Assembly: GCA_965218435.1 (NCBI GenBank)
Contig: CBDCKW010000009.1
Location: 1,856,001 to 1,920,000, forward strand
Reading direction: 5' to 3'
Source of the DNA: Truepera sp.
GTDB taxonomy: Bacteria; Deinococcota; Deinococci; Deinococcales; Trueperaceae
DNA: 64,000 nt
Each line of letters starts with the position of its first letter. The stretch's first letter is position 1. A model generated the notes under the pieces. The model ran no database searches and was not told where the DNA came from. It was given only the letters and a program-made list of their open reading frames with translations. Below are positions 1-64,000 of this stretch, piece by piece. The position numbers and the translations under genes are program-made.

Positions 1-859
1 CGAAGGTCGTGCCGTGGCCCCCGGCGGGCATCTTCGCGGCGACTTCATCAGTCATCAGGAGTGCGCCAATCGGGACGCCGCCGCCCAAACCTTTAGCGAG
101 CGTGACCATATCGGGTTTGACGTTGTAGTGTTCCGTCGCTAAGAATTTGCCGGTACGCCCGACGCCGGACTGCACCTCGTCCATAATCAGCAGTGCGCCG
201 CGCTCACGCGTAAGCCGCCGCGCCGCCTCTAAGAACGCCGGGGCAGCTTTGTACATTCCGCCTTCGCCCTGAACGGGCTCGAGAAACACCGCCGCCGTCT
301 CGTCAGTAATCGCTGCGTCCAACTCGTCTAGCTTGTTAAACCCGATAAAGTGTGTGTCATACGGCAGCGGCCCAAACGGTTCACGGTATTTAGGCTCCCA
401 AGTTAAGCCCAGCACGCCGAGCGTCCGGCCTGAAAACCCGCGTTTGGCTGCGACAAACCCGCTCCTCCCGGTGGCTACTCTCGCCCATTTCAGCGCCGCC
501 TCGTTGACCTCACTGCCCGAGTTCGCCATAAAAACCCTTGTCAAACCCAAAGATTCCGGCACCACCGAGAAGAGTTTTTCGTAGAATTTGACCCGCGTGT
601 CGTTGCCCTGCGCCTGCGAGCAGATGATGAGCTTTTCAGCCTGTTCTGTAATCGCCTTGGCGAGCCGTTTGTTGCCGTGACCGATGCTGGCAACCGCGAT
701 ACCCGCCATGCAGTCCAAGTATTCGTTACCTTCAGCGTCGTAAATCTTTACGCCGTCGCCGTGCGTCAGTACGATGTCCGGGTGCCATAAGCCGCTGTTG
801 TGGTCGTCATCTTGCTCGAGCAGTTCTTGCGTTCTCGTTTGTGCCTGCGTTTGTGACAT
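1..859 (-). CDS. lysJ: [LysW]-aminoadipate semialdehyde aminotransferase (class III PLP), 3' end runs off the window
   Basis: Manual translation MSQTQAQ...YLDCMAG...[12 protein letters not shown]...[10 protein letters not shown]...[14 protein letters not shown]...[12 protein letters not shown]; lys cluster context. Confidence 0.9.
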
Positions 860-869
860 AGTTTCTCCT

Positions 870-1328
870 CTAGCTATCGTAAAGCACAACATGCTTGAGC
901 GTTTGCGGAAGGTTCTCGAGTCGGTCTCTCAAAAAGTCAGGTTTCAGGTTGACTTCTTTGGTTTCTGCTGCGTTTACCCATAACAGTTCATCGTCATCAT
1001 CGGCAACCCGTAAAAGCAGCTCCGAGCCAGGTAAAACGACTTCATAGTACAGACAAAGCTCATGCACTCGTTTTCCGTGCAAACTGAAAAAGTTTTCAAC
1101 AAAAAACGCTAGACGCTCGACCTTTGCCACAACCTCGAGTTCTTCTTGCAACTCACGCACAACAGCCTCTAATGAAGATTCGCCGTCTTTTACTCTACCA
1201 CCGGAGAGATAACAAAAATTATCTCTTTTAGAGCGGCACACCAGATAGTCATTTTTACGTCGAACAATCGCCGCCACGCGGTAGTTGAAGAAGTGTTCAC
1301 CAATTTTTACGGTAATGTCTTGTGCCAT
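870..1328 (-). CDS. NUDIX hydrolase
   Basis: Nudix box GGRVKDGESSLEAVVRELQEE. Confidence 0.9.
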   Translation of the reverse strand: MAQDITVKIGEHFFNYRVAAIVRRKNDYLVCRSKRDNFCYLSGGRVKDGESSLEAVVRELQEELEVVAKVERLAFFVENFFSLHGKRVHELCLYYEVVLPGSELLLRVADDDDELLWVNAAETKEVNLKPDFLRDRLENLPQTLKHVVLYDS

Positions 1329-2131
1329 CAGTGAACGACTGTACCGCGTCCAGCTAAGGCCGCTGAAACGGGTTCAGAAATCCGTGCATCACCAAACACG
1401 ACCCGCTTAACCCCACCCTGCACCGCTTCGGCTGCACCCAAAACCTTTTTCTTCATCCGGTCATGGGCAAACGCCATAAAACTCTCGACCTCAGCCGCCG
1501 AAATCTCTGCAATCAGTGAAGCCTCGTTGGGAAAATCCCGAAGTAAACCGGGAACGTTCGATAAGAGCAAAAGTGCTTCGGCTTGAAATGCTACGGCTAA
1601 AGCCGCCGCTGCCCGGTCGCCGTCTACGTTGATGGCTACGCCGTCATAGCTCGAGCCCGGTGGCGTTAAAACAGGCAAGTAGCCGTTCTCGAGTAGTAGC
1701 GTTAAAAGCCCAGTATTGACCTGCTCAACCGTGCCGGTATGGTCACCACGCAAAATCTTGACCTTGCCGTTTTCAACGCTCCGCACCTTATCTTTGTGTT
1801 TGCCTTCAAAGATGCGCCCGTCCAGACCTGACAGCCCGACCGCGTTGACACCCAAACGCTGGAACCGCTCGACCAGCCCCTTGTTTTGCTTGCCGCAGTA
1901 GACCATCTCAAAGATTTCTAAAGTTTTACGGTCGGTAAAGCGACTCGAGTACCCCGACGGACTCGTCACAAATCTGGGCGGATGGCCCAGCTGTTCGGCA
2001 ATCCGGTTCGTTTCGGCGCTGCCGCCGTGAACGACGATGAGCTTCTCCCCTGCTCGGTGTAGCGCCGCCACGTCTTCACAGAGTGCGTCATAGTCGATGC
2101 CGAGCGAGCCGCCGACTTTGACGACGATCAC
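1328..2131 (-). CDS. lysZ: [LysW]-aminoadipate kinase
   Basis: VVKVGGS, VHGG, NVDGDRAAA amino-acid-kinase motifs; lys cluster. Confidence 0.93.
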   Translation of the reverse strand: MIVVKVGGSLGIDYDALCEDVAALHRAGEKLIVVHGGSAETNRIAEQLGHPPRFVTSPSGYSSRFTDRKTLEIFEMVYCGKQNKGLVERFQRLGVNAVGLSGLDGRIFEGKHKDKVRSVENGKVKILRGDHTGTVEQVNTGLLTLLLENGYLPVLTPPGSSYDGVAINVDGDRAAAALAVAFQAEALLLLSNVPGLLRDFPNEASLIAEISAAEVESFMAFAHDRMKKKVLGAAEAVQGGVKRVVFGDARISEPVSAALAGRGTVVH

Positions 2132-2535
2132 GGCAAAAGCTCCAGATGCGTCATTCCTTTGGGTTTTAGAAAGGTGAAATGACGACGGTCGAGGGTAAGG
2201 ATGCGGGGTACGCGTAGGCGCTCAGCGAGCGCCATAACTGACGTATCTACAAAACCGAGGTTGGCGTCCCTATACTGTTGCCTCAGCTCGAGCGCCCGCT
2301 TAATGTCCGTAAGTTCAATCTGCGCAAAGTCGTAAGCGCCACTTATGAGGTCTTCCAAAAAGGTTTGTGCAGTTGCAGCGCCCAAACGAGTGGTCGCCAT
2401 ATAATCCACTTCGTAAATGACCGAACTCGGTACGATCACGCTCTCCTGCTCGAGTAACGCACGCGCAGAGGCGTGCAGTGCGTGGTCGGCGTCGAGCAGT
2501 ACCAGTATTCCACTGGTATCAGCGATAAGGCTCAA
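2128..2535 (-). CDS. PIN-domain (VapC-like) toxin
   Basis: IADTSG, E, FVD and TLDRRHF PIN acidic motifs. Confidence 0.9.
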   Translation of the reverse strand: MSLIADTSGILVLLDADHALHASARALLEQESVIVPSSVIYEVDYMATTRLGAATAQTFLEDLISGAYDFAQIELTDIKRALELRQQYRDANLGFVDTSVMALAERLRVPRILTLDRRHFTFLKPKGMTHLELLP

Positions 2536-2804
2536 GACCCTACTTCTGCTGTTCGGGCTTCCATAAGGCGCACATACTTTTCCTCGTAGAGTTTATGCAG
2601 TAGTTCTTCGTCGTGTTCTGCTAAGTCGGGTACACCGCTGCGGCCCATCCCGACCGAACGGGGCAACGGGCGCGGCGCACGCTGCTCTACATAGGTTGTA
2701 AGTGCTTCGCGGATAAGCTCTGCTTTAGAACGCCCCTGCTGCCGCGCCAGCTGAGAAAGATTTAGGTCGGTTTGTTCCTCGAGATAAACCGTCGTCCGTT
2801 TCAT
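2532..2804 (-). CDS. Ribbon-helix-helix (CopG-like) antitoxin
   Basis: MKRTTVYL...GRSKAELIREAL; overlaps the PIN gene; TAACAT -10 box 7 nt before the ATG at 2804. Confidence 0.88.
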   Translation of the reverse strand: MKRTTVYLEEQTDLNLSQLARQQGRSKAELIREALTTYVEQRAPRPLPRSVGMGRSGVPDLAEHDEELLHKLYEEKYVRLMEARTAEVGS

Positions 2805-2845
2805 GACATATATGTTAGCATACACAAATCTTAGTAAGGCACCTG

Positions 2846-3265
2846 TTACTCCAAAGAAGACGCCGCTACAGCTTTGCGGCGCATCAGCCGCTCCGGATTT
2901 ACCGAACGTTCAAACCCGAAAGATTCGTAGAGCCCGTGCGCGTCTCTCGTAAAGAGCGTCCAGTTACACGTCCGTAATTCCGGGTGAGTCAAAACAGTCT
3001 CGAGCAGACGTTTTCCGAGTCCGTGACCCCTATGCGCCTCTAAGATAAAGACGTCGGCTAGATAGGCGAACGTCGCGTAATCGGTAATCACCCTAGCAAA
3101 TCCGACCTGCGCGTCACCCTCGTAAACGCCAAAACAGAGCGAGCCTCTAATAGCCGCAGTGACGGCCTTAAACGTCCGCCCTTCAGCCCAATACGAAGTT
3201 GTCAGAAAGGTGTGAATAAGCGGGACGTCCAGCTTAGCTTTGTCCGTACTGATAATGTAGATCAT
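2846..3265 (-). CDS. GNAT N-acetyltransferase
   Basis: QVGFARVITD...YLADVFILEAHRGHGLGK. Confidence 0.9.
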   Translation of the reverse strand: MIYIISTDKAKLDVPLIHTFLTTSYWAEGRTFKAVTAAIRGSLCFGVYEGDAQVGFARVITDYATFAYLADVFILEAHRGHGLGKRLLETVLTHPELRTCNWTLFTRDAHGLYESFGFERSVNPERLMRRKAVAASSLE

Positions 3266-4437
3266 TTAGTTCCTGCTTGTAGGGCGGCTCGAGTTGAGCG
3301 GGTAAGTCCGGTAGGCAGTACGAGTTTTTTTGCGCCCAAGTAAGCCATAAACCTTTTTACAGCCTCGGTGAGCGCCGCCAGCATCTCCGCGTCCGGCGTC
3401 ACGTCCGGCTCCCAAAACCAGGCGTAAAGCTCCCAGACGTCACCTTTAACGCGTGAATCGAACCGCGCCACAAAACGGCCTTGGTAAAAGACCGGCAGCA
3501 CGTAGTAGCCCCACGTCCGCAGCGCTTCAGGTTTATAGACCTCCCAAAGATAGTTAAAGCCGAAGATGTGCGAGGCGGCTTTACGGTCCCACAACAGTTG
3601 GTCGAGTGGGGCGACGAAGGTCATGCACTTACTCGGCGCAGCTTCGTCTAGCTTTGTCAGCGTCTCCGGTAACGCGTGAAACCGCACGCCGTCAACGTCA
3701 ACCGGCACGAGTTTACCTTTAGCGACAAGTTGCTCAATCACGGCCCGCCGCGCCGCTGCCGAAATACCCAAGCTCCAAACCTCGGCGCTGGCGTTCGGCC
3801 TCAAGAGTCCAACAGCCTGATGACGCAAAAGGATGAGCCACGTCACCATCTCAGCTTCCGGGAGGGGTGCGGCGTTATAAAGGTCTGGCGGAACGATGCG
3901 CTCGGAGAGGTTATAGATGTGATGCCCGTTTTTACGCCCGGAGGTCATCACTTTGCCGGTATGCCACAGCGCCCGCAACACGTTTTTCGTGAGTTTCGGG
4001 CCGTACCACGAGCCTTCCCATTCGGGTTTATGCAGCTGATACCTAAACGCCGTACTGCTCAGTGGGCCGCGCTCACGCAGTTCACTCAGTACGGCGTCTA
4101 CCGCCTCCGGGAAAACCTGCAAGATACGTTCATCCCACCGGCTTTTATGCCAATGGTGATAGATACGGCGCGTCGGCCAGTCCTTCATCAAGACAAGTGA
4201 CGCTTGTTTATCCCACGCGTCGTAGATAAACCGTTCTCGATAGGCGAGCCGCTCCCAGTCGCCGACGCGGTAGCCGGGAACCCGCGCCTGCAAGACCAAA
4301 TCGTGATTGCGACCCACCGGATTTAAGGGGTCGTACTGGACGCTGCCGAGGCGGGTCAGCACATTTTTAAGACTCCCCGGCGTGAAGTGATGGCGGGCGA
4401 GGAGGAGGCGCACATCCCTTTTGCTAAGTTTGAGCAT
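3262..4437 (-). CDS. AlkZ/YcaQ-like winged-helix (HTH_42) crosslink-repair DNA glycosylase family
   Basis: QYDP (QxD) motif, APLDQLLWDR, YLWEVYKP, GYYVLP. Confidence 0.85.
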   Translation of the reverse strand: MLKLSKRDVRLLLARHHFTPGSLKNVLTRLGSVQYDPLNPVGRNHDLVLQARVPGYRVGDWERLAYRERFIYDAWDKQASLVLMKDWPTRRIYHHWHKSRWDERILQVFPEAVDAVLSELRERGPLSSTAFRYQLHKPEWEGSWYGPKLTKNVLRALWHTGKVMTSGRKNGHHIYNLSERIVPPDLYNAAPLPEAEMVTWLILLRHQAVGLLRPNASAEVWSLGISAAARRAVIEQLVAKGKLVPVDVDGVRFHALPETLTKLDEAAPSKCMTFVAPLDQLLWDRKAASHIFGFNYLWEVYKPEALRTWGYYVLPVFYQGRFVARFDSRVKGDVWELYAWFWEPDVTPDAEMLAALTEAVKRFMAYLGAKKLVLPTGLTRSTRAALQAGTK

Positions 4438-4897
4438 CTTCAGGCGGTGGACTCCAGCAACCTAAAAGCTGCCGTAAAAGAACGATTTTACCCAGGTGGT
4501 AGGCGCTGTGAACGGCAAGCACTTCGAGTGCGTTCCTCCAGGTGAAGCCGGGGTTATCGTCTGTTTCTTCAGTCTCGAGCCAAGCTTCATCTCGAGCAAG
4601 TTTTACGGCACGCTCCGAGTAAGCGAGAAACGAAGCTACCAGCGCCTGCCAAGCCGCTTCATTTTCGGGTGCAGAACCAGCAGGAAACTGCCCGCCTTGA
4701 TCAAAACGTTCAAAAGCTGCTTCGTCACGGTTTAAAACGATACGCTGCCACTCGGCGGCGTGCCACAGCTCCTCAAAAATGCTGTGCGGCGCTCCGGCAG
4801 GGCGTGTGCTAACTTGCTCGACTGTAAGCTCCTCGAGAATATGCGCACGGGGCGCAAACTCACCGGTTAGAAAAAGATGCTCCCAGACGTTTACCAT
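4424..4897 (-). CDS. DinB/YfiT-family protein
   Basis: HSIFEELWH and HSAYHLGKIVLLRQ motifs; AAGGAGG RBS before the ATG at 4897. Confidence 0.85.
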   Translation of the reverse strand: MVNVWEHLFLTGEFAPRAHILEELTVEQVSTRPAGAPHSIFEELWHAAEWQRIVLNRDEAAFERFDQGGQFPAGSAPENEAAWQALVASFLAYSERAVKLARDEAWLETEETDDNPGFTWRNALEVLAVHSAYHLGKIVLLRQLLGCWSPPPEDAQT

Positions 4898-4967
4898 GTC
4901 GCCTCCTTGAAAGTCACACTTTATGCTAGCCGCGAAAGCGGTCAAATCTTGTCCCAAATATAGTGCC

Positions 4968-5132
4968 CTACCACGTATCTCCACCCGACGGCGGCGGCCA
5001 CAGTCTCAGAAGTTGCCGTAAAAAGACCATCCGCCCGAAGTGATAGGCGTTATGGGCGATGAGGGACGCGAGCACGTGCGCGGGCGTAACAGACGCGCCA
5101 TCCGCAATAAGAAGTTTTTGCAGCGGTGTCAT
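4968..5132 (-). pseudogene. Internally deleted DinB paralog (54 aa mini-gene)
   Basis: MTPLQKLLIADGASVTPAHVLASLIAHNAYHFGRMVFLRQLLRLWPPPSGGDTW: the N- and C-termini of a DinB protein joined together. Confidence 0.8.
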
Positions 5133-5151
5133 CCCCTAGTTTACAGATAGC

Positions 5152-6219
<1,068 letters not shown>

Positions 6220-6259
6220 TCATCACTGACCTCTTTCAGCTCGAGATTTGAGAGTGAGA

Positions 6260-7069
6260 TTAGAAAAATAATGCTATCGTCCTCCATAAACCGAGTAGCA
6301 AAGCAATTATGCCGAGCGCCTTAAATATCCAGTGTTCTCGCACGTACTCAACTAAAGTTGATGGATTAAGGCCGTGTATATCTACCCATTTGGCATCTGT
6401 TTTCAAAGTTCTGTCTGCCACCCGCTGAAAGATTTCCGAAAGCACATGGGATTTACGCAACGTAGATTGATGAAGCTTGACATACTCTCCTTTCTCAAAA
6501 GCTTCTGCTTCTTCAGCTCCTGACAGAAAATCCGTCCGGCTAATACCGTTTTTATCAACAAGGGTTTCCAAACGAGGATGACCTATATATTTCTTTCCAT
6601 ATATCTGACCAAGCGCCCGAGAAAGGTCAAACTTTTTCTCTTCGCTGAACAAAGAGTGCTCCAATTGTTGTCCTAGAACTTTGTAACGGTGTTCGATTGC
6701 TTCAAAACCATAGTTGATGTCTCGCATATTCCAGTGAACCCAGCTGCATGGTTTATTTGAATGAGCAAACTCGAAGAACTCATTCAGCATCTTTCGCTCT
6801 AAAGAATCGTAGTGCGAGTCTATTTCTTGAGTTGGTATATGCTCCTGCTCAGCGATCTTATGGATTGAAAAAGATTTTGTTTGACCAGAAGCTAGGTTGC
6901 TCACCGCAATAGATGTAATTCTAGGTGTGCTACCGTCGGGTCTGTCATAAAAGCTTTCACAAGAATAATGAATCATCAATGTTGTATCGGCTTTTCTGTC
7001 TAACTCTTCAATTTTTGCCAGGAGCTTTTCCCTCTGCTCAAGTCTTTTACGCTCTCTGCCCATTGACAA
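6260..7069 (-). CDS. Low-GC hypothetical protein, possible DnaQ/RNase H-like fold with a C-terminal TM helix
   Basis: 269 aa ORF; AT-rich relative to neighbours; hydrophobic C-terminus IFKALGIIALLLGLWRTIALFF. Confidence 0.7.
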   Translation of the reverse strand: MSMGRERKRLEQREKLLAKIEELDRKADTTLMIHYSCESFYDRPDGSTPRITSIAVSNLASGQTKSFSIHKIAEQEHIPTQEIDSHYDSLERKMLNEFFEFAHSNKPCSWVHWNMRDINYGFEAIEHRYKVLGQQLEHSLFSEEKKFDLSRALGQIYGKKYIGHPRLETLVDKNGISRTDFLSGAEEAEAFEKGEYVKLHQSTLRKSHVLSEIFQRVADRTLKTDAKWVDIHGLNPSTLVEYVREHWIFKALGIIALLLGLWRTIALFF

Positions 7070-7147
7070 GAAGTTTACCTAGAAATGACCGTCTGAGTTT
7101 ATGTATTTATGACGGTCATCGCTTTAGTATTCTTTTTGACTGACGGA

Positions 7148-8047
7148 CTAAACGCTCACAAGTTGCGCTGCAGCATATCGCACGACTTTAGCCGGAATAT
7201 CCACCCCCGTCGTAGAAACCGAATTCCGAAACTCCATCGTGTGATTGACTTCAACGACGAGTAAGCCGCGTTCACTCTCGAGCAAATCCACCGCCACCAC
7301 GCCGCCGCCAACCGCCGCTGCTGCTGCGAGCGCCGTATGAACGAGTTCACCGTAGAGCGGGCAGTTCGTAGCGACTGCGCCCCGCGCCGTATTCGTCACC
7401 CAGTGCGCCGACGTGCGGTAGATGGCCGCGACGACCTCACCCCCGACGACGAACGCGCGGATGTCACGTCCCGGCTTGTGGACGAACTCTTGTAGGTAAA
7501 AAACTTTATGCTGTGGCCCGCCCAATGTCTCTTTGTGCTCTAAGACGGCCTCGAGCGCGTCCTGGTCGTTGAGCCTCGAGACCATCCGGCCCCACGAGCC
7601 CACAGTGGGCTTGAGGACCACCGGATAACCAAACCGCTCGGCGAGGGCGACCGCCGACTCGGTACCGAACGCAACACCGGTACGCGGCGTCGGGACGCCT
7701 GCACGGGTAAGCGCGGCGTTTGTGGCCAGTTTGTCGCCGCAGACCTCGATGACTTCGGGTGTATTGAGAACGCGGGCACCGAGCGCCGTAAAAATACGTG
7801 ACACGGCGAGGCCGCGCGTTTGTGAGACGCAGCGTTCAAGTACGACACCGTACTGCGGCAGTTCGGACAGGGCGCTAAAGTCGCACACGAGCTGCGGCGC
7901 GTAGAGCTTGTCGAAAGCGACACCTTGCCGTTCAAACGCCTCGAAGAGCATCTTTTCTTCCGGTCTGAGGCGGTCATAGACGACCGCGATACGGGGCGTC
8001 GTGGCAAACGGACGTTCTAAAACCGGAGGTTCTAAAATTTGGGTCAT
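7148..8047 (-). CDS. lysX: Alpha-aminoadipate-LysW ligase (RimK/ATP-grasp)
   Basis: [34 protein letters not shown]. Confidence 0.95.
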
Positions 8048-8211
8048 TCGCCCCAGTCCTCGTCTTCTTCGGGGGCGGGCTCGAGCCGCAGTGGGTCGAG
8101 GCCGACAACCTCGAGTTCAGTGCCGTCGTCCGAGACGAGGAGTTCGCCGAGTTCAACGGTTTCAGTGTCAACTTCAACGGTGCCGTGCGGGGTTTCGATG
8201 GTTTCTAGCAT
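8044..8211 (-). CDS. lysW: Amino-group carrier protein LysW (55 aa; below the ORF-track cutoff)
   Basis: [56 protein letters not shown]-terminal EDWGE; ATGA overlap with lysX; GAGG RBS. Confidence 0.95.
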
Positions 8212-8264
8212 GGTTTCCTCTCAAAATAGGTAAATTGGGTCAGGCGGTGGTTCGGCGCTTCCGG

Positions 8265-8758
8265 CTACTGCTCACCCGGAAAGCGCCCGTGTTTTCGGTA
8301 GTAGGCCAAAATCGAGCCTTCTTTAAGGGCTTCTTGGAGAAATAAAGGGGGGGGCTCGAGGCTGAATACCTCATCGCCTCTCGTCACCGTCCCGGCAGCC
8401 AGATCAAACGACACCGTGTCACCGTCTTGCAGCGCGTCCGGTACGGTGTCCGACGTAAACGCCGGGATGCCCAAATTGAGCAGGTTGCGGTAGTGAATCC
8501 GGGCAAACGATTTGGCAATCACCGCGCTGACACCTAACGTTTTGAGTGCTTGCGGCGCATACTCACGTGATGAGCCGAGACCCCAGTTGCGACCACCGAC
8601 AAGGAGGTCACCGGGTCGGACGTTTTCAGCAAAGTCAGGCCGCAGGTGCGCGAAAGCGTAGCGATGAAACCTGTCCTCGCCGACCATAAACGGGGCGTAC
8701 TTACCGGGCAAGATGTCGTCGGTGTTGAGGCTGTCGCCAAATCTCCAGACTCGGGCCA

Positions 8759-8759
<1 letters not shown>
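8265..8759 (-). CDS. lysU: Homoaconitase small subunit
   Basis: NTDDILPGKY, GSSREYAP, KSFARIHYRN. Confidence 0.9.
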
Positions 8760-11241
<2,482 letters not shown>

Positions 11242-11259
11242 TCAAGCTCGATACCCGTT

Positions 11260-11289
11260 ATCGTAGAGGGTTTAGAGGTGCTTTGTCAA
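11260..11289 (-). promoter_or_regulatory. Sigma70-type promoter of the lys operon
   Basis: TTGACA (11289-11284), 18 nt spacer, TACGAT (11265-11260) on the minus strand. Confidence 0.65.
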
Positions 11290-11560
11290 ATCTGTTTATA
11301 CCGTCCTGAACGGGATTTTCCTGGGTTTCATAAGGTAAAATCAAGACTCGCAGAAGACTCAAAAGGTGGATGTGTCAGCGCGTTGTTTTTATAACTGATC
11401 AATGATTTCAGCCAACGAAACGTAAGTGGTTAACAAAGCCGTCGGCTAGCCGAAGAGCTATGTCCATACGCCGCCTGACTGCTGGCGACACACCAACGGA
11501 CCGCAGCCTGTCTGACCATTTCCGGCTGACAGGCTAGCTAAATCAAAATTTATGCGTGAG

Positions 11561-14500
11561 CTAGTAGTCGGAAAACCTGACGAACCGATCTTCTAAACCC
11601 CACCCTAACTGCGTGGCAAAGGCGCTTAAAACCTCGAGCAGATGTGGGCTCGGCTCGAGGCCCAAATCTTTTATCGCCTGCACGTAGTTGCTGTATTGTC
11701 GCCGCGCCTGTTCGGGGTTGCGGTTGTCCAGATGGTAACGGATCAGTTCCAAGTAGCCCGGTTCGTGGCAGGGATCGAGCTTAAACGCGAGTTTGGCGTA
11801 AGTCGGGATGAGATGGCGCTGGGTGTCACTTAAGCGGGGCAAGAGGTCAGAGAGTAAGACCAGCGCGTGCTCTTGCAGATGCCGGCGGCGCACCTCGACC
11901 CAGTTGGCGTAGTAACCGGGGAGGTAGTCACCCTGATAAATATCGAGTGCTGCCATCAGCGTTTCAATAGGATCACCGGGGCGGAGCCGCTCTAAAGTGC
12001 CCGCGTCTTCTTGAATCAGCAGGTCGGGCGAAAAGGTGTAGAGATTGCCGTCACGAACGATAGACTCACGCCAGCCTAAGGTGCGGCGGGCGCGGGAGAG
12101 CGCCACGCTAAACTGCTGTTCCGGGTCGCGGCCGCTCTCGTCCCAGAGGGCGTCTAAAAAGTCGTCACGCGACGCGCCGACACCCGTCGAAGCCAAAAAG
12201 AGCACGATGTCGCGCGGTTTACGGCCGTTCCAGTCGTTGATAGCGACCGGCGTACCATTTAGAGAGATCTCCACGTGACCGCAAGTAAAGAGCTCTAAAA
12301 CGGCTCTGGGCGCTTTGGGGAGCAGTACCGGCGTGGGCGCGGGCGTCGGCGCGTTACGGATGATGAGCGGGGGCCGCGCCCGGTAGCCGAGGCTGCGTTC
12401 AGCCTCTTGTGCGCGCACCGCGTACCGGGCCGACTGTGCGCCGGGACGCTCGCTGTAGAGCCAAAACACCTGCGTCAGTTCACGAGTTGCGCCGATGGCG
12501 GCGAACACCTTTTCAGCGGCAGAGAGCGCGTCCGCGTCCCCGAGTTGCGCCGCTAAGAGGTAAGCGAGCCCTTCACAAAAACGGAACCCGTGCGTGAGCG
12601 CGAGTTCACGGGCGTGTTCGGCGTAGCGTTCGGCTTTCGCGCGCTGCCCCCCAAGGCTGTAGACCCGCGCCAAACCGAGCAGCGCGTAGGGATGCGTAAA
12701 GGCGTCCGACGGACTCTGACTTACCGCAAAACGGTAGTGTTTTTCAGCGTCCTCGTTACGGCCCAGCGCGAGGTAGAGGTCGCCCAGGGTGCAGTGGAGT
12801 AAGACGGGCGACTCCTCGAGCGACAGGTCGTTCCAGAGCGAGAGCGCCCGCAGGCCGGTGGTGAGACCTTCGTGCAGGTCGCCCAAGTAGTAGTGACAGC
12901 TGGCAACATTGTTGAGCGTTGACGCGATCTGATACGAGTTGGCGCGCGCTTCCCAGTAAGCGAGCGCCTTTTGGTTGAGGAGTAGAGAACGTTGCACGTC
13001 GCCGCTATAGTCGGCGTACGAGGCGAGCCCCCGCGTCGCTAACGCCTCGAAGTAGCCGTCGGACAACTCTTCACCAATTTTTCGGACGAACTCGAACGCG
13101 GTTTGCGCCTCACTGTAGCTGCCTAAACTCATGTGAGCACGCGCCACCGAATTATAAGAAAACGCCAGCTCACGCAGTTGCCGCGTTTCGCGCAGTTCTT
13201 GCAGCACCCGCGGCGCACGTTCTAAGAGTTCTTTGTACCGCCGCAGGTTGTGCTCGGCGCGCAGAAGACCGCTGAGGGCGGCGGCGTGAAGCCGGCGGTC
13301 ACCCACACCGAGCTTTAGCGCCCGTTCGTAAAGCTCTTTGGCGGCGGCGGCGTCGCGCTGCACGAGCGCCTCGCCCATCAAGATCAGCAGTTCCGGATGG
13401 TGTTTAAGCGCGTCTTCGGGCAGCCGGCGGAGCCACATGGCAAAGTGGCTGTAGTCGCCCAATTCGCGCAGGGTGCGTTGCAGCGTCCCCAAGCGTTCGA
13501 CGATAGCAGCGACTGCGCCCGCGTTGACGAGGTTCTCGAGCGCGTCAAGTTTGCCGGCGTCAAAGCGCTGGGCCCCGATCCGGAGGTTGAGTTCGCGCCA
13601 CAGCTCGGGATGGTTACGCTCGAGCGACTCTTTGAGAAAATCCTTGACGAGCGGCTGCAGGTCGTACTCGGGCTCGCCGCGCCCCCCGGTCGCAAAGAGC
13701 AGCGCGTGGCGTTTGCTGAGACGTTCTAAAAGCCCCAGTTCTTCAGGTTGGCAGTAGCGCACCAACTCGCTTTCCGCGAAAGGTGCCAACAGCGCCGTCA
13801 GGTAGGCAAACCGCTGCTCACGTTCGGAAAGTTCACCCAAAACTTCGGAGCCTAAATAGTCGTACACCAGGTTTTCGGCAGCGAACCCTTCCGCAAGCGA
13901 ATCCGCGCCGCCCTCAAGGTGTGCCGCGCCGTGACCGAGCAGCAGGGTAAACCCGGCCGGCCAGCCGCCCAAACGTTCGTGCTCGGCCGCCGCCACACGT
14001 TCGTCCGAACAGCCGAGCGCACGGGCAGCAGCAGCAGCCTCTTCAGCGGAGAACGCCAGCTGTGTCTGGGTGAGCAAGTTGACCTCTTGATTGGCAACCA
14101 GCCGCGCTAAGTTGAGCTGCGTTTGGTTACGCGATAAGATCAGCAGGTGGCACGTCGGCGGCAGATAGGTGATCAGGGTATCGATAAAGCTGGTGATCTC
14201 CGGCGCGTCGGAAACTTTGTGAAAATTACTGAGGATAATAAGTAAAGGTTCGCCCAGCTCGAACAGCGTCGCCGTCAGCAGATTGGCGAGTTCCCAGGGG
14301 GTGGCGTCTTGCGGGGGTTCGGGGAGGCGTTCGGAAAAGTCAGGCACGCGCTGCGAGACAGCTTCACATAGGTAGGCGTAAAAAACCTCTAGGTGGGCGT
14401 CGTGTTCGTCTAACTCGTACCACAGGTCACGGTGCTGAGTCGCGTGCTGCGCGGCGCTGGCAAGCTCCAAGGCCAACACTGTTTTGCCGTAGCCCGCCGG

Positions 14501-14638
14501 GGCGACCAGCAGCGTCAGCTTCCGGTCAAGGTTAGGCAAAATACGTGCCTGTAACCGAGGACGGGCAACGACGCTCGTAGGCGCGTACGGCCGAACTACC
14601 TTTTGTGGCAAAAACCATCTCATCAGACGCGCTCCCAC
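11561..14638 (-). CDS. Large MalT-like P-loop/TPR/wHTH-BTAD transcriptional regulator
   Basis: APAGYGKT Walker A, GWPAG, TPR helices, C-terminal YQGDYLPG...DPCHE...LGLEPS BTAD. Confidence 0.88.
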   Translation of the reverse strand: MGARLMRWFLPQKVVRPYAPTSVVARPRLQARILPNLDRKLTLLVAPAGYGKTVLALELASAAQHATQHRDLWYELDEHDAHLEVFYAYLCEAVSQRVPDFSERLPEPPQDATPWELANLLTATLFELGEPLLIILSNFHKVSDAPEITSFIDTLITYLPPTCHLLILSRNQTQLNLARLVANQEVNLLTQTQLAFSAEEAAAAARALGCSDERVAAAEHERLGGWPAGFTLLLGHGAAHLEGGADSLAEGFAAENLVYDYLGSEVLGELSEREQRFAYLTALLAPFAESELVRYCQPEELGLLERLSKRHALLFATGGRGEPEYDLQPLVKDFLKESLERNHPELWRELNLRIGAQRFDAGKLDALENLVNAGAVAAIVERLGTLQRTLRELGDYSHFAMWLRRLPEDALKHHPELLILMGEALVQRDAAAAKELYERALKLGVGDRRLHAAALSGLLRAEHNLRRYKELLERAPRVLQELRETRQLRELAFSYNSVARAHMSLGSYSEAQTAFEFVRKIGEELSDGYFEALATRGLASYADYSGDVQRSLLLNQKALAYWEARANSYQIASTLNNVASCHYYLGDLHEGLTTGLRALSLWNDLSLEESPVLLHCTLGDLYLALGRNEDAEKHYRFAVSQSPSDAFTHPYALLGLARVYSLGGQRAKAERYAEHARELALTHGFRFCEGLAYLLAAQLGDADALSAAEKVFAAIGATRELTQVFWLYSERPGAQSARYAVRAQEAERSLGYRARPPLIIRNAPTPAPTPVLLPKAPRAVLELFTCGHVEISLNGTPVAINDWNGRKPRDIVLFLASTGVGASRDDFLDALWDESGRDPEQQFSVALSRARRTLGWRESIVRDGNLYTFSPDLLIQEDAGTLERLRPGDPIETLMAALDIYQGDYLPGYYANWVEVRRRHLQEHALVLLSDLLPRLSDTQRHLIPTYAKLAFKLDPCHEPGYLELIRYHLDNRNPEQARRQYSNYVQAIKDLGLEPSPHLLEVLSAFATQLGWGLEDRFVRFSDY

Positions 14639-14937
14639 CTAAAAAACGAATTGCCCCGGCTTGCCACCCTCAAATGAGGACTCATGAAGCATACCCTAAT
14701 CCGGCCCGGGGGTGTGGCTTTTTACACAAGTCGAGTGAGTTAAAAACTTCACATCACGGTAGTTTATAACTGGTCTATCTTCGCAATTCTTTTGAGAAAC
14801 CCGTCGCCTATCGCAAAAATTGTAAAAATTTGGGCGGAACCGCACGGTCTGTTGAAGTCCACTTTGAAACCACCGCAAGCTTTCACCGCAAGCTTCGCGC
14901 AAGAGAGTCGCAACCTTAGCAGCCCAAACTGCCCCTC

Positions 14938-15126
14938 ATGAAAGCACCTTTATCTCACAGACCGCCGCAGTACGCCAAAGAAGTATCCGCTGATTTTTAC
15001 GGCGTTTTGAAACGCCGTGGTCTGCTGCAAGCCCCCCTGCGTCCGGGGTCGCTCTTACAGCAGCGCGGTACCCGCCTCGTTCATCCTTGCTACCGCCGAG
15101 GCCGTCCCAGCGATACGGGCGGCTGA
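14938..15126 (+). CDS. Small hypothetical protein
   Basis: ATG-started ORF leading a co-oriented gene run; no recognised motif. Confidence 0.35.
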   Translation: MKAPLSHRPPQYAKEVSADFYGVLKRRGLLQAPLRPGSLLQQRGTRLVHPCYRRGRPSDTGG

Positions 15127-15129
15127 GCC

Positions 15130-15336
15130 GTGCGCAGTAGAGCCCTTAACCGCGCGTTTAACCGGGCGCTTATCGACCTCGAGTACCGCTTGGCCCTGCT
15201 GCAAAACGTTCGCGGCGTCTTAGGCCCTGAAGGGGTACCCGAAGGTGAAATCCGGCTGCTCGAGTCGTCACAGCCGCACGACATCCGTGAGCTGGCGCAG
15301 GCGCTCGAGACCATGCACAGCTTGTCATTTCATTAG
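15130..15336 (+). CDS. Small hypothetical protein
   Basis: 68 aa ORF with host-like codon usage. Confidence 0.5.
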   Translation: MRSRALNRAFNRALIDLEYRLALLQNVRGVLGPEGVPEGEIRLLESSQPHDIRELAQALETMHSLSFH

Positions 15337-15382
15337 CTCGTTTCACTAGGGTTTATCAGCTCATTTCAGCAAGGGGAAAATT

Positions 15383-17122
15383 ATGCGTAAGTCTTATAGG
15401 GCAAATAGGTCAATCTCAGAGTCAGGCTTAGAGAGGGCGAAAGCAGCAAAACCCAGCTGGCAGTGGGCGGCGCTGCTCCCACTCGTTTTGGCGCTCGCCG
15501 CGTGTGCTCAAGAAACGGTGCGACCTGCTCTGGTCGGGCTCGAGGTCACCGCGCCGGGGCAGCGCGAACTTATCTTTTCGGGCGTTACCGGCAGCACCAG
15601 CAAGGCGCAACCGATCACCTTCAAAAATACCGGGGACGCGCCGCTCGTTTTGAGCACGCTCGCTTTGGGCGGCCCTGACGCGGGCACGTTCGGGCTCGAC
15701 GCGCCGAGGTTACCGCTCGAGCTCGAGCCCGGAGAGAGCGCCGAGGCGCTGATTTCGTTTTCGCCGGACGCGGCGGGGCCGCAGCGCGCCACCTTGCAGC
15801 TAGAGAGTAACGACGCCGCACACCGCGACCTCGAGATCGGCTTGTACGGCCTCGGCAGCCGCGGCGACGGGGGCACGGACGAACCTTCACTGCAGCAAGT
15901 TGCCGATACCTTGGGGTACCGCGTCACGACCGGCGACGTGTCGGCTCCAGGCGACGCCCTCACCGGTGACGAGGTCTACGCGCCACTTTTTGAACGGGCG
16001 AACAGCGGTCCGGTGACGTTGAGCGTTGCCGCCCGTTACGGTCCCGGTGATGTTCTCCTCTACGGTATGTTTACGCTGTCTGAGGGCGAACCCGCCGTAA
16101 AGGAAGTGGGCCGCGTTGCTGAAAACGGCGCTCAAGAACTCTTGCCGCCGGTCTCGTCGCCGACGCTTTCGGCCACCGGAACCACTTCGTTTGACCCCGG
16201 CTCGCAAGCTTTCGGCGTATGGGCCGGGAACGATAGCCAGAGCACTAAGTATAGCTTAGACGGACTTAATCCCGGCCATGCCCACGCCGTGCGCGTCTAT
16301 CCGCTGCACGACCGGGCAGGCAATCTCGTCGCCAACAGCTACCTGCTCAGCTTGGAGACCGGCGATAAGGCCCGCGACTTTCAAGACGCGGTGTTTGTCC
16401 TCGGTAATGTCAAGCTCGCCGGAGACGCAGTTGAGCTCAGCAGCGGTTGGGAACCGCTTTTTAACGGCACCGACCTGAGCGGTTGGTACACTTATCTGCC
16501 GTCTAAAGGCAAAAACAACGACCCCGAAGGTGTTTTCCGCGCTGAGGACGGACTGATTCATATCCTGGGCGTTGAGAATAAAGGTACCCGCGAGTTCGGT
16601 TATCTGGCGACTGAAAAGAGCTACCACAACTATCACTTGCGGCTCGAGTACCGCTGGGGCGAAGCGCGTTTCGCACCCCGCAACCGTAGCAAACGCGACA
16701 GCGGCGTGGTCTATCATGTTTCCGGCCCCGATAAAGTGTGGCCGCAGGGCGTCGAGTATCAGATTCAAGAGGGTGATACCGGCGACTTCTGGCTTTTAGG
16801 TGGCCCTACTTTGACGACGACCGTCGCTTCAACTCGTTCCAAAGAACCGCAGTTCGCCGCGAACGGCGTTCCCTACCGAAGTCAGAGTGGCCGCTACGTC
16901 CGTATTGCTAAAGACGAGACGCACGAGCAGGCCGGTTGGAACACCGTTGACATCATTGTGCGGGGCAACACGGCCGTACATATGATTAACGGCGTCGTCA
17001 ATAACCGCGCCTACAGCCTCCATGCTCCGGGCGGCAGTGACCTCGACTCGGGAAAAATACTTTTGCAGGCCGAGGGTGCCGAGGTCTTTTACCGTAACGT
17101 TGAAATTCGGCCGCTCGAGTAG
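15383..17122 (+). CDS. Lipoprotein with Ig-like domain and C-terminal DUF1080 (3-keto-glycoside hydrolase-like) domain
   Basis: Lipobox LAAC; WEPLFNGTDLSGW...RDSGV...VEYQI...GKILLQAEGAEVFYRNVEI. Confidence 0.85.
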   Translation: MRKSYRANRSISESGLERAKAAKPSWQWAALLPLVLALAACAQETVRPALVGLEVTAPGQRELIFSGVTGSTSKAQPITFKNTGDAPLVLSTLALGGPDAGTFGLDAPRLPLELEPGESAEALISFSPDAAGPQRATLQLESNDAAHRDLEIGLYGLGSRGDGGTDEPSLQQVADTLGYRVTTGDVSAPGDALTGDEVYAPLFERANSGPVTLSVAARYGPGDVLLYGMFTLSEGEPAVKEVGRVAENGAQELLPPVSSPTLSATGTTSFDPGSQAFGVWAGNDSQSTKYSLDGLNPGHAHAVRVYPLHDRAGNLVANSYLLSLETGDKARDFQDAVFVLGNVKLAGDAVELSSGWEPLFNGTDLSGWYTYLPSKGKNNDPEGVFRAEDGLIHILGVENKGTREFGYLATEKSYHNYHLRLEYRWGEARFAPRNRSKRDSGVVYHVSGPDKVWPQGVEYQIQEGDTGDFWLLGGPTLTTTVASTRSKEPQFAANGVPYRSQSGRYVRIAKDETHEQAGWNTVDIIVRGNTAVHMINGVVNNRAYSLHAPGGSDLDSGKILLQAEGAEVFYRNVEIRPLE

Positions 17123-17129
17123 GCAGCTG

Positions 17130-17450
17130 ATGGCCAAACCCAATCATTCTCAACCGGCGAACCCGGTACCGCCCCCGCGCACACCACCGCCCCGGCCCCG
17201 GGTACGGGTCGGTACCCTACGCGCACAGCCGGTGCAGTCAACCCAGTCAACCCAGCCTAGCCCCAACCTGCTAGAGCACCGTTACGAAGCGCAGCGCCGC
17301 TGGTTCGACCACGAAGTTGGGACGCTCGAGCGGCTGGCGCAGACCGAGCGTCTCGCAGGTGACTATATAGCGGCGCAACGCCTCGAGCGCGAGCTAGACT
17401 CGTTTATTAGAGAAGCTGCCGCGCTGCTGGAACAAGAAAGGTCGAGATGA
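17130..17450 (+). CDS. Pro-rich hypothetical protein
   Basis: ATG at 17130; ATGA overlap with the next gene. Confidence 0.55.
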   Translation: MAKPNHSQPANPVPPPRTPPPRPRVRVGTLRAQPVQSTQSTQPSPNLLEHRYEAQRRWFDHEVGTLERLAQTERLAGDYIAAQRLERELDSFIREAAALLEQERSR

Positions 17451-18682
17451 ACACCTACACCTTGGTAAGCGAACCGACCAGACGGCAACGATGTAAGACC
17501 CGCTGTAAGAACCGGCAACTGCCGAAACTGATACTGCTGGCCGCCGTTAGTCTCACAGGCTGTCAGCAACTCGTGCCCGCCGCCAGCTTGCAGGCGACGC
17601 CGACTGAGGTGGTCGTCGGCGACCCCGTAACCCTGACGTGGCGCAGCGCCGGTGCCACGGCTTGTAGCCTCACGCCAGAGCGCCAAACCCTCACGCCGGA
17701 AAATTGCACCCAGGGTAGTGTGACTGAACGCTACGACCGACCCGGCACCTTTACTGCAACCTTCGTCTACACGGTCGGAAACGGCTCCGAGCTTCGCCGC
17801 GAAGCGTTGATCAACGTTCGAGCGGCCGGTGCGAGTCAAACTTTTACAACTGAGCAAAACGGCCTCACCGTGACCTTTACGGCGGCTACTCCAGCTGATA
17901 AGGCAGGCTCAACCTGGGACTTTGGTGACGGCGAGACCAGCAGCGGCGCACGTGTAAGCCATACCTACGGCGGTGCCGGAAACTATCTGGTGACACTGAC
18001 GCAAACCCAGGCCGGAGAGCGGACGCAGAGCACACAGACGGTAACAGTTAGAGCAAATACAAAGGCAAAAATCACGCTCTTTTCCGGCGACGGTTTGGCT
18101 GCGTGGGAACGCGTCCGGGGCGGCGCAGCCAACTGGCAGACTCGAGCAGACTATGTTGAGGTCAAACCGGGTAGCAAGGTCAGCGACAACAATTTAAGAA
18201 CGAAAGAAACGTTTGGGGATTTCCGCTTGCACCTCGAGTTCTGGGTACCGAAAACGCCCGCCGGGACACCTGAGCAGGCGCGGGGCAACTCCGGCGTCTA
18301 TTTGCAAGGACGTTACGAAGTGCAGATTTTAGATTCGTACGGCCGCACTTTAAGTGGCAAAAACGACGCCGGGGCCGTGTATGAAGTCAAAGACGCGTCC
18401 AAAAACGCGAGCTTGCCACCGGAAACATGGCAAAGCTACGACCTCGAGTTTCGAGCGGCCCGTTTTGAAAACGGCAAAAAGGTGCAAGACGCACGTGTCA
18501 GCGTCGTCTGGAACGGTCAGCTGGTGCAGGACAAAACAGTGATCCCCGGCCCGACCCGGCTCGGTGACCCGGAGCGCAGCAGCGACGTCGGCAGCGGTGG
18601 AGTTTTATTAGGTCCTATCGTGCTGCAAGACCACGGCTACCGGGTACGGTTTCGTAACGTCTGGCTCGAGCCGCTGGATTAA
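17447..18682 (+). CDS. Lipoprotein with PKD domain(s) and DUF1080 domain
   Basis: Lipobox LTGC; WDFGDG PKD motif; GNSGVYLQGRYEVQILDS, GPIVLQDHG. Confidence 0.87.
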   Translation: MNTYTLVSEPTRRQRCKTRCKNRQLPKLILLAAVSLTGCQQLVPAASLQATPTEVVVGDPVTLTWRSAGATACSLTPERQTLTPENCTQGSVTERYDRPGTFTATFVYTVGNGSELRREALINVRAAGASQTFTTEQNGLTVTFTAATPADKAGSTWDFGDGETSSGARVSHTYGGAGNYLVTLTQTQAGERTQSTQTVTVRANTKAKITLFSGDGLAAWERVRGGAANWQTRADYVEVKPGSKVSDNNLRTKETFGDFRLHLEFWVPKTPAGTPEQARGNSGVYLQGRYEVQILDSYGRTLSGKNDAGAVYEVKDASKNASLPPETWQSYDLEFRAARFENGKKVQDARVSVVWNGQLVQDKTVIPGPTRLGDPERSSDVGSGGVLLGPIVLQDHGYRVRFRNVWLEPLD

Positions 18683-18854
18683 AAGGTAGAAATAGAGAGC
18701 AAGAAGCAAGAATAAGGAAAGCGTTCAACCTGCGGTTGCCGCCGTCCCAGCTTAGTTGTTAAAGGTAAAGGTCAACAGCTTTTGCTCTGTCGCTTTTACA
18801 AACCTCGAGCCTTTGCAGTCGCTAAAACCGGTTGAGAGGAGCGCACACGTATGT

Positions 18855-19235
18855 CTAACGCGGGCTCGAGCCTTCGTTATAGCAAAACACCTTGATTCGG
18901 TAACCGCTGGGGTCAAAGACAAAAAATCCATACGGCCCCCGCGCCGCTTTATACAACTCGCGCATGTCCCGGCCCAGCTCTGCGTAAGGGGCAACCTGCT
19001 GATACATTTCGTCCACCGCCGCAAAACTTGGGAGCTCGAGACCCAGATACTGCACGGTCAGCGGGTTTAGGGGTTCGTCTGCGTGGTCAAAAATAAGGGT
19101 AAAACCGTCTGCATTCAGCCAGATACGCCCAACTCCGGTGTCGTAGCGGGCGTCGCCGCAACCCAAAATCTCGGTATAAAAGGCGTAGGTTTGCTTAAGT
19201 GCATCCGTTTTAAGAGCTAGATGCTGAAGCTTCAC
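18855..19235 (-). CDS. VOC/glyoxalase family protein
   Basis: LQHLAL...FYTEILG...FFVFDPSGYRI. Confidence 0.8.
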   Translation of the reverse strand: MKLQHLALKTDALKQTYAFYTEILGCGDARYDTGVGRIWLNADGFTLIFDHADEPLNPLTVQYLGLELPSFAAVDEMYQQVAPYAELGRDMRELYKAARGPYGFFVFDPSGYRIKVFCYNEGSSPR

Positions 19236-19246
19236 CGGCTTGCTCT

Positions 19247-19816
19247 CTAAAAACCTAAGAGCGGCAGGCTCAAACCGACGCGCACACGGGGGCTGAACCG
19301 CCCTTCACCAAAGGCCCCACCCGCAGGCCAGAGGTAGTCTGTTCCAGCCTCGGCAAACACGCTGATAAGCGAAAACCCGATCACCCTGAGGCGAAAGTCC
19401 GCCCCGGCCACGCCCCCGACGCCGTAGTACACGCCGGGTTGGGTGCCGTCTAAAAACAGCGCAGAATTGATAAGGCGGTAGCGCGGTCCGGCTCCGGCGT
19501 AAAGCGCGGCGTCGGCGCTTGCCAGGAAGGTTCCGACGCCGCCCCGCAGCGTATAGGTCACGTCGGCAAAGCCGTCGACGTTGAGTTCGCGGTCTAACAG
19601 CAGCGGCAGCGGATAGAGCGCCGCGCCGACGCGTAATCCGACGCGACGCGCGAAGAGGTTTTCCGGGCCGACCTCGAGGCTTAGCGGAACGTGCGCCGCG
19701 GTGTTCAGAAGCGCAGGTGCGCCGGGTCCCAAAACCTCGGCACGTGCCAGCAAGAAACCGGGAAATAGAAAAAGCGTAGCTAATAAAATGCCGTAACGTT
19801 TCACGCCGTCATTCAC
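19247..19816 (-). CDS. Putative outer-membrane beta-barrel protein
   Basis: Signal peptide, alternating amphipathic strands, terminal Phe. Confidence 0.55.
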   Translation of the reverse strand: MNDGVKRYGILLATLFLFPGFLLARAEVLGPGAPALLNTAAHVPLSLEVGPENLFARRVGLRVGAALYPLPLLLDRELNVDGFADVTYTLRGGVGTFLASADAALYAGAGPRYRLINSALFLDGTQPGVYYGVGGVAGADFRLRVIGFSLISVFAEAGTDYLWPAGGAFGEGRFSPRVRVGLSLPLLGF

Positions 19817-20040
19817 TCGAAACCTCCACCAGCAGCTAAAGTCTAAGACCGGGTGACGAAGTTAGGCGAAGTTGCGCCCGAAAACGCTGTCGCCCAAGAA
19901 CGCTGTCACCGTGTGAGTTCCGGCAGCTGTACAAGATAGCAGTTGCACAAGATAATAGACGTGAAAGCTGCCGAAACGTCAGCTGCCACATCACAGCTTA
20001 AAAAGGCGAGCTTAACGCCCGCTGAAAAGCCGCGACCAAG

Positions 20041-21546
20041 CTAGTCGGCCCCGAGACTGGGGTCGGCTTCAGGCACCGACCAGATGCTCCCCAACCCTAG
20101 CCCTACCAGTCCCCAAACGAGCGTGTCCACATTCGGGGTTGCAAACCAGACCATACCGTAAATCATGTAGGTCAAGAGCGCGAGGAAGGTCGCCAGAGAG
20201 AGCGGCGTACGGGCTTTAAGGAGCGCCCACCCGGTACTCAGCAAAAAAGCGATAAAAAGCAGCATGACCGGAATTCCGCTGGCAAAGCCGATATCTAAAA
20301 AATAGTTATGTACCCGGTAGGGTTTGACGGGTTGGAGCTCGAGCGTACCCGAACCGGGGGTGCGGTAGAGTGCCAGGTTGCCTAGACGAAAAGCCCGGGC
20401 CGCCGTTTTAGGCGGTAAAAACTCGGTGAGCATCGCCTCGGCTTGTTCGGGCGTGGCAAAAAACCAGGCCGCGTTGCCGAACGCGTCAATGCCGTAACCC
20501 ATTAAAGGGCGGTCTAAAATCGCCTTGACCCCGACCTGCCAAAAGATCAGGCGGTGGCTCGTCGCCGGGTCGGTACCCTGCACGGCGCTGCCGAGTTTGT
20601 CGAGCCGCGCCCGCGCGTGCGGGGAGGTCAGGAGCGGCGCAGCGCCCGCGAGGAGCATCACGCCGCCTAACAGGAGCAGATAACGTGAACGGCCCCGCCG
20701 CCAAAACCATACAGCACCTAAACCTGCCAAGCTCAGCAGGGCGGCCAAGGCTCCTGCCCGCCCGCCACTGGCGACCAAACACGCCGTTAAAAAAGCGATA
20801 ATAAGGCCGTCAAAGAGCCGTAAACGGCGGCTTAACAGTCGCCACGTCACCCAAAAAACCAGCACCACCGCCAGGTAAGCCGCGACGTAGCTCTGATGCC
20901 CCATCGTCGCCTGCACGTTGTTGCCGACCCGGGCGCTCGGGTCAACCAGCCTGAGCGGGTCGAGCCCGTAAGCCTCGAGCAGCGCCCAGGCCCCGGCCAG
21001 ACACGCGCCCAGCGCCAGCAGATGGTAAATCCAGGTAAGCTTGAGCACCCGGCTCGAGCTCAGCACCGCCGCGAGCAGCGTCAGGGCGTACCAAGCATTT
21101 TCCAACAGCCGGAAAAGAATACTTTCGTAGCGGTCAGGAATGAACGGAAGCGACAGGCCGAGCGGGGCCGGATTGAGCAGGCTGGTCGTAAACGACGCCG
21201 CTAAAAAGAGGAGCAGCCACAGCAGCGGCAGGCGCAGCGGTGAGGCGCAGCTTAGGACTTGACCCTTGATCCTCCCGCTACGCAGCAGCAAGTACGCTTG
21301 ACGCGCACCCAAACCCCAGAGCAGAACAAAGACGATGAGCTTGGGCAGTAAAACCTCGGCAAAGCCGTTTTTAGGAAAGGTGATGACGCTTTGAGGGATC
21401 AGCGCCAACACCTCTTTAGGCATGACAGCGAGCGGAAAGGCCAGAAATAACAGCCCCCAAAAGAGCCTATGCAGCAGCCGACGTGTGCGCAGCGCCGACG
21501 CGGGTTGCCTCTGCGTCATCTTTACGCTGCGGCCGAGATGCTCCAC
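20041..21546 (-). CDS. O-antigen ligase/Wzy_C-family membrane protein
   Basis: Multiple TM segments, SGGRAG, RLIFW, RPLMGYG, HNYFLD. Confidence 0.82.
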   Translation of the reverse strand: MEHLGRSVKMTQRQPASALRTRRLLHRLFWGLLFLAFPLAVMPKEVLALIPQSVITFPKNGFAEVLLPKLIVFVLLWGLGARQAYLLLRSGRIKGQVLSCASPLRLPLLWLLLFLAASFTTSLLNPAPLGLSLPFIPDRYESILFRLLENAWYALTLLAAVLSSSRVLKLTWIYHLLALGACLAGAWALLEAYGLDPLRLVDPSARVGNNVQATMGHQSYVAAYLAVVLVFWVTWRLLSRRLRLFDGLIIAFLTACLVASGGRAGALAALLSLAGLGAVWFWRRGRSRYLLLLGGVMLLAGAAPLLTSPHARARLDKLGSAVQGTDPATSHRLIFWQVGVKAILDRPLMGYGIDAFGNAAWFFATPEQAEAMLTEFLPPKTAARAFRLGNLALYRTPGSGTLELQPVKPYRVHNYFLDIGFASGIPVMLLFIAFLLSTGWALLKARTPLSLATFLALLTYMIYGMVWFATPNVDTLVWGLVGLGLGSIWSVPEADPSLGAD

Positions 21547-21582
21547 GCGCTTAATCCTTTGATTCGGCCCGTAAACGCAGGC

Positions 21583-22953
21583 TCAAACACGGGCGGCGTC
21601 GCTTGGTTTAAGTTCAGCCGGTGCAGGTTCAGAGTCGGTTTCAGAACTAGGTTCAGGGTTCGCTTCAGCCGACGACTCGAGTCCGAACGCCCGGTGTACC
21701 GCCCGAAGCGCCTCGACTGCGTGTTCGGCTCCGATTACCACGGTAATACGCACCTCACTCGTCGTAATCATCTCGATATTAGCCCCGGCCCCGGCAACCG
21801 CCGCAAACATCCGGCCCGCCAACCCCGGCGTTGACCCGAGCGCGATACCGACCACTGAAAGCTTGGCGATATTCGGGTCGGCGTGCGCGTCGCCGCCCAA
21901 CCTTTCCAGCACCGGACGAACGGCCGTGAGCGCGTCCTCTACGCTGTCTTTTGTGACCGTAAAGGCCATCTGTTGCCGGTTGCCCCCCGGTACGCCCTGA
22001 ATAATGGTGTCGGCGTTGACGTCCGCTGCGCCCAACGCCCCAAAAACCTGTGCGGCGACGCCGGGTGTATCCGGTACGCCTAAAAGGTCAATGCGGGCGT
22101 AGTTACGGTCTAAAGCAACGCCGGTGACCGGTTTGTCGGTTTTCACAACCTTCTCCTCTTGAACTACACCTTGTTTTGTTCCGGCTTGTTCTGCTGTACG
22201 CTTCGCTGACATCTGCGTCCCGGCTTTGGTGCCGACCAGTGTACCAGGCGCGTATGAAAACGATGAGCGGACGTGAATTCTGACCCCGTAGCGGCGCGCG
22301 TACCAAACGCTGCGTGGGTGCAGCACCTTCGCGCCGAGCGAGGCGAGTTCTAACATCTCGTCATAGTCAATATAAGGGAGTTTTGTCGCCGTGGGGATGA
22401 GGTGCGGGTCAGTCGTGTACACGCCCTCGGTGTCGGTGTAGATTTCGCACTCGGGCGCACCCAGAGCTGCGGCCACCGCCACCGCCGTCGTATCCGAACC
22501 GCCGCGCCCGAGCGTCGTAATCATGCCCTCGGCGTCTATCCCTTGGAATCCGGCGATCACAGCCACGTCAACGCTCCTAAACGCGGCTAAGAGCGCACCG
22601 GGGTTGACCTCGATAATACGTGCGCCGCCGCTGACACTATCGGTTAAAAACCCGGCTTGAGACCCGGTAAACGAACGCGCCTTAAGCCCGATACTGTGCA
22701 GCGTCATGGCCAAAAGCGCAACCGACTGCTGTTCTCCGGTCGCCATCAACATATCGAGTTCGCGCCGGTCGGGGCGCACTGTAATCTCTTTGGCAAGCGA
22801 GACGAGCGCGTCGGTGGTGCGGCCCATCGCCGATACCGTGACAGCAACTTTTTGCCCTTTTTCTACTGTGCGGGCGACACGCGCCGCCACTTTGCGGATA
22901 CGCTCGAGGTCGCCGACGCTGGTACCCCCGTACTTTTGCACTACAATCTCCAT
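21583..22953 (-). CDS. ask: Aspartate kinase (alpha subunit, nested beta subunit)
   Basis: MEIVVQKYGGTSVGD, TTLGRGGSDTTA, two ACT domains; start refined to the ATG at 22953. Confidence 0.93.
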   Translation of the reverse strand: MEIVVQKYGGTSVGDLERIRKVAARVARTVEKGQKVAVTVSAMGRTTDALVSLAKEITVRPDRRELDMLMATGEQQSVALLAMTLHSIGLKARSFTGSQAGFLTDSVSGGARIIEVNPGALLAAFRSVDVAVIAGFQGIDAEGMITTLGRGGSDTTAVAVAAALGAPECEIYTDTEGVYTTDPHLIPTATKLPYIDYDEMLELASLGAKVLHPRSVWYARRYGVRIHVRSSFSYAPGTLVGTKAGTQMSAKRTAEQAGTKQGVVQEEKVVKTDKPVTGVALDRNYARIDLLGVPDTPGVAAQVFGALGAADVNADTIIQGVPGGNRQQMAFTVTKDSVEDALTAVRPVLERLGGDAHADPNIAKLSVVGIALGSTPGLAGRMFAAVAGAGANIEMITTSEVRITVVIGAEHAVEALRAVHRAFGLESSAEANPEPSSETDSEPAPAELKPSDAARV

Positions 22954-23233
22954 AAAACTCCCTTGTACCCGAACGCGAACGTACAGGCAACGGGCACATT
23001 GTATGACAAGTATGACGAAAACAGGCCGCGGCAGAAATTGAGGAACGAGTATCAGAGCGTCTCTGACGCAGCTATCTATTGTAGGTCGAACGTAACAGTA
23101 CAACTTATTGGGCAGGTCTGGTTATTGGACAGGTCTGGCACAGGCTTGCCGAAAACTTCACACGCTCTCTAACCGGCCTATGTGAGTGCATTTTAAGGTT
23201 AGGTTAAGGTTCGTCTCGGTATAGTAAAGCATT

Positions 23234-24568
23234 ATGTCACGACGTTATTTCGGCACCGACGGTATCAGGGGGGTTGCAGGAGCCCCACCGATGACCGCAG
23301 AGTTCGCTTTTTCGGTCGGTGTCGCCGCGGCTGAAGCCCTTAAAGGGGCGGGCCGTGACGCGCCTACGGTCTTGATCGGACGCGATACCCGCCGTTCCGG
23401 GCAGATGCTCATGTCGGCGCTCGTGGCAGGGCTGACCTCGAGGGGTGCCTTTGCTGTTGAACTCGGCGTTTTGCCGACTCCCGGTGTCTCACACCTCTGC
23501 CGCTCGCTCGGCGCAGCTGCGGGTATCGTCATCAGCGCGTCGCACAACCCGTTTGCCGACAACGGCATCAAGTTTTTTAGCGCCGACGGCGAAAAGCTCT
23601 CGGACGCGCTCGAGGCTGAGATCGAAAGCTACCTGGGGCGTGTTGCGACTCTACCTGCTGTCACCGGCGCGGCCATCGGCACGTTTGAACGCTACGACCG
23701 CAGCAGCAGCCACGAATACCGCGACTTTTTGATCGCCAGCGGCCCCGACCTGAGCGGCCTTAAGATCGGTTTAGACTGCGCCAACGGCGCAGCGTACAAA
23801 CTCGCCCCCGAAGTTTTTTCGCTACTCGGGGCCGACGTGCGGGTGATCAACGCCGAACCCGACGGGCTCAATATCAATACCGGCTGCGGCTCAACGCATC
23901 CCGAAGCTATCGCACACTTTGTTCAAACCGAGGGCTTAGACCTCGGCGTCACCTTCGACGGCGACGCCGACCGTGCGCTCCTCGTAGACCGCGCGGGGCG
24001 GCTGATTTCAGGCGACCACATGCTCGCGATCTGTGCGCTCTACCGCCACGAACAAGCCGTCGTCTCGACCATTATGGGGAACTTGGGCCTCGAGCACTAC
24101 CTGACCGCACGCGGTGTGGGCTTTTACCGCGCCGCCGTCGGTGACCGCTACGTTTACGAGATGCTCCGTACCAAAGGCTTGTCTTTAGGCGGTGAACAGT
24201 CCGGACACGTGCTCTTTTTAGACAAAGCGCCGACCGGCGACGGCATTTTGAGCGCCTTACAAACGCTCGCTGCGGTGCAGGGTTCAGGAAAAATGCTCGA
24301 GACTTGGTTTGACGAAATCACCATGTACCCGCAAATCCTGCTTAACGTCCGAGTTGACCCGCTCGTAAAAGCGCGGCTCGCCGAACATCAGCAAGTAGCT
24401 GTAGCTCTGCAAGAAGCCTCAGCGCGCCTCAACGGTGAGGGCCGCGTCAACGTTCGGCCGTCAGGCACCGAGCCGCTCGTCCGGGTGATGGTTGAAGGGC
24501 GCGACCAAAGTACGATCGAGCAGGTTGCTAGAGATATTGCGGCTGTGGTCGAACGGGCGAGACTCTAA
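23234..24568 (+). CDS. glmM: Phosphoglucosamine mutase
   Basis: FGTDGIRG, SASHNP, FDGDADR, GGEQSGH, RPSGTEP. Confidence 0.95.
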   Translation: MSRRYFGTDGIRGVAGAPPMTAEFAFSVGVAAAEALKGAGRDAPTVLIGRDTRRSGQMLMSALVAGLTSRGAFAVELGVLPTPGVSHLCRSLGAAAGIVISASHNPFADNGIKFFSADGEKLSDALEAEIESYLGRVATLPAVTGAAIGTFERYDRSSSHEYRDFLIASGPDLSGLKIGLDCANGAAYKLAPEVFSLLGADVRVINAEPDGLNINTGCGSTHPEAIAHFVQTEGLDLGVTFDGDADRALLVDRAGRLISGDHMLAICALYRHEQAVVSTIMGNLGLEHYLTARGVGFYRAAVGDRYVYEMLRTKGLSLGGEQSGHVLFLDKAPTGDGILSALQTLAAVQGSGKMLETWFDEITMYPQILLNVRVDPLVKARLAEHQQVAVALQEASARLNGEGRVNVRPSGTEPLVRVMVEGRDQSTIEQVARDIAAVVERARL

Positions 24569-24760
24569 GCCGGCTTGTTCAAGCGTTCTGGTAGACGTCC
24601 ACTAAATTTTTAGGTGTCATTCTGAAATGCAGCGGCTTTTGCGGTCACTGAGCCGGGTTCTCGCTTAGACAATTTTGGCTTTGTTAAGGGCAGCATTTCA
24701 AAATGTGCGTATCAAACTATGCTTCATTTACTTGAGCTGGCTCAAACCAAATCATACCTT

Positions 24761-25132
24761 CTATAATTTGGTAAAAGGCAGAGGTTTTAGCTCGAGAACC
24801 ACCTGACCCCCATAGACAAACGCCATGTGGAGCGTGTCACCCGACCAGCGCAGCTCAGGCAGCGGTAAATCCCGAAGAACCGCGTCACTCGTCGGCCAAG
24901 GATCGGTCGTCCTTTCAGCGATCACGTCTTGCACTGTGCTCATGATCTGATAGGCGATATGGGCCAGATCTTCTTTTTCCGTCTCTGAGGCGTAGTGCAG
25001 GTTGATACCCTGCCCCGCTTCAGCTTGACCGTCAAACGACACGCCGACTACCGCACCGTCAAGCTCGAGGCTAAACACAGGGGGCGTAACCAGGTTAAGC
25101 TGTTGTACCAGCCAAGAGGCCAGTTCAACCAC
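24761..25132 (-). CDS. Hypothetical protein
   Basis: ORF; GTG at 25132 avoids overlap with kynB. Confidence 0.5.
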   Translation of the reverse strand: MVELASWLVQQLNLVTPPVFSLELDGAVVGVSFDGQAEAGQGINLHYASETEKEDLAHIAYQIMSTVQDVIAERTTDPWPTSDAVLRDLPLPELRWSGDTLHMAFVYGGQVVLELKPLPFTKL

Positions 25133-25192
25133 TTTGGGGGAAGGTCTACCGGTTCGGGCGAAGGGTAACTGAAGCGTCGGGTAGAGTAGTTC

Positions 25193-25789
25193 ATGATTGA
25201 TATTACCCGCGCCTTGACCTCTGGGCACCCCAACTGGCCCGGTGACACCCCTCTAACCGTAAAGCTTACCGCCGACATCACTCAAGGTTCAGCGGTCAAC
25301 ATTATGAAGCTCTCAACCTCGACGCACTGTGGCACCCACCTCGACGCGCCGTTTCATTACAGCCAAGGCGGGGGGCGGTTGGGAAGCGTGGCGCTCGAGC
25401 TGCTGATCGGTCCGGCACGAATCATTGACGCACGCAGCAGTGTGACCCCCGAACTGTTAGCGCCCTTTGACCAGCTACCTGAACGCGTCCTCTTTTATAC
25501 CGGCGAACCCGCTCATTGGGACGTGTTTCCCAACTTCACGCCGCTCACGCCTGAGCTGATTTACGCCCTCGCTGACCGGGGTGTGAAACTCGTCGGCACC
25601 GACGCACCGAGTGTAGATACCCTGACGAGTAAAGATTTGCCCGCGCATAAGGCTTGTTTGGAACGTGGTGTGCTGATCCTCGAGGGTCTCAACTTGGTCA
25701 ATGTTCCCGAGGGCAAGTACGAACTTATCTGCTTACCGCTCAACCTCCCCGACGCCGACGCGTCGCCGGTCAGGGCCATCCTCCGGTGA
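25193..25789 (+). CDS. kynB: Cyclase-family arylformamidase (kynurenine formamidase)
   Basis: HCGTHLDAPFH, GTDAPSVD, DASPVRA; coupled to kynU. Confidence 0.85.
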   Translation: MIDITRALTSGHPNWPGDTPLTVKLTADITQGSAVNIMKLSTSTHCGTHLDAPFHYSQGGGRLGSVALELLIGPARIIDARSSVTPELLAPFDQLPERVLFYTGEPAHWDVFPNFTPLTPELIYALADRGVKLVGTDAPSVDTLTSKDLPAHKACLERGVLILEGLNLVNVPEGKYELICLPLNLPDADASPVRAILR

Positions 25790-26967
25790 AACGGGACGCG
25801 TTCTTACTGCCGCGCGGTATCTACTTAGACGGCAACTCGCTCGGCCCGCTCTCTTACGGGGCGCAAGCTGCGACTGAGCGCCGCTTAAAGCAGTGGCAGC
25901 ACTTGGCGGTGAGCGGCTGGGACGAGTGGTTTGAACTTGCGGAGCGCCTCTCCCCGGCGCTTGCTCGGCTCGTCGGGGCGAAACCTACAGAGGTCATCGC
26001 CACGGGCAGCATCACGAGTAACCTGCACGCGCTTTTAGCGACGTTTTACGAGCCCCAAGGCGAACGCCGCAACCTGCTGGCGACCAGCCTCGACTTTCCC
26101 AGCGACCTCTACGCGCTTTCGGCGTGGGCCGAGCGGCAGGGCGGCGAGCTCAAGCTCATCCCCTCGAGAGACGGGCATACCCTTCACGAAAACGATATTC
26201 AGGGTGCGCTGACGACGGACATCGCCGTCGCCGTATTACCAACGGTGCTCTACCGGAGCGGACAACTCTTAGACGTTACAAGTATCACCGCGCAGGCGCA
26301 CGCTGCAGGTGCGCTGATCGGCTGGGACGCGGCGCATAGTATTGGCGCGGTGCCGCACAGCTTTCACGACGCCGGAGTGGACTTTGCCGTGTGGTGTTCG
26401 TATAAATATCTCAACGCGGGACCGGGTGCGCCGGGTGGCTTATTCGTGCATGAGCGGCACTTTGAGCGTACTCCGGGATTGCCGGGGTGGTGGGGCCACG
26501 ACAAAGCGACGCAGTTTGAAATGGCCGCAGCGTTTCGCAAAGCGGTCGGCGCAGGCGCGTATCAGCTTGGCACGCCGAGCATCATCGCGCTCGCGGGGCT
26601 CGAGGGCGCTCTCGGCGTGTTCGAAGAGGTCAGTATCGGGGCGGTGCGCACACGCTCATTAGAGCTGACCGAATACCTTATCGTCCTCGCGGACGCGCAG
26701 CTGCCGGAACTCACGTTGCGGACGCCCCGGAACCCGGAAAAGCGGGGCGGCCACCTCGTTTTAGAACACCCTCACGCGCAGAGCCTGAGCCTTGCGCTCC
26801 GGGAACGTCAGATCGTTCCCGATTACCGCGCTCCCAACTTGCTCCGGCTCGCCCCGGTCGCGCTTTATAACACTGAAGCTGAGCTAGACGAAACGGTGCG
26901 TGTACTGCGAGAGCTGTTAGATAGGAGAAGTTATGTAAAAGAGATTCCGGCAGGCCCTGTTACTTAG
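25786..26967 (+). CDS. kynU: Kynureninase
   Basis: YLDGNSLGP, FPSDLY, WCSYKYLNAGPG, GWWGH; GTG overlapping the kynB stop. Confidence 0.92.
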   Translation: MKRDAFLLPRGIYLDGNSLGPLSYGAQAATERRLKQWQHLAVSGWDEWFELAERLSPALARLVGAKPTEVIATGSITSNLHALLATFYEPQGERRNLLATSLDFPSDLYALSAWAERQGGELKLIPSRDGHTLHENDIQGALTTDIAVAVLPTVLYRSGQLLDVTSITAQAHAAGALIGWDAAHSIGAVPHSFHDAGVDFAVWCSYKYLNAGPGAPGGLFVHERHFERTPGLPGWWGHDKATQFEMAAAFRKAVGAGAYQLGTPSIIALAGLEGALGVFEEVSIGAVRTRSLELTEYLIVLADAQLPELTLRTPRNPEKRGGHLVLEHPHAQSLSLALRERQIVPDYRAPNLLRLAPVALYNTEAELDETVRVLRELLDRRSYVKEIPAGPVT

Positions 26968-27030
26968 GCTCGAGTCGCCTTGTCTACACGCTTGATATTT
27001 GTCTACATACTTGTCTGCACATACGTTTAG

Positions 27031-27453
27031 CTACCGCGCCGGACAGACCACGCTCATCTCGGTGCCCCAGCGGTACGCCTCGCTGCAGGTAACCCAGGCG
27101 CGTTTAATTGAAATGGTACTAAGCACGTTGGCGTCGCCCGGGACCTTTAAGGTAGCGATGACGCCCTGCCCGCGCGGTCCCCAAAGCGTGACAGTTTGCG
27201 GGTAGGTGCCGCGAAACGCCTCAGCGTCTTTGGGCAAGGTAGTCTCGTCCCCCGTAAGCGCCGCGTAGCGCCCCTGAAAGGTGGCTCCGGCAGGCCCGTC
27301 GAAGTGAACGTAGTACGGAATCGGCCCCCCAAACTCGTAGTAAAGGCCCGCAACCACGAGGAGTGTAAACAGCAAGATTAAGATGCGGGTAAGCGGAACT
27401 TCGGGTGCCCGGACGCGTTGACTTTTCCCTTGACCTTGAACTTCTCTAACCAC
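27031..27453 (-). CDS. Hypothetical membrane-anchored protein
   Basis: Single TM segment ILILLFTLLVVAGLYY; start uncertain. Confidence 0.5.
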   Translation of the reverse strand: MVREVQGQGKSQRVRAPEVPLTRILILLFTLLVVAGLYYEFGGPIPYYVHFDGPAGATFQGRYAALTGDETTLPKDAEAFRGTYPQTVTLWGPRGQGVIATLKVPGDANVLSTISIKRAWVTCSEAYRWGTEMSVVCPAR

Positions 27454-27596
27454 AGTAGCTCCTAACGGTATCCAGCTGAGCCCGAGAGCGCAGCGTAACG
27501 CTCCAGTTTACGGCGCTCACGCACAAAGATAAAGCGCGGTGAACTACACCGCGCCCTTTTTGCCTGCTGGGTTTAGACACATAGGTCTCGGACGAG

Positions 27597-28229
27597 CTAG
27601 CCGCGCAGGTGCTTAACGCCCGCTGCAACTTTGGCAACGCGGACACCGAGTTTACGGGCCATACTGAGTTCATCTTCTGAAGGTTGCCTCGAGCCGTCGC
27701 CACCGGCGAGCGTCCCAGGGCCGTAAGGCGAGCCGCCATGCACGCTAAGCGCAAAGAGTTCCGGGTTCTGACTGTAGGGCGACCCGACGAAGATCATCCC
27801 TTGGTGCAGCATCGGCACGAGCGCGGTCAGCACGGTTGACTCTTGGCCACCCCCGAGCGTCGCCGTCCCGACAAAGATACCCGTCACCTTATCGGTCAGC
27901 TCACCGTTCGCCCACAGGCCCCCGGTCGTGTCAATAAACGCCTTCATCTGCGCGGCCATGTTGCCGTAACGTGTCGGGGTGCCCCAGATGATGCCGTCGG
28001 CCCAGCGGAGGTCGTCGTGAGTTACCTCGTCGTGCTCAGCCATCGCCTGTTGCGCCTGAACATAGGCGTCTTGGCCTGACATCGCCTGACGCGCCGCCTC
28101 GAGTTCAGGAATACGCACAACTTTGACCTCGGTGTCGTCTACACTTTTGGCACCTTCGGCGACTGAATGCGCCATCTTATGGAGGTGACCATATGAACTG
28201 TAAAACGGAATCAGGATATGGGTAGGCAT
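27597..28229 (-). CDS. wrbA: NAD(P)H:quinone oxidoreductase WrbA
   Basis: FYSSYGH, GTPTRYGNM, GGQEST, GGSPYG. Confidence 0.93.
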   Translation of the reverse strand: MPTHILIPFYSSYGHLHKMAHSVAEGAKSVDDTEVKVVRIPELEAARQAMSGQDAYVQAQQAMAEHDEVTHDDLRWADGIIWGTPTRYGNMAAQMKAFIDTTGGLWANGELTDKVTGIFVGTATLGGGQESTVLTALVPMLHQGMIFVGSPYSQNPELFALSVHGGSPYGPGTLAGGDGSRQPSEDELSMARKLGVRVAKVAAGVKHLRG

Positions 28230-28450
28230 AGTGTCTCCTTTGGAATACTTGTGTGGGGTTTGCGAGCTTGTAACGTAAACTCAGCACGCGACCTTGCGGG
28301 CAAGGCGTTACCCGGCAACGTGTTAAAGCGTATGCGGAGTGCTATATTTTGTCAAGTAGTTTGTAATACATAGTTGCAGCTTGGGTAAGCTGTTTATTAT
28401 TTTATAAGTTTTTAGGGATTACAAAGCACGGAGGCCGCAGGGAAGGTTAC

Positions 28451-28792
28451 GTGGAGGTTACGGAGGAGCATACAGTGGAACATAACTTTTGTCCGATCTA
28501 CGAGTCAATCAATCTGCTGCAAGAGAAGTGGACGCTGCATATCGTGCGCTCGCTCTTAGGCGGCCCCAAAGGGTTTAACGAACTCGGCCGCGACATCGGC
28601 GGCTGCAACCCGACCACCTTGGCGCAACGTTTAGAACGGCTCGAGGCTGCCGGAATCATCCATAAAAGTGTGCAGTCCACCATGCCGCCACGGACCCGCT
28701 ACACCCTGACCGAAGCAGGACTCGCGTTAGAAGACGTGATCGGCGCAGTAGACCGTTGGGGGCGGCAGTTTCTGACTCAGACTGTTCCTTAA
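28451..28792 (+). CDS. HxlR-family transcriptional regulator
   Basis: CPI...KWTLHI...GFNEL...PPRTRYTLT; divergent from wrbA. Confidence 0.9.
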   Translation: MEVTEEHTVEHNFCPIYESINLLQEKWTLHIVRSLLGGPKGFNELGRDIGGCNPTTLAQRLERLEAAGIIHKSVQSTMPPRTRYTLTEAGLALEDVIGAVDRWGRQFLTQTVP

Positions 28793-28820
28793 GAGGTCAA
28801 AGTACTAGACATAAAGTGCT

Positions 28821-29069
28821 ATGAAATTTTTCACACCGCTGCTAGACTTACGCTATCTTAGTCGGGCTCCGCCCTGGTTTGGGGAGATAATGCGTCACAA
28901 TACCGTTTGGCTTTTTGTCGTTTTAGCACTTTTACTCACGGCCTTTTGCCTCGGATTACCCCAATTTCACTACGCCGTCGCGCTGATGATCGCCCTTATC
29001 TTACGGTACAAAGACCAACCCTATAACGAACCGCTTTTCAAATTTAGCTTTTCGCCGAGGCGCAGTTAG
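28821..29069 (+). CDS. Small membrane protein
   Basis: Two hydrophobic segments. Confidence 0.5.
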   Translation: MKFFTPLLDLRYLSRAPPWFGEIMRHNTVWLFVVLALLLTAFCLGLPQFHYAVALMIALILRYKDQPYNEPLFKFSFSPRRS

Positions 29070-29424
29070 AAGCTGTTCGGGTGCTGAGTTCCGCTGATCT
29101 TTCGGTTGAGCCGTGACGACTTCTACCGCCTTGCAGGTAAGTAGTCAGGGGTTAGAAGTCAGTAGTCCATCAGCCTTCTGCGCAGGTAACGTCGGTCTCG
29201 CGGTTGCGTGAGGGTCTTAAAAGCAACTGTCAACATGGCCTAGAGCCGACCGAGAGCGTCCACAACATAGCTGATATAAGTTAAGAGTTCAGAATAAAGA
29301 AGTTAGGTGTTTGGGCGTCTCTTACACCTTCAAGACGTGACCACAAGGGTAGACGACAACTGAAACCCCAAAACGCTTCACACGACGGCCACGCCGGTGC
29401 AGGGTGTTTTTACGCTCTGCTTTT

Positions 29425-29700
29425 TTAACGTACCGGGGGTCGTTTGCGTTTGTCGGCGTTGTTGCTTTTGTAAAAAAGCTCGGCGAGCTCGAGGTTGAGC
29501 TTGACCAGTTCCGCGTCCCGCAAACGGTGGTCCAACTGCTCTTTGCACGCGCCGACGCGCTCACTGAGCCCAGCGTTGGGTTTTGCCGGTGACGCTATGA
29601 TGAGGCGGTGCTCGAGACGCTCAATCAACTCCTTAGCCGCGTCTCGGTGTTTTTCACGTTGCAGTTTATTTAGTTTCATAAACGCCAGTTTCATAAGCAC
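29425..29700 (-). CDS. Hypothetical helical protein
   Basis: ORF only. Confidence 0.4.
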   Translation of the reverse strand: MLMKLAFMKLNKLQREKHRDAAKELIERLEHRLIIASPAKPNAGLSERVGACKEQLDHRLRDAELVKLNLELAELFYKSNNADKRKRPPVR

Positions 29701-29835
29701 TCAGTCTCATAGACACCCCCGTAAAGATAGCCCTACGCACTTCGGGTAACGTTTCAGCTGAACAACTTGCGATTAGAAGCTACCCGCTGAAAAGCCTAGC
29801 ACGCTGCATGAGCGTGTAAAGCAGCCCGAACTTCA

Positions 29836-31230
29836 TCAAGTTTTAACCAACGAGGGCTCTGCAACTTGGGCTCTAAGGGCTGCTAACTGTAACCGCCGAA
29901 ACCGCCCGACCAAAAGGAAGGCAGCCGTCATCAAACCGAGGACAAGCCCCAACCACAAACCCCGACCGCCGAGCCCCAGCACAAAAGCAAAGAGAACACC
30001 CGAACTAAGGCCGACGCCCCAATACGAAGTCAGTGAAATCAGCATCGGCGCACGCGTATCTTTAAGACCGCGAAGCGCCCCGGCTGCGCTCACCTGCAGC
30101 CCGTCAAACACCTGAAACACAGCCGCAAACGCTAAAAACTGCGCCGCTCTGCGGACAACTGCCGTGTTCGCCGGGTCGGTAACATCGAGGTAAAGCCCGA
30201 CGACCTGATCGGGTAAAAACCAGAAGGTCAAGGCGCTAACGAGCATGACACAGGCGCTTAACAAGATACCGACCCAGCCCGCACGCTGAACCCCAACAGG
30301 GTCACGCCTGCCGACGGCTTGCCCGACCCGGACAGCAGTCGCCGACGCCAACCCGAGCGGCACCATAAAGGTAAAACTCGCGCTCTGAATGGCAATTTGG
30401 TGCGCCGCGAGTGGCACCGTGCCGAGCGTCCCTATCAAGACCGCCGTCGCGGAAAAAAGACCCGCCTCAAACCCGAGTGTCAGGCCAATCGGCCAGCCGA
30501 TACGGAGGAGGTCGACAAGCATGTTAAGGTCAACACCGCGAAACCGAAAGAGTCCAAATTGGGGCAGGGTGCGGGCACTATGCAGCGCCAGCAACCCGAA
30601 ACTAAGCCCGAACGAAAGGGCGCTGGCGTACCCTGTGCCAACCAAGCCAAGTGCCGGAAAACCCCAGTTGCCAAACATCAGCAAGTAGTTCATCAGCGCG
30701 TTGAAGCCGACCGCCAAAAACGCAATGACCATCACCGGACGCGGGTTTGAAATCCCTTCGAAAAGGCCACGCAAACCGACCGTCAGGAGGGCCGGAACAA
30801 CCCCCCAGGCAATCGCCTGCACGTACCCGGTCGCCAGCCGCACCGTTTCGGGCTCTTGACCCAGGAGCGGCAAGATATGGCCGATCTGCGAAAACAACAC
30901 GAGGGCCGGCACACTGAGGAGCAGCGCCAAGAAAAAACCCTGCTGCGCGGCCCTGCCCGCCGCCGCCGTCTCCCCTGCCCCGAACGCCTGCGAAACGGTC
31001 GGGCCGACCGAAAAAAGCACACCACTGCAAACCAAAACAGTCAAAAAAAAGATGCTGCCGCCGAGTGCGATACCCGCAAGCTGCGTATTACCGAGACGCC
31101 CGACCATCAGCGTGTCCACAAACGACGCCGACATCTGCGCGACTTGCGCCAAAATGAGCGGCAGAGCCAGCGTGAGCGTGCGGCGCACCTCGAGCCTCAG
31201 AGAAGGTTTTAGCACAGGTGCCGCGTCCAT
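29836..31230 (-). CDS. MATE efflux transporter (NorM-like)
   Basis: FVDTLMVGRLG, LAAHQIA, RVGQAVG, GALRGLKDT. Confidence 0.92.
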   Translation of the reverse strand: MDAAPVLKPSLRLEVRRTLTLALPLILAQVAQMSASFVDTLMVGRLGNTQLAGIALGGSIFFLTVLVCSGVLFSVGPTVSQAFGAGETAAAGRAAQQGFFLALLLSVPALVLFSQIGHILPLLGQEPETVRLATGYVQAIAWGVVPALLTVGLRGLFEGISNPRPVMVIAFLAVGFNALMNYLLMFGNWGFPALGLVGTGYASALSFGLSFGLLALHSARTLPQFGLFRFRGVDLNMLVDLLRIGWPIGLTLGFEAGLFSATAVLIGTLGTVPLAAHQIAIQSASFTFMVPLGLASATAVRVGQAVGRRDPVGVQRAGWVGILLSACVMLVSALTFWFLPDQVVGLYLDVTDPANTAVVRRAAQFLAFAAVFQVFDGLQVSAAGALRGLKDTRAPMLISLTSYWGVGLSSGVLFAFVLGLGGRGLWLGLVLGLMTAAFLLVGRFRRLQLAALRAQVAEPSLVKT

Positions 31231-31291
31231 AGAGGGTGACTATACCCGGAGAAGATCAGACTTCAACCCTTTTAGCCAACGCGAAAATGCG

Positions 31292-31594
31292 TCAGCCTAG
31301 TTTTTCTTTAATAGCTGCCAACATGTTCAGGTTAGGCGGAAAAATGGGTTCAGGCAGCGCGTCAAGAGCAAAGTAGCGTAGCTCGAGACCCGTCTCCTCA
31401 AAAACTTCGCGTCGCGCAGCCTCTTCAACCGTTTCGCCCAAGTTCATGATGCCGCCCACGACACCCCAGGTGCCATCGTCTGAACGGCGCTGCAAAAGCA
31501 GACGGCCTGAGCTGTCTCTGATCAGGATGACCGCAGCGACGAAAATGGCCGGTTTGTTGCCGATCATCCCCCGGAGATAACGGATATAGTCCAT
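31292..31594 (-). pseudogene. Internally deleted NUDIX paralog
   Basis: Same N-terminus (MDYIRYLR) as the neighbour; EETGL joined directly to ELRYF, ~50 aa missing. Confidence 0.75.
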
Positions 31595-31597
31595 AGC

Positions 31598-32056
31598 TCA
31601 ATCTTGGCGTACAGATCGCTTTTTGATAGCCTCGAGAATAGGCAGATTCGGTTCAAAAAGATTCTCCGGAAAGGCGTTAAGCGGAAAGTAACGGAGCTCG
31701 AGCCCCTCCGCGTCGGGTTGCAGCGTGCCGTTTGTGCTGTCTGTCAAAAACGTGATGGTGATAATTTGGGCTTCATCACCGTTTGGGTAGGTATAGAAAA
31801 GTCCAATATCTTCAAAAACGCCGAACAGCTCCAAGTTACCTACAGTCAAGCCTGTCTCTTCCAAAACTTCACGCCTGGCCGCCGCTTCGAGGCTTTCGCC
31901 TAACTCCATAAAGCCGCCGATCAGACCCCAGCCAGTTCCGTCAGCACGGTGTTGCAAAAGCAGTTCACCGGCTCCGTTAAAGATTACGACGCCCGCTGTA
32001 ACCATAATGACGGGTTTCGGGCCGACCATATGGCGGAGATAACGGATATAGTCCAC
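31598..32056 (-). CDS. NUDIX hydrolase
   Basis: GGFMELGESLEAAARREVLEETG, YPNGD. Confidence 0.92.
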   Translation of the reverse strand: MDYIRYLRHMVGPKPVIMVTAGVVIFNGAGELLLQHRADGTGWGLIGGFMELGESLEAAARREVLEETGLTVGNLELFGVFEDIGLFYTYPNGDEAQIITITFLTDSTNGTLQPDAEGLELRYFPLNAFPENLFEPNLPILEAIKKRSVRQD

Positions 32057-32111
32057 GCCCTAACCTATCAGACCTGCTTAGGGTGCATAGCGCCTGTATA
32101 ATCAGCGTTTA

Positions 32112-34832
32112 GTGGAGGCCACCGTGCAGAACCAAACGCAACACTCCGTCAACGACTTGAGGCGACTCTACCTCGAGTTTTTCCGCAGCAAAAATCACCT
32201 CATCTATCCGTCTGCGTCCCTAAAAAGTGACGACCCCGGTTTGATGTTTAACGTCGCGGGGATGCAGCAGTTTAAGCCGTATTTTCAGGGCACGACGCCC
32301 CGGTTTCCCGGCGTCAAAGGCGTGTGGCCCCGCGTCACGACGAGCCAAAAGTGTATGCGGGCGGGTGGCAAGGATTCCGACATCGAAAATGTCGGGCGCA
32401 CCCGGCGGCACCATACGTTTTTTGAAATGCTCGGCAACTTCTCGTTTGGCGATTACTTTAAGCGTGAGGCCATTACCTGGGCGTGGGAGTTTCTTACCTC
32501 GAAAGAGTGGTTGGGACTCGAGCCCGAACGTTTGTACATCACCGTGTTTACCGACGACGACGAAGCGTATGCGATTTGGTGCGATGAGGTGGGGATTCCC
32601 AAAGAACACCTCTCCCGTTTCGGTGAGGATGAAAACTTCTGGCCTGCCAACGCCATCAAGGATGAGCGTACCGGGCCGTGCGGCCCCTGCTCTGAAATCT
32701 TTTACGACCGTGGCCCTGAGTTCGGCAGCCCGGATGAAACCGGGCCGAATACGGGTGACGGTGACCGGTACATGGAGTTCTGGAACTTGGTGTTTACCCA
32801 GTTCAATCTTCAAGACGGCGTACTGACGCCGCTACCGAGCAAAAACATTGATACGGGTGGGGGGCTCGAGCGTTTCGCCACCATCCTTTCGGACGCACAA
32901 GACGCCTACGGCACCGAACTCTTCCAGCCCGTGATCCGGCGTTTGGTCGAGCTGTCGGGCGTCCCTTACGAGGATATTAAGAGCGTGCAGCACCGCATCA
33001 TCGCCGACCACGTGCGCTCAGTCAGCATGTGCATTACCGACGGGATTTTACCCGCGAACGACGGCGCAGGTTACGTCATCAAGATGCTGATTCGGCGGGC
33101 GAGTCGGCAGGCGTACGTGCTGGGTCTCCGCGAGCCCGTGCTTCACAAACTCGTCCCCGGTGTGGTCGAAGCGATGGGCGAGGCGTACCCAGAAGTCAAA
33201 GATGCACAAGCGCGGATTGAAGGCATTTTAGAGGCGGAAGAGACGCAGTTTTTGCGGACACTCGAGTCGGGCATCGTCCGGGTCTCGCAACTGCTCGACA
33301 TGTTAGAAGCTAGCGAAGATCTCAAGGTTATTTCCGGTGATATGGCGTTCGACCTCTGGCAGACCTACGGGTTTCCCCTCAGTTTGACCGAAGAGATGGC
33401 TGAAGAGCGCGGCGTCACCGTAGACCGGGCGGGCTATGAAACGGCTAGGGAAGGCGCACGGGAGACCTCGAGGGCTTCACGCGAAGGTGGTGCGATGTTC
33501 ACCGCACAAGATGTTTTTGGGCGCATTGCCGAAGCGCACGGCCCGACGGTGTTTACGGGCTATACCGACCGGGACGGCGAGGCGACCGTGCTGGCGCTCG
33601 TCCGAGACGGTGCAGAACAGAGCGAAGCACGCGAAGGCGACGCCGTGCAAGTTGTACTGAACACGACACCCTTTTACGCCGAGGGCGGCGGGCAGATTGG
33701 CGACGCGGGCGTTTTAGAGTGGCCGGACGGCAAAGCGATGGTCAGTACCACGACGAAAACCAAGAACGGCGTATTCGTCCATCAGACGAGGATTTTACGG
33801 GGCACGCTCACTGACGGCATGACGGTACGGGCCGTGGTTGACCCCAGCCGCGATGAAACCGAAAAACACCATACGGCGACGCACCTGCTGCACGCGGCCT
33901 TACGAAGTATTCTCGGGACGCATGTGGCGCAAGCCGGGTCACTGGTGGCTCCTGACCGCCTCCGGTTCGACTTTTCGCATCCCAAGTCGCTGACGGGTGA
34001 TGAAACCGCGCAGATTGAAGCGCTCGTGAACCGCTGGGTGCAGCGCGATTTGCGGGTATCGTGGCAGGAGGTCACGCTGGCACAGGCGCGGCAAGCTGGG
34101 GCGATGATGCTCTTCGGTGAAAAGTACGGCGACCGGGTGCGGATGGTGACGGTTGCGCCTGAAGGTGAGGCTGGTTCTGCAAAACCTAGTGGGGTATCGC
34201 TCGAGCTTTGCGGCGGCACCCACGCCCCCCGTACCGGCACCTTAGGTGTCTTTTTGATCACCGCAGAAGAGGCCGTGTCAGCGGGTGTGCGGCGGATTGA
34301 AGCCCTCGTCGGTGAGGCGGCACTTTCATATTTGAAAAACCTACGCGAAAGTGTCACAGCGACCTCGAAAGCTCTAGGCGTCAAACCCGAAGAGGTGACG
34401 AGCCGCGTGGAACGCCTGCAAGGTGACCTCAAAGCGAGGGAGCGCGACAACGCACAGCTCCGCGACAAGCTGGCAGCGGCGCAAACCCAGGGCGGCGCTG
34501 CCAGCGAGATCAAAGAGGCGGGCGGGTTTCGCTACAGCACGGTGCAGTTAGACGGCCTCGACGCGGGCGCACTCAGGAACGCTGCCGACGCACTGTTAGA
34601 CCGCTCGGGTGCGGACATCGTGGTCTTGGCGAGTGGACCGCTGATCGTGACCAAAATCAGCAAAGACGCTGAGTCTCGGGGTGCCCACGCGGGCAAGCTC
34701 GTCGGCGAAATCGCTAAACGTGCGGGCGGCGGCGGCGGCGGACGGCCCAATCTGGCGCAGGCCGGGATCAAAGACCTGAGCCGGTTGGACGCAGCCCTCG
34801 CCGCTGTCCCGGACATCATTGCTGCGTCCTGA
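32112..34832 (+). CDS. alaS: Alanine-tRNA ligase
   Basis: HHTFFEMLGNFSFGDYFK, HHTATHLLH, ELCGGTH, GGGGRP. Confidence 0.97.
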   Translation: MEATVQNQTQHSVNDLRRLYLEFFRSKNHLIYPSASLKSDDPGLMFNVAGMQQFKPYFQGTTPRFPGVKGVWPRVTTSQKCMRAGGKDSDIENVGRTRRHHTFFEMLGNFSFGDYFKREAITWAWEFLTSKEWLGLEPERLYITVFTDDDEAYAIWCDEVGIPKEHLSRFGEDENFWPANAIKDERTGPCGPCSEIFYDRGPEFGSPDETGPNTGDGDRYMEFWNLVFTQFNLQDGVLTPLPSKNIDTGGGLERFATILSDAQDAYGTELFQPVIRRLVELSGVPYEDIKSVQHRIIADHVRSVSMCITDGILPANDGAGYVIKMLIRRASRQAYVLGLREPVLHKLVPGVVEAMGEAYPEVKDAQARIEGILEAEETQFLRTLESGIVRVSQLLDMLEASEDLKVISGDMAFDLWQTYGFPLSLTEEMAEERGVTVDRAGYETAREGARETSRASREGGAMFTAQDVFGRIAEAHGPTVFTGYTDRDGEATVLALVRDGAEQSEAREGDAVQVVLNTTPFYAEGGGQIGDAGVLEWPDGKAMVSTTTKTKNGVFVHQTRILRGTLTDGMTVRAVVDPSRDETEKHHTATHLLHAALRSILGTHVAQAGSLVAPDRLRFDFSHPKSLTGDETAQIEALVNRWVQRDLRVSWQEVTLAQARQAGAMMLFGEKYGDRVRMVTVAPEGEAGSAKPSGVSLELCGGTHAPRTGTLGVFLITAEEAVSAGVRRIEALVGEAALSYLKNLRESVTATSKALGVKPEEVTSRVERLQGDLKARERDNAQLRDKLAAAQTQGGAASEIKEAGGFRYSTVQLDGLDAGALRNAADALLDRSGADIVVLASGPLIVTKISKDAESRGAHAGKLVGEIAKRAGGGGGGRPNLAQAGIKDLSRLDAALAAVPDIIAAS

Positions 34833-35643
34833 GTTGAGACAGCCTGAAGACTTCCGGCCCAAGCTCGTCGCCTTCGACCTCGACGGAACGCTCTTACGCC
34901 GGGATAAGACCATCAGCCCCCGCAACCGGGCGGCGGTCGCCGGACTCGTAGCAAAGGGTGTGAGGGTCGTTCTCTGTACCGGACGACCTCCACGAACCGC
35001 GCAGGTATTTGCCGAACAGTTGGCGCTCGTCGACCTCGGCATCGTCTATAACGGCGGGGCGGTGTACAACTTTGCCGAAGACCGGGCGCTCGTGCGCTTC
35101 GATTTTCCTGGTGAGGTGGCGCGTCAGGCCGTCCAAAAGATGCGCGCTGAACATCCAGGGGTGATGTGTGGGCTCGAGACCTCTTACGGCTGGTTTGTAG
35201 ACGCCGAACGTTACGACCTGACTCGGCGGGGCGCGGTTCCTTATGAGAGTGAACCCGACGGCGTTGGGGATGCGCTCAACTTTATCCGGGATGAGGTGAC
35301 CAAACTTCTGTTTTGGCACGCGGGCGAAACGCCGGAAACGCTCAACGCGACGTTGCACGGCTTACCCGTTCACGGAACCTGGAGTATGCCGGGGCTCTTG
35401 GAGATCGTCGGGCCGGAGGTCAACAAACGCACGGCGCTGAGACGTGTGGCTGCCGACATGGGTTTTGCAGCTGAAGACGTGGCAGCCTTCGGTGACCAAC
35501 ATAACGACCGGGAGATGCTTGTATGGGCCGGATTCGGCGTGGCAATGGGCAACGCCGACAAAGACGTACGAGACCTCGCCGATTGGGTGGCGGGTGACGC
35601 GGATGACGACGGCGTAGCGGAGGTGGTCGAAACGTGGCTCTAG
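34819..35643 (+). CDS. Cof-type HAD-IIB hydrolase
   Basis: DLDGTLL, TGR, FGDQHND, AMGNA. Confidence 0.92.
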   Translation: MLRPELRQPEDFRPKLVAFDLDGTLLRRDKTISPRNRAAVAGLVAKGVRVVLCTGRPPRTAQVFAEQLALVDLGIVYNGGAVYNFAEDRALVRFDFPGEVARQAVQKMRAEHPGVMCGLETSYGWFVDAERYDLTRRGAVPYESEPDGVGDALNFIRDEVTKLLFWHAGETPETLNATLHGLPVHGTWSMPGLLEIVGPEVNKRTALRRVAADMGFAAEDVAAFGDQHNDREMLVWAGFGVAMGNADKDVRDLADWVAGDADDDGVAEVVETWL

Positions 35644-35697
35644 GTTTTGACCCTGTTCGTGTGTCATTCTCTTGGGATGTGAGCCTCGAGCCCACTT

Positions 35698-36132
35698 ATG
35701 GCTGACGTTCTGCTGGCACTCGACGTGGGTGAAGCCCGTATCGGGGTGGCTCGAGGCGAAATCGGCTCGTCATTTGCTTTCGGGCGCGGCTATATCGTAC
35801 GGCAAAAACTCTCTGCAGATGTCGAGGTAGTACGTTTACGCGCTGCAGAAGAGGGCGCAGCGCGGATTGTCGTCGGCTTGCCGAGCCGCTTGCGGGGCGG
35901 CGACTCACCGCAGACGGAGAAGGTCAGGCGGTTTGCCGCTGAGCTTGAAAAGATCGGGCTCGAGGTCGCCTTTGAAGACGAACGTCTGACGACCAAGCTG
36001 GCGTCGCAAGGGCTCCTTAAAAGTGGCATCAAAAAGAGGCGGCGGCAAGAAAAAGGGTTATTAGACGAACGAGCGGCGGTACTGATTTTAGAAAGTTACC
36101 TGGCGAAGCACCCATATAAGACATCGCCGTAA
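35698..36132 (+). CDS. ruvX: YqgF/RuvX RNase H-like protein
   Basis: LALDVGEARIGVA, VVGLP, DERLTT, AAVLILE. Confidence 0.92.
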   Translation: MADVLLALDVGEARIGVARGEIGSSFAFGRGYIVRQKLSADVEVVRLRAAEEGAARIVVGLPSRLRGGDSPQTEKVRRFAAELEKIGLEVAFEDERLTTKLASQGLLKSGIKKRRRQEKGLLDERAAVLILESYLAKHPYKTSP

Positions 36133-36177
36133 CCCGTCGCCGTAAAATATCACCGTAAAACACTGCCGTAACCCGTC
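36126..36177. repeat. Imperfect 13-bp tandem repeat x4
   Basis: GCCGTAACCCGTC/GCCGTAAAATATC/ACCGTAAAACACT/GCCGTAACCCGTC. Confidence 0.75.
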
Positions 36178-36251
36178 GGCAACATATTCAGCACCATGTT
36201 TTGTACCAATTTGACGAGTTTTTCCCGTGTTTACACGGTAGACTGGGCCGC

Positions 36252-37349
36252 GTGAGCGAAGTCCCGACCAAACCAACTCAGCCCGCACCTGAACCGGTAG
36301 AGCTCGCGCCGAAACGTCCAGGGTTGCGCGGCTGGGTGCGTGGCCTTTTAGTCGGCGTTTTGCTTGTCGTCGGCGTTGTGGCGCTGGGTGTGCGCTGGGT
36401 AGAGCGGCAGCTTCAGCCGGTCGCCGAGACGGGCGCAGTACAAGATAAGGCGCAGACGTTCGAGGTCGCGCCGGGGTGGGGCGCGGCGCAAGTGGCCGGG
36501 GCGTTAGAAGACGCCGGACTCGTCCGCAACGCCCGTGTCTTCAGCGTTTATTTACGGCTCGAGAACCTTGACCGGAGCGTCGGCGAAGGGCTCTACACCC
36601 TCAACCCGAGCTTGAGCGTGCCGGAGCTGGCGCGGCGGCTTGCGCGTGGGGGTCAACCGCGCATCACAGCTGTCGTTATCCCTGAAGGCTTTCGGACGAC
36701 GCAGGTGGTCAGCCGCCTTAAAACCGAGTTGGGCGTAGATATCGGGCCGCTCGTCAAACGACCCGGCGCGTGGCGGCCTGCGTTTGTCCCGGTGGGGGCG
36801 GGGCTCGAGGGCTACCTCTTCCCGGCCCGTTATGACTTTCCGGTAGGGAGCACGCCTAGAGAGGTCGTTGAGCAGATGCTCCGCCGCTTTGAACGTGAGC
36901 TGACGCCAGGCGTTAAGCAAAACTTGAAAAGTTTGGGCTTAAGCGTTCAAGCGTGGGTCACGCTCGCCAGTATGGTGCAGGCCGAAGCGGGCTCGTACGC
37001 TGAAATGCCCGTGATCGCCGGGGTATTCTTAAACCGTTTGGACCGCGATATGCTCCTTCAGTCCGACCCGACCGTCGCCTACGGCCTCGGCAAACGCCTG
37101 CCCGACCTCGACGCGGTAGCTGGCGACCTTAAACAAGACACACCCTGGAACACCTATACACGGGCCGGTCTCCCCCGCACCCCCATCGGTAACCCCGGCG
37201 CACGCGCACTTCAGGTTATCTTTCAGGCGCAGCGGACGAACGCCCAAGGTCAACCTTATCTCTACTTTTTGCACGCACCGGGCGGCGAGTTTCGGCCCAA
37301 TTTGACGCTCGAGGGTCACAACCACGACGTGGCCGCATATCTAAAGTGA
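36252..37349 (+). CDS. mltG: Endolytic transglycosylase MltG
   Basis: LEGYLFP, LASMVQAE, LQSDPT, WNTYTRAGLPRTPIGNPG; TAGACT 7 nt before the GTG at 36252. Confidence 0.92.
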   Translation: MSEVPTKPTQPAPEPVELAPKRPGLRGWVRGLLVGVLLVVGVVALGVRWVERQLQPVAETGAVQDKAQTFEVAPGWGAAQVAGALEDAGLVRNARVFSVYLRLENLDRSVGEGLYTLNPSLSVPELARRLARGGQPRITAVVIPEGFRTTQVVSRLKTELGVDIGPLVKRPGAWRPAFVPVGAGLEGYLFPARYDFPVGSTPREVVEQMLRRFERELTPGVKQNLKSLGLSVQAWVTLASMVQAEAGSYAEMPVIAGVFLNRLDRDMLLQSDPTVAYGLGKRLPDLDAVAGDLKQDTPWNTYTRAGLPRTPIGNPGARALQVIFQAQRTNAQGQPYLYFLHAPGGEFRPNLTLEGHNHDVAAYLK

Positions 37350-37356
37350 GGGCGGC

Positions 37357-38535
37357 ATAATCAAGCACTTTGTCCTTTTTTTAGCCCTGCGTCATATCCG
37401 CCGCCGCGCCCTGCAGAGCAGCCTGACGCTCCTCGGCGTCGCCGTCGGGGTCATGGTTTTAATCACCGCACTTTCTCTAACCAACGGGTTTATTGACGAA
37501 CTCATCAGCAGTACCTTAGAGGCCACGCCGCACGTCTCGCTAGCGGCTTATGACAACACGCCGCTAAAAAACGACCCTGAAACGCTGCAGCGTATCGAGG
37601 CGCTCCCCGGTGTGGTCGCCGCTGCGCCGTACCTCTCGGGCCAGGCCCTGATCGCCCGCCGCGCCGACGCGGCCGCCGGAGTTTCAGGGGCCAGGGGCTA
37701 CACGCAGGTTTTGGGGATTGACCCGGCCCGAGAGCAGCAGGTGCTCGGGCTGAGCGTCTTGAAACAAGAGCAACAAGCGTTGGTTTCAGGTGGCATCATC
37801 TTAGGCAGCAGCCTCGCGCGTAACCTGGGCGTCGTGGCGGGTGACGAGGTGATTTTGGTAGACATCAGCCGCAGCCGCACGACCTTTCCGGTCGCTGGAA
37901 CCTTCCGCGTCGGGAACGAGATTATTGACGGTGCGCTCTCTTACACGTCAATTCCGACGTTGCAAGATTATCTGGACGAAAAAGGTCAGATCAGCGGCTA
38001 CCACGTGCGGCTTACTGACCCCGCTGACGCTGAGGCGTTTTCGCAAACGCTGGCTGATGAAACCGGTTTGTGGGCGACGCCGTGGCAAAACTTGTTCGGC
38101 GGCCTGGTACGGCAGCTCGAGCTACAAAAAACATTGATCGGCGTAGTGGTCTTCCTCATCGTCTTGGTCGCGGCGATGGGAATTGCCAACATTTTAATTT
38201 TGACCGTCGCTGAAAAGACCGAAGAGATCGCCATCTTACGGGCCATCGGCGCGTCGCAGCGGCAGATTTTAGCCGTCTTTACGACTGAGGGCTTGCTGTT
38301 AGGTGGCGGCGGCACCCTGTTAGGCGCACTGCTGGGGCTCGGCCTAAGCTTGTATTTTAAGTTTCAACCCTATCCGCTCCCCGGCGACCTCTACTTCATT
38401 ACGCAATTGCCCGTCGAGCTGCAACCGTGGGACTTTATCTGGGTGTGCGCCCTGTCTCTCGGGACGAGTGTGCTGGCGGCGCTGTTACCGGCGCGGCGGG
38501 CGGGCAGGCTCGACCCGGCGGAGATTTTGCGGTAA
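37357..38535 (+). CDS. LolC/E (FtsX/MacB-type) ABC permease
   Basis: EIAILRAIGAS, LPGDLYFI, LLPARRAGRLDPAEILR; homologous N-terminus extends upstream of the ATG at 37453. Confidence 0.85.
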   Translation: MIKHFVLFLALRHIRRRALQSSLTLLGVAVGVMVLITALSLTNGFIDELISSTLEATPHVSLAAYDNTPLKNDPETLQRIEALPGVVAAAPYLSGQALIARRADAAAGVSGARGYTQVLGIDPAREQQVLGLSVLKQEQQALVSGGIILGSSLARNLGVVAGDEVILVDISRSRTTFPVAGTFRVGNEIIDGALSYTSIPTLQDYLDEKGQISGYHVRLTDPADAEAFSQTLADETGLWATPWQNLFGGLVRQLELQKTLIGVVVFLIVLVAAMGIANILILTVAEKTEEIAILRAIGASQRQILAVFTTEGLLLGGGGTLLGALLGLGLSLYFKFQPYPLPGDLYFITQLPVELQPWDFIWVCALSLGTSVLAALLPARRAGRLDPAEILR

Positions 38536-38608
38536 GGACTGGTAAGGCGGAACTTGTACAGAATTTATACCCCTTGTACGCAGCGCCGCTATAGACGACA
38601 ATAAACGC

Positions 38609-39001
38609 ATGAGAGAAAGACGCATCCTGACGAGTTTGCTCTGCCTCTTGTTAGGCGTACTCTTTACTATCAGCATTTTTGGGACTGCCCCAAACTACTA
38701 GCGAGCGAAACGCTTTAGCGCGGCTGTCGCACAACACCTACCTTTAGGCTCATCTAAAGCTCAAGTTTTGCCGTTTTTGACAAACGAGAAAATCGAGCAT
38801 TCGTATGTTGAGCGTGACTTTGAACTTGGGTCAGCTGTCAAAGAAGGTTTGCAGCCGTCACAACCGGGCGGCGTAGCATTTTCTATAGTTCGGCGTACAG
38901 CTCGAGGGTTACTGACTAGAGGTGACACCCGGTTCGTATTCTTTTTTGATAAAGCAGAAAAACTCATCAAGGTGTCAGAAAAGCTTTACACAGGGTTATA
39001 A
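38609..39001 (+). pseudogene. Secreted/membrane-anchored protein with an in-frame TAG
   Basis: MRERRILTSLLCLLLGVLF...NY*RAKRF...LPLGSSKAQVL...; TAG at 38699-38701 in frame with the 38768-39001 ORF. Confidence 0.65.
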
Positions 39002-39116
39002 ACCTGGTCACATACTGTCTTAAATCAATCAGGCGCTACGCACTTAGTGCTTAAACATTTTCATCCGTACCGGGTAGAGTAACATGTGTTTATTTTCCTT
39101 TTGAATAGGTCTTGCT

Positions 39117-40337
39117 GTGACCACTGACGCGCCCCTGTCGTCCGCAGGGGTCACGCAACCCACCCGCGAAGCCGCAGTGAACGGCGCTGATTTGACGCTG
39201 CTCGGCACAGCCCACGTCTCGAGAGCGAGCGCCGAAGAGGTCGAACGCCTGCTGCGTACCGGCGACTACGACGCGGTAGCTTTAGAACTCGACCCCGGTC
39301 GCCACGCTGCCTTAACCGACCCCGACCGCTGGGCCAAAACCGACCTGTTTCAGGTCTTGCGCGAGGGCAAAGCCGCGATGATGGCCGCGAACCTTGCGCT
39401 AGGGGCATACCAGCAGCGGTTGGCGGAGCAGTCCGGCACCGAACCGGGCGAAGAGATGCGCCGCGCCCTCCGGGTTGCCGGTGAGCTCGAGCTGCCCGTC
39501 CTCTTAATTGACCGCGACATCGGCGTGACACTTCGGCGCGTGTACGCGAACGTCGGTTTTTGGAAGCGGATGACGCTGTTAGCCGGGCTCATGGGCAGCG
39601 TGGTCAGCCGCGAAGAGGTTACACCCGAAGAGATTGAAAAACTTAAAGAAGGGGACGTGTTGGAGGCGACCTTTTCCGAGTTTTCCAACAAGGAGGGCGA
39701 GCTCTTTACGCCGCTGATTCAGGAGCGTGATCACTATATGGCGGCGCGGCTCCGTGAAGAGACCGCCGCTAAGCCGTACAAAAAAGTCTTGGTGGTCATC
39801 GGGGCGGGGCATCTGAAAGGGCTCGACTTACGTTTAAGTACACCCCCGGCTGTCCCCCCAGCTGAAGAGATTGAGAGTCTCACAACGATTCCCAAAGGCG
39901 CACCGTGGGGTCAAATCCTCTCGTGGGCGCTCGTCGCCTTTTTTATCCTCGGGTTTGCCCTCGCCTTTTTGCAGAGCCCGGAGGTCGGTTGGCAACTCGT
40001 CACGCGCTGGCTGCTCTTAAACGGCGGGCTCGCCGCGCTCGGAGCACTCGTCGCGTTGGCGCATCCGCTGACGATTTTAGCGACGTTTCTAGGTGCGCCT
40101 ATCGGCACGCTGAGTCCGACTTTGGGCGTCGGCATGATCGCCGGAGCCGCCGAACTGTGGCTCCGCAAACCGCAGATGGGCGACTTCGCCCGGTTGCGGC
40201 AAGACATCACCGAAACGCGAGGCTGGTGGCGCAACAAAGTCGCCCGTATCTTTCTGATCTTCTTTTTAACGAGCATCGGTGGGGCGCTGGGCAACTACCT
40301 CACGTTGCCCCGGCTGATCGGGCAATTTTTTAGATAG
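39117..40337 (+). CDS. TraB/PrgY (TraB/GumN) family membrane protein
   Basis: LGTAHVS, VALELD, PGEEM, IDRDI, ERD, GAGH; C-terminal TM segments. Confidence 0.88.
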   Translation: MTTDAPLSSAGVTQPTREAAVNGADLTLLGTAHVSRASAEEVERLLRTGDYDAVALELDPGRHAALTDPDRWAKTDLFQVLREGKAAMMAANLALGAYQQRLAEQSGTEPGEEMRRALRVAGELELPVLLIDRDIGVTLRRVYANVGFWKRMTLLAGLMGSVVSREEVTPEEIEKLKEGDVLEATFSEFSNKEGELFTPLIQERDHYMAARLREETAAKPYKKVLVVIGAGHLKGLDLRLSTPPAVPPAEEIESLTTIPKGAPWGQILSWALVAFFILGFALAFLQSPEVGWQLVTRWLLLNGGLAALGALVALAHPLTILATFLGAPIGTLSPTLGVGMIAGAAELWLRKPQMGDFARLRQDITETRGWWRNKVARIFLIFFLTSIGGALGNYLTLPRLIGQFFR

Positions 40338-40823
40338 ATGAGCAAGCCGCCCGATGAATACCCGTACGAGCGGGCCTGGAACTATGTGCTCTGGCTTTTA
40401 GGGCGACAGGCGTACACGACCTGGCAGCTTAAAGATAAGCTCGCCCGCAAAGGGGCCACGGAAGAAACGATCACACGAGTTTTGGATAAACTCCTCGAGC
40501 TCAAACTGGTGGACGACGCCCTTTACGCCGAGGCGTTTGTCCGCTCGAGGAGCCGCAGCAAAGGGGCCATTCGGCTCCGGCAAGAGCTGTTTCGTAAAGG
40601 TGTCGCCGAGCCGCTCGTAGACAAAGCCGTCGGTGAGCTGGACGAACACACCCAGTTAGAAAGTGCGCTGGCTCTAACTGAGAAAAACCTCTGGCGCTGG
40701 AAGGGCGAGCCGCGTGAACGCTACGCTAAAGCCTATGCATTTTTAGCGCGGCGTGGGTTTCCAGGCGATGTAGTAAGGGGGGCGTTGGGGCAAACCTTTT
40801 CCGCCGAAGACTTAGAGACCTAG
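40338..40823 (+). CDS. recX: Regulatory protein RecX
   Basis: VDDALYAE, KGAIRLRQELFRKGV, FLARRGF. Confidence 0.88.
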   Translation: MSKPPDEYPYERAWNYVLWLLGRQAYTTWQLKDKLARKGATEETITRVLDKLLELKLVDDALYAEAFVRSRSRSKGAIRLRQELFRKGVAEPLVDKAVGELDEHTQLESALALTEKNLWRWKGEPRERYAKAYAFLARRGFPGDVVRGALGQTFSAEDLET

Positions 40824-40908
40824 TAGCAAAACCTAGCGTCAGGACAATCGACACTGCTGAAGCCGTACCAAAGCGCGTTATAGTCGTATTTGCCTTCTGG
40901 AGGTCACT

Positions 40909-41268
40909 ATGGCGCTATACAACATCCACAACTACTACGGTCAATTTTTACAGCTCGTTCCAATCGTCGCGCTGATTTGGTTTGCCATTCGGCGGCGCGG
41001 CGCGGTGCAGCGCGTTGCGCCCGTTCTCTTAGACATCAACGTGCTGATTGGACTGATTCTTTACGCCGTCTCAGGGCGGCAGGTATCGGTCTGGCACCCG
41101 GTCTTTATGCTCGCAGCCATCGGACTGGCGCACGGCGTCGCTAGAAACCAAAACCGCCGGGTCGTTCTCGGCGCGTGGATCGGCGTGTTGCTGCTCGTCT
41201 TGGTCGGCGTGCAGATTGCCTCAGGGCGACTGCTCACCACGCCGCTACTGCCCGCCGTTAACTTGTAA
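40909..41268 (+). CDS. Small four-TM membrane protein
   Basis: Hydrophobic pattern; GGAGG RBS. Confidence 0.7.
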
Positions 41269-41276
41269 GGCGCAGC

Positions 41277-41306
41277 TTGACGCCTGCGTCGCACGTTTTG
41301 TAGACT
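41277..41306 (+). promoter_or_regulatory. Promoter of tRNA-Pro
   Basis: TTGACG-N18-TAGACT, 12 nt before the tRNA. Confidence 0.7.
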
Positions 41307-41318
41307 AAGCTCTTGCGT

Positions 41319-41395
41319 CGGGGCGTAGCGCAGCCTGGTAGCGCACATCGTTCGGGACGATGGGGTCGGAAGTTCAAATCTTCTCGCCCCGACCA
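41319..41395 (+). tRNA. tRNA-Pro (anticodon CGG)
   Basis: CGGGGCG acceptor stem, anticodon arm CATCG-TTCGGGA-CGATG, GTTCAAAT T-loop, encoded CCA. Confidence 0.97.
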
Positions 41396-41398
41396 ACA

Positions 41399-41428
41399 AA
41401 CCCGGAGCTCGAGCTCCGGGTTCCTTTT
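41399..41428. terminator. Perfect 24-bp palindrome / likely terminator between tRNA-Pro and cysH
   Basis: AACCCGGAGCTCGAGCTCCGGGTT followed by CCTTTT. Confidence 0.7.
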
Positions 41429-41463
41429 ATCCAAGCCAAACACGGTCCTGGGACCAAACGCGG

Positions 41464-42132
41464 TTAGACGGCCCGGTCGCCCCACCAGAGCCCACACTCG
41501 GTTTTATCCTGACCTTCCCAGCGCCCAGCGCGGACGCTCTCCCCGGCGCGGACCGGGCGCGTCGTCGGGGCGCAGCCGATACTCAGGTAGCCCTGCCAGT
41601 AGAGCGGGTTGACCGGCAAGTCGTGATCTTTGGCGTAGGTCTCGAGGTCACCTTGACTCCACTCTACGAGCGGATTGACCTTGAGGTAATCGCCCGAGTC
41701 TTCGACAGTGTTCAAAATCGCGCGAGTTTCACTTTGAAAACGGCTCCGCGCACTTAAGAGGGCACTTGGTTTTTTCGCTTCTAAAAACGCCCTGAGCGGT
41801 TCAACTTTGCGTACCGTGCAGCAGTTCGCCTCACCGCACGCAGGTAGGTCTGAAGCCGCCGGGGTCAGCGTCGTCAGGGTAAGTTCAGGGTAACGCGCGG
41901 CGATTTCGTCACGGGTTTGGAGCGTTTCGGGAAAGTGCGAGAACGTGTCAATAAAGACCAGCTCACCGCGAAACCCGGCGCGTACCGCGAGGTCAACGAG
42001 CACCGTCCCGTTTAAGTTAAAGCCGCTCGTCATCAAGAGGTCGGGATAGTCCTCTAAAGCCCAACGGATGGTCTCGAGGGTTTTGGCTTCCAGCACGCGC
42101 TTTTCCAGAACGTCGAGCGCAGGCGGGTTCAC
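41464..42132 (-). CDS. cysH: APS/PAPS reductase
   Basis: [36 protein letters not shown]. Confidence 0.9.
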
Positions 42133-43916
42133 GCGGCGACCGTTCCTTCGGCGACTGTTTTCTCAGCGTAGGTGCGGAGATCGTCTAACCCAACACGGTG
42201 GCAAAAGTCGCCGAAGCGTTCGCCATCACGCCTTGCCTCACGCCAGTACCCTAACAGCGGTTTCACGGTCGTGACTAAATCGTCCGCCGAGACCATCTCG
42301 GCGTACTCACTGACCAACCGCGTGCCTTCAAACGCGCCGCCGACGTAGACGTTATATTTGCCCAACGACTTGCCGACAAAGGCCAGCTCTGCGGTGTAGG
42401 GGCGGGCGCACCCGTTCGGGCAGCCGGTCATCCGAACCGAGATTTCTTCCCCTTCCAAGCCGAGGTCGGCGAGTTCAGTTTCTAACACATCTAAAACACC
42501 GGGCAGAAACCGTTCGGATTCGGCCAACGCCAAGCCGCAGGTCGGCAGGGCAGGGCACGCCATCGCAAAGCGCCGCGCCTGTGACAACTCGCCTTCGGCC
42601 CGGACGCCGTGGTCGTGTAAGAGCTCACGAATCGGCGCTTCGTCTTCAGCCTCGAGGTTGGTCAAAAGAATATTATGCTGTGCGGTCACGCGAATTTCAT
42701 TGGGATACCGCGTCAGCAGTTTGCGTAACGCAGTGCGCAGACGAAAGTCGCCCTCGTCTTTGATCCGGCCGTTTTCGATATAGATGCCGTAGTAAAACCG
42801 GCCGTCGCCCTGTGCGTGCCAACCCAGATGATCATTCAGGGTAAAGCGTGCAACCGGTACCCAGTCCTCGAGCTTAAACCCTACGCGGCGCTCCAACTCT
42901 TCCCGAAACCAGGGAATCCCACGCGTTTCGACGAGCCACTTCATCCGGGCAAATTTACGCTCTTCGCGGTTGCCGAAGTCGCGCTGAATGGTGACGACGC
43001 CTTCGACGACGCGCACCAGCTGTTTACGGGTGACAAACCCGAGTTCTTTGGCTAAAAAGGGCCGCGTGTCGGGGTCGGTGTGACTCATGCCGAGGCCGCC
43101 GCCGATCATCAAGTTAAAACCCCGAACAGTTTCACCGTCCATGATGGGCACAATCCCGACATCTTGGGTAAAGACGTCTACACAGTTGTCTTCGGGGTAA
43201 GCGATACCGATTTTGAACTTGCGCGGCAGGTAAGTGCGCCCGTAAATGGGTTCAACGTCGTCGGCTTTGGCAACCGGCGCAGGGACGGGCAGTGGCGTCG
43301 GCGTCGCTTCGGCGGGTAAAGGGAGCCGTTCGCCGTCTAACCAGAGGTCGTAGTACGCCTCGGTCTTCGGTAAAAAGTGCTGGTCGAGCTCGTCGGCAAT
43401 CTTTTCTAAGAGCGCGTGACGGCGCGTCTTTTCGGGTGCGGGGCACGCCATGACGTTACGGTTGACGTCCCCACACGCCGCGAGCGAGGTGACCAGTTCG
43501 CTGTGCAGCGTCTGAATCGTCTTTTTAATATCGCCTTTAATGATGCCGTGCAGCTGGATGCCTTGCCGCGTGGTCAGACGCATGGTGCCGTTGCCTACCT
43601 CGTCGGCTAAGCGGTCGTGAACCAGGTACTGCGCCGCCGACAGCCTGCCGCCGGGAGCGCGAGAGCGGAGCATAAACGAATACGCTTTATCTTTGCCCTC
43701 CTGCCGCCGCGCTTTGCGCTGGTCGCGGTCGTCTTGTTGGTACATCCCGGAAAACTTGAGTAGCTGATAGGTCGCGTCGTCTACGTGGTCGGTCTCCGGG
43801 TCGAAGACGGCTTCGGCGACACCTTCCGAGAGATAATCCGAGCGTTCTTTGATCTCTTCGACACTTAGTTTGGGTGTGCGGGTGGGTTTACGGGCAGGTC
43901 TGGCAGGGCTCGCCAC
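42129..43916 (-). CDS. sir: Siroheme-[4Fe-4S] sulfite reductase hemoprotein
   Basis: [43 protein letters not shown]. Confidence 0.92.
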
Positions 43917-44052
43917 GGCGCGCCTCCTAAGGGATAAGTGGGTGAAGTGAGTGACGTGGGACTCGAGCCGTAGCCGAGCAAAAAACCGCGCTTCTTGACA
44001 GGGTTACGGAACCCCTGAGAAAACGCGTCTCCAACACCTGGCTAGTCTATAG

Positions 44053-44075
44053 TAGTTGACCAAAGCTATCAAGTA
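44053..44075. promoter_or_regulatory. Rrf2 (IscR/CymR-type)-like operator overlapping the sir promoter
   Basis: TAGTTGACCAAAGCTATCAAGTA; same motif at 45659-45681. Confidence 0.6.
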
Positions 44076-44272
44076 ATGTGGCGAACATAGCCGGCTTAGA
44101 GCTTACGCGTTACGTCTTGCAGTCGTGCCCAACTACAAATTACCTTGGAAGCTGTACCGATTGCAAAGCGTGCAGCATTAACTTAGCAACCACTCAATTT
44201 TTTAGAACAGTTCGCAGGTTTTGGAGTGAGGCGTCAGCTTATTGATCTGCGCAGCAGAAATCTTTGCACCTT

Positions 44273-44371
44273 CAGCCGGACGAGCGGTTTAGCGCGTTTG
44301 AAGACGCCGACACCCAAAGAAACGCTGACGCGGCGCAGTTCACCACCGTACGCGGTCAACCCCAACCGTGA
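44273..44371 (+). pseudogene. Possible remnant of the nitrite reductase large subunit (nirB) C-terminus
   Basis: QPDERFSAFEDADTQRNADAAQFTTVRGQPQP* resembles the NirB tail; lies directly before the nirD-like ORF. Confidence 0.4.
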
Positions 44372-44399
44372 TGCTAGTGGGTCGCGCTCTACGCTGCAA

Positions 44400-44816
44400 A
44401 CCCTACAAAAAGGTGAGAGTATAAAGACATGTCAGGTTACCAACACAAACGATGTGACGCCGAACGGGAACGGCGGCGTGTTGCTCCGCGGGGTTCAAAT
44501 CGCGCTGTTCAAACTCGTCAGTGGGACAAAAACGCAGGGGTACGCAGTGCAAAACTTGTGCCCGCACGACCGGCGGCAGGTGCTCTCCTGTGGGCACACC
44601 GGCGACGTACAGGGCGAGCTGGAAGTCGCATGTCCGCAGCACAAAAACGCCTTTCCGCTCTGCACCGGCGACCATTTGGGCGGTGGCGCGAAACTCGAGT
44701 GGACACTGACGACCTTTCCCGTCCAAGAGGGCGAGGGATTGATTCTCGAGTTCGCTATGGAGCACGTACCCATACCTACCGGGGTCGCCCATGAATACGC
44801 CCAAAAACCGAATTGA
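44400..44816 (+). CDS. nirD: NirD-like Rieske small subunit (start unclear, possibly decaying)
   Basis: VQIALF, AVQNLCPH...VLS.G..GD...VACPQHK..F.L.TG. Confidence 0.65.
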   Translation, partial: TLQKGESIKTCQVTNTNDVTPNGNGGVLLRGVQIALFKLVSGTKTQGYAVQNLCPHDRRQVLSCGHTGDVQGELEVACPQHKNAFPLCTGDHLGGGAKLEWTLTTFPVQEGEGLILEFAMEHVPIPTGVAHEYAQKPN

Positions 44817-45645
44817 CAAAGCAGCAAAACCGCTCTCAGGCCGCCGCATCGCCATTGCGGGCGACCGCCGCTTTGACGATATTGACAAGCTCGTCACCAA
44901 ACAGGGCGGTGAGGCCGTGTCGCGCCCGATGATGCGGAGCGCCCCGCTGGACGATCCAGAGACGACCGCCGCCGTCCTCAAACTCTGCGACGAGGACTGT
45001 GACTGGCTCGTCCTCGTTACGGGGATGGGCACGCGGGCGATGGTCGGCGTAGCCGAAACGCTCGGGCGCAAAGCTGACCTGTTAGCGCAGATGCAGGCGG
45101 CGAAGATCGCGGCGAGAGGTTACAAAACCGTCAAAGCTCTAAGAGAACTAGGTCTCAAGCCGGTTGTGCAAGACGACGACGGAACGACCGAAGGGCTGCG
45201 GCGACAGCTCGAGCCCTACGATTTTAGCGGTGCGAAAGTTGCCTTTAAGCTGCACGGCGAACGTGTACCAGAATTGACCGAATGGTTAGAGTTGCGGGGC
45301 GCGTCAGTTTATGAAATCCCCTTGTACCGTTATCGGCCTCCTGCTGACACCGAAGTTCAGACGCTGCTGGGTGAAATCTTCTCCGGTGAACTCGACGCGG
45401 TGGCCTTTACCTCGAACACACAGGTCAACTACCTTTTCGCCGTCGCTGAGCGTTTCAGTCAGGGTGCGGCGTTGCGAGACGCCTTTGCAAACGACGTACA
45501 GGCCGTATCGGTTGGTCACATGACGAGTGCAGCACTGCGGGAGGTGGGTGTGACCGACATCGTGCAACCTGAACACGAGCGGATGGGCGCGATGATCGTC
45601 GCCCTCGCCGAGCATTACCGTACTCGAACCTCCCTTTCTGGCTGA
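44791..45645 (+). CDS. hemD: Uroporphyrinogen-III synthase
   Basis: LSGRRIAI, VTGMG, ARGYK, DAVAFTS, SVGHMT. Confidence 0.85.
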   Translation: MNTPKNRIDKAAKPLSGRRIAIAGDRRFDDIDKLVTKQGGEAVSRPMMRSAPLDDPETTAAVLKLCDEDCDWLVLVTGMGTRAMVGVAETLGRKADLLAQMQAAKIAARGYKTVKALRELGLKPVVQDDDGTTEGLRRQLEPYDFSGAKVAFKLHGERVPELTEWLELRGASVYEIPLYRYRPPADTEVQTLLGEIFSGELDAVAFTSNTQVNYLFAVAERFSQGAALRDAFANDVQAVSVGHMTSAALREVGVTDIVQPEHERMGAMIVALAEHYRTRTSLSG

Positions 45646-45658
45646 GGTGTAAGGGAAG

Positions 45659-45681
45659 TACTTGACGTATTTTATCAACTA
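45659..45681. promoter_or_regulatory. Second Rrf2-like operator upstream of cobA
   Basis: TACTTGACGTATTTTATCAACTA. Confidence 0.6.
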
Positions 45682-45733
45682 AACGTACCGTAGAGTAAAT
45701 GTGAGGTGCTGATCTCACGCCCTGAGGAGTTTC

Positions 45734-46546
45734 ATGCCCATCCCCCCAACTGGTTTCGTCTCGCTCGTCGGCGCAGGTCCCGGCGATCCCGACCTGCTCA
45801 CCGTCAAGGGCTTGCGGCGCTTACGTGAGGCTGACGTGGTGGCCTACGACCGCCTCGCCAATCCGGTTTTGCTTAAAGAATGTCGTACGGACGCCGAGCT
45901 GATCTTTGTCGGAAAACACGGCGAAGGCTTACACGTTTCCGTGCCCCAGGAACACATCAATGCTTTACTGATCCACAGAGCCTTAGCGGGCAAACAGGTC
46001 GTGCGGCTTAAGGGCGGCGATCCGTTTATCTTTGGGCGCGGGGGTGAAGAGGCGCTGGGGCTTCGTCAGGCTGGTGTGGCCTTTGAAATTGTCCCCGGTA
46101 TCTCGTCGGCTGTGGCTGCGCCCGCCTACGCCGGGATTCCGGTGACGCACCGGCACGTCTCGGCGTCGGTGGCCATCGTCGCCGGGCACGAAGACCCACA
46201 GAAGGGTGTGTCGTCGCACGATTGGGACGCCCTTTCTAAGATAGATACACTTGTCGTTTTGATGGGCATCGGACGGATAGAAGCCATTACCGAAACCTTG
46301 CTGGCGTGTGGCCGAAACGCCGATACGCCTGCTGCGGTGGTGCGGTGGGGAACGACCTCGGAGCAAGAAACAGTCGCGGGGACGCTCGAAACCATTGCCG
46401 CCGCCGTCCGTCAAGCCGGACTTAAAGCCCCGGCCACCCTTATCGTCGGCGACGTCGTGCGGCTCCGAGACAACCTGAGATGGTTCGACCAAGAGGCGCT
46501 GCCACCCGAAACCCTAGCAGTTCAGGCCGTTCACGACACCCTTTAA
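45734..46546 (+). CDS. cobA: Uroporphyrinogen-III C-methyltransferase
   Basis: VGAGPGDPDLLT, RLKGGDPFIFGRGGEE, AGIPVTHR. Confidence 0.95.
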   Translation: MPIPPTGFVSLVGAGPGDPDLLTVKGLRRLREADVVAYDRLANPVLLKECRTDAELIFVGKHGEGLHVSVPQEHINALLIHRALAGKQVVRLKGGDPFIFGRGGEEALGLRQAGVAFEIVPGISSAVAAPAYAGIPVTHRHVSASVAIVAGHEDPQKGVSSHDWDALSKIDTLVVLMGIGRIEAITETLLACGRNADTPAAVVRWGTTSEQETVAGTLETIAAAVRQAGLKAPATLIVGDVVRLRDNLRWFDQEALPPETLAVQAVHDTL

Positions 46547-46547
46547 G

Positions 46548-47294
46548 ATGAACGCTGCGATTTTGGTCGGTCACGGAAGTTTGCGCAAAGCCTCAGGCGC
46601 GGCGATGATTCGCCTCGCGGCGCTCCTGCGTCAAGAGGGCGCTTTCCCTATCGCCACCGCCGGATTTCTCAACTTCAGCCAACCGACCTTTATAGACGCC
46701 GTAACGCGCTGCGTTCGTAAGGGTGCAACCGAGATTTTTGTACAACCGTATTTTTTAGTCTCCGGGTATTACGTCACCGCCTCGTTACCCAAACTGATTG
46801 CGGAAGCGAAAGACACTTATCCTGATGTGACGTTTCGCCTTGCCGAAGCGTTTGACGACCATCCGGCACTGGTTGAACTGACCTATCAACGCGCCTTAGC
46901 CGTCGACCCGGACGCCGACGCGCTCCTGCTGATGGCGCACGGCAGCCCGCATGAAGCGGCGAACGCACCGATTTTTCGTGTAGCCGAAGCGTTAAAAGCG
47001 CACTACGGCGCTACGCAGTTCGGCTTTATGGAACTCAATACGCCTACAATCGCTGAAGCGGCAACGCTGCTGCGTGAACAGGGTGCCAAACGCATCGTCG
47101 CCGCACCGTATTTTTTACAGCTCGGGGGTCACGTCGCCGAAGATTTGCCTGAAGCCGTCGCCTCGGCGCAAGCTCAGCATCCGGAGATGACCTTCACGCT
47201 CTCCGATTATCTGTCGTATGACCCGTTGCTGCTCGAGGTTATCAAAACTCGCCTAGCGGCTGTCCAACCCGCTTTAACGTCAGCTGCTCTTTAA
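46548..47294 (+). CDS. Sirohydrochlorin chelatase (CbiX/SirB, two domains)
   Basis: GHGS and AHGS, PYFL twice, GGHVAEDLP. Confidence 0.88.
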   Translation: MNAAILVGHGSLRKASGAAMIRLAALLRQEGAFPIATAGFLNFSQPTFIDAVTRCVRKGATEIFVQPYFLVSGYYVTASLPKLIAEAKDTYPDVTFRLAEAFDDHPALVELTYQRALAVDPDADALLLMAHGSPHEAANAPIFRVAEALKAHYGATQFGFMELNTPTIAEAATLLREQGAKRIVAAPYFLQLGGHVAEDLPEAVASAQAQHPEMTFTLSDYLSYDPLLLEVIKTRLAAVQPALTSAAL

Positions 47295-47317
47295 GGTAAA
47301 CGGTATAAGCTAAACAG

Positions 47318-48118
47318 ATGGACGTCATTAAAACCTTGTGGTCACGCCTCTCGTGGCGGCTGTTACTCTACTGGGGCGTGCTCGTCGGCGGGCTCTGGGC
47401 CTTTGCCGAACTCGCCGACCAGATTTACGACAAGCAGGGCTTTTTTTTCGACGAACCCATCCTAGCGTGGTTTTACACCCTCGTCTCCCCTACGCTGACG
47501 CAAATCGCGCTCGTCTTGAGCACCGTAGGCGGCCTTCAGGTGATGATTGCGCTCTCTGTCTTACTCATTATCTTTTTATGGTTTAAGAGCCACCGGGAGG
47601 CCGTTTTTTTTGCCGTAAGCATGATCGGCGCGTCGGTTATTATGGGCCTGACCAAAGTTATTCTGGCCCGCCCGCGCCCTGAACTTTTCCCCGACGTAAA
47701 CTACTGGAAAACGGCCTCACCGTCATTCCCGAGTGGTCACGCGACCGGTAGCACGGTTTTTGCCCTCACGCTTTTTTTTGTGGTGCGGCGGCTCGCCCCA
47801 AAATGGCAGGGGCTCGTAAGCGTGCTCGGGGTGCTCTTTTGCTTGTCAGTGAGCGCCTCGAGACTCTACTTACAAGTTCACTACCCGTCCGACATCTTGG
47901 CCGGTCTCGCGCTCGGGTCGGGCTGGGTTTTAGGCGTCAATACGCTTTACAACTACCGGGTACGGGATACGAGTACCCGTAGTGAACTCTTGAAGCTACC
48001 CGAAGCAGTTATTTTTGCCTATCGGGAAGAGGCTAAGGCCAAAGGGCTTACAGAAGACGAGGTCGTCGGAAAGATTTTAACGGAGCATTACCGGGTGTTA
48101 AAAACGCCACATAAGTAG
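47318..48118 (+). CDS. PAP2-family phosphatase
   Basis: K..LARPRP, SFPSGHA, SRLYLQVHYPSD. Confidence 0.92.
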   Translation: MDVIKTLWSRLSWRLLLYWGVLVGGLWAFAELADQIYDKQGFFFDEPILAWFYTLVSPTLTQIALVLSTVGGLQVMIALSVLLIIFLWFKSHREAVFFAVSMIGASVIMGLTKVILARPRPELFPDVNYWKTASPSFPSGHATGSTVFALTLFFVVRRLAPKWQGLVSVLGVLFCLSVSASRLYLQVHYPSDILAGLALGSGWVLGVNTLYNYRVRDTSTRSELLKLPEAVIFAYREEAKAKGLTEDEVVGKILTEHYRVLKTPHK

Positions 48119-48247
48119 TCCAGCGGTCAGCCAATACAGCTTTATTTTGCCAAAACCCTAAACTGAACTAGAGAAAAACCGGTTAAAAATTGCTGAATGT
48201 GCTCATTTTGAGCATGTTTTAGGCCGTTTACTCTCTTACAGCGAAGG

Positions 48248-49294
48248 GTGACTATGTTTAATACTTATGGGTTTAATACTTATGGGTTTAATACTTATGG
48301 CTTAGATGACTTAAAGCGGCGCAGCCAACACGTTCTAGGTGCGCTGCTGCCGCAGCGTATGCGCCGCAAACCGGCTACGCCTATCTATCTCTTTTGCCAC
48401 CACAAAGTCGCCACGGTTCTCTTAACTAAAGTGTTTCGTGAGGTCAGTTTAGCGAACGGTTGGACCTTTCACGTGCTTAGAGGTCGGCAGACCCAGGCAC
48501 CGCGTAACCCCGGCGTGACCCTTTTCAGCCACGCCGGACGTGCTGAGACCTTGACCCAACCTTTTGTCGGCGTTCACGTCGTTCGGGACCCCCGCGACGT
48601 TATCGTCTCCGGTTACCTTTACCACCGCAGAACAGCGGAAGCGTGGTGTGTCAATCAAGACTTTAGTACCGCGCCTGCTATCACCTTCCCGCAGGTACCT
48701 TACTCTCAAGAGCACCGTTCGGAAGCTTGGAAACGCGACTACTTGGGGTCGCTAAACGGCAAGTCGTATCAAGAGCACCTGCTGAGCCTGTCGCCCGAAG
48801 AGGGCCTGATGTTTGAGATGAAGCATTACGGAGCGTGGACTATAGAAAGTATGCTCGAGTGGAACTACGCGCAAGCGGGCGTGCTCGAGCTTAAGTTTGA
48901 AGCTTTGCTGGGCAACTACGACGCCACGTTCTGCAGCGTTTTTAAGCACCTGGGGTTTTCCGGGAAGCAGCTCGCGGCAGGAATGCGCGCGGCCGCTAGG
49001 CATGACCTGAGCAAAAAGTCAGCCGCTGAAGTGGCCGCCATCCAACACGTTTCGGCCAAAGAGCCCAGCAAGTGGCGGCACTACTTTACCGAAGAGCACC
49101 ACGCCGTTTTTCGTGAGCTGTTTGGGGACGCGCTGGTCAAACTAGGGTATGAGACGAACCCGGCAGCGCCCAAGCCGGTTGGAATTAGGCCGGTCTCCGC
49201 CACGCCCCTAGCGCGTCACGCAGCCCCTGGATTGCCAAAGCTGCATAATCAGCGTTCCCCTGCCTCAGATCATGAGCTAAAAAGCCCATCATGA
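48248..49294 (+). CDS. Sulfotransferase-domain protein
   Basis: HHKVAT (5'-PSB-like), RDPRDVIVS (3'-PB), KWRHYF, KLGY. Confidence 0.8.
   Translation: MTMFNTYGFNTYGFNTYGLDDLKRRSQHVLGALLPQRMRRKPATPIYLFCHHKVATVLLTKVFREVSLANGWTFHVLRGRQTQAPRNPGVTLFSHAGRAETLTQPFVGVHVVRDPRDVIVSGYLYHRRTAEAWCVNQDFSTAPAITFPQVPYSQEHRSEAWKRDYLGSLNGKSYQEHLLSLSPEEGLMFEMKHYGAWTIESMLEWNYAQAGVLELKFEALLGNYDATFCSVFKHLGFSGKQLAAGMRAAARHDLSKKSAAEVAAIQHVSAKEPSKWRHYFTEEHHAVFRELFGDALVKLGYETNPAAPKPVGIRPVSATPLARHAAPGLPKLHNQRSPASDHELKSPS
48256..48300 (+). repeat. Perfect 15-bp tandem repeat x3 (GTTTAATACTTATGG)
   Basis: Direct reading; encodes (FNTYG)3. Confidence 0.95.
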
Positions 49295-49556
49295 CGGAGA
49301 CCTGTTCAACTAAAACGCACCGGTCAAACTCTCGGTCAAAGGGGACGGCGTAGGTCGGCTCGAGCCACGCCAGCCGCACATCCGGGTGGTACATGCTCAA
49401 GACGGCAAAAGCCAGCTCATGCGGGCCGCCTTGCCACATGCCGAAGTCAATGATTCCGGTTACGGTCAGGGCGTCGTCTACAAAAATATGGTCCATCCCC
49501 AAATCACCGTGACAGAGTACCGGGCGTGGCGCAGAGAGTGTAGGTAGCACCCGCAC
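49185..49556 (-). pseudogene. C-terminal fragment of an APH/phosphotransferase-family protein
   Basis: LCHGDL and IIDFG motifs, no N-lobe; in-frame stop shortly upstream. Confidence 0.7.
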
Positions 49557-49645
49557 AACCTCCAGCAGCGCGTCCGGCGCAGCAAATCTATAAATCAGCT
49601 CTGCACAACTGACTTCGGTTGTAAGCTGACCCTATGTGGTAACCC

Positions 49646-49677
49646 AAAAAAAGGCAAGACTCTGCGTAGAGCCTTGC
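49646..49677 (-). terminator. Intrinsic terminator after lpdA
   Basis: GCAAGACTCT-GCGT-AGAGCCTTGC hairpin with a T-run on the minus strand. Confidence 0.65.
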
Positions 49678-49708
49678 TCAGTCTCAATTCACCGTTACGA
49701 CGAAAACC

Positions 49709-51094
49709 TCAGATGTGAATCGCCCGCTCATCGACCGCCATCGCCGCTTCCTTAAACGCCTCGGCTAAGGTCGGATGCGCGTGCGAGGTTCGGGCTACGT
49801 CTTCGGCTGACGCCCCGAACTCGAGCGCAGCCACGGCCTCGGCAATCAGGTCACCGGCCCTCGAGCCCAAGATATGCACCCCTAGCAAGCGGTCGGTTTT
49901 CGCGTCGGCTAACACCTTGACCTTGCCGTCGGTGTGACCCAGCGCCCGCGCCCGCCCGTTAGCGACAAAGGGAAATGTTCCCTTTTTGTACTCGACGCCT
50001 TCTTCCTTGAGCTGCTCTTCGGTCTTGCCGACCGAGGCAATTTCGGGCTCGGTATAGGCGACGCCCGGAATCGCACCGTAGTTGACGTGTCCGACACCCG
50101 TAGCGATGCCTTCAACACAGGCAATACCCTCTTCTTCGGCTTTGTGCGCGAGCATCGCGCCACCGATCACGTCACCGATGGCGTAAACGCCCGAGACTTT
50201 GGTTTTGAAGTGCTCGTCTACCGGGACAAAACCGCGTTTATCAAGTTCTAAACCAATCGCTTCGACGTTGAGCCCGTCCGTATTCGGTTTGCGCCCGACG
50301 GCAACCAAAACGCGGTCAGCTTCGAGCGGTTCCTGCCCTTCGATTTCGACCACGGCTTTGTCACCCTGCGCCTTGGCCGAGGTGACCTTCGCGCCAAGCT
50401 TGAACTCTAAGCCCTGTTTCTTAAACAGTTTGAGCGCGTCCGCCGCAATTTCGGCGTCCATCCCCGGCAAAATGCGGTCTAAAAACTCGACGACGGTGAC
50501 CTTGGCTCCCAAACGGCTCCAGACCGACCCAAGCTCGAGGCCGATATACCCTGCCCCGATGACTACCAGATGCTCCGGTACCTGGTCATAAGCAATCGCG
50601 TCGGTTGAAGTACCGACCACTTTGCCGTCAATCTCAATACCGGGTAGGACGACGCTAGACGAGCCCGTCGCAATGATGATACGTTCGGCTTCTAGTTCGG
50701 TATCGCCGTCTTGACCGGAAACCGTCAACTTACCCGGCGCGGAGAAGCTCGCCGTACCTTCGTAACGCGTCACGCCGTTCTTTTTGAACAGCCCCGCCAC
50801 GCCGCCGGTCAACATCTTGACCACTTTGTCTTTGCGTTTATGCATATTGGCCAGGTTCAAGGACGCTCCCGACACGTCAATGCCGTACTCTTTCAGTGCG
50901 CCTTGCGTCTCGAGATATTTTTCTGAGGACTCGAGCAGCGCCTTGCTCGGGATACAGCCAACGCGCAAGCACGTTCCGCCTAAAGCCGGTTCTTGTTCAA
51001 CGCACGCTGTATCAAAGCCAAGTTGCGCGGCGCGAATCGCTGCGACGTAGCCGCCAGGCCCCGCACCGACGATGATAAGATCATGTTTAGCCAC
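49709..51094 (-). CDS. lpdA: Dihydrolipoamide dehydrogenase (E3)
   Basis: GAGPGG, GGTCLRVGCIPSK, HPTLAE. Confidence 0.96.
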   Translation of the reverse strand: MAKHDLIIVGAGPGGYVAAIRAAQLGFDTACVEQEPALGGTCLRVGCIPSKALLESSEKYLETQGALKEYGIDVSGASLNLANMHKRKDKVVKMLTGGVAGLFKKNGVTRYEGTASFSAPGKLTVSGQDGDTELEAERIIIATGSSSVVLPGIEIDGKVVGTSTDAIAYDQVPEHLVVIGAGYIGLELGSVWSRLGAKVTVVEFLDRILPGMDAEIAADALKLFKKQGLEFKLGAKVTSAKAQGDKAVVEIEGQEPLEADRVLVAVGRKPNTDGLNVEAIGLELDKRGFVPVDEHFKTKVSGVYAIGDVIGGAMLAHKAEEEGIACVEGIATGVGHVNYGAIPGVAYTEPEIASVGKTEEQLKEEGVEYKKGTFPFVANGRARALGHTDGKVKVLADAKTDRLLGVHILGSRAGDLIAEAVAALEFGASAEDVARTSHAHPTLAEAFKEAAMAVDERAIHI

Positions 51095-51227
51095 CTAAAA
51101 CCTCCATACCAATAAGTTTACCTGTCTTGCTACGACAAATTAGTTGGCGACACGTAAACTTTCATGCATCACAACTCAAGAGCGGTTTTCGTTTATAGTT
51201 TAGCTAGAACAGCTTTTGAGAGGCTTT

Positions 51228-51422
51228 GTGGGAGAAAACAAGCGCCTGAAGAAACAGTTGGAAGGATTGCAACTTCAGGTGGACAAACACAACCTCAAGA
51301 TTGCTGACGAGTTGCGAAGAGAGCATCCTGATCGCGGCCTTATAGAGCACTGGCAGAGAGAAGTAGATACATGGCGAACACAAGTTCAAAAGAAAAGAGA
51401 CCGGCTCGAGCGGAAACGCTAG
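51228..51422 (+). CDS. Small basic helical hypothetical protein
   Basis: MGENKRLKKQLEGL...PDRGLIEHWQRE...; GAGAGG RBS. Confidence 0.65.
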   Translation: MGENKRLKKQLEGLQLQVDKHNLKIADELRREHPDRGLIEHWQREVDTWRTQVQKKRDRLERKR

Positions 51423-51697
51423 ATAGAATTCTAAACATTCCCGGTGTGGTCGGTGAACCCGTCTGGAAAGAGTTAGCCGACGAAGCCGAGGTGTATCTCG
51501 AGCTGTACAAACACCTGTCTAAAGAACCGCTGGATTCACCTGAACGTGAAGCGTTAGAAGACAAGATGGTTATGTCGCTAGCACACCTTTCTACGCACAG
51601 TAAAATTCTCTACGCTTCAGTTGACGAAGCTATAGAGACAAACTTAATTGAAGAAGTAAAGTTTGAGAATGACTTGCAGGAAAGTTTTGTTGAAACT

Positions 51698-52774
51698 CTA
51701 AGTACGGGACAAAAGCCGAATACAGAAGTGTAGATCGTGATGTTTAAGGGGTAGATTCTTAAGCAGATGCCTGAGATGATCGAGACCATGCCTAAAGAAT
51801 GATTTTTCTCTGCGGAGGTGTGACTTAAGGCGCAAAGGCTTTTGCTTAGTGTCGTGGAGCCATTCTCCTATATGATGCGCCCAGGTAAAGGCAAGAGCTA
51901 GCAGCGTAAAAAGGGTGTCAAGCCGAGCGAGTTGAGTGAGATGGGTTGACTCCATATCAAAGCCTGTTTTCTTTAGAGCAGCAAAAAGCATTTCTATCTC
52001 CCAACGACGCTTGTAGGTGAGAAAGGCTTGAGCGGGCTTACGGTTGGTAGCAATGATGGCGTAGTCGTCGTGGGCGAGCTTCATACCGACAAGGCGTAAG
52101 CGGCAACCATGGAGGTTGCAAGTGTTGCTGACTATCTTGAGTTCACCTATAGGCAAAGATGCAAAAAGCGCATAGGCTGAACACCAGGGGTTGCATAAGC
52201 TATCCTTGCGAATACGAATAGCAAAAGGAACGTGGCGCTTATCCAGGTAGTTAAACCAAGTTACCCCGATAAACTCTCTATCTGCCAAGAAAAAGTCGAT
52301 ATCTCGGGGCTTGACAAGCTCGAAAAGGCGTTGTAGCAGGTCAATGCGCTCATCGTCTGACGAGTTGCCTCGCTTCTCCAGAAAACTCCAAACTATAGGA
52401 AAGGCAACGCCTCTATGGGCAATGGCGATTACCAGGATGTTGATATCGCACCTGCCGAACTGCCAGTTCGTCCGGTCAACGCAAACGGTATAAGGCGGCG
52501 GCGGTAAAAAGCTCAAAATCAGTTGGGCCACCTTGAGCTTATCCAGACGCACCTCTGCAAAAAAACGCTTGAGGCGGCGATAAGATGATTCCGGTTGAGC
52601 TGCGCCTTGAAACGCTAAGCTTAAACTGACCAGGTTGATGCTCTTCTCTTGCACAAGTACCAGCAACAAGGTACTCAGACATTTCAGCCTGGCTCCATTC
52701 ATAGGCAACTTCGCTGCTAGCGTTTCTTTCAGTCTTGTCTTATGCTGATAGTGGCTTCCTTGAGATTCTTTCAC
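51698..52774 (-). CDS. IS4-family DDE transposase
   Basis: VDRTNW, ADREF, YKRRWEIE...K (YREK motif); intact ORF. Confidence 0.93.
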   Translation of the reverse strand: MKESQGSHYQHKTRLKETLAAKLPMNGARLKCLSTLLLVLVQEKSINLVSLSLAFQGAAQPESSYRRLKRFFAEVRLDKLKVAQLILSFLPPPPYTVCVDRTNWQFGRCDINILVIAIAHRGVAFPIVWSFLEKRGNSSDDERIDLLQRLFELVKPRDIDFFLADREFIGVTWFNYLDKRHVPFAIRIRKDSLCNPWCSAYALFASLPIGELKIVSNTCNLHGCRLRLVGMKLAHDDYAIIATNRKPAQAFLTYKRRWEIEMLFAALKKTGFDMESTHLTQLARLDTLFTLLALAFTWAHHIGEWLHDTKQKPLRLKSHLRREKSFFRHGLDHLRHLLKNLPLKHHDLHFCIRLLSRT

Positions 52775-52826
52775 ACAGCTATTCTCGCTTAGGAAGCCGC
52801 TTCTTGTCTTTTTGTCCCGTACTTAG
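51698..52826 (-). mobile_element. IS4-family (IS10-like) insertion sequence, 1129 bp
   Basis: 17-bp perfect IRs CTAAGTACGGGACAAAA (51698-51714 / 52810-52826); 9-bp TSD GTTGAAACT (51689-51697, 52827-52835). Confidence 0.95.
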
Positions 52827-53045
52827 GTTGAAACTATAGAGGTAGAAACACATAAATCACTGGGGATGGGTACATGGGTACGTCTGCACAAGAAGCTATA
52901 GTAGACTTCTGGAATTACCTTAACAGGTTGACAGTAGAGCATGGGCAGGAGCTTGAAAGAGAAAGGTTGGAGCTACAAAAGATTACCAGTTCAAAAAGTG
53001 GTAGAGCAAAGAAAAACAAAGAAGTTAATCGACTTCTTGATAGCA

Positions 53046-53155
53046 CTACAAACCTTGTCAATCAATATACAGATAGAATCAGGCTGTGCTACTTGCCGGA
53101 TGCGTCCCCACCACCCGCCTACAAACCTTGTCAATCAATATACAGATAGAATCAG
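53046..53155. repeat. 37-bp perfect direct repeat flanking a 36-bp unique insert
   Basis: CTACAAACCTTGTCAATCAATATACAGATAGAATCAG at 53046-53082 and 53119-53155. Confidence 0.95.
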
Positions 53156-53454
53156 CACAAGATTACCCGAATACAGATACAACGTAGGAAAGTATGTTGA
53201 AGCTTATCCAAAATTCGCCTTTTGGTTTGCCAGCACAGATAAGAGCGAAGAGGCGCAAAGGCAAGAGTTATACAGAGCTTTGAGAGACTTCAAAGAGACC
53301 TCAGAAAGCCTTGTTGGTAGCATGTCTGAATTTATAGACAATGTACAAGGGCTTGGACGTACTGCTTTAGAAGACTTAGGTCATACAGGACTTAATAATG
53401 CTTGTATGAAGTTGGTCGGAAAATTGGTAGGTACGCTAGATACAGTGAGAGAAT

Positions 53455-54028
53455 TAAACGACCACCGCCAGAGGCGGTGGATTTGAAAATGACTCTAGAA
53501 GAGAAAGTCCTGCTGATTGCGTTCTTCCTCTTTTTCGCGCTTCTCTTGGTACTTCACATAACGACGGATCAGGTCTTCGTTTATACCTACAGTGTTGACA
53601 AAGTAACCGCGTGTCCAAAAGTGATTCCCCCAGTATGGTTTCTTCCGTAAGCCTGGCTAGCTTTTGAACAACTTGATGGCAAGCTTCCCTTTGAGAAATC
53701 CCATGAAATCCGATACTGACAACTTGGGAGGAATTGAACAAACCAAGTGGATGTGATCGGCTTGAACACTCAGCTCTATTACTTCTACAGAGCGCCACTC
53801 ACAAAGCGTATGGACGTCCTTCTCAACCAACTCTTTGACCATACCCGTCAGCACTCGGTAACGGTATTTAGGCACCCACACAATGTGGTAATTACACTGA
53901 TAGACAACGTGCGCAAGCTTTCTATACTTCCCCACGCCTTAGGGTACGACCTATGTGTCCCAGGCGAAACAGTAAGGCATAGCCGACGTTACATCACCAC
54001 CGCCAAAGACGGTGGGTTTTCACGCTAA
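53455..54028 (-). mobile_element. IS200/IS605-family element (tnpA only); ends approximate
   Basis: Subterminal hairpins CCACCGCC-AGA-GGCGGTGG (53462-53480) and CCACCGCC-AAA-GACGGTGG (53997-54015). Confidence 0.85.
53495..53935 (-). pseudogene. tnpA: Y1/HUH transposase TnpA with a nonsense codon
   Basis: YHIVWVPKYR, DHIH; TAG at 53657-53659, then PGLRKKPYWGNHFWTRGYFVNTVG...YVKYQ in the same frame. Confidence 0.9.
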
Positions 54029-54029
54029 A

Positions 54030-55421
54030 CTAAACTTCGAGCAGCATCCTCGCCGGGTTTTCTACCGCGTCTTTGACGCGTTTTAAGAACGTCACCGCTT
54101 CACGTCCGTCTACAATCCGGTGGTCGTAGGTCAGCGCGATGTACATCATGGGGCGGATGACCACTTCGCCGTTTAGGGCAATGGGCCGCTCGAAGATGCC
54201 GTGCATCCCCAAAACGCCCGACTGCGGCGGATTGACAATCGGTGTAGACATCAGGGAGCCGAACACGCCACCGTTTGAGATGGTAAAGGTGCCGCCTTGC
54301 AGCTCTTCAGGCGTAATCTTATTGGTCTGCGCCCGTTTGCCGAACTCGGAGATGGTGCGCTCGAGTTCCGCGAAACTCAGCCGCTCAGCACTGCGAATCA
54401 CCGGCACGAGCAAGCCCTTTTTCGAGCTGACCGCGACGCCGATGTCGTAGTAATTTTTGTAAACGATCTGCTGCTCACGAATTTCGGCGTTAAGCTGCGG
54501 AATCTGTTTAAGTCCGTCGATCACGGCTTTGACAAAAAACGACATAAAACCCAAACGCGTGCCCTCGTAGCGTTTTTGGAACTCCTCTTTGAACTCGCTC
54601 CGAAGGTCCATTACGGCGCTCATATCAACTTCGTTAAAGGTGGTGAGTAGGGCAGCGTTCGCCTGCGCTTCGACGAGCCGCTCGGCGATGCGGCGGCGCA
54701 GTGGACTCATCGGCACAGCTTCTTCTTGCCGGTCACCGGTTGAAGTTTGCGGCGCTGAAGTCGGTGCGGGGGTTTCTTTCGGCGCGGGTTTTTGCTGGAC
54801 TTCTTGCTGTGATTTTTTCTGTGGTGCAGGCTCCCTGCTCTGCTCATCTACGGTGCGCTGCACGTCTTCTTTAAGGACGCGGCCCCCCGGACCGGTCGCG
54901 CGTACATCCCTTGCAGACAAACCGTGCTCGTCTAACAGGCGCTGCGCGGCAGGCATGATGCGCACGTCCTCCGCGCCGCTTTCAGAAACATTGTCGGAGA
55001 GTTTTTGAGCTTGCGCGTCCGTAGCTTCGCCGGGTTCCGGGTCGAAGGCCATCTCCGGCGCTTCGTCTTTTTCACGTTCTGCAGAGGCTGATTCATCGGA
55101 CGCACCCGCTTCGGTTTCGCTACGCTCGGCGTTATCGTCGGTACCGGCGTCTTCAGTACCGGTATCACCAGCACTCGAGTCACCTGCTGCGTCGCCGACT
55201 TGCGCGATAACTTCGCCGACGGTAGCCGAGTCGCCCTGCTGTTTGGTCACGCCGCTTAAAATCCCGGAAACTGGGGCGGGAACCTCGAGCGTCGCCTTGT
55301 CGGTTTCAATCTCAACTAGCGGCTCGTCTTTTTCGACCGTTTCCCCATCCTGTTTAAGCCACGAGCCGATAAAGACTTCCGTAATGGACTCGCCGACTTC
55401 AGGAACTTTTACTTCAGCCAT
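54030..55421 (-). CDS. sucB: 2-oxoglutarate dehydrogenase E2 (dihydrolipoamide succinyltransferase)
   Basis: ETDKAT lipoyl site, [17 protein letters not shown]. Confidence 0.95.
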
Positions 55422-55482
55422 ACTTCTCCCATATCTCTCCTCGTCGTTCTTTTATGTCTGTTAAACGCACCTTAACACCGTA

Positions 55483-58335
55483 TCAGCGTTGTAGTTCGGG
55501 CGTACCCGCCTCTTTTTTTAGACTGACACTAAACGCCGCGTGTAAAAGGTCACGCTGCTCGAGCTTGTGGGCGCTGCTCGAGCCCGTCGCCGGACTTGCC
55601 GAGGCGGGACGACAGACACCCAAAAAGGGGTGGCTGAACAACCGGTCACCAAAGGCTACCCGCAGATAGCGCCACGCCCCCATGTTTTCAGGCTCTTCTT
55701 GCACCCACGCAATCGGCACGTCTGCCGGATAAGGGGCGAGGGCCGCGTTCAGTTCCCGCTCAGAGAGCGGATAAAGCTGCTCTAAACGGACAAGCGCCGT
55801 GTCACGGTCGTCGCCGCGCTCGGCCAAGAGGTCGTAGTAGACCTTGCCCGAGCAGAGCAACACGCGTTTAACATGCTTAGCGTCAGCGTCGGGAATGACG
55901 CGCTGGAAGGTGCCGGTGGCGAGGTCTCCCAGGCTCGAGACCGCCTGCGGATGCCGTAGCAGACTCTTGGGCGTCATAATCACAAGCGGTTTACGCCACG
56001 GGCGCAGGACCTGACGGCGCAGCAGGTGAAACATCTGCGCGGGCGTCGTCGGGTACGCGACCTGCATATTATCCTCGGCGCAGAGCTGCAAAAAGCGCTC
56101 GAGCCGTGCCGACGAGTGCTCCGGCCCTGAACCCTCAAAGCCGTGCGGCAGGAGCATCGTAATCCCTGAAAGCCGCCGCCACTTCTCCTCGCCTGAGGCG
56201 ATAAACTGGTCAATAATCACCTGACCGGCGTTGACAAAATCGCCGAACTGCGCTTCCCAGATGACCAGGCCGTCGGGCACATCGAGCGAGTAACCGTATT
56301 CAAAGCCGAGCACACCCGTTTCGGAGAGCGGCGAGTTGTAGATTTCGACCGGGGCTTGTTCCGGCTCGAGGTGTTGGAGCGGGATGTAAGGCTCGCCGGT
56401 TTCCACGTCGAAAAGCGCCGCGTGTCGGTGGACGAAGGTGCCGCGGAGCGCGTCTTGGCCCGAAAGCCGGACCCGCACGCCCGACGTTGCCAGCGTCGCG
56501 TAGGCGAGCATTTCACCGGCCGCCCAATCTAAGGGGCGGTTACCCTCAGCCATCTCGAGCTTGTTGCCCAGTAGCCGCTTGAGTTTGGGATGTGTCTGAA
56601 ACCCTTCAGGAAACTCGTTTTGAGCGCGAATCAGTTCTGCAAGACGCTCCGGGGCAACCCCCGTGTCAACCTCGGGCATGTCTTCGTCTAACCCGCCGCT
56701 GTAACCTTCCCACAACCCTTCAAACGCCTGATACTGCGCCGTGTAGTCGTCGCTGCGGGCGGCTGACAGCTCTTGCTCTAAGACCTCGCGCCGCTCGACT
56801 AAAAGCCGGTCGGCGTCTTGTTGCGTGACCTCACCGAGTTTTAACAGCCGTTTGACGTAGCCCTGCCGCACCCCTTGGCGTTGCCGGATAGCCGCGTACA
56901 AGAGCGGCTGAGTAAAGGCCGGTTCGTCGCCTTCGTTGTGCCCGTAACGACGGTAGCAGTACATATCAATCACGACGTCTTGCTTAAACTCGCGCCGAAA
57001 GTCAAGCGCCAAGTTGACCACCTGCGCCACCGCTTCGGGGTCTTCGCCGTTCACGTGAAAGATAGGAATTTGCAACATCTTGGCGATGTCCGAGGCGTAG
57101 GTGCTGCTCCGGGCGTCACTAGGGCCGGTGGTAAAGCCGATCTGGTTATTCACGATCACGTGGAGCGTCCCACCGACGCGGTAACCGGGCAGCTCACTCA
57201 AGTTGAGGCTCTCTTGCACCACGCCTTCACCAATAAACGACGCGTCGCCGTGAATCAAAATGCCCATGCCAGTCTCGCGTTCGGCGTCGCCGGCGCGGTC
57301 TTGTTTGGCGCGCAAACGGCCCATCGCCACCGGGTTGACAAACTCCAAATGCGACGGGTTAAAGCAGAGCGAGAGGTGGACCTTATCGTCTTGCGCCGTG
57401 ACCCAATCGTTTGAGTAACCCAGGTGATATTTGACGTCGCCGCGGCCCCGGTTCAGCTCAGCGTCTTTGTCGTCAAACTCTCTAAAAATCTGCTTGGGGC
57501 TTTTGCCCATGATGTTGGCTAACACGTTCAGGCGGCCCCGGTGCGCCATCCCTAAGATAATTTCGCCCACCCCCTGCGCCCCGGCTTTTTCGATGGCTAA
57601 ATCTAACAGGGGGATGAGGCTTTCGCCGCCCTCGAGCGAAAAACTTTTGACGCCCACGTATTTTTTCTGAATAAACGCTTCAAAACTCACGGCGTCGGTC
57701 AGTTTGCTTAAAATCCGCAACTGCTCGTCACGGGAAAGCTCGAGCCGGTTCTCGGTCGTTTCCATCCGGCGCTGAAGCCACTTGCGCACCTGCAGGTCGT
57801 CAATATGCATAAACTGTGCGCCGATACTTCTACAGTAGGTATTTTTCAGCCGGGTGATAATCTCACCGACCGTAAGCGCCCCCATCCCCGGAATCGTATC
57901 GGGGGCGAGGGTGCGGCCCATGTCCTCTTCGGAAATGTCGTAATAAGCCGGCTCGAGTTCGGGCGGGGGTTCTTCGGCTGAAGGCATCTTTAAGGGGTCT
58001 AACTTGGCGATGATGTGGCCACGGACGCGGTAGTTGCGGACCATCCGCCCGACTTTTTGCTGCAGCGCGATATTACCTTCGCCCGCGTTGCTTTCACCGG
58101 CAGCGGTTTCACCTGCGCTCGCTTGCGCTGCCGAACCTGGGACCGAATTAAAGCTACCCGGGTTAAAGATACTTTTCGGCGTAAAACTCGGACCCGCGTG
58201 CCGAAAACCGTTACGCCCCGCTTCGTGTTCAAAAAAGCTGCGCCAGGGCGCGTCAACTGATGCCGGGTCCTCTAAGTAGCTCTCGTACAACTCTTCGATA
58301 AAAGCCAGACTCGAGGGATTTAGCTGCTCGCTCAT
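55483..58335 (-). CDS. sucA: 2-oxoglutarate dehydrogenase E1
   Basis: [36 protein letters not shown]. Confidence 0.96.
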
Positions 58336-58672
58336 AAACTCCTAGGTACCTTTCTCTGCGCCTTACACCTTAACTCATACATAGGCCCGACTCGAGCGTC
58401 GCAGATCGCCCTAAGCACCAGGCTCTGACAAGCCCTACTTTGCCCTACTGTACCGCGCTCATCCGAGGGGAGCGGTGTAGTCCTTACCATAAAATCACCA
58501 TAAAACATCCGTGCAAAGCTGCACTTACCCTAACGCCTGGCAAGATGTGGAAAGCGCGTAAAACCAGCCGAACCTGCTACTGAACTGCGTGTTTAGCTTT
58601 AGCAGAGCGCATCTATGCAACGGTTTAGGTGACTCAACCTAGAATTGCCTCAATTTCAAGTAGACTTGGCTT

Positions 58673-59661
58673 ATGCAGACGGTGACCCTCCAAGACATCG
58701 AAGCGGCAGCAGAGCGAATTAGGGGCACGGCGCGGCGTACGCCTCTGCTCGCGCTGGGGCCGGGACTTTACGCGAAGGCCGAAAACCTGCAGCTGACCGG
58801 CTCGTTTAAGCTGCGCGGGGCGTACAACTTTTTGGCGAGCTTGCCCCCGGAGGTTCGGGCCAAAGGTGTGGTTGCGGACTCGAGCGGCAATCACGCGCAG
58901 GGCGTCGCGTGCGCCGCACACCTTTTCGGTGTGCCAGCGACGATTGTCATTCCTAAAAATGCACCGCCCATCAAAGTCGCCCGGACACGGGCTTGGGGCG
59001 CGGAGGTCGTCCGGTGCGAAAACTCGAGCACCGACCGCGAGCGGGTTTGTGCAGAGCTGGTCGAATCGCACGGGTATACGCGCGTCCCTCCTTTTGACCA
59101 TCCGTGGATCGTCGCGGGACAAGGGACAACCGGCTTAGAAATCGCGCACGATTTGCCGGAGGTGGCGAATGTGTTGGTCTGTGTCGGCGGGGGCGGGCTC
59201 TTGTCGGGGATCACGGCGGCGCTCCGCGCCCTCTGCCCGGACGCACAGCTTATCGGCGTCGAACCCGAACTCGCGGCGGACGCGAAGGCGTCGCTTTCTG
59301 CGGGCAGCGTGCAGCGGTGGGACGCGGCGCTGACCACCCGCACCGTCGCCGACGGCGTGCGGACCCAGAACTTGGGTGAACTGCCCTTTTCGCTGATTCA
59401 GGTCAGATTGCAGGTATCGTCACGGTCTCAGAACAGGACATTTTAGAGGCGACCCGCTGGTACTTAACCGAGGCCAAACTCGTCGCCGAACCGACCGGGG
59501 CGTTGACGCTCGCGGCGTACCGGAAGCTGGGGCACAGCACCTATCAGGGCGTCACTCTACGACCCGGGCCTACGGTGCTGCTCGTCAGCGGGGGCAACGT
59601 CGAACCGACGTGGCTCGCTTCGCTCCTGAACGGTGCGCTGACCGCTGAGGGTACCGTATAA
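58673..59661 (+). pseudogene. Threonine/serine dehydratase-like PLP enzyme, frameshifted near 59401
   Basis: GSFKLRGA, SSGNHAQG, GGGGL; C-terminus (IVTVSE...EPTGA...SGGNV) continues in another frame to the TAA at 59661. Confidence 0.82.
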
Positions 59662-59691
59662 CGCACATGTTGTGTAAGATACAGCTAAGCC

Positions 59692-60057
59692 ATGCGTTTT
59701 AGCCCCTCTCTCCCCCCCATCGTCGTCCTGCTACTATTGGCTTTTTTGTGGCTTATCTTGCTCGTCTTGCTCGTCTGGTTCGCCTTCGGCAGGCAGCGTG
59801 ACCCGGACGAGCTGACGGAGACTAGAGACGAACTCCGGGGCAAAAGACCGCGCGAAACCAGGCGTACCGAAAGGGACAGCCTCGAGACACCCCTCAAACC
59901 CGACACGTCCAGCACACGCACACCGCAAGCAGCTAACCCCAGGCCACCGACCGTACGCGTCGTTACGCCAGTAGAACCTAAAGCCAAGCCCGACTTGCAA
60001 GACGCTTTTGATGACTTTAACCAACCCGACCATCGGCGCGACGATTTAGATTTTTAA
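59692..60057 (+). CDS. Single-TM hypothetical protein
   Basis: N-terminal hydrophobic helix, disordered tail. Confidence 0.6.
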   Translation: MRFSPSLPPIVVLLLLAFLWLILLVLLVWFAFGRQRDPDELTETRDELRGKRPRETRRTERDSLETPLKPDTSSTRTPQAANPRPPTVRVVTPVEPKAKPDLQDAFDDFNQPDHRRDDLDF

Positions 60058-60113
60058 GCAGCTTTGGCGTTCGGGTTTAGCATTTCAAGCTCAAGGCTCG
60101 TTACACTTGAGCT

Positions 60114-61154
60114 ATGAACCCTCTCTCGCGCCCTTTTCGCGCCGCCCGGTTGCTCTCGCTGGTACGCGAGATTGACTTGGGGGCCATCAAAGACGAAGCC
60201 GAGCGCCGCTTTAGCCTCGAGCTGACCGGTGACGCTGACCTCACCACCAAACTCGCCGACCTGCTGAGCGCCACACCGGGACGAAGCGGTATCCATCCCT
60301 ACCTAACTGTCACGCCGCAGCCAGCAGGTGCAGCGGTTGACTTACGGCTCTATATTCAGCGGGGCTACGAGTCGCCCTCAGAGCTGCAAACACGCGTGCC
60401 GACGCTGAGCGTGTGTGTTGTAGAAGATAAGGAGACAACCAAACAAGTCGGCGCAGAGCTGCCGCATCCCGGCGAAACGGGCCGCGTCATCTTGGACGGG
60501 CTGAGCGCCCAAACCGTGCAAAACATGCTCATTCCCAAGATTTTGCGCACGCTTTCCCCGACGCTGCACCTCGCCGTGGGCCGACAACTTCCGGCGTTTC
60601 GTCCGGCGGTCATACGAGGGCTCGTTGAAGAAGCCTCGAGAGCCAACGCGCTTTACGCCGCGAGTACCGGCGTCGCTGAAATCGTCCCGGTGCTCAACCT
60701 GCCGCTCAACGTCGCCGATACCGTCGTCTTGAGCAAAAATCAGCTGGTCATGGCCTATAAGGTCGCACTCGCCGCAGGTAAAACAGGTCGCCCCCAAGAA
60801 CTTATCGGTGAGATCGTCGGGGTGCTCGGCGGCGGGCTCCTCTTTCGGCAAGTGGCGCGGGGGCTCGTTAGCCTGATTCCGGTGTGGGGCATCGTCCCGA
60901 AAGTCGCGGTAGCCTACGCCGGGACGCAGGTCGTCGGCACGGCGACGTCACTCTGGGCCACAGAAGGTAGGACGGCCTCAGCCGTAGAGGTACGTGAGCT
61001 TTATGCGGGCGCACTTACAAAGGGCCGTCAGGTGGCTGAGCGGCTGCTCCCTGGGCGGCGCAAACAGGGCGAGGCAAAGGTTTTGGAGGACACAAGCGTA
61101 GACAACAAGATTTTAGGGGAACTAGGGCCCCCCGACTCGTCCCAACCCGACTAA
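60114..61154 (+). CDS. DUF697/YcjF-like hypothetical protein
   Basis: NQLVMAYKVA...RQVAR.LV..IPVWG...KVAVAYAGT. Confidence 0.65.
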   Translation: MNPLSRPFRAARLLSLVREIDLGAIKDEAERRFSLELTGDADLTTKLADLLSATPGRSGIHPYLTVTPQPAGAAVDLRLYIQRGYESPSELQTRVPTLSVCVVEDKETTKQVGAELPHPGETGRVILDGLSAQTVQNMLIPKILRTLSPTLHLAVGRQLPAFRPAVIRGLVEEASRANALYAASTGVAEIVPVLNLPLNVADTVVLSKNQLVMAYKVALAAGKTGRPQELIGEIVGVLGGGLLFRQVARGLVSLIPVWGIVPKVAVAYAGTQVVGTATSLWATEGRTASAVEVRELYAGALTKGRQVAERLLPGRRKQGEAKVLEDTSVDNKILGELGPPDSSQPD

Positions 61155-61173
61155 CAGGTCAGCCTTACGCGTT

Positions 61174-61203
61174 AAGCTGAGAGTCTAAAAGCTGAGAGTC
61201 TAA
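61174..61203. repeat. Perfect 15-bp tandem duplication (AAGCTGAGAGTCTAA)x2
   Basis: Direct reading. Confidence 0.9.
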
Positions 61204-61314
61204 GTAAAACTTCATCTCCAGGTCATGACGCGTCCGGGCCAACTCCTTTAGAGTAGAGCATTGCCAGGCGTAGAGACGTACTAACTTACCAGACCACGCC
61301 GGAAGAGGTGCCCG

Positions 61315-61839
61315 ATGAACCGTTTTTCGTTCGTTTTACCCGTTTTACTTGCTGGACTACTCGCAGGTTGTAACGTCGTTGTGCAACCCAATCCCATTAC
61401 GCCGCCCCCACCGCTAGAGGTGCTGCAGGCCAGCTACAGCACCAACTTTTCGGCACCCGACGGTCAGCCCGCCATCTGCGACAACAAAGCCACGACGATC
61501 ACCTACACTTTTCGCTATCAGGGTCAGCTCGAGAGTTGGACTTCGTACCTAAGAGGACAAGAATTAGGCAAAGAGAGTGGCAGACGAACCTTTACCCCGA
61601 CGAGCGCCAACGTCAGTGCTTACGAAACCTCAGGTTACGAAGTTACCTATACGCTTGACCCTAACACTGCGCCCTACGCAGTAGACCCGAGCGAGCTGTC
61701 ACCCCAAGGCATTATCGTGACGCCCAAACCCACTCAGCCTATCGGTGCGACGCAACTCTACCTTGTGCTCAAGGGGACCAACGGCGAATCCAAACCCTTT
61801 GTATCTAATCCTCTGCCGGTCTACATCAACTGTTCTTAG
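61315..61839 (+). CDS. Lipoprotein of unknown function
   Basis: Lipobox LAGC; GAGG RBS. Confidence 0.75.
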   Translation: MNRFSFVLPVLLAGLLAGCNVVVQPNPITPPPPLEVLQASYSTNFSAPDGQPAICDNKATTITYTFRYQGQLESWTSYLRGQELGKESGRRTFTPTSANVSAYETSGYEVTYTLDPNTAPYAVDPSELSPQGIIVTPKPTQPIGATQLYLVLKGTNGESKPFVSNPLPVYINCS

Positions 61840-61872
61840 TTGTTAAGTAGTAGCTAGCTAAACTTTACGCTT

Positions 61873-61900
61873 ATGCCCCTTATTTTGAACCGAGGGGCAT
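61873..61900. terminator. Hairpin between convergent genes
   Basis: ATGCCCCT-N12-AGGGGCAT. Confidence 0.5.
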
Positions 61901-61913
61901 ATATCTGTTCAAT

Positions 61914-63035
61914 CTACCGTTCGACTTTGCGCTTGCCGAAAAGCCCCCGCAAACGGTGACCGAGTGTTTCGTGCGCCTCTAACGTCTCGCCGGTCTCTTC
62001 GGCATAGGCTTCAATCAGCTCTCGTGCTTTAGGCGAGAGGTTTTTAGGAATCTCAACCTGTGTGGTGACGATCAAATCCCCCATACCGACGCTTTGCAGG
62101 CGCGGCATCCCTTTGCCGCGTAAGCGGAACTCAGTGCCCGGTTGCGTTCCCGGCGGAACATTGACTGCCTCAGGTTCGTCCAGGGTGGGGACTTCAAAAG
62201 CGCTACCGAGAGCTGCCTGGGCGATACCGACCGGCAGGGCGTAGCGGAGGTCGTCGCCGTCACGGGTCAGGTGCTCGTGGGGCTCGAGATCAATATAGAC
62301 ATACAGGTCGCCTGCCTGTGCCCCGTCGAGGCCGACGTTACCCGCACGCGGAATCCGCAGCCGGTAGCCCGCGTCAATCCCGCGCGGCAGCTTGACAGTG
62401 ACAGTGTCTTCGACTTTCATCCGGCCCGCGCCCATACATTTGCCGCACGGCGTCGTGACGATCTCGCCTAAGCCGCGGCACTGCGGGCATACTTGATTGG
62501 TCACGACGGTACCAAAAAACGACTGTGCCTGCGCCCTTACCTGTCCGGCTCCGTGACACGTCGGGCAGGTTTTACGCCCCTCGCTCCCCGGTTCGGCGCG
62601 TGAGCCGTCGCAGCGGTCACAGAGACCTAGACGCCCCAGTTCAAGCGGTACCCCCGCACCGTCGCGGGCCTGCTCGAGCGTGACAGACAGGCTGGCCTCG
62701 AGGTCTTCGCCCGGTTGCCCCCGCTGCACGCGGCTCCCGGCACTACTAAAGCCACCGCCGAAACCGCCGCCAAAGACTGAGGAGAAGATGTCGAAGATAT
62801 CGCCGGAAAACTGCGCTTGTGGGTCAGCCGAGCCGAAACGGTCGTAACGTGACCGTTTCTCCGGGTCGGAGAGCACCGCGTAAGCTTCGTTCAGCTGCTT
62901 AAAGGTCTCTTCGGCTTCGTGGTCGCCGGGGTTGCGGTCGGGGTGATACTTGAGCGCGAGTTTGCGGTAGGCGGTTTTGATGCCGCCCGCGTCAATCTCG
63001 CGTGAAACGCCTAGAAGCTCGTAGTAATCTGCCAT
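61914..63035 (-). CDS. dnaJ: Chaperone DnaJ
   Basis: HPD J-domain, G/F region, four CxxCxGxG-type repeats. Confidence 0.95.
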
Positions 63036-63468
63036 TAAGGGAGTATAACGAACCTTTTAGATTTTTCGGCGTAAAGCTTATACATAAGCGCCAAAGGTTG
63101 GCGTAGCCAGCTTCGCCGCATCAACCGAACAAGCTAAAGACCTCGAGCCTTCTCAGCGCGTCTCCTAAAAGTAAAAAGCCAACTATTCCGACAAGCCGCA
63201 GCATCGTTTCTCGAGCTTCGTAGTTGCGGCGTTTTTCGTAACGTGTAAACCACGCTTCGTAACGGTTGCCAAACGGTAGGTTTCAAACGGCAATAAGGGA
63301 GGTGAGACAAAGATAAAAAGCTACAACGCCGCCCGCTTATACAAGCGTAAAACAACCCGTAAAAGGCTACAGTCTGAAGCACTTGTTATGTAAGACACTA
63401 ACCGTAACGATAGGTACTCCTACGGTGAAACTTGATGTGTACCAGGTAGCAAAACGAAAGGCGGTCCG

Positions 63469-63891
63469 ATGAAAAAGTTGTTGGTAGCAACAATAGTTTT
63501 GGGATTAGGGGTGTCTGCTTTCGCGCAACAAGGATCACAACTCTACCAGCAGAACTGTGCCCAGTGCCACGGTGACAACGGGGGCGGAGGCATTGGGCCA
63601 GCTCTAGCGGGCGACCAAAAGCTCAAAAGCGCGAGCTATCACATCACCCGTATCCTTAATGGCGGCGGCGGAATGCCCGCTTACGCCGGTCAGCTCTCCG
63701 ACCAGCAGATTGCCATTATTGCCACCTATGAGCGGACCTCATGGGGTAACAAGTTCAGCAAGATCACGCCCAAGCAGGTCACCCAGGTGCGGCAAGGTCA
63801 GGGTGCAAGCGGAGGAAAAACGGGGAGCGGTTCGCAAAGCGGTAAGTCGCAGAGTGGAGGTTCAGGGGGCAGCTACTTACGCAAGCGGTAG
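63469..63891 (+). CDS. Periplasmic class I cytochrome c with a Gly/Ser-rich tail
   Basis: Signal peptide, CAQCH, GMPAY. Confidence 0.9.
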   Translation: MKKLLVATIVLGLGVSAFAQQGSQLYQQNCAQCHGDNGGGGIGPALAGDQKLKSASYHITRILNGGGGMPAYAGQLSDQQIAIIATYERTSWGNKFSKITPKQVTQVRQGQGASGGKTGSGSQSGKSQSGGSGGSYLRKR

Positions 63892-64000
63892 GTCAAAGCA
63901 TAAACATAACTGCTCTCGAGGGGTAGAGCTGAGTTGTAAGCGGCGAGGCAGGACTTGCGCCAGTGCCCCTGTACCGACTCAGTTTTTCAATATTCTGGGC

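Follow-up and report, generated by a model that had tools for sequence, protein, structure and literature searches.

A gene fragment between two insertion sequences

The window, by which we mean the whole stretch of 64,000 nucleotides of Truepera sp. DNA that was analysed, carries an AT-rich island (GC 0.40-0.50, compared with 0.55-0.65 in the surrounding DNA) between lpdA and sucB, two genes that belong to the 2-oxoglutarate dehydrogenase cluster. Inside this island lie the remains of a hypothetical gene, for which a Pfam search returned no family. The copy in the window carries four lesions: an IS4-like element, an 8-bp duplication, a 73-bp event and an IS200/605-like element. Besides the gene remains, the island (51100-54030) holds a small coiled-coil-like ORF (51216-51422), and the same island is found beside lpdA in G005, another member of the genus.

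The N-terminal part of the gene (51371..51697, plus strand) aligns to the N-termini of the protein homologues P0002, P0004 and P0005 and, with blastn, to G005. It is severed by the IS4-like insertion sequence (51698..52826, minus strand), a 1129-bp element with a DDE transposase that has one identical copy and six copies at approximately 76% identity elsewhere in the genome. The element is flanked by a 9-bp target duplication (51689-51697 and 52827-52835, GTTGAAACT). Located 220 bp from the structure described below, this duplication serves as an internal control for the footprint of a transposition, and it is unlike the 37 bp found there. Further along, a tandem duplication of 2 x 8 bp (52866..52881, plus strand) shows up as an 8-column gap in the alignment to G005. 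The 8-bp unit is present twice in the window whereas none of the 8 bases is present in G005, which amounts to a further frameshift; the second unit supplies the ATG at which P0003, the protein of a sister strain, begins.

What follows of the gene is split over two reading frames. The 5' piece (52874..53149, plus strand, 91 aa) reads into an insert and stops inside the right-hand copy of a repeat, and the 3' piece (53121..53486, plus strand) continues in a frame shifted by 73 bp and takes its last codons from the end of the IS200/605-like element. The latter (53452..54035, minus strand) has hairpin ends, carries a fragment of a Y1 transposase and truncates the 3' end of the host gene. It measures approximately 583 bp and no duplication was found at its ends. 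Five other copies in the genome are 100% identical to it, which would suggest a recent spread. Its transposase ORF of 92 aa looks short, covering positions 2-82 of a family profile of 121 positions.

The two gene pieces are set apart by the 73-bp event, which has a simple anatomy. A direct repeat of 37 nt occurs as a left copy (53046..53082), corresponding to a single copy in G005, and a right copy (53119..53155) that is 100% identical to it, with a start-to-start spacing of 73. An insert of 36 bp (53083..53118) sits between them, so that the layout is 37 + 36 + 37. Counted on the window sequence, the GC content is 12/37 in each copy and 25/36 in the insert. Because the outer neighbouring bases of the two copies are unlike (a/c on the left, g/c on the right), the borders between the 37-bp and 36-bp parts are unambiguous and cannot shift. 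Both copies consist of coding sequence of the host and encode TNLVNQYTDRI in both ORFs. Removing 73 bp joins the frame of the ORF starting at 52874 with the frame that opens at 53121. A preliminary description of this region had reported an exact 37-bp duplication around a unique 36-bp insert, together with the GC counts, the encoded peptide and a frame restored by deleting 73 bp. We could reproduce all of these, with agreement down to the coordinates and the letters of the insert, and the alignment to G005 bears out the restored frame. The same description went on to read the structure as a fossil of off-target spacer acquisition by Cas1-Cas2 that disrupted a gene, possibly a CRISPR array at birth.

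Empty sites and the source of the insert

A DNA search for the gene fragment was carried out on 61 genomes (the window genome and 60 relatives) and found it in one other genus member, G005, at 89-91% identity. The match consists of two pieces with subject ranges that overlap by exactly 37 bases. In the alignment the 37-mer is present once in G005, with 4 substitutions, the insert is missing and the gap spans exactly 73 columns. The gene of G005 forms an intact ORF of 260 aa and adjoins lpdA, as it does in the window. When this ORF was compared against genome contigs for more empty sites, 72 pattern matches were obtained and 0 were confirmed.

A protein search yielded seven relatives of the host gene fragment. 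One of these, P0003 (179 aa), is encoded on a 3,866,234-nt contig of another assembly and reads straight through a single copy of the 37-mer, without the insert; this strain-level empty site is known from the protein record only. P0003 is identical to the fragment in the window at 69/69 positions of the 5' piece and 120/121 positions of the 3' piece. It starts at the same methionine just past the IS4-like element and ends with the same C-terminal residues, derived from the end of the IS200/605-like element. Its contig also encodes a Cas1c that is identical at 341/343 positions to the one of the window genome, indicating a very close but distinct strain and not the same reads reassembled. A single copy of the 37-mer is likewise seen in the more distant homologues P0002, P0004, P0005 (304 aa) and P0007. 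Uninterrupted homologues, which the preliminary description had proposed to align, are thus available both as DNA within the genus and as protein in a near-identical strain.

Given that P0003 has both IS-derived ends and lacks the insert, the 73-bp event would be younger than both IS insertions and than the split from this strain, which is approximately 99% identical in protein. Alternatively, the sister strain may have lost the insert by recombination between the two 37-bp copies. Under either history the 73 bp is an insertion. The claim that a gene was disrupted is weaker: the 73 bp shifts the frame, but no working gene was killed, since two IS elements had previously cut the ORF down to a fragment and P0003 shares both IS-derived ends without carrying the insert.

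The whole 4.8-Mb genome contains no second occurrence of the 36-mer or the 37-mer, and the best other genome matches of the 36-mer are 14/14 and 17/18. The insert is also unlike the IS ends, unlike nearby sequence and unlike the native spacers. A match to an adjacent IS end or to nearby sequence had been named in the preliminary description as the sign of template switching, and no such match is present. A tandem duplication through slippage was considered and rejected, as neither the empty-site allele nor the remainder of the genome contains the 36 bp.

Sources outside the genome were sought in three ways. Comparing the 36-mer to phages and plasmids with blastn gave only partial matches of 21-24 nt with E-values of at least 0.3, a search through 128 family genomes that tolerated as many as 3 mismatches recovered the 36-mer in the window genome only, and scans of contigs from viruses, genomes and metagenomes returned 0 matches, these last being restricted to exact matches so that diverged sources would be missed. 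The native spacers give a similar picture: among the 18 spacers of the type I-C array 0 matched phages, the plasmid matches are other arrays, and no source was found in the own genome. For this reason the blank result for the insert carries little weight. As no protospacer was found, no PAM or orientation can be read.

Native CRISPR-Cas systems and the target site

The genome has two matches each for cas1 and cas2, all without stops. One pair is part of a complete chromosomal type I-C system (cas3, cas5c, cas8c, cas7 (Csd2), cas4, cas1c and cas2), whose Cas1c reaches 503 bits with the type I-C model. Its array comes after cas2 (C9:2954576-2955912) and comprises 18 exact repeats of 37 nt and one degenerate last repeat. 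The 18 spacers are 34 nt (3), 35 nt (9), 36 nt (5) or 37 nt (1) long, giving a period of 71-74. The other pair belongs to a type I-B locus (C3:1-14000; cas6, cas8b, cas7, cas5, cas3, cas4, cas1b and cas2) on a contig of 50 kb, possibly a plasmid, with an array of approximately 57 repeats of 30 nt.

The duplication at the locus has the length of the native type I-C repeat (37 bp), the insert of 36 bp falls within the range of the native spacers (5/18 are of exactly this length) and the period of 73 is within that of the array. With repeats of 30 nt for type I-B, only the type I-C integrase fits of the two. The main test suggested in the preliminary description was to look for Cas1-Cas2 and for native arrays with repeats of about 36-37 and spacers of about 36. 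Two pairs of the enzymes are present, one of the two arrays has the expected dimensions, and 37 + 36 = 73 matches type I-C and not type I-B; the test was therefore passed with an internal control.

Similar structures were searched for in the whole genome. An exact scan for direct repeats of at least 16 bp at distances of 20-300 gave 177 pairs, of which 39 are outside both CRISPR arrays and 38 of these 39 have an intervening spacer. Our structure is the second longest exact pair outside the arrays; the longest (38 bp with a 7-bp spacer) is a short-period coding repeat, and the next pair with a real spacer measures 25 bp at a distance of 141. It is the sole exact non-array pair of at least 25 bp with a spacer of 25-50 bp. 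A degenerate scan (37-mers identical at 31/37 positions or more and lying 38-130 apart) gave 13 non-array matches, which apart from our structure were read as short-period tandem repeats, tRNA-like duplicates and short palindromic repeats on plasmid contigs. Looser scans, from which short-period repeats were removed, gave 7 matches for 30-mers (at least 25/30) and 13 for 37-mers (at least 28/37), the others being in-frame coding repeats, tRNA duplicates and palindromic operator-like pairs. Neither the exact nor the degenerate scans revealed further scars of either CRISPR system in the 4.8-Mb genome, and a scar with a duplication of 30 bp, as type I-B would leave, was found nowhere in it. The arrangement of repeat, unique spacer and repeat is not due to chance. 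With a single scar in the genome, there is no recurrence that could lend support.

The target itself shows little resemblance to the native array. Compared with the native leader and repeat, the site has 12/57 identical positions in forward and 15/57 in reverse orientation; random positions of the genome average 14.3 (sd 3.3). Shifted registers versus the native leader and repeat are no better and all remain at background level. The border bases are C...G at the target versus G...C in the native repeat. The composition is more extreme: the 37-mer is among the AT-richest 0.8% of all 37-mers of the genome, and its 137-bp context falls in the lowest 0.07% for GC.

Origin of the structure and its relation to known spacer integration

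We attribute the structure to a naturally occurring event in which the type I-C Cas1-Cas2 integrated a spacer off target, with a probability of roughly 0.88. In this scenario the integrase, probably together with Cas4, would have inserted a 36-bp prespacer into the chromosome outside a CRISPR array, the target being a gene fragment, already dead and very AT-rich, that lies between two IS elements. The two strands would have been attacked 37 bp apart, which is the length of the type I-C repeat. Gap repair would subsequently have copied the 37 bp between the attack points, presumably in this order of steps, leaving a repeat-spacer-repeat in which host sequence surrounds foreign sequence. The resulting scar would be a by-product rather than a working array. 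From eight features listed for an off-target scar, five are present here (the duplication length, the insert length, intact cas1/cas2, empty sites and an unrelated insert); likeness of the target to the leader-repeat or to the repeat is absent. Off-target spacer acquisition, as proposed in the preliminary description, is supported by the Cas1-Cas2 genes, the geometry, the empty sites and the unique insert.

A staggered double-strand break of a different origin (a nuclease, for instance, or an aborted transposition), followed by fill-in and end-joining of a stray 36-bp fragment, would leave a similar arrangement, with the CRISPR dimensions being a coincidence. We consider this improbable. Such a break would explain why the site lacks similarity to the native leader or repeat, and the region is a hot spot of mobile elements, given the IS4-like element, the IS200/605-like element and the 8-bp duplication within 1.8 kb. 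However, the IS4-like element gives 9 bp and no duplication is found for the other element. We know of no process that gives a stagger of 37 bp. Moreover, coincidence would have to account for both 37 and 36 falling on the native type I-C values, and for the occurrence of just one such structure in 4.8 Mb.

Still less probable is a nascent CRISPR array in working order, whose transcript the type I-C Cas5c would process and which could gain further spacers. The repeat-spacer-repeat form with native dimensions would agree with this, and off-target integration can spawn new arrays in E. coli according to papers citing the E. coli study named below. Differences with the native array are pronounced, however. 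In the native repeat, a 9-bp hairpin (-17.7 kcal/mol, z -4.5) precedes a tail of 11 nt, whereas the new repeat is unstructured on both strands (-1.0 and -1.8 kcal/mol, no better than shuffles) and has an identity to the native repeat of 6/37 forward and 11/37 reverse. Lacking this hairpin, the new repeat is unlikely to serve a working array. In addition, a simple consensus scan gave 0 sigma-70-like promoters in 52600-53500, and there is one unit only. The suggestion of an array at birth in the preliminary description is thus not supported as a function.

A transposable-element footprint or miniature copy, in which the 36 bp would remain from an element that had duplicated 37 bp of its target, is very improbable even though two IS families adjoin the gene fragment: the 36-mer occurs just once and has no match in the IS elements or in other genome sequence, a terminal inverted repeat could not be seen by eye in the window sequence, and IS duplications here are 9 bp or none. 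Finally, an assembly artefact has a nearly negligible probability, for although no single read contig spans the whole stretch and the 37-bp repeat, being longer than the 31-mer word, creates a graph loop at the scar, the insert is recovered in contigs of two sequencing runs with the repeat on both sides and at depths that roughly add up.

These two runs (X1 and X2, from one sample) each have a 96-nt contig covering 53053-53148, in which the insert is bordered by 30 nt of repeat at either end, the maximum for a 31-mer graph at a branch. The junction in the reads, a further check put forward in the preliminary description, is thereby seen with repeat sequence on either side of the spacer. The depth of the insert contig is 321 in X1 and 55 in X2, and the flanks have depths of 427 and 417 in X1 and 83 and 80 in X2. 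For the 37-nt repeat contig the depth approximates the sum of flank and insert (750 versus 427+321 in X1, 140 versus 83+55 in X2). As X1 and X2 may be the assembly's own data, they do not represent independent support. In a third run (X3) none of the sampled words from the stretch was found, which is no proof of absence. The ratio of insert to flank depth is 0.76 in X1 and 0.67 in X2. This lower depth could reflect a bias or a sub-population without the insert, between which contig depths cannot decide. Apart from the junction, the X2 contig has a T at position 53208 where the window and X1 have a C, which changes Pro to Ser; Ser is also present in P0003 and G005. The cultures of the one sample may truly differ at this position, or one sequencing method may have introduced a systematic error.

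Off-target spacer integration is already known, and the scar is a very clean single bacterial example for type I-C. According to papers that cite it, the study of Nivala, Shipman and Church (Nat Microbiol 2018) described non-canonical integration leading to 'neo-CRISPR' loci in E. coli type I-E. Those loci resemble ours in having a spacer-sized insert between repeat-length copies of host sequence, outside arrays and in a genome with Cas1-Cas2. They differ in that Cas1-Cas2 was over-produced in E. coli, whereas here we are dealing with a type I-C system with Cas4, a duplication of 37 bp, native expression and a wild strain. According to a citing preprint, the paper also had 'circumstantial evidence' in two other species. 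Most of what is known about off-target integration comes from E. coli strains with over-produced Cas1-Cas2 and from reactions in the test tube, and documented natural cases are few. The two other species are reportedly Yersinia pestis and Sulfolobus islandicus. Our literature search for a natural off-target case of type I-C found none, which is not a proof of absence.

The in vitro work on Cas1-Cas2 of P. furiosus (PMC6698737) reports full-site off-target integrations at sites one repeat length apart. Opposite-strand attack sites with this spacing in non-CRISPR DNA, as described there, are what the 37-bp duplication needs. The P. furiosus sites share positionally conserved bases with the repeat (30 bp in that system) and have G or C borders (PMC6698737). 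The scar has borders C and G as well, with an internal likeness at background level. In E. coli too, off-target sites are said to resemble the repeat, and compared with this published tendency the site here stands apart in having no likeness to leader or repeat. The resemblance is a tendency from two other systems and not a proven requirement for type I-C. The unlike and AT-rich site found here suggests that it is the integrase complex itself that sets the spacing of 37 bp, and that easily deformable AT-rich DNA may suffice as a target.

Canonical type I-C acquisition shares with the scar the units of a 37-nt repeat and a 34-37-nt spacer. It differs in using the leader-proximal repeat, while the scar lies at another place, has no leader and duplicates host coding DNA. 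Target duplications of IS elements are alike in that a direct duplication of the target flanks the inserted DNA. Here the contrast is one of scale and content: 9 bp around a multi-copy transposase element of 1129 bp for the IS4-like element, against 37 bp around 36 single-copy, non-coding bases.

The case is unusually clean, with one event, exact borders and empty sites at two evolutionary distances. The two CRISPR systems in one cell provide an internal control and the neighbouring IS duplication a contrast. The scar offers a natural substrate for work on repeat measurement by a type I-C integrase (with Cas4) in DNA that contains no repeat. It bears on the origin of CRISPR arrays and on the self-inflicted mutational cost of adaptation, without representing a new kind of system. 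More tentatively, and with considerable doubt on our side, it might be argued that a wild type I-C system at native expression integrated a spacer at a site unlike leader and repeat within the AT-richest thousandth of the chromosome, and that the outcome is polymorphic between strains of approximately 99% identity and possibly within a culture. If true, the 37-bp spacing would belong to the integrase complex rather than to the repeat sequence, and AT-rich DNA alone could serve as a target. Off-target writing would then be a current and measurable mutational cost of CRISPR adaptation in nature, and its scars would leave raw material for new arrays.

A last observation concerns the native type I-C repeat. 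Within the genus the 37-nt repeat occurs only in the window genome (18 copies) and in G001 (44 copies), with none in G005. The repeat family resembles arrays on Deinococcus and Streptomyces plasmids, with the repeats being responsible for the array-wide matches (64-67% identity).
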